64,000 bases of DNA from a virus, in IMG/VR virus record IMGVR_UViG_3300032242_001844; one strand, given 5' to 3'. The translations under genes were made by a program, and so were the position numbers. The first letter of the stretch is position 1; each line of letters opens with the position of its first letter. The notes under the pieces were generated by a model. That model worked only from the letters and a program-made list of their open reading frames with translations. It had not been told where the DNA came from and did not search any database. Positions 1 to 64,000 of this stretch are shown here, in pieces.

Positions 1-25
1 ACCGTGAACGCTATCCTCGCGAAAA

Positions 26-373
26 TTATGCTTGATAATTGAAATCCCAAATTTCAGAAATTTTAATTTGGTTCCCATAATATTGTTTTATTTCAGCAAT
101 TAATTCAGTAATCCACAGCGGGTTTCCATCATCCGTTGTGGGGTTGTACAATTCTGAATAGTACTCAAGTACGCTATCTAAATCTTTAAATATTATTTCA
201 TTTATACTTTTAAATTTTGTAGAGTCAGTGCCATGAATAATTGCCAGCAATTTCCCTTCATTTTTAAGTTTTTCAATGATATTTTTTTTATAATCAAACA
301 CACTCACTAAAAGATTTGAAAATTCAACATTTTCAGATGGTATTTCAACGATAAATGTTTTTTTTATTGCCAT
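26..373 (-). CDS. hypothetical protein
   Basis: 115-aa ORF with AAGGA RBS upstream, divergent from the AAA gene. Confidence 0.6.
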   Translation of the reverse strand: MAIKKTFIVEIPSENVEFSNLLVSVFDYKKNIIEKLKNEGKLLAIIHGTDSTKFKSINEIIFKDLDSVLEYYSELYNPTTDDGNPLWITELIAEIKQYYGNQIKISEIWDFNYQA

Positions 374-454
374 TTTTTTTCCTTAAACGGTCATTTTTTG
401 CTTGACAACCTATTTAACTGTGGTAATATGCATATATAAGCTTTTAACCAGCCA

Positions 455-1252
455 ATGAGGTGTCCTATGACTCGCATGACAGATGAAGCAATTATGGCTC
501 GTATTGCCGAGCGTTTTGAAATCCTTGAAGACATGACCACTGCCGTAAAGGAAGGTGATGTTCGTGCTATGATCGTGGTGGGACCGCCTGGGGTTGGTAA
601 ATCCTATGGCGTTCATAAAAAGTTGGACGAGCATTCTCTTTATGATGAAGTTGCTGGTAAAGTCAAGTATCAGGTTGTCAAGGGTGCAATGACTGCTCTT
701 GGTCTCTATGCCAAGCTATATGAGTTCAGCGATAGTGGTAGCGTCCTCGTGTTCGACGATTGCGATAGCGTGTTGATGGATGAACTGTCGCTCAATATTC
801 TTAAGGCAGCACTTGACAGTGGCAAGAAGCGCACCATCCATTGGAATGCTGATAGCAATCTGCTTCACAAGCAAGGCATCCCAAACAAGTTTGACTTCAA
901 GGGCGGCGTTATCTTTATCACCAACTTGAAGTTTGAGAACATTCGTTCTAAAAAGCTGCAAGACCATCTTGGTGCACTGCAGTCTCGTTGTCACTATATT
1001 GATTTGACAATGGATACTGAACACGATAAATATCTTCGTATTCGGCAAATTGCAGAAAGCGGACAACTGTTTAACGGTTATGATATGACCAAAACACAAG
1101 AAACCGAAATCCTGCACTTTATGAAAGACAATGCCAATCGGTTCCGTGAAATGTCACTGCGTACCGCACTTAAGTTGGCTGACCTTCGTAAGTCGCAGCC
1201 AAACCGTTGGCAGCGTGTTGCAGAAGTAACGATTATGAGGAACGGTGCATGA
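455..1252 (+). CDS. AAA+ family ATPase (true start possibly 467 or 476)
   Basis: Walker A GPPGVGKS, Walker B VLVFDDCD, sensor-1 ITN, SRC arginine-finger motif. Confidence 0.85.
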   Translation: MRCPMTRMTDEAIMARIAERFEILEDMTTAVKEGDVRAMIVVGPPGVGKSYGVHKKLDEHSLYDEVAGKVKYQVVKGAMTALGLYAKLYEFSDSGSVLVFDDCDSVLMDELSLNILKAALDSGKKRTIHWNADSNLLHKQGIPNKFDFKGGVIFITNLKFENIRSKKLQDHLGALQSRCHYIDLTMDTEHDKYLRIRQIAESGQLFNGYDMTKTQETEILHFMKDNANRFREMSLRTALKLADLRKSQPNRWQRVAEVTIMRNGA

Positions 1253-1422
1253 AGACATATGATATTAAAGGGTTTGTATCCAAACCACATGAACCAACCG
1301 TTCAGTTCCAAGTAACTGTAAATGCAAATGACCAGTCGAGCGCAAAGCGACTGGTCACTATGCAATATGGTATGGGTGGAACAGTTAATTTTCAAAAAAT
1401 TTTAGAAAAGAAAAATAAATAA
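1249..1422 (+). CDS. small hypothetical protein (MKTYDIKG...)
   Basis: ATGA overlap with the upstream stop, GAGG RBS; start trimmed from the ORF-track 1207. Confidence 0.65.
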   Translation: MKTYDIKGFVSKPHEPTVQFQVTVNANDQSSAKRLVTMQYGMGGTVNFQKILEKKNK

Positions 1423-1429
1423 CTTTTTC

Positions 1430-1456
1430 AAACAGGGCAGATGCCCTGTTTTTTTA
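1430..1456 (+). terminator. rho-independent terminator
   Basis: AAACAGGGCA/TGCCCTGTTT inverted repeat followed by a T run. Confidence 0.8.
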
Positions 1457-1491
1457 TTGCATTATAATAAACAACACTGTATATTAAATAA

Positions 1492-2937
1492 ATGTTGTGC
1501 AAAATAATTATTCGAGACGAAGTAAATTGCAAAATTGAAGGACTTGATGCAGACACGCGCCGTAGGCTTGTGGCAAAATTTAAGTACGAAGTTCCATACG
1601 CCAGATATTTGCCATCTGTTCGTCTTGGACGATGGGATGGAAAAATTGCATACTTTCAGTTGGGTGGCTCTACCTATATTAACTTGCTGCCAGAAGTAAT
1701 TGAATATCTAACGGATCGCAATTGGGAATTTGAGATTGAAGATCGCCGTGCAGCGCGAGCCGCCTTTGAATTTACACAAGTAGATGAGAATACATTCGCA
1801 CATAAGACTTGGCCAAAAGGTCACCCTGTTGCAGGACAGCCAATTGTTTTGCGCGATTATCAAATTGATATTATCAATAAATTTTTAGGCGATACACAGT
1901 GTGTACAAGAAGTTGCTACTGGCGCTGGTAAGACTATTATGACCGCAGCGTTAAGCCTTATGGTTGAACCATATGGTCGTTCTATTATTATTGTTCCAAG
2001 CAAGAGTTTAGTTCTTCAAACCGAAGAAGATTATAAAAATCTTGGGCTAGATGTTGGCGTTTATTTTGGTGAACGCAAAGAACTAGGTCGAGCACATACT
2101 ATTTGCACATGGCAAAGCCTGAACAGCCTTTATAAGGGCAGCAAAGGCACAGGCAATGAGTGGACCATGATGCTTAATGTTGCAGCAATTATTGTCGATG
2201 AAGTTCATCAAGCAAAAGCAGAGGTTCTCAAAGCAATGCTTACACAAGAGTTTGCACATGTTCCAATTCGTTGGGGATTGACTGGAACTATTCCAAAAGA
2301 AAAATTTGAACAGGTTGCGCTTGTTGTATCCATTGGACAAGTTGTAAGTCAGCTTAGCGCAAGTGAATTACAAGATCGTGGCGTTCTGTCTAACTGCCAT
2401 GTCAACATCGTGCAAACAGTTGAGTACAGCGACTTTAGAAATTATCAAGAAGAATTAAAGTATCTTACCACAAATAAAGAAAGGCTTGATCATCTTTCAA
2501 GTCTTATTAGCGAGATAATTAAAACAGGAAATACGCTTGTGTTAGTAGACCGCCGCGAGTGCGGTGAAGAACTAGTAGCGCGATTGCCAAATAGTATATT
2601 TGTCCATGGAGATATGAAAAATGCTGATAGAAAAGAACACTATGATGAAATTGCAAATGTCAGTGACAAGATTATTGTTGCTACCTATGGAGTTGCTGCT
2701 GTGGGTATCAATATTCCTCGCATTTTTAATATGGTACTGCTTGAACCAGGAAAGAGCTTTGTTAGGGTTATCCAATCTATTGGACGAGGCATACGAAAAG
2801 CAGACGACAAAGACTTTGTTCAAATCTGGGACATAACAGCAGATTGTAAATTTGCAAAGCGACATTTAACAAAGCGTAAACAATTTTATAAAGAAGCAAA
2901 TTATCCATTTACTCAAGAAAAGAGTATATACAAATGA
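1492..2937 (+). CDS. uvsW: SF2 DNA helicase, T4 UvsW-like
   Basis: Q motif LRDYQ, ATGAGKT, DEVH, TGT, QSIGRGIR; N-terminal GRWDGKI motif typical of UvsW. Confidence 0.85.
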   Translation: MLCKIIIRDEVNCKIEGLDADTRRRLVAKFKYEVPYARYLPSVRLGRWDGKIAYFQLGGSTYINLLPEVIEYLTDRNWEFEIEDRRAARAAFEFTQVDENTFAHKTWPKGHPVAGQPIVLRDYQIDIINKFLGDTQCVQEVATGAGKTIMTAALSLMVEPYGRSIIIVPSKSLVLQTEEDYKNLGLDVGVYFGERKELGRAHTICTWQSLNSLYKGSKGTGNEWTMMLNVAAIIVDEVHQAKAEVLKAMLTQEFAHVPIRWGLTGTIPKEKFEQVALVVSIGQVVSQLSASELQDRGVLSNCHVNIVQTVEYSDFRNYQEELKYLTTNKERLDHLSSLISEIIKTGNTLVLVDRRECGEELVARLPNSIFVHGDMKNADRKEHYDEIANVSDKIIVATYGVAAVGINIPRIFNMVLLEPGKSFVRVIQSIGRGIRKADDKDFVQIWDITADCKFAKRHLTKRKQFYKEANYPFTQEKSIYK

Positions 2938-3647
2938 ATAATATTTCTTTAGTAACTATCACATTTCATAAAGATTTTAATTGTCTTGAAAAACAATTGA
3001 CATCACTTAACATGTATTATAAAAAAAATTTAACACATAATATTATATTGAATGATGATGAAATTTATTTGACTGGTTTACAAAATATAGTATCTAAATT
3101 TAAATATTTTAATTATAAAATTTACCACTTTTCAAATTTTGATTTATCACATCAAACTGTTGAATTAGATTGGTTTAACCAGCAAATACTAAAACTTCAA
3201 GCTTGCAATATCATAGATACTAAGTTTTATTTAATTTTTGATTCTAAAGATTATGTGACACAATATCATGATTTTAACGAATTGATAGCCAATGACATTC
3301 CATCACTGAACTATGATAAACATGATTTATATAAACTTGATACCAGTTATTCAAATTCATTTAAATTTTTTAATCTAAATCCTGATGAGCATAGAGATTT
3401 TGTAACTGACGGACGAACGCCATTTATAATGGAAACAGAACATACAAAATCATTATTAAATTATATTGAAGATAGCGGCATAAAATTAAACCAACTTATA
3501 ACTCCAACAACAGACCACACAAAGCGACACACAGAATTTTATCTTTATAATGCGTGGTTAGAAAAAAACAATGTTAAAGTAAATTGGGTAAAAGAATTAA
3601 TACTAGGACAAAAAATAGAATATGAATGCAGAATTAAAAATATTTAA
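2934..3647 (+). CDS. hypothetical glycosyltransferase-like protein (AT-rich)
   Basis: W..QQILKL, YLIFDSKD and TEFYLY motifs recall the DUF6492/GT-like family; markedly lower GC than neighbours. Confidence 0.45.
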   Translation: MNNISLVTITFHKDFNCLEKQLTSLNMYYKKNLTHNIILNDDEIYLTGLQNIVSKFKYFNYKIYHFSNFDLSHQTVELDWFNQQILKLQACNIIDTKFYLIFDSKDYVTQYHDFNELIANDIPSLNYDKHDLYKLDTSYSNSFKFFNLNPDEHRDFVTDGRTPFIMETEHTKSLLNYIEDSGIKLNQLITPTTDHTKRHTEFYLYNAWLEKNNVKVNWVKELILGQKIEYECRIKNI

Positions 3648-3665
3648 TACAAAAAAGGAAGTGCA

Positions 3666-4166
3666 GTGCGTATATTAACCGTAGAAAATACAGTATTTGA
3701 AATGAATAATTTACCAGACCAAGTTGATGATCTTAGGTTCTGTGTGTTAGACAACAGTAATCCAGCAGATGCTGACTATTACTTTTTACCATTAGTTTTT
3801 TTAGAAAGTTTCAATGATCCTGCTCTTGTGCTAAAGATAGGAAATCATAAAATTATGATGCCATACAATTGGCGTATTCTTATTGGTGAAGCAGAAATTG
3901 GTGACCTTGAAGCCCTACCACTGACAAAATTAAATGATCGCGGGTTCCAAGCCTTTACATTTAATCCTATTAGTTCATTTCGTGCAGAGTTTATGAATAT
4001 TGAAATAACAGATGTTTATCAAGATGTGCGTTGGTATTTTCCTAAAATAAAAAATGGTCAATTACTGTGCATACCGCTAAGTGATGGACCAAAGCCAATA
4101 TGTGCATACTTCGTTAAAGAAATTAGTCGTGCAAGCGAATTGATTGACATTCAAAACATAGTGTAG
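3666..4166 (+). CDS. conserved phage hypothetical protein (beta-rich)
   Basis: GTG start with AAGGAAG RBS; 166 aa; ends in TAG. Confidence 0.7.
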   Translation: MRILTVENTVFEMNNLPDQVDDLRFCVLDNSNPADADYYFLPLVFLESFNDPALVLKIGNHKIMMPYNWRILIGEAEIGDLEALPLTKLNDRGFQAFTFNPISSFRAEFMNIEITDVYQDVRWYFPKIKNGQLLCIPLSDGPKPICAYFVKEISRASELIDIQNIV

Positions 4167-4178
4167 TATCATATAAAA

Positions 4179-4640
4179 ATGAACAAACTTGACATTGGTT
4201 ATGAGATGGCACAGTTGGATACCAAGAACCGTGCCTTTTATGATGAACTTACCGATGAAGAACGCAAAAAGTTCTCTACCTATCTTATGTTGCGGTGGGG
4301 CAGCGCAGTTATAGGAGTTTCAGAGTTGCAGCAGTATTATTTGCAAGCAATGAACGAACGAGTTAACAAGCGGTTTTTTGATATCAACAAGCATCCTAAA
4401 CTGCAGTGGCTGTTGATGACAACGGTAAGTCCTGATATGGGTAACCATCGTCATGAATGGATGGCGTTTAATGCTCGCAAATCAAAGAACAAACGAAGTG
4501 ATGTTATTGCAAAACTATATCCAGAATATAAACTTGATGATTGTGATCTGTTAGCATCAAGTATTCCTGATGTTGAGTTTAAGGCGATGTTGGTGGAATT
4601 GGGTTGGAATGATAAAGAAATCAAAGAGGCAATGAAATGA
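4179..4640 (+). CDS. putative clamp-loader small subunit (T4 gp62-like)
   Basis: Helical protein with F..Y.MLRW.S, N..FF, HPKLQW and W...K pattern recalling gp62; replication context. Confidence 0.5.
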   Translation: MNKLDIGYEMAQLDTKNRAFYDELTDEERKKFSTYLMLRWGSAVIGVSELQQYYLQAMNERVNKRFFDINKHPKLQWLLMTTVSPDMGNHRHEWMAFNARKSKNKRSDVIAKLYPEYKLDDCDLLASSIPDVEFKAMLVELGWNDKEIKEAMK

Positions 4641-4852
4641 CAATTAAAAGTGCTTTTACAAATGCTGGCGATGTTGCATTTATTAATATCCAAGACACTC
4701 ATGGTGGTCAAAATTTGCAGATAAATTTTACAAATGAAATGATTGAATTGGCTTCTTTTTGGAAGGAATGGGGACCAGTATTTAAGAGTTATAATCCAAG
4801 TGTTATTGATGCACTTCACCAAGCCAAGGTATTGCACGAAATTAACAAATGA
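4637..4852 (+). CDS. hypothetical protein
   Basis: ATGA-coupled at both ends, GAGG RBS. Confidence 0.65.
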   Translation: MTIKSAFTNAGDVAFINIQDTHGGQNLQINFTNEMIELASFWKEWGPVFKSYNPSVIDALHQAKVLHEINK

Positions 4853-5580
4853 GTATGGATCAATTGCGCAAAATCGCAGAAGAAGCAGCCAAAGATGTTA
4901 AGCCAGGCACACATGTATGCAAGTACTGTAGCCAAGGATTTGTGCGTGAAAGCACACTGGCGGTTCATCAGTGTGAACCAAAACGCCGTGACCAGCAACA
5001 ACATGAAAAAGGCGTTATCATTGGGTTTAACGCTTGGCTGCGGTTCTTTGAACTTACACAGGGTTCGGCAAAGTTTAAAACATATGCGGATTTTTGCAAT
5101 AACACTTTTTATAATGCATTTGTAAAATTTGGGCGACATTGCGTTAGTATAAATGCAATCAATACAAGTCAGTTTACTGATTATGTATTAAAGCAGCAAT
5201 TGAAAATTGATAACTGGTGCAAAGACAAAGTATATGATGAATATCTGCATTTGTTATTGCGCAATGAGAATAGTAGCGATGCGTTAGAGCGTTCAATCTT
5301 AACTATGCAAGATTGGGCAGAAGATACCAATAATGATATAACACAGTATTTTGAATCTGTCTCAAATGGTCGATTTGTGCAGCATATTATCAATGGTCGT
5401 ATCTCTCCATGGGTGTTATACTGTTGCGACAGTGGAATTGCTAAACTTGAAACTTTAACTGAAGAACATGTTAGTATGGTTATTAAACAGATTGATCCTG
5501 ATTTTTGGCAGAGAAAACTGCGAGATTATCCTGCTGATGCAGAAATGACAAAGCATATATTATCACAGGCAAATTTTTAA
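4849..5580 (+). CDS. hypothetical protein with N-terminal C2H2/C2HC zinc finger
   Basis: CKYC..F.....L..HQC motif. Confidence 0.7.
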   Translation: MSMDQLRKIAEEAAKDVKPGTHVCKYCSQGFVRESTLAVHQCEPKRRDQQQHEKGVIIGFNAWLRFFELTQGSAKFKTYADFCNNTFYNAFVKFGRHCVSINAINTSQFTDYVLKQQLKIDNWCKDKVYDEYLHLLLRNENSSDALERSILTMQDWAEDTNNDITQYFESVSNGRFVQHIINGRISPWVLYCCDSGIAKLETLTEEHVSMVIKQIDPDFWQRKLRDYPADAEMTKHILSQANF

Positions 5581-5834
5581 TGAAACTACGGTTTATAGTT
5601 GGCAATAATTTATCACTTAGCGAAGTTCGTTCACTATCTGATGAAATTTACACTATCGACCTTATACAAAATAAGAGCACACTTGTTATTAGTGATGTGT
5701 CGTTTTATGTTAGCAACGAGGCAGAAATTAAACAATGGTGTGATTCTTCCTTGACAAAATGGTCACAAAAAGGTATGATACTAGGATTCATAAACGATGA
5801 AGAGAGAACGCTATTTTTGATGAGATGGGCATGA
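5580..5834 (+). CDS. hypothetical protein
   Basis: Coupled ORF; C-terminal F.....TLF.MRW motif seen in small phage proteins. Confidence 0.6.
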   Translation: MKLRFIVGNNLSLSEVRSLSDEIYTIDLIQNKSTLVISDVSFYVSNEAEIKQWCDSSLTKWSQKGMILGFINDEERTLFLMRWA

Positions 5835-6019
5835 CTTGGTTTATTATATCTTGGCTTTACCTTGCTGGCATGGGCGCAATTTATGCCATTGATGATAGTA
5901 GTTCTCGCCTATTTTGGTTTACTGCGGTGTTATTGGTATTTTGGCCTCTGTGGGTAACTTTTATATCGCTTTGGTTTTTATGGCTTACAATTAAGGAACG
6001 AAAATGGATATCGACATAG
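5825..6019 (+). CDS. small membrane protein
   Basis: Two hydrophobic segments; fills the gap in the operon. Confidence 0.55.
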   Translation: MGMTWFIISWLYLAGMGAIYAIDDSSSRLFWFTAVLLVFWPLWVTFISLWFLWLTIKERKWIST

Positions 6020-6564
6020 ATTTTGGCAATCGTGATGATATCTTAAAGATTATCAAACATATTCCTGCATCCATTAATCGTGGCGGCAGTGTTGTCAAAC
6101 ACAATACTGGTGTTTATGTTAATCCTATTCCTGTTAACCCACTTACTGGTTTAAGTAATATTGATTATAACGAAGCCGAAGAACTTGGCTATATGAAGTT
6201 GGACCTGTTGAATGTGCATGTTTATAATTCAGTTCGCAGCAACGAGCATCTTGACGAACTCTGTAATACTGAGCCACAATGGGACCAACTTCATAACAAA
6301 GATTATGTTGATAAGTTAATTCATCTTAATAGCCACTATGATCTTGTTCAGAAACATTTTCCAGATACAATAGATAAATTAGCAATGGTATTGGCAATGA
6401 TTCGTCCAAGTAAACGATATCTTGTTGGCCAGCGATGGAAAGAAATTGCTGCGGAAATTTGGTTAAAACCGCATGAAGGCTATTACTTCAAGAAAGCACA
6501 CGCATACAGTTACGCGCAATTAGTAATGGTTCATATGAATCTATTAAGTGAGTCTGCGAACTAA
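6004..6564 (+). CDS. DNA polymerase III alpha (DnaE)-like catalytic core, very short
   Basis: DIDIDF, H.TGV, KLDLL, LAMIRP and YYFKKAHAYSY motifs of family C polymerases in only 186 aa. Confidence 0.8.
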   Translation: MDIDIDFGNRDDILKIIKHIPASINRGGSVVKHNTGVYVNPIPVNPLTGLSNIDYNEAEELGYMKLDLLNVHVYNSVRSNEHLDELCNTEPQWDQLHNKDYVDKLIHLNSHYDLVQKHFPDTIDKLAMVLAMIRPSKRYLVGQRWKEIAAEIWLKPHEGYYFKKAHAYSYAQLVMVHMNLLSESAN

Positions 6565-6915
6565 TTGCACTACACGGCGTTTTGTTCGCTTCTCTGCTAG
6601 CTTGGCAATGCTAACAATATGTCCATGTTGTTCTATTATATCTTTGCAAGCTAGCGTTACTGTACTGTACCTGAATGGATTCCAACTTTCTTTAAGAAAT
6701 ATGTTAATAGGAATTAATCTATTAGATTCCCACCACCATATTTCTGCAGTTTCTAAAAACCCAAGTTTATCTTTATCTGTTCTTAATTTATTAAAAGCAT
6801 ACATGCTTACGATATCGGTATCATGATTTTGTATAATACCAATATAATCACTGTGAGTATATTTTATGTAACTTAGGAACGGGTATTGTTCTAGCATTTG
6901 TTCAATTGAAATCAT
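6544..6915 (-). CDS. conserved phage hypothetical protein
   Basis: 123-aa ORF with YPFLS and WWWESNRLIPINIFL; protein-like composition. Confidence 0.7.
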   Translation of the reverse strand: MISIEQMLEQYPFLSYIKYTHSDYIGIIQNHDTDIVSMYAFNKLRTDKDKLGFLETAEIWWWESNRLIPINIFLKESWNPFRYSTVTLACKDIIEQHGHIVSIAKLAEKRTKRRVVQLVRRLT

Positions 6916-6940
6916 AATAAATATAAAAGGAGTCCATTCT

Positions 6941-7729
6941 GTGCAGCCAATTTCAGGTTATTTATATAAACAAATCATTACCGTTGTAAGGAATAGTGAC
7001 TTCGTACCACACAGGGAGAATCAGTTGTTTTACGCAAAACCATTACAAATATACAAAGGTGTAGATAACCGATTCCAATTTCTGTTTAAAAACCAAGATT
7101 GGAAACCTGTAAGTCTACTTGATAGTTCAGTTCTATTTAACTTGATTGATCCTACTACTACAGAATTAGTTTTTAGTAGAAAGTTGCAGATTGTTTATAC
7201 CGATAATGGAACTGCTACTACGCTTGTTGAAAGTAGTTTAATTGATGATGTAAACGCTGGACTATACAATTATAGTATTGTAGTTACAAGTCCAGAAGGT
7301 GAACAACAAATTGCTTACAGTGATGACAACTATAATGCGCAAGGACAAGCCAGAATTCACGACAATGTTTATCCAGCATTTGTTGAAAGTTTCAAACCTA
7401 CTATTTTAAATTATACAAATGATATCAGCACTGGCTATCTAAATGTTGCTTATACGAGTGCAACGCAAATGGCAGATCGTGTAAAAGGTCGTGCGGTTGC
7501 GCAAACCGTGCAATATAACTGTGCAGGATTTACTGGCATAATTGAATGTCAAGCAACGCAAGATTATCTTAGTGTCAGCAATGCTGCTACTTGGGTCGTT
7601 ATACAAGATGTCACACTTAACAACATGACAGGCAACGGATATTTTAATTTTTATGGTAAATTTAATGCTGTGCGGTTTAAGATAACAAAAACAAATGGCA
7701 CAGTGAATTATATCGCATATCGTCCTTGA
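6941..7729 (+). CDS. putative virion structural protein (beta-sandwich, BppU-like N-terminus)
   Basis: GTG start with AAGGAG RBS and upstream TAAATA; IYKGVDN..F...N.D.KPV pattern. Confidence 0.55.
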   Translation: MQPISGYLYKQIITVVRNSDFVPHRENQLFYAKPLQIYKGVDNRFQFLFKNQDWKPVSLLDSSVLFNLIDPTTTELVFSRKLQIVYTDNGTATTLVESSLIDDVNAGLYNYSIVVTSPEGEQQIAYSDDNYNAQGQARIHDNVYPAFVESFKPTILNYTNDISTGYLNVAYTSATQMADRVKGRAVAQTVQYNCAGFTGIIECQATQDYLSVSNAATWVVIQDVTLNNMTGNGYFNFYGKFNAVRFKITKTNGTVNYIAYRP

Positions 7730-7753
7730 CTTTTGTTATAAATCTGTTATATT
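7726..7753 (+). promoter_or_regulatory. sigma70-type promoter for primase (leaderless)
   Basis: TTGACT-16-TATATT, ATG 6 nt after the -10 box, no SD. Confidence 0.65.
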
Positions 7754-7759
7754 AATGTT

Positions 7760-8758
7760 ATGGAAATTACTGACCAAATCATGCAGCACCTGCCATGGAA
7801 GCGCAAATCCACGCCTAGCGGTTGGATAAGTTTCAATGCTGTCTGCTGTCATCACAATGGTCAAAATGCTGATACTCGTGGTCGTGGCGGCGTTATGCCA
7901 TCGCCAGAAGGCGGGATAACTGCGCATTGTTTCAATTGTCATTACACTGCTTCTTGGCAACCAGGCCGTCGTCTCTCTTACAAGATGCGGCGTTGGATGT
8001 CTTGGCTTGGCATGGGCGACGATGAGATTGGGCGTCTTGCTCTTTTTGCTATCAGTCAAGAAAGCTATGAACAAGTTGTAGTTGAAACTCGTGAGTTGCC
8101 TACTTACGAGCCTCGTGATCCGTGTCCAGGTCGTCCTATTACAAGTTGGTTAAATGATGGGTATATAAATGAAGAGGATTATAACAGTCTTGAAATAGCT
8201 ATCAATTATCTTGATTCTAGAGGTTTTGGCGATAAGCTATCTGATTTTTACTGGACAGACGACCCTGCATTAAGAAACCGTGTGCTTGTTCCATTTACTT
8301 GGAAAAACAAACCTATGGGATTTAGTGGGCGGCTGTTTGAAGATGGTAAGAAGAAAGTAAAATATTTTTCTAACTATCCAAGCAATATGATTTGGGGGTA
8401 TGATCGACAGCATCGTGACGCAAGATTTTGCATTGTCGTTGAAGGATTGCTTGATGCAGTTGCTATTGGTGCACTTGCTATTTGCAGCAATGAAATCAAT
8501 GACAGTCAGGCTCAAGTTATTGAGACACTTGACCGTGATATCATTGTCGTGCCTGATCGTGATAAGGCTGGCGCGGCAATGGTAGAGGCTGCGTTAAAAT
8601 ATGGTTGGAGTGTAGCATTTCCTGATTGGGAGACGGGTATTAAAGATACTGCAGATGCTGTTGCAAAATATGGTACATTGTTTACTATGCGTAGTATCAT
8701 AGATAGTGTACAAACTAATAAACTTAAAATTCAACTCTATGGTAAAAAATGGTTTTGA
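7760..8758 (+). CDS. DNA primase (T4 gp61-like)
   Basis: Zn-binding CC...HCFNC, Toprim VEGLLD and PDRDKAG, KD motif. Confidence 0.9.
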   Translation: MEITDQIMQHLPWKRKSTPSGWISFNAVCCHHNGQNADTRGRGGVMPSPEGGITAHCFNCHYTASWQPGRRLSYKMRRWMSWLGMGDDEIGRLALFAISQESYEQVVVETRELPTYEPRDPCPGRPITSWLNDGYINEEDYNSLEIAINYLDSRGFGDKLSDFYWTDDPALRNRVLVPFTWKNKPMGFSGRLFEDGKKKVKYFSNYPSNMIWGYDRQHRDARFCIVVEGLLDAVAIGALAICSNEINDSQAQVIETLDRDIIVVPDRDKAGAAMVEAALKYGWSVAFPDWETGIKDTADAVAKYGTLFTMRSIIDSVQTNKLKIQLYGKKWF

Positions 8759-8783
8759 CAATCATCTATAAAAAGTATATAAT
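8755..8783 (+). promoter_or_regulatory. consensus sigma70 promoter for helicase (leaderless)
   Basis: TTGACA-17-TATAAT, ATG 6 nt downstream. Confidence 0.75.
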
Positions 8784-8789
8784 TACCTA

Positions 8790-10193
8790 ATGGCAAAAAC
8801 ATACGACGCACAAATTCAAAAGCTATTCATTGAAATGATGCTGAGCGATCCGCAAAGTTATGTGCGCGTTCAAAATATTTTTAATCCAAATAACTTTGAT
8901 CGTAGTTTAAAGGGCGCAGCCGAATTTATCAAAGAACATTGCGAAAAGCATACTATTATGCCGCTGCATGAGCAAATTAATGCTGCCACCAATAATACAT
9001 TTCAACCAATTTCTGGAATGACAGATGACCATACCTCTTGGTTTTTAGATGAGTTTGAGGGATTTACTAGACAAAAAGAACTTGAACGAGCAATTCTTGC
9101 TGCTGCTGACTTGCTTGAAAAAGGCGATTTTGATCCTGTTGAAAAATTAATCAAGGATGCAGTGCAAATTAGCTTGACCAAAGACCTTGGAACAGATTAT
9201 TTTGCTGACCCCAAAGCCCGATTGATGAAGATTAAAGATAATAATGGACAGGTTAGTACAGGTTGGAATGCGCTTGACCAGAAGTTATTTGGCGGATTTA
9301 ATAAGGGTGAGTTGAATATATTTGCAGGTGGTTCTGGTTCAGGGAAGTCACTATTCATGCAAAATATTGCAGTTAACTGGATGCAACTTGGTCTCAATGG
9401 CGTTTATATTACGCTGGAATTAAGTGAAGAACTAACTTCTATGCGTATTGATAGTATGATTACTAATATTCCAAGTAAGGATATCTTCAGAGATATTGAT
9501 AATGTAGATATGAAGGTTATCATGATGGGTAAAAAGAGTGGTAAGTTACAAATCAAATATTTGCCAGCGCAAAGCAATATCAACGATGTTCGTGCTTATA
9601 TTAAAGAACTGCAAATCCGCAGCGGTCGTCGTGTAGATTTTGTTATGATTGATTATCTTGATTTGCTAATGCCTGTTAGTGCAAAGGTTAGCCCAAGTGA
9701 TTTGTTTGTCAAGGACAAGTATGTAAGTGAGGAAATTCGTAATTTTGCCAAGGAAATGCAAATCTTATTGGTTACAGCATCGCAGTTAAATCGTGCAAGT
9801 GTTGAAGAAGTAGAGTTTGACCACAGTCATATTAGTGGCGGTATTTCAAAAATTAATACTGCAGACAATCTATTCGGCATTTTTACAACACGCAGTATGC
9901 GTGAACACGGCAAATATCAACTTCAAATTATGAAAACTCGTAGCAGCAGTGGCGTTGGACAAAAGGTTGAACTTGAATTTGATATTGATAGTTTGCGTAT
10001 TCGCGATCTTCCAGATGACGATAGCCAAACATCTCAGTTCAAGAAACCATCAAATACTATCTTCGACGGTCTCAAAACTGGCAGTGTTGTAAGGTCGGCT
10101 GGCAACATTGATACTGAATCTAGTAAAGTCACGGCAACAGTCGATAGCAGCAGATTAAAAAGCATGTTAGCTAATATTAAATCTTCAAAATAA
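8790..10193 (+). CDS. replicative DnaB-like helicase (T4 gp41-like)
   Basis: GGSGSGKS, LELSE, IDYLDL, ASQLNR, KTR motifs. Confidence 0.92.
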   Translation: MAKTYDAQIQKLFIEMMLSDPQSYVRVQNIFNPNNFDRSLKGAAEFIKEHCEKHTIMPLHEQINAATNNTFQPISGMTDDHTSWFLDEFEGFTRQKELERAILAAADLLEKGDFDPVEKLIKDAVQISLTKDLGTDYFADPKARLMKIKDNNGQVSTGWNALDQKLFGGFNKGELNIFAGGSGSGKSLFMQNIAVNWMQLGLNGVYITLELSEELTSMRIDSMITNIPSKDIFRDIDNVDMKVIMMGKKSGKLQIKYLPAQSNINDVRAYIKELQIRSGRRVDFVMIDYLDLLMPVSAKVSPSDLFVKDKYVSEEIRNFAKEMQILLVTASQLNRASVEEVEFDHSHISGGISKINTADNLFGIFTTRSMREHGKYQLQIMKTRSSSGVGQKVELEFDIDSLRIRDLPDDDSQTSQFKKPSNTIFDGLKTGSVVRSAGNIDTESSKVTATVDSSRLKSMLANIKSSK

Positions 10194-10211
10194 TGACAAC
10201 ATAAATATGTT

Positions 10212-10982
10212 ATGTTTAAAGAATTAGAAGATTTTGTTGATTTAAGTCATATTGACATTGATTTTAATAAATTTAGAAGCCAAGTAGTTAAACATCATTT
10301 TGAATGTTTTAATTTAACAGGAAATAATAGAATTTGGCTAAGAACGCATGACACATCTTTACCTATAGAAAAACAAATTAACCCAAACAAAACAACAGTA
10401 ACAAGTTTGTCCATTGATCAGTTAGATGATTTTAGTACTGTTGATTGGAATATCTTAATAGAAAATTTTAGATTAGTAAAACCAGAAAATTTTACACATT
10501 ATACAACACTGTTGACCGAAAAATTTCCATATATTATAGAAGTTCTAGATAAGGTAGAAAAATTTTCAAATATTAAATTTAGAATTATTAATAGTTCTTT
10601 GATGAAACCAAGTTCATCGTTGGATTTTCATATTGATTATGGGACAGATAGGTTACATATACCAATAGTGACGCAGATTCCAGAATGTTTTTTTTATGTA
10701 AAAGATAGTTTTGTTACAATGCCAAGCTATACCAAATTATACAAGTTACATACAAACACTGTTCACAATGCATTTAACACGGGAAAGAAAGATAGATTGC
10801 ATCTTATTTTTAATAATGCTGAACAAGAAGTAATTTATGACACAAGAGAAAAAATAATTGAATTACATAGCAAATTAAAAGATATGGCCAATGATCGTTT
10901 AAAAAATATAGATAGAGTTGATTTGTTATTAAATCCAGCATATTATAGTAAACTATTAAAAAACCAGCACAAGATGCAATAA
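10212..10982 (+). CDS. 2OG-Fe(II) oxygenase, Asp/Asn beta-hydroxylase-like
   Basis: HID...RLHIPI...H.AFN....RLHLIF facial-triad pattern; AT-rich. Confidence 0.7.
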   Translation: MFKELEDFVDLSHIDIDFNKFRSQVVKHHFECFNLTGNNRIWLRTHDTSLPIEKQINPNKTTVTSLSIDQLDDFSTVDWNILIENFRLVKPENFTHYTTLLTEKFPYIIEVLDKVEKFSNIKFRIINSSLMKPSSSLDFHIDYGTDRLHIPIVTQIPECFFYVKDSFVTMPSYTKLYKLHTNTVHNAFNTGKKDRLHLIFNNAEQEVIYDTREKIIELHSKLKDMANDRLKNIDRVDLLLNPAYYSKLLKNQHKMQ

Positions 10983-11079
10983 ATTTAACACCACGGATAT
11001 ATTTTTATGCATTGTTATATGTTGTTCTTTATTATTTTTTAAAGCAACTATTCAATAAATATCCGTGGAGTAATAAAAT

Positions 11080-11328
11080 TTGCGTAAACAAACTCGCTCA
11101 ATATTAGACGAATTAAGTTCACTGACCATTAATAAAAATTCTGGTTTAGTGTTGGAGAGTCGTGCAAACCATATTATCAATAGTGCAATAAATTTAATTA
11201 CGCAAATACGAGAAAATTATGATACTCCAGAAGCAGATGAACTTGAACGCAGATTAATTAATAGTATTCGTGGACAAGACCCTGCTAAATTTATTCGAGG
11301 TCTTAGGAAGATAAATGAGAGCCGTTGA
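11080..11328 (+). CDS. conserved phage hypothetical protein
   Basis: TTG start with GGAG RBS; TAAATA upstream. Confidence 0.7.
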   Translation: MRKQTRSILDELSSLTINKNSGLVLESRANHIINSAINLITQIRENYDTPEADELERRLINSIRGQDPAKFIRGLRKINESR

Positions 11329-12460
11329 GTTTTTGACAGAATTAACAAAGCCAGGAGAACCACCGCAAGTAGGCAGTCCTGAATTTAAAGCTACAGCAGA
11401 ATCAATGAAGAAATTCATTAACTATGCTATTTCTGAATATTCAAAAACCGTTGCTTTGCGAAATCAAAAAGACCCACGGGTTGGTCAAGGAATTTCTAAG
11501 CAACCAATGCAACTTGCCAAAGGCATTGAAGACGCAGTTTATGTCAATCTTAAGAAAATGGGCGCTGGCTTTATTACTGACACTGATATTGAGCGATTTA
11601 AAGAATATTTCTTAGGCAGTGCTGGCGCTACTGGTGGAGAACAACCCGCAGGTGCTGCTGGTGCTAATAAAGATACCAGTGCTGCTGGTGGTGCTGCAGC
11701 AGGTGCCGCTACTGGCGGAGAACAAAAACAACAAACTATACCACGAGGCGCTGAAGTAGAAATTGGTAAATCTCGTTCAGCAGGTGGCGGTGTAGCAAAA
11801 TATCGTTGGGAAGGCGCTAAGTGGGCAGAAGTTTCGCCTAGAACTGGTGGCAGCGGCAAGTTTGCCAATGAAAAAGTTGCGCAAGAACTTACTCGTCGTT
11901 ACTTCTCAAAGACAAAAGAACCAGCAACTGGCAGCATGACTCCTGACCAAATAAAAGCTGCAGCGGCTGCTAAATCACCAGAAGATTTAAAAGCTAAAAC
12001 TCCACAGCCTATAACCGTTGGTGGTGAAACAATTAAGCCAAGTGATCCTCGCTATGCTGAAATTACTAAAAGATTAAACAGCAGTGTATACAGAAATCCT
12101 AGTAATATTATCAGTGAAGCTGCGGTTTCTTTTGATTCATCAACTAGTCTAATATCAGTTGATCCAGAACTAATTGATAAATTGGCAAATGATGCCGCTG
12201 AAACTTGGTACAAGAATCGCAAATGGTCAAATGATAATCCAGGAAAAAGTTTAGATTCTGGCGCTGGCAGTGAAACTGGTTCTAGCGGTGGGTTATCAAA
12301 TCGTAACATCCAGCTATTGAAATATGTTGGTCTTGATCCTAATAGTCCAAATATTGCTCAAACATTGGCAAATACACTAGCTGATCCAAATAAAAGAGAA
12401 GCAGTAGCTAAATCACTTGCTAGACAGGGTATAATGCCGCAGAAGAGTAATACCCCATAA
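11315..12460 (+). CDS. putative internal head protein
   Basis: N-terminus MRAVEFLTE resembles a capsid-targeting peptide; low-complexity G/A region. Confidence 0.55.
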   Translation: MRAVEFLTELTKPGEPPQVGSPEFKATAESMKKFINYAISEYSKTVALRNQKDPRVGQGISKQPMQLAKGIEDAVYVNLKKMGAGFITDTDIERFKEYFLGSAGATGGEQPAGAAGANKDTSAAGGAAAGAATGGEQKQQTIPRGAEVEIGKSRSAGGGVAKYRWEGAKWAEVSPRTGGSGKFANEKVAQELTRRYFSKTKEPATGSMTPDQIKAAAAAKSPEDLKAKTPQPITVGGETIKPSDPRYAEITKRLNSSVYRNPSNIISEAAVSFDSSTSLISVDPELIDKLANDAAETWYKNRKWSNDNPGKSLDSGAGSETGSSGGLSNRNIQLLKYVGLDPNSPNIAQTLANTLADPNKREAVAKSLARQGIMPQKSNTP

Positions 12461-12518
12461 ATCATAATTATGTATAAATAATAGTAGCGTAATAGACGCA
12501 ATATTTTGGAGAATTAAA

Positions 12519-12899
12519 ATGGCAGATTTTTATCGTACAACTGGTAACGCTGGTCCTGCTGGTAGCATGATCAGCTTCATCGGTAAAACCCCACTTGCAG
12601 TTGCAGGTTATGTTGCAGCAAGCGGTGGCACAGCACAAGACCTTCGTGGTGAATTAGGCATTAACTATGCAGTTCCTGCAATCCTAAATGTCCTTGAATC
12701 AAATGTCACTGTTCTTGCTTATCAGATTGAAAACACTTCTGGTGGTAACATCAGTCTACTTCTTGAAGGTGCTTCACACTTCGCTGCAAGCGACATTCAA
12801 GGTATCATTCGTAGCGCAGGTACAACTGTTGGTAACAACAGCGTTGATGTTACTGGCACAATGATTGCAGCTCGTGGTTTCAAGCTAAGCTATACTTAA
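12519..12899 (+). CDS. putative highly expressed virion protein
   Basis: TATAAATA late promoter, GGAG RBS, own terminator, small-residue-rich sequence. Confidence 0.6.
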   Translation: MADFYRTTGNAGPAGSMISFIGKTPLAVAGYVAASGGTAQDLRGELGINYAVPAILNVLESNVTVLAYQIENTSGGNISLLLEGASHFAASDIQGIIRSAGTTVGNNSVDVTGTMIAARGFKLSYT

Positions 12900-12926
12900 T
12901 ATATCACAGATATATTAAACAAGTTC

Positions 12927-12949
12927 AAGGGCGAGCAATCGCCCTTTTT
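12927..12949 (+). terminator. rho-independent terminator
   Basis: AAGGGCGA-GCAA-TCGCCCTT followed by a T run. Confidence 0.85.
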
Positions 12950-12982
12950 CTTTGTCTAAAATTCATTACTATAAGTAAAAAC

Positions 12983-13348
12983 ATGATTAGATGTATGACA
13001 TTATTTGATATTACCAGAAATGGTGACTATCATGCCGCAGACCAACTTAAAAATTGGCACACTTTGCTGCAAGCAATTAATATAAAATCTATTCCTACTA
13101 TTCAATCTTATCCTAGAAAATTTTTTCGTAATACAGATGGGCTAGGATTTGGTAAAAAATATAGTGGTCATGAAGAAATCTGGATGTTTGATTTCAATAT
13201 AGATAACTTTGATGGTGATATAACTGAGTTAGAAAACAATATTGACCTTATACCAATGATTACTGGTTTAGAAGAAACTGCTAAAAACCTTGAACATTAT
13301 ACTGTTGCACAAGGAGATAACCAAAATATAGTGTTTTTATTATTATAA
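12983..13348 (+). CDS. hypothetical protein
   Basis: 121-aa ORF. Confidence 0.65.
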   Translation: MIRCMTLFDITRNGDYHAADQLKNWHTLLQAINIKSIPTIQSYPRKFFRNTDGLGFGKKYSGHEEIWMFDFNIDNFDGDITELENNIDLIPMITGLEETAKNLEHYTVAQGDNQNIVFLLL

Positions 13349-13372
13349 GTGTCATAATAAATAATATTTGCA

Positions 13373-13660
13373 ATGCATGGAGTTGTTATGGCAAAGAAAC
13401 CATATGAAATAGAGCGAACCAGTTTAGAAGCGCATGTCGATATCTGTGCAGAGCGTTATGAACAAATGGATACGAAAATGGATACTATGGAAGCAAGACT
13501 TGCAAAAGTTGAAACCATAGTCAGCGAAATTAAATCTATGTTAATCGAAAAAGAAACTTTGGCTTATAAAAAACTCGTTGGCTTAGGAATTGGCATTATT
13601 GGCTCACTATTAACGGCACTTTTGGGACTTATTTTATATGTTGCAAAAGCACATACTTAA
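13373..13660 (+). CDS. coiled-coil protein with C-terminal TM helix (XhlA/holin-like); start possibly 13388
   Basis: Heptad region followed by hydrophobic GLGIGIIGSLLTALLGLILYV. Confidence 0.55.
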   Translation: MHGVVMAKKPYEIERTSLEAHVDICAERYEQMDTKMDTMEARLAKVETIVSEIKSMLIEKETLAYKKLVGLGIGIIGSLLTALLGLILYVAKAHT

Positions 13661-13696
13661 TTGACATAAGAGACAGCGTTATGCTATTATAATATT

Positions 13697-14134
13697 ATGA
13701 TAGATGAAACCGCAACTCTTAACAAAATTAAACAATTCGTCACGGAAGAATACAGTCACCTATCTCAAAAAGGAGCAGTGATTGTAAAATCCGTGGGGAA
13801 CGGATATCTTGTCAATGGTATCAATGTAAAACTTGTAGATAACTTGTGGCAAGTAACAAACGGCAAATCGATTATTGCCAAATTGCGTCAACGACGGGTA
13901 GCTATATTGCTTGCGGCATTGGCAAGTAAACGATATTATCGTGATATTCAACGAGCGACAGTAATTGATAAACAGTTAGACATTTATCTTGGCGATAAGC
14001 AAATGTATTCTATAAGATATAAAGCTAATCCAGATAACCAAATATATGCAGATAGGCTTGTTAATGTTGAAACTGAATTAGAATTGTTAGATCAACAGTT
14101 ACACGAATTAGAGAAAACTGTCTCACTGCAATAA
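13697..14134 (+). CDS. hypothetical protein
   Basis: Preceded by TTGACA-18-TATTAT; leaderless. Confidence 0.65.
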   Translation: MIDETATLNKIKQFVTEEYSHLSQKGAVIVKSVGNGYLVNGINVKLVDNLWQVTNGKSIIAKLRQRRVAILLAALASKRYYRDIQRATVIDKQLDIYLGDKQMYSIRYKANPDNQIYADRLVNVETELELLDQQLHELEKTVSLQ

Positions 14135-14160
14135 ATACTATTAAATGTAAGGACATTACT

Positions 14161-15099
14161 ATGTTTGTTAAAGAATTTGGAAGTGTTTCAGCCACTGAGT
14201 TGAATCAACAGTTGAACAAGGTTTATCGTTGGCAGTTAAACTTAAATACTATCACCGAAAACGATGCATCACAAATGTTGCAAACTATTGGTAGCAAAAT
14301 CAGAAAGATTAAAAGCACTAGCCAAGCTCATCATGCAGAGCGAAATCCACAATATATGGAAGCTGTAATGGTCGGAAAAATTTTAGAAACTTGGAAGAAT
14401 GAAATGGCAACAAAACGCACTCGTCTTAGTGAAGCAATGCGCAGAATTGATCGTTTTTGTGCGATAAATCTTAACGAACGCGAATTGACGCCAACTGAAT
14501 TAAAGAAGCGTGAGCACTACAAGGGTGCACTCGAAAAGCGCAAAGGTGAATTTAGCAAGCGTTATGGACCTCGTGGTGATGAAGTAATGTATGCTACTGC
14601 TACTAAGATGGCAAAGAATGAAAGCTATACTCTTCCACCTGCACTTACCGAGGGTGAGATTGAACAAGCCCGTGTTACCATGGCTGCTCGTGACCTTGCA
14701 GATAGCGTACAAGACATCGTTGAAAAAATCAGCGATATGCAGAACGAAAAACTTCCAGCACTTGTTAGCGCAATGAAGGATCAGATTGGCATGGACCAAG
14801 CTAACCAGTTCAGCGAAGCAACTAAGACAACTCTTTCTACTCTGCTAGATGCAGCAAATAGTGCTCGTGATGCTCTTGACAATGCTAGCCGTGCAGTTAG
14901 TGGCGGTCAACCTATGGACATGGGCGGTGGCGATGATATGGGCAGTGATATGGGCGGAGAACCAGCGCCAGATATGAATAATCCAGTAGATAGGGACGAA
15001 GCAATAACGCCGCCTCGTGATAATACCAGCGAACTTGATGCAGCAGATGCTGCTGCTGGCGGAGTTGGCGCTGAAATGGGCCGTGGTCGCAGAGCATAA
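14161..15099 (+). CDS. putative prohead core/scaffold-like protein
   Basis: Helical with an acidic tail, several LxE sites, TAAATA promoter, AAGGA RBS. Confidence 0.5.
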   Translation: MFVKEFGSVSATELNQQLNKVYRWQLNLNTITENDASQMLQTIGSKIRKIKSTSQAHHAERNPQYMEAVMVGKILETWKNEMATKRTRLSEAMRRIDRFCAINLNERELTPTELKKREHYKGALEKRKGEFSKRYGPRGDEVMYATATKMAKNESYTLPPALTEGEIEQARVTMAARDLADSVQDIVEKISDMQNEKLPALVSAMKDQIGMDQANQFSEATKTTLSTLLDAANSARDALDNASRAVSGGQPMDMGGGDDMGSDMGGEPAPDMNNPVDRDEAITPPRDNTSELDAADAAAGGVGAEMGRGRRA

Positions 15100-15100
15100 T

Positions 15101-15442
15101 ATGAAACTTTTTGAAGTTGCTCCAGATTTTGTAAAAGGTGAACAAGCATTTCTCATGACAATTTTACAATATCTGCAGAGTAAAGCGAAACCAGGTGAAA
15201 AAATTCCAATGGCAAACATTGCTCGTTTAATGAATAATGCTGGTTATCAATTTAATTTTGATATCTTACAAGATATGATGGCAGATGAAGAAAACACTGG
15301 CTTAAAAGATATGATTGGCGATGCAAATCAAGACAGCATTACGCTAGGTAAAAAATCTCCTGCCGATGATGAGTCGCTAGATGATAATAATGCGGAAGAA
15401 AAAACCGTAGATCAGATGGCAAGTAACGCAGCTAAGTTCTAA
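15101..15442 (+). CDS. hypothetical protein (MKLFEV...)
   Basis: Start immediately after the upstream stop; acidic C-terminus. Confidence 0.65.
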   Translation: MKLFEVAPDFVKGEQAFLMTILQYLQSKAKPGEKIPMANIARLMNNAGYQFNFDILQDMMADEENTGLKDMIGDANQDSITLGKKSPADDESLDDNNAEEKTVDQMASNAAKF

Positions 15443-15452
15443 TAAATACTTA

Positions 15453-16364
15453 ATGCGCGTTGATGATATAGACCAGCTTACATATTTTCATGATAAACTT
15501 AATCCACAACTGTGGGATAATAATCGCTTGAAGCCGCAAGTTCGTCTTGCTCTTTTTAAAATTGCTAAAGAGTTCATCGCTTTTATTAACATTGCAGATA
15601 TTAAACTAACTGATATTACTGTTAGCGGTAGCAATGCTTCATTTAATTACACTTCAATGAGCGACATAGATTTGCATTTAATTGCAGATATTAATGGTCC
15701 ATGTGAAGTAGACCTTAAAGAAATGTTTCTTGCTAAGAAAAGTGCGTTTAATGATCAGCATGACATATCTATATTTGGTCATTCCGTCGAAGTATATGTA
15801 CAGAACAGTGATGAAAAACATATCTCTAATGGCATATATAGCGTATATGATGATAATTGGGTAAAATTTCCAAAGAAAATTACAGCAACGCCTGACACTT
15901 CTAATATTGAAGACAAGTATGAATATCTTCATAATGAAATTGATCAAGCAATAGACAGCGGTGATAGCGAAACAATTAATAGATTAAAGAAAAAAATTAA
16001 AACGATGCGCCAAAGTGGTCTTGAAAAAGATGGTGAATTTGGTGTTGATAACCTTGCATTTAAATTGCTACGCAATGTTGGCGATATAGAAAAATTATAT
16101 AAAGCTGGAACTCAAGCAACCGATGTTGAATTAAGTATAAGTGAAGGTAATGCTTTCTTAGGTGCATTAAATACTGCTAGAAAAAATAATTTAGAATATT
16201 TTATAGTTGATGGAAAAAAATACAAAGTTAAAAAAAATAAAAAATTAGTTAAAGAAGAAGAACTATTAGAGAAGTGGAGCAAAAAGTACAAAAGTAGTAT
16301 AAATTGTTCTCGTCCAAAAGGTTTTAGTCAACAGGCACACTGTGCTGGTCGTAAAAAGAAATAA
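15453..16364 (+). CDS. Pol-beta superfamily nucleotidyltransferase
   Basis: GS.......SDIDLH motif plus downstream VEVYVQ third acidic residue. Confidence 0.75.
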   Translation: MRVDDIDQLTYFHDKLNPQLWDNNRLKPQVRLALFKIAKEFIAFINIADIKLTDITVSGSNASFNYTSMSDIDLHLIADINGPCEVDLKEMFLAKKSAFNDQHDISIFGHSVEVYVQNSDEKHISNGIYSVYDDNWVKFPKKITATPDTSNIEDKYEYLHNEIDQAIDSGDSETINRLKKKIKTMRQSGLEKDGEFGVDNLAFKLLRNVGDIEKLYKAGTQATDVELSISEGNAFLGALNTARKNNLEYFIVDGKKYKVKKNKKLVKEEELLEKWSKKYKSSINCSRPKGFSQQAHCAGRKKK

Positions 16365-16381
16365 ATAACACGGAGCGATAA

Positions 16382-16720
16382 ATGTTTAATGCTACAAATG
16401 CCAGAATTGCAAGTGTTGATAGTGTAGTTGTTGAAACTGAACTTGCGTTAATTAATATTAATATTATTAATGCTGTTGACAATAACCAAACATCTGTTCA
16501 GATTAAAGGCAATACATATACCATGGTAAGTGGCGCAAATATTGCTGGTACCCCAATGACTCTTGATCCAAATTATTACAGCACTTGGCAAACTACAAAT
16601 AGTAACTTATTATGCGCTGCTCAAATGACCGCTGTTATAAACAATTTTTCTGCATTAGGTTATACTGTAAGTCGTCTAAGTCTAGATGGGACGCATATAT
16701 CTTGGCAGATTAGCTGGTAA
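16382..16720 (+). CDS. hypothetical (probable virion) protein
   Basis: TAAATA promoter and GGAG RBS. Confidence 0.6.
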   Translation: MFNATNARIASVDSVVVETELALININIINAVDNNQTSVQIKGNTYTMVSGANIAGTPMTLDPNYYSTWQTTNSNLLCAAQMTAVINNFSALGYTVSRLSLDGTHISWQISW

Positions 16721-16763
16721 AAAAACCACTTGACATCTGGCAATTTTGTGTTATATTAATAAT

Positions 16764-17459
16764 ATGACAAATCCATATGTAACGCACAATCCGCTGTATG
16801 ATTATAAACAAATCACACGAAAAGAAACTGTTGAAGGTCGTAGATATCAAACGCCAGAAGGCGATGTTGTTGCTAGCGTAACCACCATTCTTGATAAGAC
16901 AAAGAGTGAAGAAAAGAAGAAATCATTATACGAGTGGAAAAAGCGTGTAGGTACGGTAAAAGCACAAGCTATTACTACTGAAGCCGCTGGTCGTGGAACT
17001 TCAATGCATAAGCAGTTAGAAAATTGGCTTGAAACTGGAGAATTAAAAACAGGCAGTAATTTAGTTCATGCTGATGCTGCTAAGATGGCAACTACTATCA
17101 TTGAAAATTATATGAAAGGTCAGATGCAAGAGTATTGGGGCATGGAAACTGCGCTATACTATCCGCAACTTTATGCTGGCACAACTGACCTTGTAGGTGT
17201 TTATAATGGTAAACCAAGTATTATAGACTATAAACAAACTAATAAGCCTAAGAAAACTGAATGGATTTCGGATTACTTTATCCAAGGTGCCGCATATGCT
17301 GCTGCACATAACGAGTTGTTTGGCACAGACATATCACAAATTGTAATCTTAATGTGTAGTAAAGACTGTGAACCACAGCGTTGGATTATTTGTGGTGAAG
17401 AGTTTGATAAATGGACAGAAATTTGGTGGGACAGACTTTGGCAGTTCTATGCTGAATAA
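16764..17459 (+). CDS. PD-(D/E)XK exonuclease (Cas4/MGME1-like phage exonuclease)
   Basis: SVTTIL, RGTSMH, E..L, YAGTTDLV, IIDYKQ, Q..AY motifs; start set by the leaderless promoter. Confidence 0.85.
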   Translation: MTNPYVTHNPLYDYKQITRKETVEGRRYQTPEGDVVASVTTILDKTKSEEKKKSLYEWKKRVGTVKAQAITTEAAGRGTSMHKQLENWLETGELKTGSNLVHADAAKMATTIIENYMKGQMQEYWGMETALYYPQLYAGTTDLVGVYNGKPSIIDYKQTNKPKKTEWISDYFIQGAAYAAAHNELFGTDISQIVILMCSKDCEPQRWIICGEEFDKWTEIWWDRLWQFYAE

Positions 17460-17490
17460 CCATAAATATCTCTAAAGAGAGATATTCCAT

Positions 17491-20400
17491 ATGGCAATCG
17501 TTCAAATTTCCCGTATAGCCCATCGCAGCGGTCTACTAGAAAATTTACCACAACTAGCTAAAGCTGAACTTGGCTACAGCGTTGATCAACGCCGTCTTTT
17601 TATTGGTAATGGTCAACTTGTTGATGGTGCACCAGAAACTGGCAATACAGAAATTCTTACTGAGTACAGCGATATCTTAAATTTAGCTAATAGCTATACC
17701 TTTAAGAATAATGACGCTGGTTATAACCCACAAACAGGAAATGCTAAAGCACAATATAATGCCATAGCTTGGAATGGAACAATATATGTTGCAGTTGGTA
17801 CTTCTGGTCACATTCTAACTAGTACAGATGCTATAAACTGGAATAATACTAACAGTGGCACAACTAGTGATTTATTAGGCGTTACTTACGGTCTAAATTA
17901 TTTTGTGGCAGTTGGTGCTAACGGTACAGTTCTTTATAGTAGCAATGGCACAGTTTGGAATCAAGGCACACAGACTTATAGTTCATCAGTATCATATACA
18001 AGTGGAACAGTTGTTAGCTATAGTGGTAATTCATACCTTTGTATAGCTACCACTACTGCTGGTATTCTTCCAACTAACACAACTTTTTGGACACTACTAG
18101 CATCTGGTGGTGCAATTACATATACCTCAATTAACGATGTTACATTTGGTAATGGAATTTTTGTTCTTGTTACTCTATTGGGCGGTATCTTTACTAGTGT
18201 TAATGGCATTACTTGGCAATCACGAACAAGTGGTGTATCTGTGCCGCTTAATGCAATAACATATGCTAATGGAACATATGTTGCTGTTGGTAAAACTGGT
18301 ACAGTTGTTTATAGTACAGATGCAGTTACTTGGACAAACCAAAGTATAACTAGCTTTGATTTACTTGGTATAAGATATTTGACAACAGGCGGCGGCAGTT
18401 CTTATATTGCTACTGCAACTAATAACAAAGTTTATTATAGCAGTGATGCCATTTCTTGGTATAGATCGCTAGTAGATTCGTTTGTCGGTGTTGCCACTGA
18501 TGGTACTAGTGCATACTCACTAACAAGTTGGGGCGATGTTTATAAAAATTCATATGGCGTGTTAAACTATGTTTCTAGCATTGCATCTAATATTGAAAAT
18601 TTTACTAACATATACTATTCAACAAATGCGTTTATGGCACTAACTGGCAGTGGTGGTATCTATGTGAGCGCAGATGCTATTACATGGACAACTCTTTCAA
18701 GTGGTGTTGTTACTTCTCTTAATTCAACTTATTATGATGGAACAACTTCTTGGGTAACTGTTGGCAATAACGGTGTAATCTTAACTAATACAACGATCTC
18801 AACCACTGCTACTACAACGGCAAATAGTTCATCAATAACTTCGGTTGGAAATCTTACTATTGCCAATGGGCAGTATATTGTTGGTGCTGGTATTCCAGCA
18901 AATACTACAGTAGTAAGTGGTGCAGGAACTGGTACTTTAATATTAAGTAAACCTGTAACAACAACTGGAACTGCTGTAACTATTGTTGCTTTTTCTACTT
19001 TTGCTAGCAGCACAAGCGGAATATCAACAAACTTAAATGGCATTAACAGAATACCTAGTTTATCTTGGATAGCTGTTGGCGATGATGGTATAGTACTTAC
19101 TAGTCCAAATACAACAACTTGGACTGCTCAATCAAGTGGTCTTACTACAGATATTCGTAATATTACTGTTGCGAATCTAGGTGGCGGTACTTATAGGGCA
19201 ATTGCAGTTGGTGTAGGCGGCAAAGGAATCTATAGTGCAAATGGAACCGCTTGGTCAATAGCAATAAACAACTCAGCTACAAACCCAAGTGGCTCAACTG
19301 TAACACTTAGTGATTTAAATGCAGTAATTTATCAAACCTTTACTGCTCCTGGCGCAGGTAGTCCTACTAGTTTGTATACTGTAGTGGGTGACAATGGTAT
19401 TATTGCAACAAGTACAAATGGCACGACATGGAGCACTGCTACTACATATACGAATAGCAATTTTTTAAATATTATATACACTGGAACTTATTTCTTTGCA
19501 GTTGGTGATACTGGTTTAACATATTTGGCAAGTCAAAATTCTGTAACTTGGACTCCCACAAGCGTTTACTATGGTTCGAACCTATTGGCACCAAACTTAA
19601 ATGATGCAGCGACAAGTGCTTCTTATAGTGTATTGGGTGGTCAATATGGTTATCTTTATCATGCAAGTAATCAATATGTTTACTGGAGAAATGTTGTTCA
19701 GTACCTAAACTATACAACTGATGCGCTGTTATATAATGCGGGTCAATTTATTGCAGTAGGTGCTGCTGGACAGATATCAAACAGCGTTAACGGCATTACT
19801 TGGACTAGTCAAAGCTATACTTTTGGCAATAGCAGCACTATTCGTAAATTACAAGATAAACTTGATGATTTCGTCAGTGTAAAAGATTTTGGCGCAAGAG
19901 GCGATGGCGTAACTGATGACACTGAAGCTATTAATCGCGCACTTTATGAAATTTATTGCCGCACATCTAGCTACCCTGCGAAAAAAAGATTATATTTTCC
20001 TGCAGGAAATTATATTGTAAGTGGCAGTATAAATGTTCCTTCTAATGCTAGAATTACAGGAGAAGGAACATATAATACACAAATTACACAAACCGCAAAC
20101 CCATACATTTATCCATATATTACTTGGGTTATGTATACTGCAGATAATAAACAACAGATTCAAAATCTCATTGGTTTGAACGGAGCTGGTCTGCCAAATG
20201 ATATTACTATCAGTGATCTGACACTAAAAAGTCTTAATGATGGCATCATTGTTGATAGTGCAAGTCGTGTAACATTAGATAATGTTCGTCTGCAAGGACC
20301 AATAACATCTGTAACAGCCTTAACTGATAGTATATCTGGAAACATAACTTCAGCCGTAAAGATATTGGGTAGAAGTTTAACATTTCCAAGTGATGTTAAT

Positions 20401-21144
20401 TTAGTAGATTGTTTGCTTACTGGTTTCAATGTTGGATTATATGTACCTGCTAATCAAAGCGCAAGCAATGCATTGATGGATAGCTGTACATTTAACAACT
20501 TATATAATGGCGTTTACCTAGTAGGTAGCAGCGCAAAAGGTATTACTCTTAGTAATAGTGTAATGGACCAAATTTATTCATATGGCGCTTATATAACAAA
20601 TGCCACTAACTTTGTTAGCTTTGCAAATTATTACAAAGATGTTGGCGATAGTTTAAATGGCGCTAGCAGCCCAGTAGTACCAGTTGTATATTTTGACTCA
20701 GCTACTGCGATTGGTTGCGCATCAGTTGGTGATAGTTTTGATAGAACTGATACCAATCGTGTTACTGAAACAGCAAATTCTGTAGATTGGAATTATAATG
20801 TTGGTCTTCGACTTGGAACTGAACACCATCTTATGGGGCAGTCGTTAGTGCTTGCAGCAAGCACTACTTCAAGATTAGGAACTAATTTTTATAGTGTCGC
20901 TAGTCAAGTTGTTGGTTTGTTGGTAGATTATACCATATACAGAAACAGCGGAAGTCAAGTTAGAACTGGTATGCTAAAATTAAGTGTCACTCCAACTGGA
21001 GTTTATAGTATAGAAGATGATGGAACACAAAATGCTGATACAGGAGTTACGCTTGGATTTGACGGAACCGACATAACTTATACATCAGACGCAAATGGAA
21101 CTGGTCTCATCAATTATGCTATTAGATACTTGGAAATGCTATAA
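17491..21144 (+). CDS. tail fibre/receptor-binding protein with beta-propeller repeats and a pectate-lyase-like beta-helix
   Basis: Repeated AVG..G.I..S.DG..W units; SVKDFGARGDGVTDDTEAI...LYFPAGNY; N-terminal LPQL...ELG...D.RRLFIG. Confidence 0.8.
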   Translation: MAIVQISRIAHRSGLLENLPQLAKAELGYSVDQRRLFIGNGQLVDGAPETGNTEILTEYSDILNLANSYTFKNNDAGYNPQTGNAKAQYNAIAWNGTIYVAVGTSGHILTSTDAINWNNTNSGTTSDLLGVTYGLNYFVAVGANGTVLYSSNGTVWNQGTQTYSSSVSYTSGTVVSYSGNSYLCIATTTAGILPTNTTFWTLLASGGAITYTSINDVTFGNGIFVLVTLLGGIFTSVNGITWQSRTSGVSVPLNAITYANGTYVAVGKTGTVVYSTDAVTWTNQSITSFDLLGIRYLTTGGGSSYIATATNNKVYYSSDAISWYRSLVDSFVGVATDGTSAYSLTSWGDVYKNSYGVLNYVSSIASNIENFTNIYYSTNAFMALTGSGGIYVSADAITWTTLSSGVVTSLNSTYYDGTTSWVTVGNNGVILTNTTISTTATTTANSSSITSVGNLTIANGQYIVGAGIPANTTVVSGAGTGTLILSKPVTTTGTAVTIVAFSTFASSTSGISTNLNGINRIPSLSWIAVGDDGIVLTSPNTTTWTAQSSGLTTDIRNITVANLGGGTYRAIAVGVGGKGIYSANGTAWSIAINNSATNPSGSTVTLSDLNAVIYQTFTAPGAGSPTSLYTVVGDNGIIATSTNGTTWSTATTYTNSNFLNIIYTGTYFFAVGDTGLTYLASQNSVTWTPTSVYYGSNLLAPNLNDAATSASYSVLGGQYGYLYHASNQYVYWRNVVQYLNYTTDALLYNAGQFIAVGAAGQISNSVNGITWTSQSYTFGNSSTIRKLQDKLDDFVSVKDFGARGDGVTDDTEAINRALYEIYCRTSSYPAKKRLYFPAGNYIVSGSINVPSNARITGEGTYNTQITQTANPYIYPYITWVMYTADNKQQIQNLIGLNGAGLPNDITISDLTLKSLNDGIIVDSASRVTLDNVRLQGPITSVTALTDSISGNITSAVKILGRSLTFPSDVNLVDCLLTGFNVGLYVPANQSASNALMDSCTFNNLYNGVYLVGSSAKGITLSNSVMDQIYSYGAYITNATNFVSFANYYKDVGDSLNGASSPVVPVVYFDSATAIGCASVGDSFDRTDTNRVTETANSVDWNYNVGLRLGTEHHLMGQSLVLAASTTSRLGTNFYSVASQVVGLLVDYTIYRNSGSQVRTGMLKLSVTPTGVYSIEDDGTQNADTGVTLGFDGTDITYTSDANGTGLINYAIRYLEML

Positions 21145-21574
21145 CTGGTTTAACGGCAAATCAGAAAATAAAATACTAGCTTGGCGAGAATATCGTCGTA
21201 ATATTAAACAACATCACTTAGAAACAGTAGCCCAATCTTGGGCTACTTGTCCTATTATTTCAAATTATCTTGAATACGATGATTCTAGACACTGGCCTGA
21301 TCCTTGGACTCTTGTCAGTGAAGGAAATTATTGTGATTTAGCTCGTGCGTTGGGAATGTATTACACTTTATATTATACTTCTTATCCATTTCGTGATACA
21401 ATGGCTATTGAAGTTTATAGAGACAGAGAAAAACATGAATACCTTAATTTAGTCAGATGCGAAGGTGGATTATATACGCTTAATTACAGCTTAGGTGAGG
21501 TTGTAAATAACCTCACGATCAGTCCATCAGCAGAATTGATTAATCGTGCAAATTACAAAAATTTACCAGTTTGA
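21116..21574 (+). CDS. hypothetical protein (possible transglutaminase-like cysteine fold)
   Basis: WPDPWTL...YCD.A.ALG...TL motif; start uncertain. Confidence 0.5.
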   Translation: MLLDTWKCYNWFNGKSENKILAWREYRRNIKQHHLETVAQSWATCPIISNYLEYDDSRHWPDPWTLVSEGNYCDLARALGMYYTLYYTSYPFRDTMAIEVYRDREKHEYLNLVRCEGGLYTLNYSLGEVVNNLTISPSAELINRANYKNLPV

Positions 21575-21585
21575 AAGAGAATAGA

Positions 21586-23892
21586 ATGGCAATCAATGTT
21601 ACAAAGCGTGATGGTCGCAAGGAACCATTAAATATTGAAAAATTACATAAAGTAGTATTTTGGGCAACCGAAAATATCAATGGCGTAAGTGCCAGTGAAT
21701 TAGAACTACGCAGTCAAATACAATTTTACAACAATATCAAGACTTCTGAAATTCAAGAAACAATGATTAAAGCTGCTGCTGATCTTATTAGTGAAGAAAC
21801 ACCCAATTATCAGTATGTTGCAGGTCGCCTTGTAAATTACCATCTTCGTAAAGAAGTATATAACAATTATTTTCCTCTACCATTGATTGACATTATCAAG
21901 AAGAATGTAGAAATTGGTTTCTATGAAGCTAATCTACTAACAGATTATACTGAAGAAGAATGGGCAACCATTAATAAATTTATAGATCACGAGCGTGACT
22001 GCACACTTTCTTATGTTGCTATGGAACAACTTCGTGGAAAGTATTTGGTACAGAACCGTGTAACTGGACAAATTATGGAAACGCCACAGGTTGCCTATGC
22101 GCTTATTGCTGCAACCTTATTTGCCAAGTATCCACAGGATACTCGCTTGAAGTATGTGCGTGATTATTATGATGCTATCTCAAAGCATGACATTTCTCTT
22201 CCAACTCCTATCATGGCTGGACTGCGCACTCCACAGCGTCAATTCTCGTCATGTGTATTGATTGAAACAGGCGACAGCTTAGACAGCATTAATGCGACAA
22301 GCAGTGCTATTGTTAAGTATGTCTCACAAAAGGCTGGCATTGGCATTGGTGCAGGTTCTATTCGTGCTATTGGCAGTGCCATTCGTCGTGGCGATGCTTC
22401 TCACACAGGGTTAATTCCATTCTATAAGATGTTCCAAGCAGCAGTGCGTAGTTGCTCACAGGGCGGCGTTCGTAACGGTGCTGCTACTCTTTACTATCCA
22501 CTGTGGCACTATGAAATTGAAGACTTGCTTGTGTTAAAAAATAACAAGGGAACTGAAGACAATCGTATTCGTCAGATGGATTATGGTGTTCAGTTTAACA
22601 AACTTATGTACGAGCGTCTGCTAAGCGGTGGCGATATCACTTGTTTCTCGCCTAATGATGTACCAGGATTGTATGATGCGTTTTTTGCTGACCAAGATAA
22701 GTTTAAGGAAATTTATGAAAAAGCAGAAAAGAATACAAAAATTCGCAAGAAAACTTATAAGGCAATTGACCTATTTTCACAGTTCATGGAAGAACGAAAG
22801 AACACGGGTCGCATCTATCTAATGAATGTTGACCACGCCAATAGCCATGGTGCTTTCATTGAAAGTATTGCACCAATTAAGCAAAGCAATCTATGTGCAG
22901 AGATCGCGCTGCCAACCAAACCACTTAATCATATCTTTGATGAAGAAGGTGAAATCTCACTTTGCACACTTAGTGCAATCAATTGGGGCAATGTTAAAGA
23001 ACCAAAAGACTTTGAACGCATGTGTGACCTTGCGGTGCGTGGTCTTGATGCGCTACTTGACTATCAAAACTATCCTGTCATTGCAGCACAACTAAGCACA
23101 ATGAACCGCCGTCCACTTGGCGTTGGTATCATTAACTTTGCATATTTTCTTGCCAAGAATGATATGAGTTATAGTGATCCTCGTGCGTTGGCACTCGTTG
23201 ACGAATATGCAGAAGCATGGTCCTATTATCTTATTCGTGCAAGCAATCAACTTGCTATTGAAAGGGGTGCTGCACCAAAAAGCAACGAAACCAAGTATGG
23301 TAGTGGTATTCTGCCTATTGATACCTATAAGCGTGAAGTTGATGAACTTGTGCCGCATGTGGAGCGCATGGATTGGGAATCACTTCGTGCAAGTCTGCGT
23401 GAACATGGTATCCGCAATAGTACACTTATGGCACTTATGCCAGCAGAAACCTCTGCACAGGTTGCTAATGCTACAAACGGCATTGAACCACCACGAAGCC
23501 TTATTAGTGTTAAGCAAAGCAAGCATGGCGTATTAAAGCAAGTTGTTCCAGAGTTTCGTAAGTTAAAGAACAAGTATGAACTACTATGGGATCAGAAATC
23601 ACCAGAAGGTTATTTGAAACTAGTTGCAGTGTTACAGAAGTATATTGACCAAAGTATTTCCACCAACACAAGTTATAATCCAACATTCTATGCGGATGAA
23701 AAGATTCCGATGAGTGTTATGATTGGTCACTTACTGCTATGCTACAAGTATGGTATCAAGACGCTCTATTACTTTAATACATATGATGGTCAGGGCGAAG
23801 TTGACATTTCTAAATTAGCACAAGACCAACCATTGTCTGCTACGCTTGCTGCTCTTGATGACCAAGAAAACTGTGAAAGTTGCACTATATGA
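21586..23892 (+). CDS. nrdA: ribonucleotide reductase class Ia alpha subunit
   Basis: ATP cone VTKRDG, SSCVL, SNLCAEI, MPAETS, TLYY, C-terminal CESC. Confidence 0.97.
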   Translation: MAINVTKRDGRKEPLNIEKLHKVVFWATENINGVSASELELRSQIQFYNNIKTSEIQETMIKAAADLISEETPNYQYVAGRLVNYHLRKEVYNNYFPLPLIDIIKKNVEIGFYEANLLTDYTEEEWATINKFIDHERDCTLSYVAMEQLRGKYLVQNRVTGQIMETPQVAYALIAATLFAKYPQDTRLKYVRDYYDAISKHDISLPTPIMAGLRTPQRQFSSCVLIETGDSLDSINATSSAIVKYVSQKAGIGIGAGSIRAIGSAIRRGDASHTGLIPFYKMFQAAVRSCSQGGVRNGAATLYYPLWHYEIEDLLVLKNNKGTEDNRIRQMDYGVQFNKLMYERLLSGGDITCFSPNDVPGLYDAFFADQDKFKEIYEKAEKNTKIRKKTYKAIDLFSQFMEERKNTGRIYLMNVDHANSHGAFIESIAPIKQSNLCAEIALPTKPLNHIFDEEGEISLCTLSAINWGNVKEPKDFERMCDLAVRGLDALLDYQNYPVIAAQLSTMNRRPLGVGIINFAYFLAKNDMSYSDPRALALVDEYAEAWSYYLIRASNQLAIERGAAPKSNETKYGSGILPIDTYKREVDELVPHVERMDWESLRASLREHGIRNSTLMALMPAETSAQVANATNGIEPPRSLISVKQSKHGVLKQVVPEFRKLKNKYELLWDQKSPEGYLKLVAVLQKYIDQSISTNTSYNPTFYADEKIPMSVMIGHLLLCYKYGIKTLYYFNTYDGQGEVDISKLAQDQPLSATLAALDDQENCESCTI

Positions 23893-24593
23893 AACTAGCA
23901 GTTTGTGGCTGTAGTTTTAGTGCCCTTGTTCCTAGTGTACCAAACACCCATTGGAGTGAAATACTAGCTAACAAAATAGGTGCAGAATTACATAACTTTG
24001 CAAGAAATGGAATTAGCAATGATGCTATACGGGTTCAAATAGATGAAGCAATTGCTATAAATCCTGATCTTATTATAGTTAGTTCTACTTCAAGCGATAG
24101 AATCACAATTCCTAGTCATCCAAATACAGAGTCAAGTGGTAAAATTACTTTACAACATTTTAATTATAAAGAAAATGTTAATAGTCACCTAATAAGTAAT
24201 CACTTTAATACTTTTTTACGAAATGCCAGCCCTCGCATAAAAGCTTTAAACATGAAAACTAAGGCAGCTATATTAGGATATATTGAATGTCTGCATGATT
24301 TAAATTGGAAAAAACAACTAGATAATTATATTATAAGGGATGGTCTTTGGACGCTGCATGATCTTGGTATTAATTTTTATTATAACCCATATTATGAAAT
24401 TTCAGAAGAACTTGATATGCCGCAGTGGTTTAAAGAACGATACTTTTTACCTGAACATTTAAGATTTTCAAAATTATGTAATTTTTTTAAATTAAAAGAA
24501 GAAAATGATCCTGGTTATCATATCTCTTACAAAGGTCAACTGTTTTTTGCTAAAAACATTTATAAATTGATTAAACAACAAAATATAGTATAA
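23889..24593 (+). CDS. SGNH-like hypothetical protein between nrdA and nrdB
   Basis: GCSFS, G.SN, DPGYH motifs; AT-rich. Confidence 0.55.
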   Translation: MKLAVCGCSFSALVPSVPNTHWSEILANKIGAELHNFARNGISNDAIRVQIDEAIAINPDLIIVSSTSSDRITIPSHPNTESSGKITLQHFNYKENVNSHLISNHFNTFLRNASPRIKALNMKTKAAILGYIECLHDLNWKKQLDNYIIRDGLWTLHDLGINFYYNPYYEISEELDMPQWFKERYFLPEHLRFSKLCNFFKLKEENDPGYHISYKGQLFFAKNIYKLIKQQNIV

Positions 24594-24615
24594 TAACTAA
24601 AATTGAGGTAAAAAA

Positions 24616-25713
24616 ATGAGCACAGTATTTGACGCAAATGATAAGAGCGACCACACTAAGTCGCTGGCATTCCTAGACCCCAACGGTGGAGTAAGTATCC
24701 AACGATATGACACGCTAAAGTATAAACAGTTTGATAAACTTACTGATAAACAATTGGGATTTTTTTGGCGACCAGAAGAAATTGATATTCTTCGTGATGC
24801 TAAAGATTTTAAAGATTTATCCCCAAATGAACAGCATATCTTTACAAGTAATCTAAAGCGTCAAATTCTACTTGATAGCGTTCAAGGCCGTGCACCAGCC
24901 GTAGCGTTTGGTCCTATCTGTTCACTGCCAGAATTAGAAACTTGGATCACTACTTGGACATTTAGTGAAACTATCCACTCTCGTTCTTATACTCATATCA
25001 TTCGTAATGTGTATGCTAACCCATCAAAAATCTTTGATGAAATGATGGATATCCAAGAAATTGTTGATTGTGCTGGCGATATTACCGCACTGTATGATAA
25101 GTTAATTGAAATGAATAATAATCATGCTCTTACGCAGCAAACAAATTCATACGAACATAAAAAAGCACTTTGGCTTGCACTTATGAGTGTGAACATTCTT
25201 GAAGGTGTTCGCTTTTATGTTTCATTTGCTTGCAGTTGGGCATTTGCTGAATTGAAGAAGATGGAAGGAAATGCCAAAATTATCAAGTTGATTGCTCGTG
25301 ATGAAAATCTGCATCTCGCTGGTACACAAACCTTACTAAAACTGCTACCTAAAGATGATCCTGATTATGCCAAGATTGAAGTAGAGTGTCGTGATGATGC
25401 AATCAAGTTGTTTAATGATGCTGTCAATCAAGAAAAAGCATGGGCGCAATACCTGTTTAAGGATGGTTCTATGATTGGTCTTAACTATCAACTACTTGCT
25501 GAATATGTTGAGTTTATTGCTAACAAGCGTATGCAAGCAGTTGGTCTTGGTCAGCCATATCCGACAAAGAATAATCCACTGCCTTGGACACAGAAGTGGA
25601 TTGCTGGTGCAGAAGTTCAAGTGGCTCCACAAGAAGTCGAAGTGAGTTCGTATGTTATTGGTGGCACTGTGCAAGATGTAGATAGCAACTCATTCAACGG
25701 ATTTAGTTTATAA
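24616..25713 (+). CDS. nrdB: ribonucleotide reductase class Ia beta subunit
   Basis: FFWRPEE, DSVQGR, ETIHSRSY, EGVRFY, RDENLH, VAPQE...SY. Confidence 0.97.
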   Translation: MSTVFDANDKSDHTKSLAFLDPNGGVSIQRYDTLKYKQFDKLTDKQLGFFWRPEEIDILRDAKDFKDLSPNEQHIFTSNLKRQILLDSVQGRAPAVAFGPICSLPELETWITTWTFSETIHSRSYTHIIRNVYANPSKIFDEMMDIQEIVDCAGDITALYDKLIEMNNNHALTQQTNSYEHKKALWLALMSVNILEGVRFYVSFACSWAFAELKKMEGNAKIIKLIARDENLHLAGTQTLLKLLPKDDPDYAKIEVECRDDAIKLFNDAVNQEKAWAQYLFKDGSMIGLNYQLLAEYVEFIANKRMQAVGLGQPYPTKNNPLPWTQKWIAGAEVQVAPQEVEVSSYVIGGTVQDVDSNSFNGFSL

Positions 25714-25726
25714 AGAGGAATAATCA

Positions 25727-25987
25727 ATGATTACATTATATACAAAAGATAACTGCCCATATTGCGATGGCGCAAAGCACCTACTTACTAGTTGGGGTGA
25801 AGAATATGTAGAAGTTCATATCAATGACTATGGTATTCGTGATTGGTTAGTAGCCGAAGGTCATAAGACCGTGCCGCAGATTTACTTCAACGACAAACTT
25901 TTAGTAGAGGGTGGTTATAGTGGACTAAGTAAATTGTCTATCAACGAATTACAGGAAAAAAAGCGTGTTATTACAGAAAACAACTGA
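25727..25987 (+). CDS. glutaredoxin
   Basis: CPYC, TVPQI and GGY motifs. Confidence 0.92.
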   Translation: MITLYTKDNCPYCDGAKHLLTSWGEEYVEVHINDYGIRDWLVAEGHKTVPQIYFNDKLLVEGGYSGLSKLSINELQEKKRVITENN

Positions 25988-26267
25988 CTCAACTACCGTT
26001 ATGACTTTTAAGACATTTGCTGGCGAAGAAATCATCACTCGTGTTGCAGAAGAAACAGAAACTACATATAAACTTACTAAACCGCTAGTAATGATTGCTA
26101 CGCCGCAAGGTGGGTTTGGGTTAGCACCTGCGGTGTTTAGTATTTCACCTGCTGATTCTCCAGTGTTAAATAAGAGTGCAGTAGCTTTATATGGTCCTAC
26201 TGACAAAGATATAGCCAATCAGTACCTTGCTAAAACAACAGGATTGACATTGGCTACTTCTATCTAA
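25965..26267 (+). CDS. hypothetical protein (Sm-like beta-barrel candidate)
   Basis: K...GEEII.....L.KP pattern; start uncertain. Confidence 0.55.
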   Translation: MLLQKTTDSTTVMTFKTFAGEEIITRVAEETETTYKLTKPLVMIATPQGGFGLAPAVFSISPADSPVLNKSAVALYGPTDKDIANQYLAKTTGLTLATSI

Positions 26268-26276
26268 GGAGAGTCG

Positions 26277-26822
26277 ATGTCTATTCCAGCAAAAATTGGC
26301 AGTATGAATACTGGACTTGGTGTTGCATTTATGGGAGAATTAACTGTTCTCATAAATGGAAGACCAGCAAGTCGTTTAGGTGATATGGTAACAGGTCACC
26401 CTGGATTTGATCCATTGCACCCCCATCCGCCAAATCCAATAATTATTGGTAGTCCAAGTGTTTTAGTAGGCGGAAGACCACAAGGTTTCTTAGGAAGTCT
26501 TGATATGTGTCGCCATTCTATGATTCCATTTGAAGCAGATGTATTAGTAGCCGCTGGCGGTGCTGGTGGTATCGGCGGTGGATTGCTTGGCGGTATTATT
26601 GGTAGTATTGGTGGCGGATTACTTGGTGGTCTTGGCAGTCTTGGCGGTCTAGCAGGTGGGCTAGGTTCATTGGGAAGTATTGCTAGCGGTCTTGGTGGCG
26701 TGTCTAGTATCGTTGGCACAGTTAGTAATGTTGTTAACAATGGAGTAGGCGGATTAGTCAACAGTGTTGTTGGCGGAGCAGTTAACAATGTAGTTGGGCA
26801 GGTACAAAATGCCATTAGGTAG
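26277..26822 (+). CDS. PAAR-domain spike protein with glycine-rich C-terminal extension
   Basis: VLINGRPASRLGD, HP, GSPSVLVGGRP motifs. Confidence 0.8.
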   Translation: MSIPAKIGSMNTGLGVAFMGELTVLINGRPASRLGDMVTGHPGFDPLHPHPPNPIIIGSPSVLVGGRPQGFLGSLDMCRHSMIPFEADVLVAAGGAGGIGGGLLGGIIGSIGGGLLGGLGSLGGLAGGLGSLGSIASGLGGVSSIVGTVSNVVNNGVGGLVNSVVGGAVNNVVGQVQNAIR

Positions 26823-28047
26823 TATTACAATCGGTACTGGAAACATCACTACTACAACAACATCAAGTACTGTCACTGGTATTGGCACTACTTTTATTAC
26901 TCAGTTTAAAGCTGGTTCTCTTATTGCAGACATAAGCAATGTGTTTGTTGGATATGTATCTTACATAGCTAGTAATACTAGCTTATCTCTTACTACTGTT
27001 GCAAGTCTTAACATCACAGATCAACGGTTGCATTATGCTCCGATGCTAGCAAATTCTATTGTTTACACATATTATACTAGTGGCAGAGTTACTGCAAATA
27101 CTGCTTCTAAAATAGTAACTGGTAACTCAACAAAATTTGCCACTGAATTAAATTATGGTGATAGTTTGTGGATTGCTAGCACAGTTTCTGGGCCAAATAC
27201 ATTTGTTGGAACAGTTGATTTAATCACCAGCGATACTCAATTATATCTGAATGCTAAAGGATTAGCAAATATTGATAATCAAAAATACTATATTCTGCCG
27301 CCAGTTTATGAAAAAAATTCACCGTTTGGTGGACCAGCAACTGCATTTGAAGAACCAAATGTTAATGCTGGCATACTAAGTATTAATAACCAACTGTTTA
27401 ATTGGGTAAACACTGGTTTGATTCCAAACACTAGCGTAGTAAACAGCTACCATCCACCTATTCGTGATGGTATAACTGGAATATTAGTAAATTTACCCGC
27501 TACTATCTATACTAAAAAAGGAAACAGCACTGCTGTTCTTTCCACCTATTCATTAGGAACAAAGTTTAATAGTTCTGGCAGTGATTATACTGTGCATGAT
27601 TTTGATAAAAATCAATCTGCTTTTGGTACTGATGTTGGGTATGTAAGAAATAGTTTACATCGCGCTAGCGATATTGAACATTTAGTCAATGCAGGTGACA
27701 GGGCAGCATATAACGGTGCAATTGGTTCACTGGTATCAACCACTAGCGCGGATAGATATGCAAAGTTAGCTAATATAAATCTTCCACGAGTTACTGATAG
27801 CTTAGATTCTGCTAAAGAATATTATTCTCAAACTAGTCCAACCGCAGAATTAAAAGAACATGGTGGTACAAATCTTGGAAATAACCAAGAATCAAGATTG
27901 CGCCCACAACCACAAAATTTGCGAAAAGTTGTAGCAACAGGCGCACCCATTGCAGTTCCTGGCATGCTTAATGTTATAGCCGACACATATAAACCAGGAG
28001 ACATAACTTGGGTGCCTCCTAAATTTAAACCAACAAATGTGAGTTAA
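26809..28047 (+). CDS. baseplate/tail structural protein
   Basis: Two VTG..T.F repeat units typical of tail proteins. Confidence 0.55.
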   Translation: MPLGSITIGTGNITTTTTSSTVTGIGTTFITQFKAGSLIADISNVFVGYVSYIASNTSLSLTTVASLNITDQRLHYAPMLANSIVYTYYTSGRVTANTASKIVTGNSTKFATELNYGDSLWIASTVSGPNTFVGTVDLITSDTQLYLNAKGLANIDNQKYYILPPVYEKNSPFGGPATAFEEPNVNAGILSINNQLFNWVNTGLIPNTSVVNSYHPPIRDGITGILVNLPATIYTKKGNSTAVLSTYSLGTKFNSSGSDYTVHDFDKNQSAFGTDVGYVRNSLHRASDIEHLVNAGDRAAYNGAIGSLVSTTSADRYAKLANINLPRVTDSLDSAKEYYSQTSPTAELKEHGGTNLGNNQESRLRPQPQNLRKVVATGAPIAVPGMLNVIADTYKPGDITWVPPKFKPTNVS

Positions 28048-28050
28048 CCT

Positions 28051-31000
28051 ATGGCAAGTGCACTTAAAGACCCCAATCTTACCTCAAGTTTTATTGCTTC
28101 AAATGAAGGTTTTAAATCAACTGCTTATCCTGACTATAACAGCAAAGGCGTTTTCACTGGCTATGCAATTGGATATGGCAACCATTATAATGCTGATGGT
28201 AGTCCTGTTCAGCCTGGCCAATCAATAACTCAAACAGACGGTCAGGCTCTTATGCAACAACAGATTGTTGATACATATGCGCCTGGAATTGCAAATCGTA
28301 TCGGTGAACCAGCATGGAGTAACTTAACTCCAGAACAACAAGCAGCATATGTTGATTTAAGTTATAATTATGGTTCTGGCAGTCGTTGTTTAAGTGATTC
28401 GGTAGCAGCAGCACAAACAGGCGATCCAAACGCCATTAGCAGCAGCATGTCACAGCTTAGTTCAAACCCAGAACGCCGCGCTAGAGATGCTGCACTTGCA
28501 AATGGACAAGTTCCTGGCAATGTCAAAGGTGGCGGTCCTTCTGCAGCACTTCCAGCGAATGCCAAGGGCGCAGGTGCTGGCAGTGGCGCAGGTTGCGCTG
28601 GCGCTGGTTTAGGAATGTTTGCTGCTCTTGCTGGTGGCGGCTTATTAGGCGGTCTTGGTGCAGCAATCAATGGCGCATTAGGTGGATTAACTGGTGCGCT
28701 TGGTTTAACTGGCTTAACTGGCGCATTGGGCGGTGCACTAAGTGCTGCAACAGGCGCATTAGGTGGATTAACTGGTGGTTTTACTAATGCACTTAGTTCT
28801 ATTACTGGCGGCGTTAGCACTGCTTTAAACACTTTATCTGGTGGTGCGTTTGGCGCATTGAGTGGTATAGGCAGCAGCATACTTCCAAGTTTAACTGGTG
28901 TGTTACCATCTGGAATATCAGGTTTAGTTGGTGGTGCGTTGAACGGAGTAACAGGCGGACTTATGAGTCCGCTAAATGGAATTTTACAAAATCCTTTAAA
29001 TTTGCCAAACGCAATGCAACAGTTTGCTAGTTATGGTGGAATAGGTGGAATGATTAATCGTGTTGCTGGTAACATGATGGGCAATGCTGTTAGTGGATCA
29101 CTTAGTAACTTCATGGCAAATGTTGGTATTACTAGTGCGTATAGCGGTATATCAAACAATGTAGTCGGTGCTATTGGCGAAGCAAGTGCTATGAGTTTTG
29201 GCACAGCGCAAGCTGGTGGTCTTGGAAATTTATTCCGTAACAACAATGATATTATGAGTTATGGCACAACTACACTAAGTTTAAATCTACCTAGCGCAGC
29301 AAGTGATTTATCAAATTTAGGAACTTTTGCAACAACTAATATGCTGCGGTTGCAACAACCAAGTCATGTTGCTGCACAAATTTTAAATGCAGGTCTAGGT
29401 GATGTAACAGGGCTAACTAAAAATTTAGTATCTGCGGGTATTCCAATTGCTGGCGTTGATAATCCGTTACATGATGTAGCGTGTCAACGAATATTAACAA
29501 ATACAACAGGCGAAGCTGCAACTGGCGCAGTAAGTGCTGCGTTTAATATTGGTGTACCGCTGCAACATTTAGGACAATTAACCGATATCAAACATATGTG
29601 TCCTAATCTATCTAAGACTGGTCCTAGCCAAAACTTTGCACAGCTAGGTCAACATTTCTTGAGCCTTGGACTAACACGAGCTACACATTTCCAAGAAATT
29701 GGGACTGCGCTATCAAAAATAGACTCTGGATTAGATTTAAATCATCTTACTCAACTTAGTAAACCATTTTATCAACCAGCGGCTGACAGAATGATGCAAA
29801 CATTTGGATATGGCGGCGGCAGTTTAGGTGAATTAACTATGGCAGATTTTATTGGAACTCCTGCTGGTTATGTTCACAATGAAACGCTTCCTTATATAAT
29901 TGATGCCAATAATAAAGTTATGGCAACAACAGATGGTCAAACATTAAACCAACTAATTACGCAACTGCAAACATTGCTAACAGGCGGCTATCATATTCAA
30001 GGAACTAAGGCAGACCCAGCTACTGGGAGACCAGATAATCCTGATAGCATAGTAATCAATGGTACGGTTTTCACTACGCTAGATGATGCTGTATATTATT
30101 TGATTAATTTGATTGAAACGCAGCTAACTGTTATTAAAAATACAAGCGATCCTACTATACAAGCAGCACTGCAAGCAAGTGAAAAAGCGCATGCTGCCAG
30201 TTGTGCACATCTGTTAAAAGAAAACCACCATCTACAAGCGTTCAATATAAATTTATTTGAAGCTATTCCAAACAATCCAATCAATGCATATGTTTTTGCT
30301 GATGGATTGCCATACTATGGAACAAGTACTGGTTATGGTCAAATTGGTGACTACTTAGAGCGTGTTGCCGCAGATAACATTTATGGAGATGCTATCAAAG
30401 GTGCGATGCGTATGGGAAGAAATGCAGATGCACTAGGTCAGCTTGGCGTTAATATTGATAGATTTAAGTTGCCACATAGCCAATATTTCCGTGACCCTGC
30501 TACTTTCTATCTGACTGCATACACAGGAAATCTTCCATATGTTCCACAAAATCTGCAAGATGTAGTATATCCAATCAACCCTGCTGATATCTATATAGAT
30601 ACTAGAAATCAAAAATTGGTTGAAAGTGGATATAACCCAGCAGAAATGTTACCAGCACAAGCTGACGAAACATATTATGATTTGCAATGGACAAATATAA
30701 GTCCAGCAGTTAAAGAAAATATTGGGCTTAATGTTGTAAATCAAGCTATTGACAGAAATGTCTTAGTAGTAGGCAACAAGTGTCTTTTAACTACACTTAA
30801 CAGGCAACAAATTCCATTTGCTACAATAGACCAAAATGGACTAGCACTTACTAATAATGAAGCTTTAGTTGATAATCTTTTAAAAATATCAAACAAGATA
30901 ATATATGGTCAAATTGGTGCTACCAAATATGAAAATCCATTTAATACTGATCAAATGGTTTATGGTACTCTTGAAATGCTAGGTCAAGTTACTCCTATGA

Positions 31001-31293
31001 ATATAAAAGCATTGGGAAATACTTTACTTGGAAGTGCAGTTTTGCCAAATCTGCTTACAAAAATTAATAATGCATTTGGACAAATCATTGCTGCTAGTAC
31101 TGGTCAATCTATTGCTGGTACAGGTATTAATACAGGAACTGCTGTCAATAATGGTACTAATACTAATACATCGCAGCTAAATGATATTAGTCAAAGTTCG
31201 CTATATCAAAACGATACTGGCGTAGATCGTAATATTCAAAGTGCTTGGGGCGGAAGTGGTCCAGATGGTATGTATACTATTCCAAAGAAATGA
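28051..31293 (+). CDS. virion protein with N-terminal GH24 lysozyme and glycine-rich region (baseplate hub/puncturing candidate)
   Basis: EGF...AYPD......IGYG, YNYG and ERR motifs, then Gly/Ala/Leu repeats. Confidence 0.7.
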   Translation: MASALKDPNLTSSFIASNEGFKSTAYPDYNSKGVFTGYAIGYGNHYNADGSPVQPGQSITQTDGQALMQQQIVDTYAPGIANRIGEPAWSNLTPEQQAAYVDLSYNYGSGSRCLSDSVAAAQTGDPNAISSSMSQLSSNPERRARDAALANGQVPGNVKGGGPSAALPANAKGAGAGSGAGCAGAGLGMFAALAGGGLLGGLGAAINGALGGLTGALGLTGLTGALGGALSAATGALGGLTGGFTNALSSITGGVSTALNTLSGGAFGALSGIGSSILPSLTGVLPSGISGLVGGALNGVTGGLMSPLNGILQNPLNLPNAMQQFASYGGIGGMINRVAGNMMGNAVSGSLSNFMANVGITSAYSGISNNVVGAIGEASAMSFGTAQAGGLGNLFRNNNDIMSYGTTTLSLNLPSAASDLSNLGTFATTNMLRLQQPSHVAAQILNAGLGDVTGLTKNLVSAGIPIAGVDNPLHDVACQRILTNTTGEAATGAVSAAFNIGVPLQHLGQLTDIKHMCPNLSKTGPSQNFAQLGQHFLSLGLTRATHFQEIGTALSKIDSGLDLNHLTQLSKPFYQPAADRMMQTFGYGGGSLGELTMADFIGTPAGYVHNETLPYIIDANNKVMATTDGQTLNQLITQLQTLLTGGYHIQGTKADPATGRPDNPDSIVINGTVFTTLDDAVYYLINLIETQLTVIKNTSDPTIQAALQASEKAHAASCAHLLKENHHLQAFNINLFEAIPNNPINAYVFADGLPYYGTSTGYGQIGDYLERVAADNIYGDAIKGAMRMGRNADALGQLGVNIDRFKLPHSQYFRDPATFYLTAYTGNLPYVPQNLQDVVYPINPADIYIDTRNQKLVESGYNPAEMLPAQADETYYDLQWTNISPAVKENIGLNVVNQAIDRNVLVVGNKCLLTTLNRQQIPFATIDQNGLALTNNEALVDNLLKISNKIIYGQIGATKYENPFNTDQMVYGTLEMLGQVTPMNIKALGNTLLGSAVLPNLLTKINNAFGQIIAASTGQSIAGTGINTGTAVNNGTNTNTSQLNDISQSSLYQNDTGVDRNIQSAWGGSGPDGMYTIPKK

Positions 31294-31445
31294 AAGCTAC
31301 TCGTGAGATAATCTGGCATTTTGTATGTCAACATTGCAGTGGATGGTTCTCTCTTGCCGTGATGGACGATTGGAAGCCTAAGAAACTATATTGCCCACAT
31401 TGTGGCAAACAGCAGCAAATAACCCTTGACATAAACCCTGAATGA
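31290..31445 (+). CDS. small zinc-ribbon protein
   Basis: CQHC...CPHC; ATGA coupling. Confidence 0.7.
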   Translation: MKATREIIWHFVCQHCSGWFSLAVMDDWKPKKLYCPHCGKQQQITLDINPE

Positions 31446-31456
31446 TGCTATAAATA
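31426..31456 (+). promoter_or_regulatory. promoter for tmRNA (sigma70-like overlapping TAAATA late box)
   Basis: TTGACA-17-TATAAA(TA). Confidence 0.6.
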
Positions 31457-31459
31457 ACA

Positions 31460-31724
31460 TACTATTGTTGATAGCAACTAATAGATGGACTAGGACTCGG
31501 TTTCAATACCGACATCTCCACCACAAACACATTAGTGAAGTGGTGTGTTTTTGGGGGATGATAGGGTTTCGACTAGCATTGAAAAGGTTGAAGTAGATAG
31601 TGGGTTGAATGCCTTATAGTTCAAAAAATCGTAAATGCAAACGACAACAATGCATATGATCTTCGCCTAGCGGCTTGATCGGAGTAACGGGGGGAACTTG
31701 GCAACAGAATCCCCCCACCTTTTT
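31460..31724 (+). ncRNA. ssrA: circularly permuted two-piece tmRNA; tag (A)ANDNNAYDLRLAA*
   Basis: 3' acceptor half ...CATCTCCACCA (ends 31523) precedes 5' half GGGGATG (31554), with a G3-U70 pair; tag ORF 31637-31678; terminal GGCAACAG hairpin. Confidence 0.92.
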
Positions 31725-31733
31725 GAGAGGTTA

Positions 31734-32204
31734 ATGAAAAAACTCTTATTATCTTTGGCGCTTATCACGGCAGTGAGTTATCCTGTTTTAGCCAAAGACC
31801 CCAAACCCCAAAAACCTATTGTTGTAGAAAATCCCAGCGAGTGTGTTGCCCAAGCTATTAAAAATGAAGCTGGTGGCGAAGACTATATGGGACAAGTTGC
31901 GATTGCTTGGGTAATTCGTAATAGATTACAAAGTGGAAAGTTTCCTAACTCGCCATGCAAAATCGTTTATGAACGACATGGAATTGATTGTCAATTTACT
32001 TTTATATGTTTTCCATTTAAGCCAGTTGACCAAGACAAAAATCGTGGAGATTTTTATAGTATAGCAATGATGGTGTTATATTCAACATATATGGTTGATC
32101 CAACCGATGGTGCGCTATACTTTAATAATAAACCATTTAAGAACAAACAGTTCAAGTTTATTAAAAAGATAGGACACCACTGGTTTTATACGGATGCAAA
32201 TTAA
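31734..32204 (+). CDS. cell wall hydrolase (SleB/Hydrolase_2) with signal peptide
   Basis: EAGGE...GQVAIA.VI.NR, CQF, DPTDGALYF, IGHHWFY; GAGAGG RBS. Confidence 0.88.
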   Translation: MKKLLLSLALITAVSYPVLAKDPKPQKPIVVENPSECVAQAIKNEAGGEDYMGQVAIAWVIRNRLQSGKFPNSPCKIVYERHGIDCQFTFICFPFKPVDQDKNRGDFYSIAMMVLYSTYMVDPTDGALYFNNKPFKNKQFKFIKKIGHHWFYTDAN

Positions 32205-32959
32205 TTAATGCTTTGTCCAGTATCACGGATATTGGTTAGCTTTTCAATATAGTGATCCATTCCATGGTCATAGATACCATCAAACAACTGGCCTTTTTTC
32301 CAACAGCGCCAATGCGCTCTCATGCTATCCTTAAAGCGTTGATAACGGCTTAGCGGACGAATATTGCCATAGAAGTTAATATAGCATAGTGTACCATGGT
32401 GCTTGAATAGGAGAACTGGCGGTGGTACATGCGTAACCATATCGTTGCAATTTACAAAACGATAGTGTTCAGTAGCAATACCAGCAACATAATCAGCATT
32501 TCCAAGACGAGGTTGTCCAAAGGTCATAAGTTTTACTGGTGGATAACCAGCAAATTCTAGTTCTTGGGTGATATAAAGTGCCATTGCAGCACCAAGACTG
32601 TGACCAGTAACATATATATCTTTCCCTTTATTCTTCGCTGCCCAATCTAATACTTGGTCAATAATTTTTCTTGCTTCACGACGAAAACCTTCGTGAACCC
32701 ATCCCTTACCATGACGCTTTGGAATAGTATCAAGGTCGGCAAGTAAATCATTTGGCTGTGTAGGCTGTGTACCACGGCAAGCAACAATAACTTCGTTATC
32801 GCTTGCAGCAACATGCCCTTGTGCGCCTTCATTATCTAAAAATTTATATTTTTTAAATCCAAGATCAGCATAAATTTGCTTATTGTCATCTTGGTATGCA
32901 GAACTGGCAAGGTTTGCCATTGTCACTGCTAATTCAGGTAGGCTTTGGTCTTTTAGCAT
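32201..32959 (-). CDS. class 3 lipase
   Basis: RGT, VHEGF, GHSLG, TFGQPR, D.V..VP, H motifs. Confidence 0.9.
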   Translation of the reverse strand: MLKDQSLPELAVTMANLASSAYQDDNKQIYADLGFKKYKFLDNEGAQGHVAASDNEVIVACRGTQPTQPNDLLADLDTIPKRHGKGWVHEGFRREARKIIDQVLDWAAKNKGKDIYVTGHSLGAAMALYITQELEFAGYPPVKLMTFGQPRLGNADYVAGIATEHYRFVNCNDMVTHVPPPVLLFKHHGTLCYINFYGNIRPLSRYQRFKDSMRAHWRCWKKGQLFDGIYDHGMDHYIEKLTNIRDTGQSIN

Positions 32960-33032
32960 TATTGATCCCCTGTTAGATTAATATTTATTTTAATATTGCT
33001 CTATGAAGCTTCGTGTGGTAGATTAAATAATC

Positions 33033-33407
33033 ATGGAGCGCATTATGGATCAGCCTAAACCAGACCTTGAACGAGATTTGTTTGATAGCCAATATATCCG
33101 CGATAAATCACGCAACAATGATACCTATTGCCAGCACCTTTATGCTACTCTTTGTAATAATGAATTTATCAAGGCAGAAGTATTATCCATTGTAGCAGCA
33201 GAACATTGGTCCTGTAGTTGGCGACATAGTGGCGGTATTGCTGCTAGTTTGTATGATGGTTCGTTTAGCGGCGATTATATGCGTTATTACACAGCAAGTT
33301 TTAGCGATGATGCTAACTATATTTCCGAAGGCATGGTTGATGAAGAGATTCGTGAAGATTTAAAAAAAATTGGTTGGTATGTGGTTGAAAACAAGGTAAA
33401 TATATAA
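33033..33407 (+). CDS. conserved phage hypothetical protein
   Basis: LYATLCNN, WSCSWR..GGI motifs. Confidence 0.7.
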   Translation: MERIMDQPKPDLERDLFDSQYIRDKSRNNDTYCQHLYATLCNNEFIKAEVLSIVAAEHWSCSWRHSGGIAASLYDGSFSGDYMRYYTASFSDDANYISEGMVDEEIREDLKKIGWYVVENKVNI

Positions 33408-34948
33408 TGTTCTTAAACATTTTAGCACTGTTGAGTGCAATCTCTATCAGTGGCGTTGCAGCATATTATAGTATTGCTGGTCTTACTGCTATCTTTAGTG
33501 GTGCCGTTATTCCTATTATTATCATGGGCGGTACTCTTGAGTTTGGTAAAATTATTACTACAGTATGGCTGCACCAAAATTGGAAACATGTTAATTTTTT
33601 TGTAAAGTGGTACCTTTCACTTGCTGTTGTCGTGCTGATGTTTGTTACTTCTATGGGTATCTTTGGGTTTTTATCTCGTGCTCATATTGAAACAACAAGT
33701 AGCGTAGGCGATAATACTCTTCTTATTGAGCAGATTGATCAAAACATTGCGGTTGAGCAACAGCGTATTCGTGATAATCAAGCTGTTATTAAACAAATGG
33801 ATGATGCAGTTAATGGTCTGCTAAGCGGCAGTGCGAGTAATGCTACCAAAGATAATAATCGCACCGCTACACTAGCCACACAAGCAACTAAATTGCGCGA
33901 TAGTCAAAAGAAAGACCGCGAAGCAGCTAATAAAACCATAGATGACACTAATAAGCGTGTTCAGGATTTGAATAGTCAGAAGTTGAAACTTAATCAAGCA
34001 CAGCTAAAAGTTGAAGCTGAAGTTGGACCAATCAAGTATATTGCGCAGTTAATATACGGAGATAATATTGATAAGTCGCTACTTGAGCGAGCAGTTCGTT
34101 GGGTTATTATTTTTATCGTTGCTGTGTTTGATCCTCTTGCGGTTTCACTGGTTCTTGGCGCAACGATGGGCATCAGTGGTCGCAGAAAAGAAACTGAACC
34201 ACGGGTAGAATACAAAGAAAAAATTGTTGAGGTGCCTGTTGAAAAAATTGTAACTGTTTATGATAACGAAGCTATTGCTCGTGCTGTAGTACTAGAAGAA
34301 CAGTTAGAACGATTAAAGGCACAAGAACCAGAAGTAGTATACAAAGAAATTATACAACCAGTTCCTATTTTTCGTGATAATATCATTGAAAAGATAGTAG
34401 AAGTTCCAACTACTACGGTTGTTGAAAAGATTGTAGAAGTGCAATTTGAAACTATTCGCGAAGTAGAAAAGATCGTAGAAGTTCCTGTTGAAGTTATTAG
34501 AGAAGTTGAACGCATCGTTGAAGTTCCTGTTGAGGCACAAGATAGCAAAACAGTGATAGATTTGACTCAAGCATTAGATCATCTTCTTGCTGAAATAGAA
34601 AAGAAAAATGCCGAGATACACAAACTTCGTGCTACTGGTGAAGTTCTTGCCGAAGAATTAGCAGGTGAAGATACATCACATTTCAACCTTGAACAAGATA
34701 ATGATATCGTTGGTCCACAACTTCCTGCAGGTACAAATGGACAATTGTTTATTGTATACCGTCAGCCAGAAATTCTTTGGAAATATAACGGAGATCAGTG
34801 GATTCAAGTTGACAAAGGCGGAAATACCAGCTATACTCAAAATATAAATTGGAAACATTGGCAGTTGGGCAGATTACAACGCGCCGAAATTGAGTGGGAA
34901 GATATGACTGTTGCTGAGCAACAAGCAATTGAAGAACAAAATGCATGA
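33407..34948 (+). CDS. multi-TM coiled-coil membrane protein with EKIVEVP repeats
   Basis: Three N-terminal TM helices, coiled coil, FDPLAV TM, repeats. Confidence 0.75.
   Translation: MFLNILALLSAISISGVAAYYSIAGLTAIFSGAVIPIIIMGGTLEFGKIITTVWLHQNWKHVNFFVKWYLSLAVVVLMFVTSMGIFGFLSRAHIETTSSVGDNTLLIEQIDQNIAVEQQRIRDNQAVIKQMDDAVNGLLSGSASNATKDNNRTATLATQATKLRDSQKKDREAANKTIDDTNKRVQDLNSQKLKLNQAQLKVEAEVGPIKYIAQLIYGDNIDKSLLERAVRWVIIFIVAVFDPLAVSLVLGATMGISGRRKETEPRVEYKEKIVEVPVEKIVTVYDNEAIARAVVLEEQLERLKAQEPEVVYKEIIQPVPIFRDNIIEKIVEVPTTTVVEKIVEVQFETIREVEKIVEVPVEVIREVERIVEVPVEAQDSKTVIDLTQALDHLLAEIEKKNAEIHKLRATGEVLAEELAGEDTSHFNLEQDNDIVGPQLPAGTNGQLFIVYRQPEILWKYNGDQWIQVDKGGNTSYTQNINWKHWQLGRLQRAEIEWEDMTVAEQQAIEEQNA
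34210..34533 (+). repeat. imperfect (V/I)EKIVEVP coding repeats
   Basis: About 7 copies visible in the translation. Confidence 0.7.
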
Positions 34949-35337
34949 ATACAAGTAGAATTGTAACTGCGCCTGATATGGATTTAGATGACAGGTTCAA
35001 GATATTATTGGTTGATGTAGAGTGGAGTGATGTTGAAAAACTTAGCAAAGCTATTGAAGCAATGAATACTGATGTTACTATATTCTTGTATGGCAGCAAT
35101 GATACAGATGATGTATGGTGTATCAACACAAGCAAGCATGCTTATACTACACTTGTCAATTGTAGATTTAGTGGAAATAAAGAAATGCTCAAAGGTTGGC
35201 TTCTAAGTCAAAAAAACACATGGGCATTGGGGGCTAACGATATTGGTGCGGCAACACACAGAAATGTCTTTGACATTTATTCTTGGCTTGCTCAGCAATT
35301 TAATAATTACATTAAACAAGAGGAAAAAAATGTATAG
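34945..35337 (+). CDS. hypothetical protein
   Basis: ATGA coupled; ends in TAG. Confidence 0.65.
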   Translation: MNTSRIVTAPDMDLDDRFKILLVDVEWSDVEKLSKAIEAMNTDVTIFLYGSNDTDDVWCINTSKHAYTTLVNCRFSGNKEMLKGWLLSQKNTWALGANDIGAATHRNVFDIYSWLAQQFNNYIKQEEKNV

Positions 35338-35575
35338 ACCAGAATTAGAAAATGTTCGTCAAAGAGGTTTGTTTGTTGAAGTTCATAACGGAGATGTAAC
35401 TAAAGCACTGCGTAAGATGAAGAAGATCATCCAGCAAGACGGCATTTTTCAAACACTCCGTGATCGTGAGCGGTTTGAAACTCCTAGTCAACAGCGCAAA
35501 AAAGCAAAAGCCCGTGCTGTTAAGCGTTGGCAAAAGAAGTTGAAAGAACTTCGTACCCAAGGTATTGCTCGTTAA
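35330..35575 (+). CDS. rpsU: ribosomal protein bS21
   Basis: V.V...DV.KALRKMKK.....G....LRDRERFETPS..RK.AKARA.KR; GAGG RBS before ATG 35330. Confidence 0.88.
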   Translation: MYRPELENVRQRGLFVEVHNGDVTKALRKMKKIIQQDGIFQTLRDRERFETPSQQRKKAKARAVKRWQKKLKELRTQGIAR

Positions 35576-35599
35576 TAAATTCTAATCAATAGGTGAACA

Positions 35600-36700
35600 A
35601 TGCGTATTATCAATGACACTAAACTTGATTTTAGTGATGTACTAATCTTGCCTAAACGATCCACGCTTACTAGCCGTGAAGAAGTATCCTTAGAACGAAC
35701 TTTTACATTTCGTAATAGTCATCGTTATTGGAGCGGAACTCCTATAATGGCTGCTAATATGGATGGAGTTGCTACATTTGAGATGGCAGAAAAACTTGCC
35801 ACTTATAAAATGTTCACATGCTTGCGTAAAAATTATAGCACAGAAGACCTTATCCTATGGATTGGTCGCACAGGTTATAATATCCAAGAATATTGGGCAT
35901 ATGGTCTTGGTATCAAGGACGAAGAATACGAAAATTTCAAACTTGTTAAGAGAATGTTGCCAAAGGATAATATCAAGTTTGTTTGTATTGATGTTGCCAA
36001 TGGCTATACAGAACGATTTGTAGAGTTTGTTAAAAAGTTCCGTATGGAAAATCCTGACCTAATTATCATTGCTGGTAATGTGGTAACTGGTGATATGACA
36101 GAGGAGTTGATACTGAGTGGAGCAGATATTATTAAAGTTGGTATTGGTCCTGGCAGTGTCTGTACTACTCGTCTCAAAACGGGTGTTGGTTATCCACAGC
36201 TTAGTGCTATTATTGAGTGTGCTGATGCTGCTCATGGGCTTGGTGGACATATCATTAGCGATGGTGGTTGCGTTTGTCCTGGCGATGTGTCTAAGGCTTT
36301 TGGGGGTGGTGCAGACTTCGTAATGCTTGGCGGTATGTTGGCAGGTCATGATCAAGGCGGCGGTGATATTGTGTCACAAACCACTCGTTCAAATCAAGTA
36401 TGGATTCAAGATGATGGCACTCCTGATGATATCTTTACTACACAGCAGTTCGTAAAGTTCTATGGCATGAGTTCAAAATCTGCCAATGAAAAGCATAGCG
36501 GTGGATTGAAATCATATCGTGCTGCAGAAGGCAAAGAAGTTGCTGTGCCTTATCGTGGCGATGTTAGCGATACTGTTCAAGACATTCTTGGCGGCATAAG
36601 AAGCACTCTAACTTATACGGGCAGTAAGTCACTAAAAGAACTTTCTAAACGCACAACATTTGTGTTGGTTAATAATCAAGTTAATAAAATATTTTCTTAA
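35600..36700 (+). CDS. guaC: GMP reductase
   Basis: [51 protein letters not shown]. Confidence 0.93.
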
Positions 36701-36737
36701 AAACCCTTGACAAATGACATATGAATTACTAAATATA

Positions 36738-36798
36738 TGTAGACGATGCCAATGATGGGTCGTCTACAGTATACTCGCTTTAAAAAGGAGAAACAAGC
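36738..36798 (+). promoter_or_regulatory. ROSE-like RNA thermometer in the hsp20 5' UTR
   Basis: 5' hairpin TGTAGACGA/TCGTCTACA, then CTCGCTT pairing with AAGGAG SD with a bulged G. Confidence 0.7.
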
Positions 36799-37236
36799 AT
36801 GAGTAACCTTCTACAGGTCTTTGACCAGAAATTATTTGATAACCTTCACCGTACCACTATTGGGTTTGATCGTATCCTAGATGATATGCTGCGTGTAAAC
36901 ACTATCAATGTTCAACAGAATTATCCACCATACAATATCATCCGCAACGATGAAACCAATTATGAAATTCAGATTGCCGTAAGTGGCTTTTCTGAAAAAG
37001 ATATTGATATCACCTTAACTGATAATCAATTGGTTATCACTGGCGAAAACACCGACGAGGATACCAATGAGTATCTTCACCGTGGCATTGCTGCTCGCAA
37101 GTTTATTCGCACATTTTCATTAAGTGATGATGTTGTGGTAAATGCTGCAAAGGTTAAGAATGGCTTGCTTATCGTATCACTTGAACATATCGTTCCAGAC
37201 GAAAAGAAGCCAAAGAAAATTCCAGTAACCAAGTAA
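36799..37236 (+). CDS. small heat shock protein Hsp20 (IbpA-like)
   Basis: IGFD, NYPPYNI, AVSGF, YLHRGIAARKF, NGLL. Confidence 0.93.
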   Translation: MSNLLQVFDQKLFDNLHRTTIGFDRILDDMLRVNTINVQQNYPPYNIIRNDETNYEIQIAVSGFSEKDIDITLTDNQLVITGENTDEDTNEYLHRGIAARKFIRTFSLSDDVVVNAAKVKNGLLIVSLEHIVPDEKKPKKIPVTK

Positions 37237-37252
37237 TAAAATAGCAATAAAA

Positions 37253-37277
37253 CACGGCGGGAATTGTCCCGCCGTGT
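37253..37277 (+). terminator. GC-rich hairpin after hsp20
   Basis: ACACGGCGGGA/TCCCGCCGTGT inverted repeat. Confidence 0.55.
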
Positions 37278-37289
37278 AAATAATAGAAG

Positions 37290-37613
37290 ATGAGCAAAAT
37301 GAGCACAGAAACCAACACTACAACTCGTGTCAAGATTCAGCCAAAAACTGATCTCACTCCGCCTCCACAGTTTCAAGTAATATTTGTTAACGACAATGTT
37401 ACAACAGTTGAATTTGTAATGGCGGTATTGCAGGAATTATTTGACCATGCAGAAGACCATGCCATGTCACTGACTGCAAAAATTCATGAACAGGGGCAAG
37501 CTACCGTAGCGGTGCTGCCTTTTGAAATTGCAGAAAGTAAAGCTGTTGAAGTTACAGTGCTGGCTCGCAAGAATAAATTTCCACTATCTGTAAAGCTAGA
37601 ACCAGAAGCTTAA
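37290..37613 (+). CDS. clpS: ATP-dependent Clp protease adaptor ClpS
   Basis: PP.FQVIFVNDNVTTVEFV, IHEQG, EIAESK, FPL. Confidence 0.9.
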   Translation: MSKMSTETNTTTRVKIQPKTDLTPPPQFQVIFVNDNVTTVEFVMAVLQELFDHAEDHAMSLTAKIHEQGQATVAVLPFEIAESKAVEVTVLARKNKFPLSVKLEPEA

Positions 37614-38386
37614 GCTGTAATTAATTTTGGGTAGTAAATCTGCCCAATATTTTCTTCTGCCCTTCCACGAGGATGGCATACATAACGAATACCATCTATC
37701 ACTTCATCATATGCTTTGTGGACATGCCCAAAGCACCAAGTACTAATTTTCTTATTGGTATTTGCGTTTAATACTAAACTCATTAAACTATTACCTGCTC
37801 GTCCCATATGGTAAAATTCCATTTCTGGATTAATATATCTAAATTTTTGCATAGGACTAGTATGCGTAACAACAACTATATTGCCAATGCGTGGATCATT
37901 GTTGAAAGTTTCAACTTGATTTAGCAAAGTTTGTGCTTCTAATTTTGCAGTAATAAAAATTTCACTTTGTAGCGATTCATGGTAAACACTGTTTAATAAT
38001 CCATCCCAACAATCTGCAGTTGAAACTTCTGGTTGACAGAAATCATAAGTCCACCACCCATTACAGCCAACAAATGCAGTGTCATCTAACACTATGCAGC
38101 TTTTATATAAAAATGTTATATTGCGATACAGCGATAGTCGTTCTTGAAACTTTACACAATTTTCTGCAATATTTGTTTGGTGGTTATGTTCATGATTTCC
38201 ATCTACAAAAATAACATGGCGATAATGTTGACCAATCTCAAGCAGCGTATTAAAACTATAATCCCAATTATTGCTTATATCACCTGCAACCACTGCTACT
38301 AAACTAGTTCCTAGACCTTTGTAGTTTAATAATTGATCTTTTGGCCACCAATTATCATGTAAATCACTGTATAAATCAAAATGCAT
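37610..38386 (-). CDS. calcineurin-like metallophosphoesterase
   Basis: SDLH, AGD, GNHE, TH, FGHVH, HPRG. Confidence 0.88.
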   Translation of the reverse strand: MHFDLYSDLHDNWWPKDQLLNYKGLGTSLVAVVAGDISNNWDYSFNTLLEIGQHYRHVIFVDGNHEHNHQTNIAENCVKFQERLSLYRNITFLYKSCIVLDDTAFVGCNGWWTYDFCQPEVSTADCWDGLLNSVYHESLQSEIFITAKLEAQTLLNQVETFNNDPRIGNIVVVTHTSPMQKFRYINPEMEFYHMGRAGNSLMSLVLNANTNKKISTWCFGHVHKAYDEVIDGIRYVCHPRGRAEENIGQIYYPKLITA

Positions 38387-38424
38387 TTTTTTGTTCTCTA
38401 TTTTAATTATGAATATATAATGGT

Positions 38425-38784
38425 ATGAACATAATTTTTGACCCAAATATAGCCAAAGAATTGGCAGACAAGTACACAGTTTTAGAATTAGATACTGTTA
38501 TTCAACCAAACATGACAGAGCCGTTGACTCTTTATGCAGTGATTGAAATTAACAATATTGGTGATATAGCTACACTTAGTTTCTTTCGCGAATTGCATAA
38601 AGATATGGTAGCAGCGTATAAATCTAGTGTATGGGACAAAGCTATTGAATTTGCAACAACTCTCAAGGGACAATTTTCTGGAGAACTTGACGAATTTTAT
38701 GATTTAGTTATTGACTTTTCTACAGAATCTGCTAAATTAAATAGTACATGGAATGGCGTAAAGCACACCGTTCCAAAAGAATAA
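38425..38784 (+). CDS. hypothetical protein
   Basis: 119-aa ORF, YTVLELDT motif. Confidence 0.6.
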   Translation: MNIIFDPNIAKELADKYTVLELDTVIQPNMTEPLTLYAVIEINNIGDIATLSFFRELHKDMVAAYKSSVWDKAIEFATTLKGQFSGELDEFYDLVIDFSTESAKLNSTWNGVKHTVPKE

Positions 38785-38785
38785 A

Positions 38786-38860
38786 GCCCAAATAGCACAG
38801 CGGTAGTGCAATCGCCTTGTAAGCGATAGGTCGGGAGTTCAATCCTCTCTTTGGGCACCA
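38786..38860 (+). tRNA. tRNA-Thr(UGU)
   Basis: Full cloverleaf GCCCAAA/TTTGGGC, anticodon loop CT-TGT-AA, TTCAATC loop, encoded CCA. Confidence 0.95.
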
Positions 38861-38878
38861 TTAACTTTGGGGAATAAA

Positions 38879-39688
38879 ATGAGTCGTTATTGGTCTGAAA
38901 CTAAAATAGTTGATTGGCTTCGTAAAAAGTTTGGTATTGATAAACCAGTGGCTCTTGAATGGGGCGCTTGGTCAGTGTGGAAGCGTGAAACTAAAGCTGC
39001 ACATCCTGTTGGGTATTGGGTAACTGAAACTCTTCCTCGTATCATTGATAAAATTGATCAAAACACAGTTGGTCATATTGATAATGCTCGGTATTATCTA
39101 CGCAATCGTTTTTGGCGTCAAACTCATATTCTTCCAACAGGATTAACAATTGGTGAATATCATGATTTAGATGGTCGTATCCTTCATGGTATCATGCAAG
39201 GCATTGTTGATTATGTCGAAAAGGAAGTTGCATGGAAAAGTCGTTGGATGAGCACAGAAGAAAGCAAGAAAGCTGTGTGGAAAAATGGTCGTTGTCCCGA
39301 ACTTGGTTTAGAATATTTAAAATGGGAAATGGGACTGCTTTACGATGAATCATGGGGAATGGAACCAGACCATGAAAAGTTTGGCACATTAACTGATCAA
39401 GCACAACGAGCCATTGATGTAATGAAAATTTATATCTGGTGGAAGTTTGATCGTCCAAAGCGTCCTGACCCACATGATGCAAGTGGTTGGAGCCAGTATT
39501 GCGATGATATGCGTGACAAGTATGGCGAAGATCATATATTTGAAAGTCGTGAAAAAGAAACTCCAGAAGAACGAGCGCGTAGTCGTGCGGCATTAGATAA
39601 GACACATGAAATTGAAGCAGCATATGATGCAGAAGATACTGCTATGTTGATGAAGGTAATTGAAATCCGTAAAGGACTTTGGACATAA
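38879..39688 (+). CDS. conserved phage hypothetical protein (Trp-rich)
   Basis: GGGGA RBS; long ORF. Confidence 0.75.
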   Translation: MSRYWSETKIVDWLRKKFGIDKPVALEWGAWSVWKRETKAAHPVGYWVTETLPRIIDKIDQNTVGHIDNARYYLRNRFWRQTHILPTGLTIGEYHDLDGRILHGIMQGIVDYVEKEVAWKSRWMSTEESKKAVWKNGRCPELGLEYLKWEMGLLYDESWGMEPDHEKFGTLTDQAQRAIDVMKIYIWWKFDRPKRPDPHDASGWSQYCDDMRDKYGEDHIFESREKETPEERARSRAALDKTHEIEAAYDAEDTAMLMKVIEIRKGLWT

Positions 39689-39690
39689 TT

Positions 39691-39767
39691 GCGACCTTAG
39701 CTTAACGGTTAAAGCGGGTGTCTCTAAAACACCGACAATGTGGGTTCAAATCCCATAGGACGCACCA
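39691..39767 (+). tRNA. amber suppressor tRNA (anticodon CUA)
   Basis: GCGACCT/AGGACGC acceptor (one A:A mismatch), D arm GCTT/AAGC, GGTGT-CTCTAAA-ACACC, GTGGG-TTCAAAT-CCCAT, ACCA. Confidence 0.9.
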
Positions 39768-39789
39768 AATATTTAAAAAGGAAAAGAAA

Positions 39790-39969
39790 ATGAAAATTAC
39801 TAAAGCAGAAGTTAAAGTTAATCCAGAAACATTTCAACCAGTTATTGCATTTGAAGGTTATCTTACTATGGAATTGGCGAAAGAAAATGCTATGACCGAA
39901 GAAGAAGCTACTATTAATCTTGGAAAAAATTTAACAGAACAAATCCAAAAATTATTAAATACCAAATGA
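39790..39969 (+). CDS. small hypothetical protein (MKITKAEV...)
   Basis: AAGGA RBS; start trimmed so that it does not overlap the tRNA. Confidence 0.65.
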   Translation: MKITKAEVKVNPETFQPVIAFEGYLTMELAKENAMTEEEATINLGKNLTEQIQKLLNTK

Positions 39970-40124
39970 AATCAACAGCACGACATGTAGGCAGCGTAAA
40001 TTTGCGAGGCAAAAAATCTCTTACTTTACGCTGTCGCTGCTGTGAAGCACAGAACTTTAAAGATCGTGAACTAAAGCGTGAACACCTAAAACAAATTAAA
40101 CAGGAGAAAGAAAATATGTCATAG
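39966..40124 (+). CDS. small Cys-containing basic protein (52 aa, ends in TAG)
   Basis: ATGA coupled; MKSTARH...CRCC...ENMS*; below the ORF-track cutoff. Confidence 0.6.
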   Translation: MKSTARHVGSVNLRGKKSLTLRCRCCEAQNFKDRELKREHLKQIKQEKENMS

Positions 40125-40703
40125 GTAGAATTAGCATGTAAAGAAGCAGTGTTTCATTTTAACAAGAAACATTTAGAAGACCCAACAATCCCAATGTGGA
40201 TTATTATGGCCAAAGGCAAAACATATTATGTTGACCATGTTGAAGCCAACTTGCCTTGGACCACGAAAGAAACTCCAACCAATGTAAAAACCAAAGGCGC
40301 AATCAAGTTTAAAGATTGCCTTGTCACAATTGATGGTGATAATTGTGCAAAACTTACTGTTCTCACCAAAGCAGATGCGGCAAGGTTGCGCAACGCAGAG
40401 CGTGGCATTACTCGTATTATTACCAAATTTGGTGCATCACTTACCGAAGTATTAAACTCTCTTGACATCAAACATACACCTATTAAACGCATAGGTGGTG
40501 GATGTGGCAGTAGTTTTTATATCACTGATATTATGAAAGAAGAAGATATGACGCTGCTTTCAATATCAATGATTGGAAAAGGTGACTTTCGTATTCTTAT
40601 ACCAAATGAAGCATATTATGGTTGGTACGATAATGGCAATGCAGATGATATGGACGAAGATGAAAAATTATATGATTATGATGACGATGATGAATATGCT
40701 TGA
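40116..40703 (+). CDS. conserved phage protein with in-frame TAG at codon 3 (amber-readthrough candidate)
   Basis: AGGAGA RBS then ATG TCA TAG GTA GAA TTA GCA TGT AAA GAA GCA GTG..., in frame with ORF 40149-40703. Confidence 0.65.
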
Positions 40704-40731
40704 CACACAATATTAAATATTCTACAATAGA

Positions 40732-40932
40732 TTTTTAACGGTGGCACGGCTGTGCTAAAAGGTTGGAGCGAGTATAACTAAAAACCGTCTGTGAAGGCTG
40801 CAGACCATATCGGGCGGACTGGACAGGTGCGAGACCTGTAGAGGGTAATGGTGTTTGTGTCAGACAATTGAAAACCTAAAATTTTAGGCCAAACTAAAAC
40901 CATCGTGGGGATAGCAACCCACCCGTTAAAAA
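40732..40932 (+). ncRNA. structured tRNA-like ncRNA (unassigned)
   Basis: Terminal TTTTTAACGG/CCGTTAAAAA stem, D-like GCAC/GTGC hairpin, T-like GTGGG/CCCAC hairpin, internal hairpins, own TTGACA promoter. Confidence 0.6.
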
Positions 40933-40988
40933 ACTATTGACAAACCGCAGACTATATAGTATATTAAAAGAATAAACAGAGAGAGTAT

Positions 40989-41186
40989 ATGACAATGTTG
41001 ATCATGGGATACAAAGGCAAGCCAGATTGGACCAAGGTCCGTGCTTCGTTTAAGCGTTGCACAGAGTTGCAAACGCATGAAATTGAAAAGATTGTCAAAA
41101 ATGTCAAAGATGGCAAAACAGAAACCATTCCGAATGATCACACTCTTTATGACGATTTGAAAGAACTAGGTATCATTCTTAAGTAA
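40989..41186 (+). CDS. small hypothetical protein
   Basis: Own TTGACA...TATATT promoter, GAGAG RBS. Confidence 0.65.
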   Translation: MTMLIMGYKGKPDWTKVRASFKRCTELQTHEIEKIVKNVKDGKTETIPNDHTLYDDLKELGIILK

Positions 41187-41215
41187 GATTATGCTGAATT
41201 TCCACTAAATATTAG

Positions 41216-41935
41216 GTGGAGTTCAGCATGATTAATACGGATTACTGGTTAAAAATTCAACAAACTATTGACCCTAATAGATGGCTTGAACAAGCACAAG
41301 CAAAATTTGATATTATAGACAAGCTTTTTTCAAGTCTAGATATATCTCCTCGTACTATCTTGCTAACTTCTTTTAACCCAATTGTTATATTGCTAGAAAA
41401 TCATTATGATTGTATTGTTGTAGCAGACCAAAGTTTAAAATATTCTTGGCAGTCTAACAGCGAATTTGTTGATAGTATAAATGATATTAAAGAAAAAGTT
41501 GATGTATGTCTTGCGCTAGATGAATATTTTACCTACGCCGAAACAGAACAGGATCAACGAGATTTACTTGAAAATATTAAAGCAGTGACAAATGGTTATG
41601 TTGTAACCACTTTGCAAGATTATAAAAATAGTGCACCGCATAAGAGAAATCAAGTTGAAGCTATTACAACTTATGGAACAACAGAGTCAATAATTTTAGA
41701 TCAAAATATACTAGATAAAAATAATAGGCAGAACTGGAAAAACTATATATACTATATAGAAAACCACAAAGATTTAACAGTTCTTGGCCCAGAAAACCGC
41801 CGCACTATGTATTTTAAACAATTGGCAAAATACAGCAGTGATTTAAACGGCAGTGATTATGTAATACAGAAGAATCTGTTATATCGTGGATTTTTTAAAA
41901 AGAACTACGAGCACATTATCACACTTAGGTTTTAA
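41216..41935 (+). CDS. hypothetical protein (degenerate Rossmann/methyltransferase-like)
   Basis: D.CLALDEYFTYA pattern; start may be 41228. Confidence 0.5.
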   Translation: MEFSMINTDYWLKIQQTIDPNRWLEQAQAKFDIIDKLFSSLDISPRTILLTSFNPIVILLENHYDCIVVADQSLKYSWQSNSEFVDSINDIKEKVDVCLALDEYFTYAETEQDQRDLLENIKAVTNGYVVTTLQDYKNSAPHKRNQVEAITTYGTTESIILDQNILDKNNRQNWKNYIYYIENHKDLTVLGPENRRTMYFKQLAKYSSDLNGSDYVIQKNLLYRGFFKKNYEHIITLRF

Positions 41936-41937
41936 AC

Positions 41938-43125
41938 TTGGTAAACTTACAAATTGAACAAACCATTGCAGCTAGTGTAAAAGCCAATGTAGAACAGTAT
42001 CTGCAAACTGTTAACTTAGATCAAATCGTTGCAGAAACACTTGAAAAACAAGTTAGCAATGTTATTTTAAACTTAACTACTAGAATATTAGGTGACATTG
42101 TTAGTAAACGAGATTTACAAAGCGAAGTCACCTCGCTTATAAAAAATATATTAGCTGACCAATTATTAACTTTTGGAACAAATCAAGTTACAACAACAAT
42201 ACAGTCTGCTGATATTAATAGTTTAATATTAAGCAGTGTAAAAAATGAAGTGCATCGTGTTGCTGATAGCTATGAATTTCCAGAAACAAGTATTCCATTT
42301 AGCAGTATCAATTTAGAAAAAGCAATAATTCCTGCTTCAAAAATAGATGCAGGAAAAATAAAAGTGTTCAATAGTACTGGTATTGAAGACCAATCATCAA
42401 CAACTCAGTTAGTTATAACTGATGAAGGTATTATTACTACTAATAATATCACTGCTGCAAATTTATTAGTTGATGATAATACATTTCTTAAAAATGTAAC
42501 CATTGAAGGCAATTTAATATTAGATGGAACAATATCATCTACCGAAACGCTTGATAGATATATTAAAGCCATAGCCAATGGCGCTGCAGTAGAGATTGTT
42601 GACAGAAATAATCAAAATAACATTGATTTGACTAATCGTAGTATTACGCAACAAGATAGAATAATTCTAAGTGAAAATTCTCTTGGTCCACAAATTATCA
42701 ACAGCAATCTTAGAAAAGTAGGAAACCTAACTGAATTAGTAGTAAGCGGTCAAGCTAGTATTGCAGAAACATTGACAGTTACGGATAAACGAGTTGGAAT
42801 CAATACAGAAGAAGCGCGTGGCGCTCTTACAGTATGGGATGAAGATAGTGAATTTACACTCGTAAAACACTCGCCAAAAAATATATTTGCTGGCAGCACT
42901 AGAATGTCAGATGTTACACTTGGCAGCAATAACCAACCACAGATTAAACTAAAAACTACTGGTGATATTGAAATAAACGGCAGAATCAGATTATCTGGAT
43001 TAGTAATAAGTGTAGTTGATAGAATACCTGAACGAGTTGGTGAACCTGGAGAAATTGCAATACTCATCGATGGCAGTGCTATATACAGATGTCATGGTCA
43101 AACTAGTTGGGGGAAGATTCTATGA
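41938..43125 (+). CDS. putative virion/tail-associated protein
   Basis: SNLRKVGNLTEL.V.G and RVGINTE motifs typical of fibre-like proteins. Confidence 0.55.
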   Translation: MVNLQIEQTIAASVKANVEQYLQTVNLDQIVAETLEKQVSNVILNLTTRILGDIVSKRDLQSEVTSLIKNILADQLLTFGTNQVTTTIQSADINSLILSSVKNEVHRVADSYEFPETSIPFSSINLEKAIIPASKIDAGKIKVFNSTGIEDQSSTTQLVITDEGIITTNNITAANLLVDDNTFLKNVTIEGNLILDGTISSTETLDRYIKAIANGAAVEIVDRNNQNNIDLTNRSITQQDRIILSENSLGPQIINSNLRKVGNLTELVVSGQASIAETLTVTDKRVGINTEEARGALTVWDEDSEFTLVKHSPKNIFAGSTRMSDVTLGSNNQPQIKLKTTGDIEINGRIRLSGLVISVVDRIPERVGEPGEIAILIDGSAIYRCHGQTSWGKIL

Positions 43126-43232
43126 AACGCATTTTTAAATGGATTTATAATATTTTTGATGATATGATGTACAAATATAAGCGTCGTAAGTTGCTTAAGG
43201 AACTTAAGAAACGCGATCCATTTGTATATTGA
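43122..43232 (+). CDS. 36-aa basic peptide (MKRIFKW...KKRDPFVY)
   Basis: ATGA coupled; ends just before the RBS of the carbamoyltransferase. Confidence 0.6.
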   Translation: MKRIFKWIYNIFDDMMYKYKRRKLLKELKKRDPFVY

Positions 43233-43238
43233 GGAAAA

Positions 43239-44702
43239 ATGTTATTAGGTATCAATGCTAACAACCATGATGCAAGTATTGCTCTTGTTGACGGGTCTAA
43301 CATTCTTTTTGCGGGTCACGCTGAGCGGTATAGCAGATTAAAAAATGATCCGCATCTTAATGAGGCACTCATTGATGATGCGCTACAATATGGCATACCA
43401 GATAGAATAGTATGGTATGAACAGCCATGGAAACGCACGGTTCGCAATCTTATAAGTGGTCAGCGTCCGCTACATTACAACTTAAAATCATATCTTAAAA
43501 AATATGGATTAGGTAAAATACCAGTGATCACTACGCCGCATCATGGCGCACATGCTGCTATGGGATACTATACCAGTGAATTTCCTGATGCTGCTATTGT
43601 GGTAATTGATGCTATTGGCGAACTAGATTGCACTTCAATATGGCGTGGTCGTGGTCATAAACTTGACAAAGTTTGGCACAATGTTTATCCACAGAGCATT
43701 GGACTATTTTACAGTGCTATTACTGATTACCTTGGGTTTAAGCCAAATGAAGAAGAATATATTGTCATGGGCATGGCAGCATATGGCGAACCAAAACATC
43801 TTAAAGAAATGCTCAATGAGTTCTTTGGTGTATGGTCGCCACCTAATGTAGAGTTCAAACACAATCTGCATCGGGGTATGCGTTGGTGGAAAACGCCTGA
43901 TGAAAATGGTTGGAAGCCTGAAGATATTGCAGCTACTGCTCAAGCAATATATGAACAATATCTAATGGCAATTTGTCGCTATGCTCGTGAAGTGATTGGT
44001 AGCAATAATCTTGTATTGGTAGGTGGTTGCGCACTTAATTGTGTAGCAAACAGTAGATTAAAAACATTTACTGAATTTAATAAGATATGGGTGCCACCAA
44101 ATACTAGTGATGCTGGTTTAGGTTTAGGTGCAATTACCTATCATACCAAGAAGCATGTGCACATGAACCATGCGTTTCTTGGTTATAATATTGATCGCAA
44201 AGTAGATGTCCGTGCAGTAGTTGATGCACTGGAAGCAGGACAAGTTGTTGGTATTGCCAATGGTCGTGCAGAGTTTGGTCCTCGTGCGTTAGGTAATCGT
44301 TCGCTGCTTGCAGACCCTCGTGGTGGCGATGTAAAAGATCGTGTTAATGCAATTAAGAAGCGCGAACCATTTCGCCCATTTGCACCAATTATATTGAAAC
44401 CTTGGTTTAGCGAATACTTTTACAGCAAGATGCGAGTAGACCATGACTATATGCAATATGCAGATGCATGTCTTTCTCCCCAAGATTTTCCAGCAATTTG
44501 TCATGTAGACGGAACTTCTCGTGTTCAAACAATTGATCATCCTACTCCAAGCATCGTGTACAAGATATTAGAAGCATGGTATTCAAGAACTCGTTGTCCG
44601 ATGTTGTTGAATACTAGCCTTAATGTTAAAGGTGAACCGCTGGTAAACACATGGGAAGATGCCCAAAAATTTAATAATTTGCATAATATTCCTGTATTTT
44701 AA
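43239..44702 (+). CDS. O-carbamoyltransferase (NodU/CmcH family)
   Basis: HDAS, ERYSR.K, HH.AH, MGMAAYG, GGCALNC, EFGPRALGNRS, KRE.FRPFAP, HVDGTSRVQT, NTSLN. Confidence 0.93.
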   Translation: MLLGINANNHDASIALVDGSNILFAGHAERYSRLKNDPHLNEALIDDALQYGIPDRIVWYEQPWKRTVRNLISGQRPLHYNLKSYLKKYGLGKIPVITTPHHGAHAAMGYYTSEFPDAAIVVIDAIGELDCTSIWRGRGHKLDKVWHNVYPQSIGLFYSAITDYLGFKPNEEEYIVMGMAAYGEPKHLKEMLNEFFGVWSPPNVEFKHNLHRGMRWWKTPDENGWKPEDIAATAQAIYEQYLMAICRYAREVIGSNNLVLVGGCALNCVANSRLKTFTEFNKIWVPPNTSDAGLGLGAITYHTKKHVHMNHAFLGYNIDRKVDVRAVVDALEAGQVVGIANGRAEFGPRALGNRSLLADPRGGDVKDRVNAIKKREPFRPFAPIILKPWFSEYFYSKMRVDHDYMQYADACLSPQDFPAICHVDGTSRVQTIDHPTPSIVYKILEAWYSRTRCPMLLNTSLNVKGEPLVNTWEDAQKFNNLHNIPVF

Positions 44703-44739
44703 TGCTTGACAATGTATAAATCTGTGTTATATTATTAAT

Positions 44740-45765
44740 ATGACCCAAAAACGAATCGGCTTTTGCTGCAAATGGATTGACACCGTGGATCAACTTGATG
44801 GCTTCAAGCCTAAAGATGATGCATTAAACTATAACAACAAAACCACCACAGTAGCTTGGTTAAACCGTCAAACCAAAGCGGTTGCTGAGCAGCGGTTGTG
44901 GGATATTATGGAGCACAACACTAATGCTACACTCAATTTGGTCAATCGTGTGGGACTATTGGACCCAAAACTTCGAATGGTGCGTCTTAGTAGTGACATT
45001 TTCCCTGTGTACACTGAGCCAACTTGGAGCTATTTCTATCGTCGTCCAGACACTCTTGCTGCCATCGAAAAGCGATTGGCCCGAATTGGAGAAAGTGCTA
45101 AACTTCACGGTGTCCGTATTAGTTTTCATCCAGGCCAGTTTTGTGTGCTTGGTAGCGACAGAGAAGATGTTATTACAAATTCAATCGCAGAATTTGAGTA
45201 TCATACTGATATGGCTAGATGGATGGGCTATGGGAATAGCTGGCATGATTTCGGTTTTAAGATCAATGTCCATATTGCGGGACGGCGAGGTGCAGAAGGA
45301 GTTCGCCAAGTCGTTGATAGACTTTCACGCGAGGCCAGAAACCTTATCACAATAGAAAACGAGGAATACTCATATGGACTTGATGCTTGTCTTGCTTTGG
45401 GTGATATCTTGCCTATCGTTTTTGATACGCATCATCACTGGATTCATAGTGGAGAATACATCTCTCCAACTGACGACCGTATTAAAATGGTCAAAGAGAG
45501 TTGGCGTGGTGTCCGCCCTTCTCTTCATTACTCTCTTAGTCGTGAATCTATGGGTATCTCTGATGCTAGTAGACCTGACTTATCCACACTAATGGAAAGT
45601 GGTCACAAGAAAGGTACACTTCGTGCGCATAGTGATTTTATGTGGAACAGTTCAGTCAATAACTATATTGGCGAACTATGGAACGATTTTGATATCCAGG
45701 TAGAAGCAAAGGCTAAAAACCTTGCTAGTTTTAAATTGCACGAAGAATTAACCAAAGGAAAATAA
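44740..45765 (+). CDS. uvsE: UV-damage endonuclease
   Basis: RIGFCC, RLSSD, SFHPGQF, NVH, IENE, D.HHH, HYS, AHSD, EAKAK. Confidence 0.9.
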   Translation: MTQKRIGFCCKWIDTVDQLDGFKPKDDALNYNNKTTTVAWLNRQTKAVAEQRLWDIMEHNTNATLNLVNRVGLLDPKLRMVRLSSDIFPVYTEPTWSYFYRRPDTLAAIEKRLARIGESAKLHGVRISFHPGQFCVLGSDREDVITNSIAEFEYHTDMARWMGYGNSWHDFGFKINVHIAGRRGAEGVRQVVDRLSREARNLITIENEEYSYGLDACLALGDILPIVFDTHHHWIHSGEYISPTDDRIKMVKESWRGVRPSLHYSLSRESMGISDASRPDLSTLMESGHKKGTLRAHSDFMWNSSVNNYIGELWNDFDIQVEAKAKNLASFKLHEELTKGK

Positions 45766-46857
45766 ATGAGTTATCTGTTTACTAGTGAAAGCGTAAGTGA
45801 AGGACATCCAGATAAAGTTGCTGATGCTATCAGTGATGCGGTTTTGGATTTAATGATGGCACCGCAGGATAAATCTTATCGTTGTGCGTGTGAAACACTT
45901 GTTACCACCAACCAGGTTGTAATTGCAGGTGAATATAAAGGTGAACTTGATCGTCACTTGGTTGAGGCAACTGTTATCAATACTATTCGTAATATTGGAT
46001 ATGAGCAAAGTGGATTTGATTGGCGCACTGTTGAAATTCTCAACCTAATGCATGGTCAAAGTGCAGACATTGCACTAGGTACTGATACATTTGGTGCTGG
46101 CGATCAGGGCTTGATGTTTGGTTATGCGTCTAATGAAACACCAAACTTTATGCCAAGTGCTATTCATTATAGCCATGAAGTTGTAAAGGCACTTACTGAA
46201 CATCGTAACAGCGGTCGTGATTGGCTTGGTCCAGATGCCAAGAGCCAAATTACCGTTGAATACAATGATGATAGCAATCCATTCCGCATTGACAAGGTAG
46301 TTTGCTCTACACAGCATAGCGAAAACACAGATATGCATACGGTTCGAACTCGTGTAGAGCAACTTATTCGCAGTGTTCTTCCTGATCGTTTAGTAGATAC
46401 TCGCACCGAGTTTCATATTAATCCCACTGGACGATTTGTTATTGGTGGTCCAGATGGTGATACTGGTCTGACTGGTCGTAAGATTATTGTTGATACTTAC
46501 GGTGGTTCTGCTCCTCATGGCGGCGGTGCGTTTAGTGGCAAAGACCCAACTAAGGTTGATAGGTCTGCTGCTTATATGATGCGTTATCTTGCCAAGAATA
46601 TTGTAGCAAGTGGTCGTGCAGATTGGGCAACGGTTCAGGTATCCTATGCGATTGGTCTTGAACAGCCAATGAGTTTCTATGTTGAAAGTAATGGCGATAG
46701 CCGTGGTCTAACTAAGTGGATTCGTGACAATGTTGATCTAACTCCACTTGGTATTATCAACAAGTTTGACCTGTTCCGTCCTATCTATAGTTCTACTACA
46801 AACTATGGTCACTTTGGTAAAGATGGATTGCCATGGGAAACGGTTGATCTTTTCTAA
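45766..46857 (+). CDS. metK: S-adenosylmethionine synthetase
   Basis: FTSESVSEGHPDK, GAGDQG, GLTGRKIIVDTYGG, GGGAFSGKDPTKVDRS. Confidence 0.97.
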   Translation: MSYLFTSESVSEGHPDKVADAISDAVLDLMMAPQDKSYRCACETLVTTNQVVIAGEYKGELDRHLVEATVINTIRNIGYEQSGFDWRTVEILNLMHGQSADIALGTDTFGAGDQGLMFGYASNETPNFMPSAIHYSHEVVKALTEHRNSGRDWLGPDAKSQITVEYNDDSNPFRIDKVVCSTQHSENTDMHTVRTRVEQLIRSVLPDRLVDTRTEFHINPTGRFVIGGPDGDTGLTGRKIIVDTYGGSAPHGGGAFSGKDPTKVDRSAAYMMRYLAKNIVASGRADWATVQVSYAIGLEQPMSFYVESNGDSRGLTKWIRDNVDLTPLGIINKFDLFRPIYSSTTNYGHFGKDGLPWETVDLF

Positions 46858-46866
46858 AATAATATA

Positions 46867-46913
46867 TTGACATGTTTGCTGCACTGCGGTATAAATATAT
46901 GCAGTGCAGCAAA
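46867..46913 (+). promoter_or_regulatory. promoter with 13-bp inverted repeat (PhaR-like operator)
   Basis: TTGACA-17-TATAAA; TTTGCTGCACTGC (46875-46887) and GCAGTGCAGCAAA (46901-46913) flank the -10 box. Confidence 0.65.
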
Positions 46914-46995
46914 GGAAGTAATGATGCAACCATACACTGTAGATGAATTAGAATTTATTAACCGTGGCGCAACCGCCACTACAAAGGAGACTGAA

Positions 46996-47304
46996 ATGTT
47001 TGATACCGATGAATTTATTGATACCGTACAAGACGCTAAGAAGACAATGGTTAAGACTTTTGTACAGAATGAAACTATTGCAAAGAGTATGAACGCATTT
47101 GTTGATGCACAGACTGCTTATACTAAAGATGCTGTTAAGGCAGCAGCAAGCGCAATGGGCGTTATTTCCAGTGAAATGGCAAAGTCAGTTGAAGAAGTTA
47201 GTGCTGGCAAGCATTTCAAGAAGATGCAAGAACAGGTTTCAAATGATCTTTACAGCACTTTCTGGAAAGAAGCATTCAAATTTTATACCCCATCATACAA
47301 ATAA
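46996..47304 (+). CDS. phasin-like amphipathic helical protein
   Basis: AAGGAG RBS; Ala/Lys-rich helix FIDTVQ.AKK..V...FVDAQT.Y.K; upstream TGC-rich operator. Confidence 0.5.
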   Translation: MFDTDEFIDTVQDAKKTMVKTFVQNETIAKSMNAFVDAQTAYTKDAVKAAASAMGVISSEMAKSVEEVSAGKHFKKMQEQVSNDLYSTFWKEAFKFYTPSYK

Positions 47305-47365
47305 TTTGACATTTTAATTTAATTGTCATATTATAGATATTAAATATCTACAAAGGAGATAATCG

Positions 47366-47770
47366 ATGAATACTATTATTGCATTATTTGGACTTGCTAT
47401 TCTTATCGCAGTGATTTACAAGTTGCTAAATCATAAAGATAACACGCCTGATCCATTAGATAAGTTAGAAGCGGATGCTAAAGCAAAGTTAGCAGAAGCA
47501 GAAAAGGCAGCAAAGGCAAAGATGGACGAAGTATTACATGTTGCTGAAACTGCCGTTGAATCACTAAAGGCAATTACTAAACCAGAAGGTATGAGTGATG
47601 CAGAATGGGCAATGAGTGATCAAAACCCAAGTCGCGTTGAAGTAGCGCCAGTTATTGTCACTGCTGACGCGCCAGTTGCAGAAGATGTGCCAGTTGCAGA
47701 AGATGTGCCAGCCAAGAAGCCTCGTGCTAAGAAGGCTGCTGCTCCAAAGGCACCAAAAAAGTCTAAGTAA
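47366..47770 (+). CDS. membrane-anchored protein with Lys/Ala-rich tail
   Basis: N-terminal TM, tandem PVAEDV repeat, KKPRAKKAAAPK. Confidence 0.7.
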   Translation: MNTIIALFGLAILIAVIYKLLNHKDNTPDPLDKLEADAKAKLAEAEKAAKAKMDEVLHVAETAVESLKAITKPEGMSDAEWAMSDQNPSRVEVAPVIVTADAPVAEDVPVAEDVPAKKPRAKKAAAPKAPKKSK

Positions 47771-47818
47771 TTCAAAGACTTGCGGCATCGGCACGAGCCA
47801 AAACTAAAGATGTCCGTT

Positions 47819-47847
47819 AAAAACACCGCTTCGGCGGTGTTTTTTTT
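47819..47847 (+). terminator. rho-independent terminator
   Basis: ACACCGC-TTCG-GCGGTGT followed by a T run. Confidence 0.9.
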
Positions 47848-47890
47848 GCTTGACAATGTTAAAATCTATGCTATATTAAGAGTATAAGCA

Positions 47891-48244
47891 ATGGAGGCAG
47901 GTATGATTGTTACGGTAAAAAACACTATGTACGGACAAACCAAACAATTTTCCTATGAAGGCGAAGAAGTTTCTGTTCCTAAATGGGTAGATTATCCTGC
48001 GGTTGCTCTTACGACAGGTGATCGCAAGTTTCCAGTCCGCATCATTGCTCGTGAGCATATTGTTAAAATCAACGGCGATGTAGTCACATCAAAAGTTATT
48101 ATTCCTGCTAATAAACGCCAATTTCAAGTTACTGGCACCAATGGAAACACTTATGTTGTTACCGTTGATGGTGCGTATAAATCTTGCACTTGCAGCGGAT
48201 TTCAATTTCGTCGTAGTTGTAAACATATTGTCGGAGTTGAATAA
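47891..48244 (+). CDS. SWIM zinc-finger protein
   Basis: CTCSGF.FRRSCKH. Confidence 0.8.
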   Translation: MEAGMIVTVKNTMYGQTKQFSYEGEEVSVPKWVDYPAVALTTGDRKFPVRIIAREHIVKINGDVVTSKVIIPANKRQFQVTGTNGNTYVVTVDGAYKSCTCSGFQFRRSCKHIVGVE

Positions 48245-48468
48245 TGGATAATGTAATTGATTGTAAAAACATGTTTATTAACATGCGTATGATGACGATG
48301 GTGAAACGATATTTGCGCGATAGTGGCAAGGACAGTGAAGCCACTGTTGAGTTTTATCCTGATGATGCAAGTCCAACGGGCATTGGGCTGGTGCTTGTTG
48401 ATAGAAACGGTCATTCTAAAAAAATTAGTAACGATATCATTAATAATTTATTGACAAAGGTTTCATAG
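48244..48468 (+). CDS. hypothetical protein
   Basis: GGAG RBS, coupled; ends in TAG. Confidence 0.6.
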   Translation: MDNVIDCKNMFINMRMMTMVKRYLRDSGKDSEATVEFYPDDASPTGIGLVLVDRNGHSKKISNDIINNLLTKVS

Positions 48469-48489
48469 CCATATATATTAGTATCAATA

Positions 48490-49536
48490 ATGGAGCTTGA
48501 ATTGTCAAAGAATGTATTAGTTACGGGTGGTGCAGGTTTTATTGCTACCCATGTTATCGACCATATCCTTAAAACTACTGATTGGAATATCATCAGTCTT
48601 GATCGTTTAGATTTTAGTGGTAATCTAAATCGTCTTAATGATATGATGCAAGACCATAGCCCACAGACACGAGCACGAGTAAGGGTAATCTTCCATGATC
48701 TTAAGGCAGAAATTAACCCCCTTACGAAGACTCGTATTGGCAATGTTGATATTATTCTTCACCTTGCCGCTGGCAGTCATGTGGATCGTAGTATCGATTA
48801 TCCAATGGAATTCGTCATGGATAATGTGGTTGGAACTTGCAATATCCTTGAGTTTGCTCGTAAGTGTGATAATTTAGAACGCTTTGTATATTTCTCAACC
48901 GATGAAGTATTTGGACCTGCACCTGTTGGCGTGAACTATGGTGAGTATGATCGCTATAACAGCGGCAATCCATATAGTGCTGCTAAGGCAGGTGGCGAAG
49001 AACTTGCAGTAGCATATGAAAATACCTATGGTTTGCCAATCTATGTAACTCATACTATGAATGTATTTGGGGAGCGTCAGCATCCAGAGAAATTTATTCC
49101 TATGTGTATCCGTAAGGCGCGTGATGGAGAAACGATTACTGTGCACAGTGATAAGACTCGCACTATTCCTGGTTCTCGTCACTACATCCATGCAAAGGAT
49201 GTTGCCGAAGCCCTTATGTTTATTCTTGAACTTAAAAACTTTGTAATACCGCCAGAGTTTGGCGGAGCAAAATGTCCTAAATTTAATATTGTTGGCAAAC
49301 AAGAAATTAATAATCTTGAACTTGCCAAGATCATCGCCAACTCACAAGATAAACAGTTACACTATGAAATGGTTGATTTTCACAGCAGTCGTCCTGGACA
49401 TGACCTTCGTTATTCACTGAGTGGTGAATTTATGAAGAGCCTTGGTTGGGAACCCAAGATTGAACTTACAGAACGCATTAAACAAGTTGTAGATTGGACT
49501 CTTGCTCGTCCAGATTGGTTAAATTTAGATGCCTAA
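48490..49536 (+). CDS. NDP-sugar 4,6-dehydratase (RfbB/RmlB-like SDR)
   Basis: GGAGFI, AAGSHVDRS, STDEV, YSAAK, RPGHD.RY. Confidence 0.9.
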   Translation: MELELSKNVLVTGGAGFIATHVIDHILKTTDWNIISLDRLDFSGNLNRLNDMMQDHSPQTRARVRVIFHDLKAEINPLTKTRIGNVDIILHLAAGSHVDRSIDYPMEFVMDNVVGTCNILEFARKCDNLERFVYFSTDEVFGPAPVGVNYGEYDRYNSGNPYSAAKAGGEELAVAYENTYGLPIYVTHTMNVFGERQHPEKFIPMCIRKARDGETITVHSDKTRTIPGSRHYIHAKDVAEALMFILELKNFVIPPEFGGAKCPKFNIVGKQEINNLELAKIIANSQDKQLHYEMVDFHSSRPGHDLRYSLSGEFMKSLGWEPKIELTERIKQVVDWTLARPDWLNLDA

Positions 49537-50266
49537 GAAAACAGAAAAGAAATACGGCGTATTGATTACTAGTGCTATTAATGCAAAGTTTTCAATTTAT
49601 AGTCCAGAAGAAAGACTAGCACAAACGCTAGAAACTATTAAGAGCGTTCGTGAACGCATTCCAAATGCTGTTATTTGTTTAACAGATTGCAGTCAACCTG
49701 GAATTAGTGAAGAAGTTGCCGCACAACTAAACTCTGCAAATGTTGATTATTTTATAGATTTTAGTGACGATGATAATGTGAAATGGATTCATGATAATAT
49801 TACTGTTCAAGATGTTGTAAAAAACTTAACTGAACTTGGCGTGGTACAGGGTTTTTTTAATATTGCGCAGGAAGAAGGTTGGTTCAAAGATTGTGACCGT
49901 GTGTTTAAGGTCAGTGGTCGCTATACACTAACTGAAAAGTTTAATACTAAAGACTATGAAAATGACATTGTTGGTGACAAGTATGTTGTTTCTAAGCGTA
50001 TGTTAAGTCAATTTGTTCCAGGAGTTACTGGCACAGACCAGCAGTATATGTTGCGTGTATATAGCATGGGTGCTAACAGAATCCCAGAGTTTTTGTTATT
50101 GCTCGGTGATATGACTGAATATATGCAAGAACGAGTTAATGCTGGCGCTTACATTGATATTGAGCATCTTTGGTATAAATTTTTACCAACAGAAGATATC
50201 ATTGAATTTGATCGCACTGGCGTAAAGGGTTTGGTTGCTCCCAACGGACTAGCAATTGAAAACTAA
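49529..50266 (+). CDS. hypothetical protein, glycosyltransferase-like
   Basis: ITSAI, R..QT..TI.S, FKVSGRY, DIEH motifs; coupled to the dehydratase. Confidence 0.5.
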   Translation: MPKKTEKKYGVLITSAINAKFSIYSPEERLAQTLETIKSVRERIPNAVICLTDCSQPGISEEVAAQLNSANVDYFIDFSDDDNVKWIHDNITVQDVVKNLTELGVVQGFFNIAQEEGWFKDCDRVFKVSGRYTLTEKFNTKDYENDIVGDKYVVSKRMLSQFVPGVTGTDQQYMLRVYSMGANRIPEFLLLLGDMTEYMQERVNAGAYIDIEHLWYKFLPTEDIIEFDRTGVKGLVAPNGLAIEN

Positions 50267-50272
50267 AAATAT

Positions 50273-50347
50273 TGGGGAATCGTCTAACTGGTAGGACATC
50301 GGACTTTGACTCCGCGAACGGTGGTTCGAATCCATCTTCCCCAGCCA
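50273..50347 (+). tRNA. tRNA-Gln(UUG)
   Basis: TGGGGAA/TTCCCCA, loop CT-TTG-AC, GGTTCGAATCC, GCCA end (U1-A72, G73). Confidence 0.95.
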
Positions 50348-50472
50348 AAATTATTGTCATTGATTTAGTAATACTATTAAATTAAATTTGCTTTATACTC
50401 CAAAGTGTGGTTAAATATACTTGCTTACAACAGTAAGCAGACATTACACATAAACACACAAAGGAGAAAATA

Positions 50473-50703
50473 ATGTCAAATCCATATATGCTTCGTCTTG
50501 AATTGTTAAAAATGGCACAACAAGCACTTGATAATGAATATTACCAAAAAGTTGATTTGGTTAGAACCGATTGGAATAATAAAGTTACACTAGGTATGGA
50601 AAGTAATAAAATTATTCCACAACCAGACCTTCCACCAATCTATACAATGGAACAGATTGTTGAAAAGGCGCAGATTCTAAATAACTTTGTTAGTCAAGGT
50701 TAA
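50473..50703 (+). CDS. small conserved phage protein
   Basis: AAGGAG RBS; NPY.LRLELLKMA...A..LN.FVS. Confidence 0.75.
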   Translation: MSNPYMLRLELLKMAQQALDNEYYQKVDLVRTDWNNKVTLGMESNKIIPQPDLPPIYTMEQIVEKAQILNNFVSQG

Positions 50704-50710
50704 TTAAGGA

Positions 50711-50856
50711 TAGGTGCGGCGGCGTGGATAGGACACGCATCCCTATGATACGGGGCGAAATGGAAATACGATGTAACTAGCGAGCGAGGGAAGATAAGCC
50801 CTGCGGCTCTTTATAATACCAATCTAATTTGTAGGTATAAATCCTACCCGCACCTA
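50711..50856 (+). ncRNA. tRNA-like ncRNA with ~74-nt variable-region insert
   Basis: GGTGCGG/CCGCACC acceptor, GCGT/ACGC D arm, CCCT-ATGATAC-GGGG anticodon-like arm, GTAGG-TATAAAT-CCTAC T arm. Confidence 0.65.
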
Positions 50857-50873
50857 CTCCTAAATATTGACGC

Positions 50874-51623
50874 ATGAATTATTACAGAACAGTGGCAATT
50901 AGCGATGTGCATCTTGGCACAAAAATGAGTCAGCCTGTGGCTCTGCTTGAGTTTATCAAGACATTTGAATGTGAGCGTCTTTATCTTGTAGGCGATATTA
51001 TTGATGGTTGGGCTATGAGCAAATCATTTTACTGGCCGCAAGAACACAATGATGTCATACAAAAACTTATGCGCATGGCTCGCAAAGGTACGATTGTTAC
51101 ATACTTGCCTGGCAACCACGATGAGTTTCTGCGCAGTTTTGGTGACCACCATTTTGGTAATATTATTCTTACTGATACAATAATGCATAGCGGGTTGGAT
51201 GGTAAGAAATACATTGTTATGCACGGCGATCAGTTTGATGTGGTTGTCAAGAATATGAAATGGCTATCGCATATTGGCAGTTGGGCTTATGATGTTCTCA
51301 TTGCACTTAATGTTGCTGTAGCAAAGATTCGTGATACCCTGCGCCTTCCGCACTGGAGCTTAAGTGCATGGGCAAAGTACAAAGTTAAGCAAGCAGTAAA
51401 TTTCATTGGCGACTTTGAAGAAAATCTATCCAAGTTTGCTAGAGTTAAAGGCGCTGATGGTATTATATGCGGACATATACATCATGCAAATATTCGTGAA
51501 ATTGGTGATATAAAATATATGAACTGCGGCGATTGGGTAGAGAGTTGCACTGCTCTTGTTGAAACCTACGAAGGCAAGTGGGTTATTATTAAATACACAC
51601 ATGCGGATCACATTAGTAACTGA
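50874..51623 (+). CDS. UDP-2,3-diacylglucosamine hydrolase-like metallophosphoesterase (LpxH-like)
   Basis: SDVHLG, GDIIDGW, GNHD, HGD.FD, CGHIH, NCGDWVESCTAL. Confidence 0.88.
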   Translation: MNYYRTVAISDVHLGTKMSQPVALLEFIKTFECERLYLVGDIIDGWAMSKSFYWPQEHNDVIQKLMRMARKGTIVTYLPGNHDEFLRSFGDHHFGNIILTDTIMHSGLDGKKYIVMHGDQFDVVVKNMKWLSHIGSWAYDVLIALNVAVAKIRDTLRLPHWSLSAWAKYKVKQAVNFIGDFEENLSKFARVKGADGIICGHIHHANIREIGDIKYMNCGDWVESCTALVETYEGKWVIIKYTHADHISN

Positions 51624-52602
51624 TACTTTTTTACCAAGCGTCAACGGCGTTGTAACTACCCTTGCCAATACTGTAAAAGAATTAGAAAACCGTGGACACA
51701 TAGTTCAGGTTATTGAACCGAGCCAATTCAAAACCGTGCCAGCGCCCAACTATAAAGAAATTAGATTGGCATGGAATATCTGGCGTGTTGGGCCAATGAT
51801 AGAAGAATTTAAACCGCATGCTATACACATTGCCACAGAAGGTCCACTAGGCTTTGCTGCTCGTTGGTATTGTAAAGTTGATAAGCGCAGTATTCCACAT
51901 AACACAAGCTATCATACCAAGTTTCCAGAATACTTTAACAAATATCTTGGTATTCCTGTTGATTGGGGATACTGGTTTATTCGTTGGTTCCATAAGTTTT
52001 CTACACGAGTGTTAGTTACTAATGAAACTATGATGCGTGAATTAAGTGAGCGTGGATTTGAACATCTTGCCGTGTGGAACCGTGGGGTAGATACCACAAT
52101 ATTCAATCCACAACGCAGAGAAATTACTGGTGTTAAAAAACCTATTATACTTTGTGTAAGTCGTGCTAGTATTGAAAAAGGTCTTGATGATTTCTGTTCA
52201 TTAAGAATAGATGGCACGAAGATACTCGTAGGCGATGGTCCATATCTTGCGGAACTAAAACGAAAATATCCGCACATCAATTATGCTGGTTATAAGAGTG
52301 GCGTAGAATTAGCGCAATATTATGCTAGCGCAGATGTGTTTGTATTTCCAAGTAAGACAGATACATTTGGTGTGGTTATGTTAGAAGCAATGGCGTGTGG
52401 AACGCCTATAGCTGCTTATCCTGTCACTGGACCAACAGATATTATTATAAATGGCGTAAATGGCTGCATGGATGATGATTTAGAAACAGCCATTGAGTGC
52501 GCTTTGCGTTGTAATCGTAAATATGTATACGAAAGCAGCAAAGATTATACTTGGACAAAGTGCACAGATAGTTTTGTGAATAATTTGCGACAAATCAACT
52601 AA
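51601..52602 (+). CDS. GT4 family glycosyltransferase
   Basis: TD...P.VNGV, HIATEGPLG, YHTKFPEY, FPSKTDTFG.V.LEAMACGTP. Confidence 0.9.
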   Translation: MRITLVTDTFLPSVNGVVTTLANTVKELENRGHIVQVIEPSQFKTVPAPNYKEIRLAWNIWRVGPMIEEFKPHAIHIATEGPLGFAARWYCKVDKRSIPHNTSYHTKFPEYFNKYLGIPVDWGYWFIRWFHKFSTRVLVTNETMMRELSERGFEHLAVWNRGVDTTIFNPQRREITGVKKPIILCVSRASIEKGLDDFCSLRIDGTKILVGDGPYLAELKRKYPHINYAGYKSGVELAQYYASADVFVFPSKTDTFGVVMLEAMACGTPIAAYPVTGPTDIIINGVNGCMDDDLETAIECALRCNRKYVYESSKDYTWTKCTDSFVNNLRQIN

Positions 52603-52617
52603 AGAATAACTAATGGC

Positions 52618-53502
52618 ATGAGCACAGTGTGGATTTTAAGTCAACATCGTGATAGCTATGAGAATGGTCGTTTGCTTGGCGCATTTGCTGCTAAGAGCAT
52701 CGACGCAAAACTCATGCATCCCGATAATTTTGATATCATAGTTAATCGTAGCAAGAATAAAAGTATTCGCTACCAAGGTGATCTTATCGCCATGCCTAAA
52801 CTTGTTCTAACGCGAACAGGTGCTGGCACAAATTATTTTAGTAGTGCAGTTATGCGACATCTTGAAAAGTATAATGTACAGACAATCAACAGCAGTGATG
52901 CTATCAATAATGTGCGCGATAAACTACTTGCACACCAGATACTAGTTGCAAATAATATTCCAACGCCTAAAACAATGCTAGTAAAATTTCCTGTTCATAT
53001 CACAACTGTTGAACAAGAGATTGGTTTTCCTTGCGTTGTTAAAGTGCTGCAAGGTTCGCATGGCAAAGGCGTTCATCTTTGCCCAACAAAAGAACACTTT
53101 GTTAATTTAATGGACCTAGTTGATAATCTTGGCGTAAAGAAAACCATGATTGTTCAAGAGTTTATTGATGCTGGAGTTGGCACTGATCTGCGTGTATGGG
53201 TAATTGGCGGAAAGTGTGTAGGTGCCATGAAACGCATTGGACCAGAAGGCGATTTCCGTGCTAATATTACTAATGGTGGAACTGGCGAACCATTTACTAT
53301 CACTGATGAGATTGATCTGTTATGTCGTGAAACCGCCAAGTGCCTCAGTTTAGACATTGCTGGTATTGACTTGCTATTTGACAAAGATGGTTATAAAGTT
53401 TGTGAAGCTAACAGTGCGCCTGGCTTTGAAGGTTTTGAAAAGTATTGCGGTCTTGACATTGCAAGCGAGATAGTCAATTATATTGCATTTAAAATTTCTT
53501 AA
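52618..53502 (+). CDS. RimK-family ATP-grasp ligase
   Basis: DKL, P.VVK..GSHGKGV, QEFI, DLRV.VIGG, FRAN...GG, GIDLL, EANSAPGF. Confidence 0.9.
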   Translation: MSTVWILSQHRDSYENGRLLGAFAAKSIDAKLMHPDNFDIIVNRSKNKSIRYQGDLIAMPKLVLTRTGAGTNYFSSAVMRHLEKYNVQTINSSDAINNVRDKLLAHQILVANNIPTPKTMLVKFPVHITTVEQEIGFPCVVKVLQGSHGKGVHLCPTKEHFVNLMDLVDNLGVKKTMIVQEFIDAGVGTDLRVWVIGGKCVGAMKRIGPEGDFRANITNGGTGEPFTITDEIDLLCRETAKCLSLDIAGIDLLFDKDGYKVCEANSAPGFEGFEKYCGLDIASEIVNYIAFKIS

Positions 53503-53515
53503 AAATAATTAAAAA
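53489..53515. repeat. 27-bp direct repeat, copy 1
   Basis: TTAAAATTTCTTAAAAATAATTAAAAA, identical to 54891-54917. Confidence 0.8.
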
Positions 53516-53593
53516 ATAATTTGCATTTATAATATTTCTTTGGTATATTAATATTATCAACTCATAGTTGATACAACCGAAGAAAGAGAAACA

Positions 53594-54775
53594 ATGAATC
53601 ATTTCATTACAGTAAATCCTATATTTCAGAACTACACTGTTTCAAAGAATGGCGATCACGATTATATCAACATTCCTATGAACAAATTTCTACAACTAGA
53701 CCCAATTCCAGTTAATCGGGATAGTGAGAATCGAATTGGCAAGATGATGAAGACATTTTCTACCGTTTATGCCAAAAACAAACTGCATACTATGACCGAG
53801 TTTGCGCTTGGAATTGTTGTCAAAGATTTTATTGATCCCGAAACAATGTATCAATATAAGATTGGCAATTTATACATTATTGATGGCAATACTCGCCAGC
53901 ATTTCTGGAAAACAAATCCAGATAAAGCAATGTTGCATACTAATGGGCTTACAGGTCGTATTCACTACCTATCTAGTATTGAAGATGTTGAATTTTCATA
54001 CAAGATGTACAACAATGCAAAGAGTGCTGAAACTATTTCAGAACAATTGCAAGGTCTTCTTCGTAGATTTAAATTTGAGCCAAATTCTGGTACTTTGCGC
54101 AAGGGTAACTTTTCGCAAGCATTGGCATGGGCAAGCATGGTTCCAAAAACTTCTACTAAAACTTTTCTGGAACAATTCCAGATGAATTTAGAAGGCATCA
54201 AGATTACTGATTCAATTCCCAGTAGTGGAGTAAACAGTATTTGGAATCCAACAATGAAAGGTATCAGTGCCTCTCCTATTCATGCTGCTATTCTGCTTGC
54301 AATTAGATTAAACCCTAACAATGCAAACTTATACTTACTAATCAACAAGTTAGCTACTGTTACTGCAAACGATCTTAAATTTGCTATTGCAGCAGATAAA
54401 GTTGATGCTGCCGACATTATTGCTCTTGAATATAATAAACTTTCTCATATGAGAGCAAAGAATGGCAATGCAGAACCATGGCTAAAGAATATGGCTGGAT
54501 TAACGACATATGAAAGCCGAATTCCACAGATGGATTTTCTTATGTATTATATTGGACAATACATGGATGATCCAAATAAACAATGGAGTTTGCGTTTTGG
54601 TATTTCAAGTGATCGTTGGGAAAAAGCCTACGAAAATTTCTTTACTGCCTATAACGGGACACTTCATCCCAGTTTTAAATTTGATGATTATTCATTGATG
54701 GAAAAAACATTAAATTTAAAACCTAACAGTCTTGCTGCTACAGTTTTAACTAATAAACCAAGTTTCCAACACTGA
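53594..54775 (+). CDS. hypothetical protein with ParB/Srx-like N-terminal domain
   Basis: NR...IIDGNTR...N motif; own promoter and terminator. Confidence 0.55.
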   Translation: MNHFITVNPIFQNYTVSKNGDHDYINIPMNKFLQLDPIPVNRDSENRIGKMMKTFSTVYAKNKLHTMTEFALGIVVKDFIDPETMYQYKIGNLYIIDGNTRQHFWKTNPDKAMLHTNGLTGRIHYLSSIEDVEFSYKMYNNAKSAETISEQLQGLLRRFKFEPNSGTLRKGNFSQALAWASMVPKTSTKTFLEQFQMNLEGIKITDSIPSSGVNSIWNPTMKGISASPIHAAILLAIRLNPNNANLYLLINKLATVTANDLKFAIAADKVDAADIIALEYNKLSHMRAKNGNAEPWLKNMAGLTTYESRIPQMDFLMYYIGQYMDDPNKQWSLRFGISSDRWEKAYENFFTAYNGTLHPSFKFDDYSLMEKTLNLKPNSLAATVLTNKPSFQH

Positions 54776-54782
54776 ATAATAT

Positions 54783-54812
54783 AACCCCGTAAAGAAATTT
54801 ACGGGGTTTTTT
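54783..54812 (+). terminator. rho-independent terminator
   Basis: AACCCCGTAAA-GAAA-TTTACGGGGTT followed by a T run. Confidence 0.88.
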
Positions 54813-54829
54813 CTTGGGTAAACATATTC

Positions 54830-54904
54830 ATGAAAAAAATTTTACTATCTCCATGGACTGCACTCATCACGCTGACAATTGTATTTGCCATTAAAATTTC
54901 TTAA
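54830..54904 (+). pseudogene. 24-codon N-terminal remnant of a membrane protein gene
   Basis: MKKILLSPWTALITLTIVFAIKIS* ends inside the 27-bp repeat. Confidence 0.4.
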
Positions 54905-54917
54905 AAATAATTAAAAA
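54891..54917. repeat. 27-bp direct repeat, copy 2
   Basis: Identical to 53489-53515. Confidence 0.8.
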
Positions 54918-54951
54918 TTAATAAGTTATTGTGTCTGTTAATACACTTACA

Positions 54952-55113
54952 TTATTTCTCTTTATGTTTCTTGTTTAATTCTATGTATTCATCTGCTGCT
55001 TTTTTACTTCGTAGTATTACTATTAACCTTCCATGGAAATACACAGTAAAATATCGTTCACCATTTACATGGCGATGTTCTTCAACTTGATAAGGATACT
55101 GTGTATTTTCCAC
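54952..55113 (-). CDS. small hypothetical protein
   Basis: GTG start, 53 aa (VENTQYPYQVEEHRH...KHKEK). Confidence 0.4.
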   Translation of the reverse strand: MENTQYPYQVEEHRHVNGERYFTVYFHGRLIVILRSKKAADEYIELNKKHKEK

Positions 55114-55151
55114 TTCATTAGTTTACCACCAAATACTTAACAAAACATTAA

Positions 55152-55340
55152 TTATTTTTTCTTCTTTGGTGCCTTTTTGTGAACCTTGCTCTTGCAAGCT
55201 GTTGGGTTCTTTACAGGATCGCAAGCACTGTGCACAACTTTAGCCTTTGGTGTCTTTGTTGCTGTTGGTGCTGGTGTATTTGCTGCGAAAGCACTGCTAC
55301 TAAATGCTAACATTGTTGCTATTAAAATAATTTTACGCAT
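55152..55340 (-). CDS. small secreted basic protein
   Basis: Signal peptide MRKIILIATMLAFSSSAFA, two Cys; AAGGA RBS, TAAATA upstream. Confidence 0.7.
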   Translation of the reverse strand: MRKIILIATMLAFSSSAFAANTPAPTATKTPKAKVVHSACDPVKNPTACKSKVHKKAPKKKK

Positions 55341-55384
55341 AGGATTTCCTTTTTTAAGTTTTCCCACCTAGATATTTATTGCCT

Positions 55385-55999
55385 TTACCATGGCAGCGGC
55401 ATAAAAAACCAAATACCATCTGCTAGTAGCACCAGTCCAATAATACCAACGCCAATGCTGCCATACCATAGCAACATACTTACTGCTAGAATAGCAGTGG
55501 TGCTTAATACAATAGCAATTTGTAATATTGTGCCAGCCATGCCAAAGAACGGACTGCGTTTTTTTAGTGAATCTCGCTCACTTTCAAGTGCACGAGCTTT
55601 TGCCATAATTTCTTTTTTGCCATCACCTTTAGGATCGCTTTCTAAACGATCAACTACGCCTTGATAACGGTCAGCGCGTTCTGCAAGTAGTTTACGCACA
55701 TTGGTTGGTGTTGTAGGGTCTTCTAGCTGTGCACGAATATCTTCCATGTTTACAAAATAAAGATTTTGCTTAATACTCTTAGCTTGGTAGAATGCCCAAG
55801 TATCATTTAGCTCTACATTATTAGATAATATCTTGCCACTTACTTGCCCGCCTAACCAAGCAGTTACTGCTAGTATTGCAGCAAAAATTGTAATCGTTAC
55901 GCTTGCTAGTCCTTTTAAAACTGCTTCGCCTTCACTGCGGCTTAGCACCTTGCCGTTTTTATCTTTTAATACCATATCTACCATCCTTGTAAAATCCAT
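55385..55999 (-). CDS. DUF4337-like membrane protein
   Basis: WAFYQAKSIKQ, LQIAIVL motifs; TM helices. Confidence 0.7.
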   Translation of the reverse strand: MDFTRMVDMVLKDKNGKVLSRSEGEAVLKGLASVTITIFAAILAVTAWLGGQVSGKILSNNVELNDTWAFYQAKSIKQNLYFVNMEDIRAQLEDPTTPTNVRKLLAERADRYQGVVDRLESDPKGDGKKEIMAKARALESERDSLKKRSPFFGMAGTILQIAIVLSTTAILAVSMLLWYGSIGVGIIGLVLLADGIWFFMPLPW

Positions 56000-56068
56000 A
56001 AAAAATCTATCCTACAACAGCAGTACTTATAACCAGTTATATGACAATTAGACTACTAAAAATCATAC

Positions 56069-56629
56069 TCATTTCTTTTTATCTAACCCTTTAATAAACT
56101 CTAATATTGTAATACGCTTTTCAAGATCAGCACGAGCAAGTGCAGAATTTTTTTCATTTAAGTCAATTTTATCGCCTAAATCACTACCCATCTTGGCAGT
56201 ACCTGCCGCAGCTTCACTTCTAATAGCAGCGCGAGCCTGTGCTGCTTCTGCCATCATTTCCATGCGTTGTCTTTCAAGTGCTGCCAATTGTTTTTCACGC
56301 TCTAGTGTCATATTACCACGCGCCAATGCCGCTTCTTTTTCCACTGTATCAATGCGTTGTGTAAGTTTTTCACGAATCTCAGCCATATCAATTGTAGTTC
56401 CTTGTGGAGGAATTGCTTTGCCATCGGCATTTACCACAATGTTTATCTTACTTTTTAATTGAATTATTTCAGTGTTGGCACTGCTAAGTGCGGTCATAAG
56501 ATATATCACGCAACTAAACAAAATAGGAATACCTGCAAACACTATCTTTTCTATTAGTGCGCCTTTGCTTTGGTTAGCCGCAAGTGTTTCGGCTATCTTT
56601 TCATTGCGTTCTTCTTGTGTCTGACTCAT
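56069..56629 (-). CDS. membrane-anchored coiled-coil protein
   Basis: TM segment followed by heptads; AAGGA RBS. Confidence 0.7.
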   Translation of the reverse strand: MSQTQEERNEKIAETLAANQSKGALIEKIVFAGIPILFSCVIYLMTALSSANTEIIQLKSKINIVVNADGKAIPPQGTTIDMAEIREKLTQRIDTVEKEAALARGNMTLEREKQLAALERQRMEMMAEAAQARAAIRSEAAAGTAKMGSDLGDKIDLNEKNSALARADLEKRITILEFIKGLDKKK

Positions 56630-56970
56630 TTATTATTCCTTCAATTACTGTAAGCATTCGTCTTACCGTCTGCACTGGAAATACGGTCAAGTTTTAGTTG
56701 AACCCTCAGAGTATTACTCATGAGCGCATTGTTTTTATCGAGCAATATACTTTAATATTGTTTCTAAGAGTAACACGCCGCTTACCGAACCAAAAAGACA
56801 ACCCATCCATACTTCTGGCCAGACCATAAAATTAGGAAGATGCTTTCTAATACATTGCCATTCTTGAGAAGACATAAGGTAGTGCTCCGAAACATTAACT
56901 GACAATATTATTTATTCTGTTAACTGAAAAAAATACTTGACTTATATTTGTTTTGGTGTATATTGATAAT

Positions 56971-57522
56971 ATGATTAAACATAGAGATGTAATGATCGAT
57001 ATCGAGACGCTAGGCAAAACGCCTGATGCAACAGTTTTAACTATTGCTGGTATTGCCTTTGACCGTATGGGAAATTACGGCATGGTAGCAGACCCAACCA
57101 CACTTGATTTTTTCTATACTCGTGTAGAAGTAGAAAATCAAAATCGTCAAATTGACGAAGATACTGTGCAATGGTGGGCAAAACAACCAGAAGAAGCAAA
57201 GGCAGAAGCATTTGCTGATAGCAACCGTTTGCCACTGCCAGAAGCAATGAAGAGTCTTAACCAGTGGGCGCAAGGAGCAGATCGCTATTGGGCAAATGGC
57301 GTTCAGTTTGATTTCAGTATTCTTGAAAGCTGTAATCGGCAGGTTGGATTTGATAACTCTTGGCATTTTTGGCAAGTGCTAGATGCTCGCACCATTTATA
57401 AACTGGTTCCTGACCATTTTATTCCACAAAATAACAAGCACCATGCACTATGGGACTGCTTGTCGCAAATACAACGCCTAACTGAGTGTTTCCACAAGTT
57501 GGGTGTATATCCAAATAAATAA
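56971..57522 (+). CDS. DEDDh 3'-5' exonuclease (RNase AS/ExoVIII-like)
   Basis: MIDIETL, WANG..FD, D.RT, HHALWDC; leaderless promoter. Confidence 0.88.
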   Translation: MIKHRDVMIDIETLGKTPDATVLTIAGIAFDRMGNYGMVADPTTLDFFYTRVEVENQNRQIDEDTVQWWAKQPEEAKAEAFADSNRLPLPEAMKSLNQWAQGADRYWANGVQFDFSILESCNRQVGFDNSWHFWQVLDARTIYKLVPDHFIPQNNKHHALWDCLSQIQRLTECFHKLGVYPNK

Positions 57523-57557
57523 TTCTTCAAACTTTAATCAACAAAGGAAAGACTGTT

Positions 57558-57920
57558 ATGAGCAAGACTTGGGGCTACCATCTACTACTAGACGCCACCG
57601 CTGGCGATAAGGAACTTATCGGTTCAAAGGAAAATATCTATAATTTTATTAAGGAACTAGTAGTTGTCATCGACATGACAGCTTTTGGTGAACCTTGGAT
57701 TGAGCGTTTTGCAACGCATGCTGCTGACAAGGCTGGATATAGTCTTTGTCAGATGATTGAAACATCAAACATCACTGGTCACTTCTGTGACAATGATGGC
57801 AATTTCTATATTGATGTTTTCTCATGCAAGCCATTTGAAAACGAACTTGTGTTTAGTACTGTAGAAAAGTATTTTAAACCGCAGAAGATTCGTCATCACT
57901 ATATTTCTCGTGATGCTTAA
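57558..57920 (+). CDS. S-adenosylmethionine decarboxylase-like proenzyme
   Basis: G.HLLLD, G.S....IETSNITGH, YIDVFSCK. Confidence 0.8.
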   Translation: MSKTWGYHLLLDATAGDKELIGSKENIYNFIKELVVVIDMTAFGEPWIERFATHAADKAGYSLCQMIETSNITGHFCDNDGNFYIDVFSCKPFENELVFSTVEKYFKPQKIRHHYISRDA

Positions 57921-57935
57921 TTAACAAAGGGCAGG

Positions 57936-59288
57936 TTATTCCTGCCCTTTTCCTATGTCAAATGAAAATTTGCCTTTGACAATAGTGCTCATATAATTCT
58001 TGCCAGCATCTATTTTAATACCGCCTGTAAACCTCGGCGGATAAGTTGACATAAACTTTGTTATATGAACATCATTTCCAACTACTTTAGCATCTGTATA
58101 TACTTGCAAGATACTTGCTTGGTTTAAGAAAGACATGCAGCTTTCTTGAAATTCTTTATCTTTGTTAAGTTTCACAGCTACTTCTTTGGCACAGTTTGCT
58201 AGTAGAACTAGTCCAATTTTGTAACCAGCACTGGTTCCAACACTGCCATACTTTACAAAAAGTTTCTTAGCATTGTCGCTTAATGCTTCTGGATCATCTG
58301 TTCCGTCTTTTATATTATCACGAATTTCTCTGCCAAGATACTCATCAATAATACCGAGGTCTTCGGCAAGTTTAATTGGACCTTCTTTAGCATTATTTTT
58401 TTGAATTGTTTCAATAACATCAACTGCTTTTTGGTGCGTTCTTCTTAAAGTATCGTTTGCTTTTTGCATAGCTTGGAATATATTAGCAACGCTTGCCATT
58501 GCACCCTTGTTGCCTTTGTTGCTGATACCCACGATGCCACCGCCAGCCGCAGTAAATTCACTATCTACTAGGTTATTGTTTTTATTTTGAGGCCAATGAA
58601 CTGTACAATTATCCCAATCTATTTTTAACAATTCGTTCTTAGCATTATTGGAATTTGAATCACTAATCAATCCAGCCATTAACGCAATAGGCGTAATAAT
58701 TTCACCAAGATGATCACGGATACTTTCTAGCTTTTCTGCGCTGTTTCTAAAGATTGGCATTTGTCCAAGAGCAGCCATGCGCAATCCATTTATGATTTCT
58801 TCTGGCGCTCCATTTGCCGCAATTGCATCAATGATATTATCAGTGCCAGTAAATTTCATTTCACTGCGAATTAAATCTTGTGGTGTTAATCCACTTCTTG
58901 CTTTCTTTGCAGTCTTGCTGTTAAACACCCATCCGCTTGGTAATTCATTGTTGTTCCAACTGCTAACAGTATTTGATGGCACTAGTTTATAATACCGTCC
59001 CCATAAAATTAGTTCACCATCATCGCCTTGCAGCGTAGCTATAGCAAATGCCTTTGTTTGTGGAGTTTGGCGGTTGACCCATTGTATTTGTTTACTCATA
59101 CTTTTTTCAACACGGTCAATTGCGATTGTAGCAGTGTCCCAATCTTTATAACCATTATTAGGTTTTGTATCTGGATACATTTGAACGCCTATGAACCTAG
59201 CAGTCACTCCATTGTCATTCATATATGGATCGCCTTCTTTGCGACCAAAAACGCCTTTTGCTTCAATTAGAAATTCTGATGCTCTCAT
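57936..59288 (-). CDS. putative internal head protein with restriction-endonuclease-like motif
   Basis: N-terminus MRASEFLIE; GE...P, LVDSE, GISNK pattern. Confidence 0.5.
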   Translation of the reverse strand: MRASEFLIEAKGVFGRKEGDPYMNDNGVTARFIGVQMYPDTKPNNGYKDWDTATIAIDRVEKSMSKQIQWVNRQTPQTKAFAIATLQGDDGELILWGRYYKLVPSNTVSSWNNNELPSGWVFNSKTAKKARSGLTPQDLIRSEMKFTGTDNIIDAIAANGAPEEIINGLRMAALGQMPIFRNSAEKLESIRDHLGEIITPIALMAGLISDSNSNNAKNELLKIDWDNCTVHWPQNKNNNLVDSEFTAAGGGIVGISNKGNKGAMASVANIFQAMQKANDTLRRTHQKAVDVIETIQKNNAKEGPIKLAEDLGIIDEYLGREIRDNIKDGTDDPEALSDNAKKLFVKYGSVGTSAGYKIGLVLLANCAKEVAVKLNKDKEFQESCMSFLNQASILQVYTDAKVVGNDVHITKFMSTYPPRFTGGIKIDAGKNYMSTIVKGKFSFDIGKGQE

Positions 59289-60010
59289 GTTATAGCTTTC
59301 CAATTTGGATCAGCATCAAGCAGTGTCATTAGTTCATCTATTTTTTGTTGCGGAAGTTTTGCAAGAATACTTTCAACGCTGCCAAGGTCACCACCAATTG
59401 CATACGAGCCAAGCAGAGTGCGAGCAACTACATCGATGTTATTGCTTATAAGGTCACCACGCTTGCCATCTGGTGTACGATTAAACAACCCATTCCATGG
59501 ACTCCACATCATTCCTTTTGTCTTAGCTAACACACTCATTAGGATTGCTTTATGCGTTCCTTTAAACTTACTGCCAAGTGGAATATTATGTTTGTGAAAT
59601 TTGCTAATCTCACCTGCGTGTGGTGTAACCATAATATCAGTCTGTGCTTTTTTACCATTTGGTAGCGGAACTAACATATGTACATTGATGCCACTTTGCG
59701 CAGTCTCAAAACCTTTTTGTGTTAGATAATCACGCAGCGCACGACGCGCTTCTTTAGCATCTTTTACTTTGAAATACGATTGAACTGCGCCTTCATCTGC
59801 CATGACATCAAAGTCACCGCTTATTTTTCTTGGCGTTGGTGTTGCGCCACTGCCAATAGGCGTTACTGATATATTTGTTGGAGCAAGTGCATCGTTTACA
59901 ATTTTAATAATGTGTGTAGCATACTGTTGATCAAAATCTTCAGCATCCTTAAACATATTTCCGCCCTCAAGGAGCAATCGTGACTCTGTGATAAATTCTC
60001 TGCTGCGCAT
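59285..60010 (-). CDS. putative virion-packaged nucleotidyltransferase (Pol-beta fold)
   Basis: MRSREFITE/LLE N-terminus; IGSG.......SGDFDV...QTDIM. Confidence 0.65.
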   Translation of the reverse strand: MRSREFITESRLLLEGGNMFKDAEDFDQQYATHIIKIVNDALAPTNISVTPIGSGATPTPRKISGDFDVMADEGAVQSYFKVKDAKEARRALRDYLTQKGFETAQSGINVHMLVPLPNGKKAQTDIMVTPHAGEISKFHKHNIPLGSKFKGTHKAILMSVLAKTKGMMWSPWNGLFNRTPDGKRGDLISNNIDVVARTLLGSYAIGGDLGSVESILAKLPQQKIDELMTLLDADPNWKAIT

Positions 60011-60014
60011 GTAG

Positions 60015-60028
60015 TATTTATTTAAATA
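60015..60028. promoter_or_regulatory. back-to-back TAAATA late-type promoters
   Basis: TATTTA (60015-60020, minus strand) and TAAATA (60023-60028), 4 and 6 nt from divergent ATGs. Confidence 0.55.
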
Positions 60029-60034
60029 TGTTCT

Positions 60035-60718
60035 ATGAGAATCTTAATTTTTGGTGATAGTTGGGGATGCGGAGAGTGGGGCAAAGATTCCAATAACAAA
60101 TATAAAGTTCTTCATAAAGGTATAGAGCATTATTTGTTAAACGACGGTCATATCGTTGAAAACATTAGTGTTGGTGGAAGTTCTATCAGTGATGCTATAC
60201 AAAATTTGAAAAAAAATAATACCAGCGAATATGACTTTGCAATATTTTTTCAAACTGATCCGCTTAGAAATTTAAGACCATATCACAAAATTTACGAAAA
60301 ATTTTTATCATTCAATGATGTAATTAAAATACAAGATGAAATACTAGATTACAGCTATAATTTATTAGATAATATTGGTATAAAAATTTATTTTTTTGGA
60401 GGGTGTAGCAAAATTAAAATTAATAATATAAAAAATTACAATAATTTAATTCCAGTGTTACCAGCAATAACAGAATTTTTATTTCCTGAATATAACCATC
60501 CTTTAGTATGGGTAAGTGATATTTTAAATAGGAATGATGTATTAAAAAATTTAAATTTAGATGTATTAACTGGTTTTTTTGAACAAAAAAGAAAACAAGA
60601 TATGTTATTCAATAAAGAATATGCACACTATTTTGGAACAGATGGAAGACATCCAAATAGATTAGGGCATTATAGAATATATGAATATTTTAAAGATAAT
60701 ATTTTAAATCAATTATGA
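60035..60718 (+). CDS. SGNH/GDSL hydrolase-like protein
   Basis: FGDSW, GGSS, DGRHPN..GH; AT-rich. Confidence 0.75.
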   Translation: MRILIFGDSWGCGEWGKDSNNKYKVLHKGIEHYLLNDGHIVENISVGGSSISDAIQNLKKNNTSEYDFAIFFQTDPLRNLRPYHKIYEKFLSFNDVIKIQDEILDYSYNLLDNIGIKIYFFGGCSKIKINNIKNYNNLIPVLPAITEFLFPEYNHPLVWVSDILNRNDVLKNLNLDVLTGFFEQKRKQDMLFNKEYAHYFGTDGRHPNRLGHYRIYEYFKDNILNQL

Positions 60719-61350
60719 GGTTGACTTAAAGCTGCGCCAAGGGCTGCACCAATCATAACGCCGATTGCAAGTGCTGCTGCATTGTTTGCGCCTTGATCTT
60801 GCTGGTAATAGCCTTGTGGATAACCTTGTTGGTATCCTTGCTGCTGGTAAAATTGTTGTTGTCTTTGCCACATCATTGCGCGTTGACGATCAAAATTTGC
60901 TTGACGCTGCATGTTGTACTGTTGTGCTTGATATGGAGATATCATGCGTATGTAAATGTCTTGTGCTTGCGCTGGTGATGCTTGTGCTAAACTACTAGCA
61001 ACAGCTAGTGCTGCTGCAATTTTAGTACTGTTAGATTTCCAGTTGCTGCCGCCTTTTTTAGACATTTCGGTTTCAATTGCATCAGCAGCTTCGTCACCTT
61101 GTTTAGCACGAACTTGTGCTAAGACATTTTCAAATTTCTTAGTTATCGAAGGCAGAATATTCTTTGCATTATCTTTTACCTTATCAGCAAAAGCAGCAGC
61201 TTTTTCCTTGATGGTATCAATGATACCTTCGTCTAGTTGTGAACCTTCAACCATTAAACCACGAACTAATTCAGCAATTTCAGGGTCCATGCTATGGTTA
61301 ATTTCTAAACCTTCTAGCACTAACATTGTAAGTCTGATATCGTTGTTCAT
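60709..61350 (-). CDS. hypothetical protein with Gln/Tyr-rich and glycine-zipper C-terminus
   Basis: AGGAGA RBS, LDEG site, QQGY repeats, AAALAIGVMIGAALGAAL. Confidence 0.65.
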   Translation of the reverse strand: MNNDIRLTMLVLEGLEINHSMDPEIAELVRGLMVEGSQLDEGIIDTIKEKAAAFADKVKDNAKNILPSITKKFENVLAQVRAKQGDEAADAIETEMSKKGGSNWKSNSTKIAAALAVASSLAQASPAQAQDIYIRMISPYQAQQYNMQRQANFDRQRAMMWQRQQQFYQQQGYQQGYPQGYYQQDQGANNAAALAIGVMIGAALGAALSQPHN

Positions 61351-61370
61351 GGCGTAATCTCTCCTGTTGT

Positions 61371-62018
61371 TTATTTATGAGACGCCTCACCATAAAATTC
61401 ATTTACATACTGTACAAATTCTTTTTCAGCTTTTATATGTAAATTATACCATGTGTTATGCAATTCACATGCTGTTTCATATCTGTCTTCAACATCAAAC
61501 CAGTGAATTATATTGTTATAAAATTTTCTATCAAGCGTTTGTGAAAATAAATGTGATGCTTCAATCGGCAATACTCTGTTATCTTGCTGAGCAAGTTCAA
61601 GTGTTTCTCTGTTACTGCTTTCAATATGGTCAATGAAATTTTTACGCCGCCTATTATTAAGGTTGCTATTAATCTTAAAATAACATCTATAACATAATTC
61701 TGGATTAATGGTTAGCGCAATGATTTTGGCAAAGGTATTTTTATTATTTTTAATAAATTCAAAATCATGACTGAATAGTATTTCTGCACTAAAATGTTCA
61801 CGAGTTTGCCATTCATAATATAACCAATTATCCCAAGTTTTTTGGGGTGGATAACATAGTGTTTTTATTATTTCTAATTTCTTATCAAATTTATGCGCTA
61901 CTATTTTATTATTAAATTGCAGAGGAAATTTATCAGATAGTAGCAGCAGTGTTCTTACATGGTTACCAAATCCTCCAATTGGAGCATTTACATTGTAAGT
62001 ATCACTCTTTAATATCAT
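61371..62018 (-). CDS. hypothetical protein (sulfotransferase-like candidate)
   Basis: P.GGFGNH N-terminal loop; AT-rich; coupled to the methyltransferase. Confidence 0.45.
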   Translation of the reverse strand: MILKSDTYNVNAPIGGFGNHVRTLLLLSDKFPLQFNNKIVAHKFDKKLEIIKTLCYPPQKTWDNWLYYEWQTREHFSAEILFSHDFEFIKNNKNTFAKIIALTINPELCYRCYFKINSNLNNRRRKNFIDHIESSNRETLELAQQDNRVLPIEASHLFSQTLDRKFYNNIIHWFDVEDRYETACELHNTWYNLHIKAEKEFVQYVNEFYGEASHK

Positions 62019-63229
62019 TGAATGATTATCTCTGGAAAGTACTTAACAAATACATCGCCTTTAAAGTTGCGAACTTTTTTAATTCTGCCAACAATTTCAT
62101 CAAAGAAGTTCCATGCCAGCGGCACAAAACAAATTTCACGGTCAGGATACCGCTTTAACTCATCAATGGTAACAACAGGTATGCTCATGCCTGGAGTAAA
62201 CTTGCCTTGCTTAAGTGGGTTATCATCGATAATAAAGTCCATATCAATGTTACCAAAGTTAAGCAGTGTGTTGCCCTTGGCAGGTGCTCCATAGCCTACT
62301 ATAAGTCGCTGGTGAGCCTTGCGCTGCCCGTCTAGGACCATAGAAAGGTCATTAACTGTGCGCCTTGCTCCACTTGCCCATGCTTCATATGTAGCATAAT
62401 TATGCAGTCCTTGTATACGCTCCCAATCAAGATATGATGATATACGAGCAGGACTATGTTGATCCGTTGAGAACACAAAGATATTGCTGCCACCGTGAAT
62501 AGTTCCCTTGAATACATCAATCATGTTTAGCCCAACACTGTTAGCGAGCGTGTATAAACTCTTCACACTAAAGAAATTACGGTGCTCGTGATAGATGGTA
62601 TCAAACTCATTATTCTGAATCATGTCGCTCTGAGAGTTTTGAATAAACAACAGTGTATTAGGATTCATAATATTGCGACACAGTTTTAAGAACACCTCTG
62701 GATCATCCTGATGCGCAAATACATTCTGTGCATAAATGATGTCAGGTGTCTTGCCTACTTTGAGTAAGGCTTCTGGTGTCAAGAAATCACAAATAATTTT
62801 ATGGTTCTTAGAAGAAATTGGATAGATGTTTTCAGCAGGATCAATACCAATGGTTTCTAATCCATGCTTCTTGAAATAGTTTAACTGAGTGCCGTCATTG
62901 CAGCCAATTTCTAAAACTCTACGAGGTTTAACATCTGGAAAATATTCCATAACATAATCTGCAAACCATGCAAAATAATTCTGCATCGTGAGACTAGTGC
63001 CACTAACATAAAGATAATTTTTAAAAATAATATTGCCATCAACAGCATGGGTAAGCTGTAGATGCGAACAGTCACTACAATAATTTACCGCAAGTGGATA
63101 AGTGTTTTCAGGTTCGACAGCCGTTGCCTTAAAACTATTGGCAAGCGGTTGTGAACCCAAGTCTAGTGTAAGTTTAAGGTTATGATTGCCGCAGCATAGA
63201 CAACGGCGAAGTGGTTTGCAATCGGTCAT
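62015..63229 (-). CDS. NDP-hexose C-methyltransferase
   Basis: Zn site CLCC...CSDC, EIGCNDG, NVFAH, FDTIYHEH, HGGS, GYGAPAKGNTLLN, LAWNF. Confidence 0.9.
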   Translation of the reverse strand: MTDCKPLRRCLCCGNHNLKLTLDLGSQPLANSFKATAVEPENTYPLAVNYCSDCSHLQLTHAVDGNIIFKNYLYVSGTSLTMQNYFAWFADYVMEYFPDVKPRRVLEIGCNDGTQLNYFKKHGLETIGIDPAENIYPISSKNHKIICDFLTPEALLKVGKTPDIIYAQNVFAHQDDPEVFLKLCRNIMNPNTLLFIQNSQSDMIQNNEFDTIYHEHRNFFSVKSLYTLANSVGLNMIDVFKGTIHGGSNIFVFSTDQHSPARISSYLDWERIQGLHNYATYEAWASGARRTVNDLSMVLDGQRKAHQRLIVGYGAPAKGNTLLNFGNIDMDFIIDDNPLKQGKFTPGMSIPVVTIDELKRYPDREICFVPLAWNFFDEIVGRIKKVRNFKGDVFVKYFPEIIIQ

Positions 63230-63239
63230 ATGGTAGTTA

Positions 63240-63461
63240 TTACAACCCGATCATCTTGCTAGAATATTTGAAGCCGCCACCGCGATAATCTTCTACAAGA
63301 TAGTCTGCGAGAATTTCAAAACGAAGTGCAGCATCATCGTCGCCACTCTTCTCAAGATCACTCTTGGCTTCTCGCAAGAACCTAATCAAACTGGTAACAG
63401 AAATCTTGTCGCTATCAACCAATGCTGCTGCATGGGTTTTACCTGCTCGTTGATTACTCAT
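63240..63461 (-). CDS. hypothetical protein
   Basis: AGGAGA RBS. Confidence 0.7.
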   Translation of the reverse strand: MSNQRAGKTHAAALVDSDKISVTSLIRFLREAKSDLEKSGDDDAALRFEILADYLVEDYRGGGFKYSSKMIGL

Positions 63462-63701
63462 TTTATTCTCCTATTAAAGGTGTCCAAGGTAGATAATAGT
63501 ATCCCAGATTTTGCCAGTACCTATAAAATAGGCAAAAAAAGAAAATCCAAGAAGCGCAAAGAAATCATCATATGTAATACGCATAGTTTTCTCCATTGCT
63601 TATAACCTAATATAACATGTTTTCGGGTCTTGTCAAGCGAAAAATAACCCTTGACAGCTTCTAAATTTGTGCTATATTGGGTTATAAGGAGAACACAAAC
63701 G

Positions 63702-63860
63702 ATGTATGACATGGATAAATTGCGCTTTCTGGCTTCACTTTATTGTGACAGAAAAAACCTTGTTTATGACTCATATATGGAAGGTTTGCTATCCAACGGT
63801 GAACTTAGTCAAGACATGATTAAGGCTCTCGTTGACTATCATAAGGAATACTTAAAATGA
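63702..63860 (+). CDS. small hypothetical protein
   Basis: TTGACA...GCTATATT promoter, AAGGAG RBS. Confidence 0.65.
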   Translation: MYDMDKLRFLASLYCDRKNLVYDSYMEGLLSNGELSQDMIKALVDYHKEYLK

Positions 63861-64000
63861 GCAAGATTATCGTATGTGACATTGATGGCACGATTGCCAA
63901 CACTGAACATCGCAAGCATTGGGTTGCAAGCAAGCCAAAGAACTGGGCTGCTTGGAACGCTGGTATGGCGAATGATACGGTGCATGAAGATATTAGGTGG
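63857..64000 (+). CDS. HAD phosphatase (PseT 3'-phosphatase-like), truncated by the window edge
   Basis: MSKIIVCDIDGTIAN.EHR motif. Confidence 0.75.
   Translation, partial: MSKIIVCDIDGTIANTEHRKHWVASKPKNWAAWNAGMANDTVHEDIRW

What the first reader, a model, noticed from the sequence alone, without database searches (positions are those of the whole stretch)
39691..40703. Amber-suppressor tRNA next to a gene that needs TAG readthrough: a possible local, tRNA-gated expression switch
Seen: a complete tRNA with a CUA anticodon (39724-39726) and encoded CCA. About 350 nt downstream, a strong RBS (AGGAGA) precedes ATG-TCA-TAG-GTA-GAA-TTA-GCA-TGT-AAA-GAA-GCA-GTG..., which is in frame with the 184-aa ORF 40149-40703. 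The GTG at 40149 has no comparable RBS. The same TAG (40122-40124) also ends the in-frame 52-aa ORF 39966-40124, so readthrough could give either MSxVELACKEAVFHF... or a fusion with the Cys-rich peptide. Other long genes in the window are intact under code 11, so this is not genome-wide recoding. Inference: the phage's own suppressor tRNA licenses one gene (a timing or dosage switch, or an early stage of TAG reassignment).
Basis: partly seen in the sequence, partly recalled or inferred. Interest (0 to 1): 0.92.

Follow-up and report, generated by a model that had tools for sequence, protein, structure and literature searches.

The report
Amber-gated phage gene with own suppressor tRNA
A large phage carries a tRNA that reads the stop codon TAG, and next to it a gene whose third codon is TAG; the same pairing recurs in dozens of divergent phages, so it looks like a conserved translational lock and key, although what the locked protein does is unknown.

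Summary
The window holds a canonical tRNA with a CUA anticodon and encoded CCA at 39691-39767. Gene X (40116-40703) starts AGGAGA-N8-ATG-TCA-TAG.

Of 58 distinct related loci (pairwise protein identity 37-99%), 54 have SD-ATG-(1-4 codons)-TAG. The stop is always TAG and is always followed by a purine. Codons after the TAG evolve as coding sequence and form the protein's first beta-strand.

53 of the 54 TAG loci carry a same-strand tRNA-CUA upstream; the other has almost no upstream flank. A shorter subfamily, including cultured Rhizobium phage RHph_I1_18, has the same gate and tRNA. A second, PTH2-like family is gated the same way.

The genomes otherwise use the standard code. In a complete 355-kb relative, TAG ends 44 of 372 genes.

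So this is an old, selected cassette, not an error and not incipient recoding. Still unknown: the inserted amino acid, the function of gene X (weak OB-like N-domain, ferredoxin-like C-domain, acidic tail), and the purpose of the gate. Nothing has been shown experimentally. I found no description of it in the literature. The scan had noted this stretch once before, on the same DNA.

The parts
39691..39767 (+). Amber-suppressor tRNA: anticodon CUA at 39724-39726, anticodon loop CUCUAAA, G1:C72, A73, an A4:A69 mismatch, encoded CCA.
   Evidence: ARAGORN. Rfam RF00005 scores 60.4 bits. In an alignment of 48 distinct homologous CUA tRNAs, 16 of 18 cloverleaf pairs show compensatory changes, and UCUAA, the D-loop GG, GTTC and CCA are invariant.
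39790..39969 (+). Small ORF of 59 aa between the tRNA and the gated gene. No family match. Not a conserved part of the cassette.
   Evidence: No protein-coding neighbour is shared by more than 16 of 58 loci.
39966..40124 (+). Small Cys-rich ORF of 52 aa, ATGA-coupled to the previous ORF. Its stop codon is the gate TAG, so suppression would also give a 245-aa fusion. This is seen only in the closest relatives.
   Evidence: The upstream frame is closed by other stops in L020, L021, L012, L013 and most other loci.
40102..40107 (+). Shine-Dalgarno sequence AGGAGA, 8 nt before the ATG.
   Evidence: An AAGGAG-like motif lies upstream of the ATG in the related loci.
40116..40118 (+). True start codon of gene X.
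   Evidence: ATG lies two codons before the TAG in 39 of the 47 loci whose TAG sits 10 codons before FHF.
40122..40124 (+). The gate: in-frame TAG at codon 3, followed by G (purine).
   Evidence: TAG in 54 of 58 distinct loci, never TAA or TGA and never a sense codon. In the 4 exceptions the start codon sits at this position.
40116..40703 (+). Gene X, 195 codons including the TAG. N-terminal all-beta domain (about 40116-40403), ferredoxin-like C-terminal domain (about 40404-40640), acidic tail.
   Evidence: 569 database relatives; 173 clusters at 50% identity. AlphaFold2 mean pLDDT is 85.5 for the whole protein and 92.4 for the N-domain, with residues 2-16 forming the first strand. No Pfam, PHROG or PDB sequence match.

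Best explanation
The tRNA and gene X form a conserved phage cassette that works as a translational lock and key. Ribosomes start at a strong Shine-Dalgarno site and ATG, add one residue, and meet UAG. If only host release factor 1 is available, a dipeptide is released and no protein X is made. If the phage's own CUA tRNA has been transcribed, processed and charged by a host synthetase, it inserts an amino acid and the whole 195-residue protein is made. The output of X therefore follows the ratio of charged suppressor tRNA to RF1. Placing the TAG at the very start gives a clean off state with no truncated fragments. Shown here: the anatomy, conservation of the TAG and of the coding sequence after it, and tRNA linkage across divergent phages in genomes that otherwise use the standard code. 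Inferred: that suppression actually occurs, which amino acid is inserted, and what the gate is for. My best guess is delayed or limited synthesis of a protein tied to translation or peptidyl-tRNA metabolism.
For: (1) The TAG is conserved in 54 of 58 distinct loci whose X proteins are 37-99% identical (median 55%), while the codon before it varies: TCA, GCA, GCC, CAA, TCG, AAA.
(2) The nine codons between the TAG and FHFNK keep their amino acids (E 47/47, C 46/47, V 47/47) with synonymous third-position changes. 19 of 54 loci have no ATG, GTG or TTG in that stretch.
(3) AlphaFold2 places residues 2-16 in the first beta-strand at pLDDT 86-95.
(4) The four loci without a TAG start with Met exactly at the TAG position.
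(5) A same-strand upstream tRNA-CUA is present in 53 of 54 TAG loci once non-canonical tRNAs are recovered. The gap from the tRNA to the ATG runs from 15 nt to 4.4 kb, median about 290 nt. No protein-coding neighbour is shared by more than 16 of 58 loci.
(6) tRNA divergence and protein divergence correlate: Mantel r = 0.21, with 0 of 999 permutations reaching it.
(7) The tRNAs keep a cloverleaf through compensatory changes and keep CUA invariant.
(8) The N-domain-only subfamily shows the same gate plus an adjacent tRNA-CUA in 3 of 3 cases, including cultured Rhizobium phage RHph_I1_18, where the gene is unannotated.
(9) An unrelated PTH2-like family has ATG-(1-2 codons)-TAG in 4 of 5 distinct loci.
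(10) The genomes use the standard code: window coding density is 0.905 against 0.922 with read-through. In the complete 355-kb relative G010 it is 0.923 against 0.925, TAG ends 44 of 372 genes, and there is one CUA tRNA among 30.
(11) In five 260-365-kb relatives, the only AGGA-ATG-NNN-TAG-R site followed by a long ORF is gene X.
Against: There is no experimental evidence that the tRNA is charged or that it suppresses. The inserted residue is unknown. The 'Q' seen in database proteins is TAG read as Q by the gene callers. 35 of 54 loci, this window included, have a GTG or ATG one or two codons before FHFNK, which could give some tRNA-independent initiation. Three loci keep a nearby CUA tRNA although gene X is ungated; in one of them the gate sits on the PTH2-like neighbour. 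The 80 loci examined are the best-scoring of at least 351, so more distant members are undersampled. Only the codon-3 architecture was searched across whole genomes, so other TAG-containing genes cannot be excluded. The always-purine base after the TAG is confounded with conservation of Ile, Val, Thr or Asn at that position.
Confidence: 0.78

Rival explanations
1. The ATG-TCA-TAG is a two-codon leader minigene or uORF that ends at the TAG. Protein X is then made by reinitiation or independent initiation downstream (GTG 40149), without any need for the tRNA. The tRNA is merely a neighbour.
For: The window and 35 of 54 loci have a GTG or ATG one or two codons before FHFNK. The leader resembles SD-plus-two-codon minigenes such as lambda bar (from my own knowledge).
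Against: 19 of 54 loci have no canonical start between the TAG and FHFNK. The codon right after the TAG is GTA here, AAC in RHph_I1_18 and ACT elsewhere, none of which is a start codon. The intervening residues are conserved at the protein level and form part of the first beta-strand. The stop is always TAG and matches the anticodon of a tRNA linked in 53 of 54 loci. There is no Shine-Dalgarno sequence before the GTG.
Confidence: 0.07
2. The TAG is a neutral, tolerated nonsense codon. Because the phage happens to carry a suppressor for other reasons, a TAG at an unimportant N-terminal position drifted in and has no regulatory role.
For: The N-terminal Met-Ser extension looks dispensable, since four loci start at the TAG position. 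Suppressor tRNAs with no known target exist in other jumbo phages such as XacN1 (PMC5852040).
Against: A neutral TAG should often be replaced by a sense codon, but none is seen in 54 distinct loci spanning 37-99% protein identity, while flanking codons vary freely. The same gate is present in the distant N-domain-only subfamily and in an unrelated PTH2-like family. The tRNA stays physically linked to the gated gene while other neighbours turn over.
Confidence: 0.08
3. Gene X is only one visible case of broader TAG reassignment (a code-15-like late-gene block) that lies mostly outside the window.
For: Phages with suppressor tRNAs and block-wise TAG recoding are well documented (Borges et al., bioRxiv 10.1101/2021.08.26.457843). 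TAG is rare as a stop in the window, at 5 of 82 ORFs. A second gated family exists.
Against: Reading TAG through barely raises coding density, in the window (0.905 to 0.922) and on average in 31 related loci (mean gain 0.019, against 0.006 for the TGA control; individual loci gain up to about 0.08). In the complete 355-kb relative G010 (CheckV 100%), coding density is 0.923 against 0.925, and TAG ends 44 of 372 genes. The in-frame adjacency rate after TAG stops is no higher than after TGA or TAA. Natural TAG stops show no special context.
Confidence: 0.05
4. The TAG is a sequencing or assembly error, or gene X is a pseudogene.
For: None, beyond the presence of a single in-frame stop.
Against: The same TAG appears in dozens of independent metagenome assemblies and in a cultured phage genome. 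The ORF is otherwise intact and under purifying selection.
Confidence: 0.01

Closest known systems
Suppressor-tRNA-mediated TAG recoding in phages (code 15; crAss-like, Lak and other gut phages)
   Same: A phage-encoded CUA tRNA decodes in-frame TAG in a host that uses the standard code. The literature proposes that this regulates when genes are translated.
   Different: There, many late, structural and lysis genes carry several TAGs, and code-11 gene calling collapses. Here one gene per genome (or two linked families) carries a single TAG within its first 10 codons (codon 3 in most). The genome keeps TAG as a normal stop, and the tRNA sits next to its target.
prfB (RF2) autoregulation through an early in-frame stop codon
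   Same: A stop codon early in the ORF makes synthesis depend on competition between a release factor and an alternative decoding event (from established knowledge).
   Different: prfB uses a +1 frameshift at UGA and senses its own product. Here the alternative event is a dedicated suppressor tRNA at UAG. Whether X feeds back on termination is unknown.
Pyrrolysine decoding (pylT CUA tRNA with UAG-containing methyltransferase genes)
   Same: A dedicated CUA tRNA is genetically linked to specific genes with an in-frame UAG. ARAGORN labels these tRNAs 'tRNA-Pyl'.
   Different: These tRNAs keep the D-loop GG and the GTTC T-loop, unlike pylT. No Pyl-related family was found in the six neighbouring ORFs that were scanned.
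Orphan CUA suppressor tRNAs of standard-code jumbo phages (for example Xanthomonas phage XacN1)
   Same: A jumbo phage using the standard code carries CUA tRNAs. The XacN1 authors could not find target genes by reading through annotated amber stops (PMC5852040).
   Different: Here a target is identified. It is invisible to that approach because only two codons precede the TAG. A pattern search of XacN1 found only a 39-codon ORF, which is inconclusive.
Lambda bar-type minigenes (SD, AUG, one sense codon, stop)
   Same: Sequence anatomy: a strong Shine-Dalgarno sequence, an ATG, one sense codon and a stop (bar from my own knowledge).
   Different: Here the stop is in frame with a conserved coding sequence that needs read-through, and codon 2 is not conserved.

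Membership tests
Canonical elongator tRNA (Rfam RF00005) | Cloverleaf scoring above the family threshold, with conserved D-loop GG, T-loop GTTC and U33 | tested here: met
   60.4 bits against a gathering score of 29. 16 of 18 pairs show compensatory changes across 48 homologues; UCUAA, GG, GTTC and CCA are invariant.
Amber suppressor tRNA | CUA anticodon in a normal 7-nt loop with U33 and a purine at position 37 | tested here: met
   The loop is CUCUAAA here. Across 52 tRNAs it is CUCUAAA in 34, UUCUAAA in 14 and UUCUAAC in 4.
Amber suppressor tRNA | Aminoacylated and able to read UAG in vivo | not testable with these tools
   Only indirect support: strict co-occurrence with an in-frame TAG (53 of 54 loci). 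The amino-acid identity is unresolved: A73 in 43 of 52 and G73 in 9 of 52, G1:C72 in the 48 aligned tRNAs, G3:C70 in 32 of 48 with a single G:U, and low similarity to the tRNA-Gln genes found in the fetched loci.
Phage TAG reassignment (code 15 type) | A phage-encoded CUA tRNA plus in-frame TAG in conserved genes | tested here: met
Phage TAG reassignment (code 15 type) | Many genes interrupted by TAG, so that coding density rises clearly when TAG is read as sense | tested here: not met
   Window 0.905 against 0.922; complete relative G010 0.923 against 0.925.
Phage TAG reassignment (code 15 type) | TAG largely abandoned as a genuine stop codon | tested here: not met
   TAG ends 44 of 372 genes in G010 and 5 of 82 long ORFs in the window. 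One of these sits just before a typical epimerase N-terminus.
Pyrrolysine system | pylT-type tRNA that lacks the D-loop GG and the T-loop GTTC | tested here: not met
   GG and GTTC are invariant.
Pyrrolysine system | pylS and pylBCD genes present | not tested
   Only six neighbouring ORFs were scanned, with no significant match. The whole genome is not held.
OB-fold single-strand-binding proteins (gene X N-domain) | OB beta-barrel recognisable by structure comparison | tested here: inconclusive
   The best matches are Stn1, RPA32 and Ten1 OB domains, but only at Z 3.3-3.9, rmsd 3.7-4.0 Å, 66-78 residues aligned. Foldseek found nothing.
ACT/RRM-like ferredoxin fold (gene X C-domain) | beta-alpha-beta-beta-alpha-beta fold | tested here: met
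   Z 5.8-6.7 to ACT domains (6lpi_E, 2qmw_B, 2pc6_A), rmsd 2.2-2.8 Å, 66-76 residues aligned. This is a common fold and says nothing about function.

The most novel reading that the evidence does not exclude
The tRNA-CUA, gene X and the PTH2-like gene form a self-contained amber-decoding module. Its gated proteins would act on the translation apparatus itself: on RF1, on peptidyl-tRNA released at early stops, or on the suppressor tRNA. The tRNA would then switch on factors that in turn change how UAG is read in the infected cell. This would be a minimal, mobile precursor of genome-wide TAG recoding, and a natural tRNA-keyed feed-forward switch.
Probability: 0.2. Interest if true: 0.92.

Novelty: new variant of a known kind. 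Interest (0 to 1): 0.8.

Why it matters
It gives a concrete, testable target for suppressor tRNAs carried by phages that otherwise use the standard code. That question is open in the literature: the XacN1 authors could not find targets for that phage's CUA tRNAs. It also shows that a single stop codon placed at the start of a gene, paired with a dedicated tRNA, can be kept by selection across wide phage diversity as a post-transcriptional gate. This is the minimal form of the code-switch regulation proposed for recoded gut phages, and a natural counterpart of synthetic amber-gated expression. There is a practical point too. Standard pipelines miss this gene (RHph_I1_18), truncate it (many calls start at the Met of PMW) or silently write Q at the TAG, so the feature is hidden in current databases. 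RHph_I1_18 and its Rhizobium host are cultured, so experiments are feasible.

Tried and rejected
- Megablast of the locus against phage records found nothing.
- Pfam and PHROGs scans of gene X and five neighbouring ORFs gave no significant family; the only hits were weak (E 0.012-0.09) and on neighbours.
- A profile search against PDB sequences gave nothing below E = 0.05.
- Foldseek against the PDB, for the whole model and for the N-domain, gave no match at E <= 0.001.
- BFVD returned only uncharacterised phage proteins.
- The ESM Atlas feature search gave no usable hit. The Atlas fold search did not answer on two attempts.
- Pfam on longer proteins that contain the X N-domain gave no informative fused domain.
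- I first took the Gln aligned to the TAG in 60 of 117 database proteins as evidence for Gln. I rejected this once look-ups showed that those proteins translate only 'with_TAG=Q'.
- I briefly aligned a Lys in P0168 to the RHph_I1_18 TAG. This was wrong: P0168 has its own TAG further on.
- The fused (Phosso-type) proteins give no clear residue at the gate position.
- Nearest-neighbour comparison of the CUA tRNAs with 107 other phage tRNAs showed no clear isoacceptor ancestry.
- A first all-against-all test for mid-gene TAGs was swamped by shadow ORFs and discarded. It was replaced by the density and adjacency tests.
- The other early-TAG candidates in the window are not convincing: ATG-TAG-TTG at 26788, and TAGs at 15408, 31668 and 56014.
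- The TAG at 48466 is a genuine stop before an epimerase.
- A pattern search of XacN1, RHph_I1_18, Phosso and Atu_ph07 found no further convincing gated gene.
- No whole genome is held for this window.
- Bacterial genomes hold the gene only on 5 short MAG contigs, so the host could not be inferred from them.

Full report
**1. The observation**

ARAGORN finds four RNA genes in the window. One is a 77-nt tRNA at 39691-39767 with anticodon CTA and an encoded CCA end. Rfam's tRNA model scores it 60.4 bits against a threshold of 29.

The sequence downstream reads AGGAGA (40102-40107), 8 nt, ATG (40116), TCA, TAG (40122-40124), then GTA GAA TTA GCA TGT AAA GAA GCA GTG TTT CAT TTT. All of this is in frame with the ORF that ends at 40703. 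The same TAG closes a 52-aa ORF that starts at 39966.

**2. What the window is**

The window comes from a large phage. It has helicases, ribonucleotide reductase, a carbamoyltransferase and tail-fibre-like proteins. It also has a two-piece alphaproteobacterial-type tmRNA. Its replicative helicase is closest to those of the jumbo phages PA5oct (52%) and Atu_ph07 (48%). No whole genome is held for it.

Under code 11 the window is densely coding: 0.905, against 0.922 if TAG is read through and 0.908 for the TGA control. Only 5 of 82 long ORFs end in TAG. One of those TAGs sits just before a typical epimerase N-terminus, so it is a real stop.

**3. Relatives of the gene**

Gene X matches no Pfam or PHROG family, but it has many relatives. 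There are 569 database proteins at E <= 0.01, 173 clusters at 50% identity and at least 351 IMG/VR loci.

I examined the window, RHph_I1_18 and 82 fetched IMG/VR loci. These reduce to 58 distinct sequences whose X proteins are 37-99% identical, median 55%.

- 54 of the 58 have a Shine-Dalgarno sequence, an ATG, one to four sense codons and then an in-frame stop.
- The stop lies 9-12 codons before the invariant FHFNK motif.
- The stop is TAG in all 54, never TAA or TGA.
- The next base is a purine in every gene X gate examined.
- In the 47 loci with identical spacing, TAG is 47/47, while the codon before it varies (TCA, GCA, GCC, CAA, TCG, AAA).
- The nine codons after the TAG keep their amino acids (E 47/47, C 46/47, V 47/47) with synonymous third-position changes. 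That is the signature of translated sequence.
- 19 of 54 loci have no ATG, GTG or TTG between the TAG and FHFNK.
- The four loci without a TAG begin with Met exactly where the TAG would be.

AlphaFold2 gives a mean pLDDT of 85.5 for the whole protein and 92.4 for the N-domain. It places residues 2-16 in the first beta-strand. The residues after the TAG are therefore part of the protein, and reaching them requires decoding the TAG.

One caution applies. Many database proteins show Gln at this position, but look-ups show they translate only 'with_TAG=Q'. The Q is an artefact of code-15 gene calling and says nothing about the real residue. Other database entries are truncated to start at the Met of PMW.

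**4. Linkage to the tRNA**

With default ARAGORN settings, 46 of the 54 TAG loci have a CUA tRNA on the same strand upstream. An Infernal tRNA search and relaxed ARAGORN settings recover non-canonical CUA tRNAs upstream of gene X in seven more. The one remaining locus has only 133 nt of upstream flank. That makes 53 of 54.

The gap from the tRNA 3' end to the ATG runs from 15 nt to 4.4 kb, with a median of about 290 nt. Eight loci have 15-40 nt, so the tRNA and the gene are probably co-transcribed. In contrast, no protein-coding neighbour is shared by more than 16 of 58 loci.

tRNA divergence and protein divergence are correlated (Mantel r = 0.21; 0 of 999 permutations reach it). The 48 distinct default-ARAGORN tRNAs keep a cloverleaf through compensatory changes in 16 of 18 pairs. 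UCUAA, the D-loop GG, the T-loop GTTC and the encoded CCA are invariant. They are ordinary elongator-type tRNAs, not pylT, whatever ARAGORN's label says.

**5. Depth of the arrangement**

A shorter subfamily consists of the N-domain only. It shows an in-frame TAG 7-9 codons before FHFNK, followed by AAC, and an adjacent CUA tRNA in all three cases examined. One of these is the cultured Rhizobium phage RHph_I1_18. There the gene is unannotated and the tRNA lies 12 nt downstream.

A second, unrelated family resembles PTH2 peptidyl-tRNA hydrolases. The Pfam match is E = 1e-3, below the family threshold, and a pairwise comparison with the clear PTH2 of phage Phosso gives E = 2e-5. This family starts MK*I, MS*I, MA*I or MKS*N in 4 of 5 distinct loci. 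One of these has a CUA tRNA about 60 nt upstream.

In the three loci where this gated gene lies upstream of gene X (abutting it in L023, about 250 nt away in the other two), gene X itself is ungated. In the jumbo phages Phosso and Atu_ph07, a PTH2 gene lies two genes upstream of a protein that carries the X N-domain.

In one locus a GIY-YIG/NUMOD3 homing endonuclease has inserted behind a copy of the MA*IEY leader.

**6. Not genome-wide recoding**

Reading TAG through gives a mean coding-density gain of 0.019 across the window and 31 related loci, against 0.006 for the TGA control.

I fetched a complete relative, G010: 355 kb, terminal repeats, CheckV 100%. Its coding density is 0.923 under code 11 and 0.925 with TAG read-through. 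TAG ends 44 of 372 genes. Only 3 of those 44 are followed by 60 or more open codons, a rate like that for TGA and TAA. The genome has one CUA tRNA among 30. Natural TAG stops there show no special following base and have a backup stop a median of 9 codons later.

In five 260-365-kb relatives, the only AGGA-N(3-10)-ATG-NNN-TAG-R site followed by a long ORF is gene X. In the window itself no other early TAG is convincing.

**7. Mechanism**

The best reading is a translational gate. Initiation occurs at a strong Shine-Dalgarno site and ATG. At codon 3, RF1 competes with the charged phage tRNA. Without the tRNA only a dipeptide is released. With it, full-length X is made.

The absence of any sense codon at the gate, across this much divergence, argues that the TAG itself is under selection. 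It is not merely tolerated.

What the gate achieves is inferred. It could delay synthesis until the tRNA matures, limit the dose of X, or couple synthesis to the host's charging or termination state. Established work on E. coli amber suppression says that a purine after UAG favours suppression, and that CUA tRNAs on foreign scaffolds tend to be charged by GlnRS or LysRS. I cite both from memory.

The tRNAs here have G1:C72 and mostly A73, no G3:U70, and little resemblance to the tRNA-Gln genes found in the fetched loci. The inserted residue stays open.

**8. Function of X**

The C-domain has a ferredoxin-like, ACT/RRM-type fold (Z 5.8-6.7, rmsd 2.2-2.8 Å, 66-76 residues). The N-domain gives only weak OB-fold matches (Z at most 3.9). 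The protein ends in an acidic, aromatic tail.

This loosely recalls single-strand-binding proteins, but it is not evidence of that function. The repeated association with PTH2-like genes and the tRNA hints at a role in translation.

**9. Comparison with what is known, and novelty**

Phage suppressor tRNAs and TAG recoding are known. So is regulation through an early in-frame stop, as in prfB.

What I could not find described in four further literature searches is a compact, widely conserved pairing in standard-code phages: a dedicated CUA tRNA with one gene locked by a TAG in its first few codons.

The XacN1 paper states that targets of that phage's CUA suppressors could not be found by reading through annotated amber stops. 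Targets of the kind described here would escape that approach. My own quick search of XacN1 was inconclusive.

I rate this a new variant of a known kind, of high interest. It is supported entirely by comparative sequence evidence and awaits experiment.

Noticed in passing
window 40700-40965: A near-consensus sigma-70 promoter (TTGACA-17-TACAAT, 40700-40728) overlaps the stop codon of gene X. It precedes an ORF-free stretch of about 200 nt, which is followed by a second such promoter (40937-40965). There is no Rfam match at E <= 1.
   Followed up: partly
window 31422-31769: A phage-encoded two-piece (permuted) tmRNA of the alphaproteobacterial type, with tag peptide ANDNNAYDLRLAA. It points to an alphaproteobacterial host.
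   Followed up: partly
window 3666-4640: ORF 3666-4166 (phrog_11279) ends in TAG and is in frame with ORF 4179-4640 (phrog_11758), four codons later. The suppressor tRNA would fuse the two. In-frame adjacency occurs at a similar rate for other stop codons in relative G010, so this may be chance.
   Followed up: partly
window 26788-26796: ATG-TAG-TTG sits at the start of the 417-aa tail-fibre-like ORF, behind a GGAG. The base after the TAG is T, so this is probably chance. It was not tested against homologues.
   Followed up: no
L023 5631-6002; L029 5355-5729; L169 about 3150-3504; L171 about 3990-4306: A second family, PTH2-like and about 121 aa, carries the same ATG-(1-2 codons)-TAG gate in 4 of 5 distinct loci. 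Where it lies upstream of gene X, gene X has no TAG.
   Followed up: partly
L022 4470-5135: A GIY-YIG/NUMOD3 homing-endonuclease-like ORF starts with a copy of the gene X leader (MA*IEY) and runs in frame into the real gene X start. The endonuclease itself would therefore be amber-gated.
   Followed up: no
L028 5311-5379; L099 1501-1571; L100 1501-1570; L115 1501-1571: CUA tRNAs with unusual D-arms upstream of gene X are missed by default ARAGORN settings but found by Infernal at 34-39 bits. Surveys of phage suppressor tRNAs therefore undercount them.
   Followed up: yes
L001 1553-1800 (Rhizobium phage RHph_I1_18, MN988519): The gated N-domain gene is not annotated in the GenBank record, while the adjacent tRNA is annotated as tRNA-Pyl(cta).
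   Followed up: yes
L146 / L148 (Xanthomonas phage XacN1 terminal repeats, record positions about 47902 and 366697): GGAG-ATG-CTT-TAG-G is followed by only 39 open codons, inside the tRNA-rich terminal repeat of a phage whose CUA suppressors have no known target. The ORF is too short to judge.
   Followed up: partly
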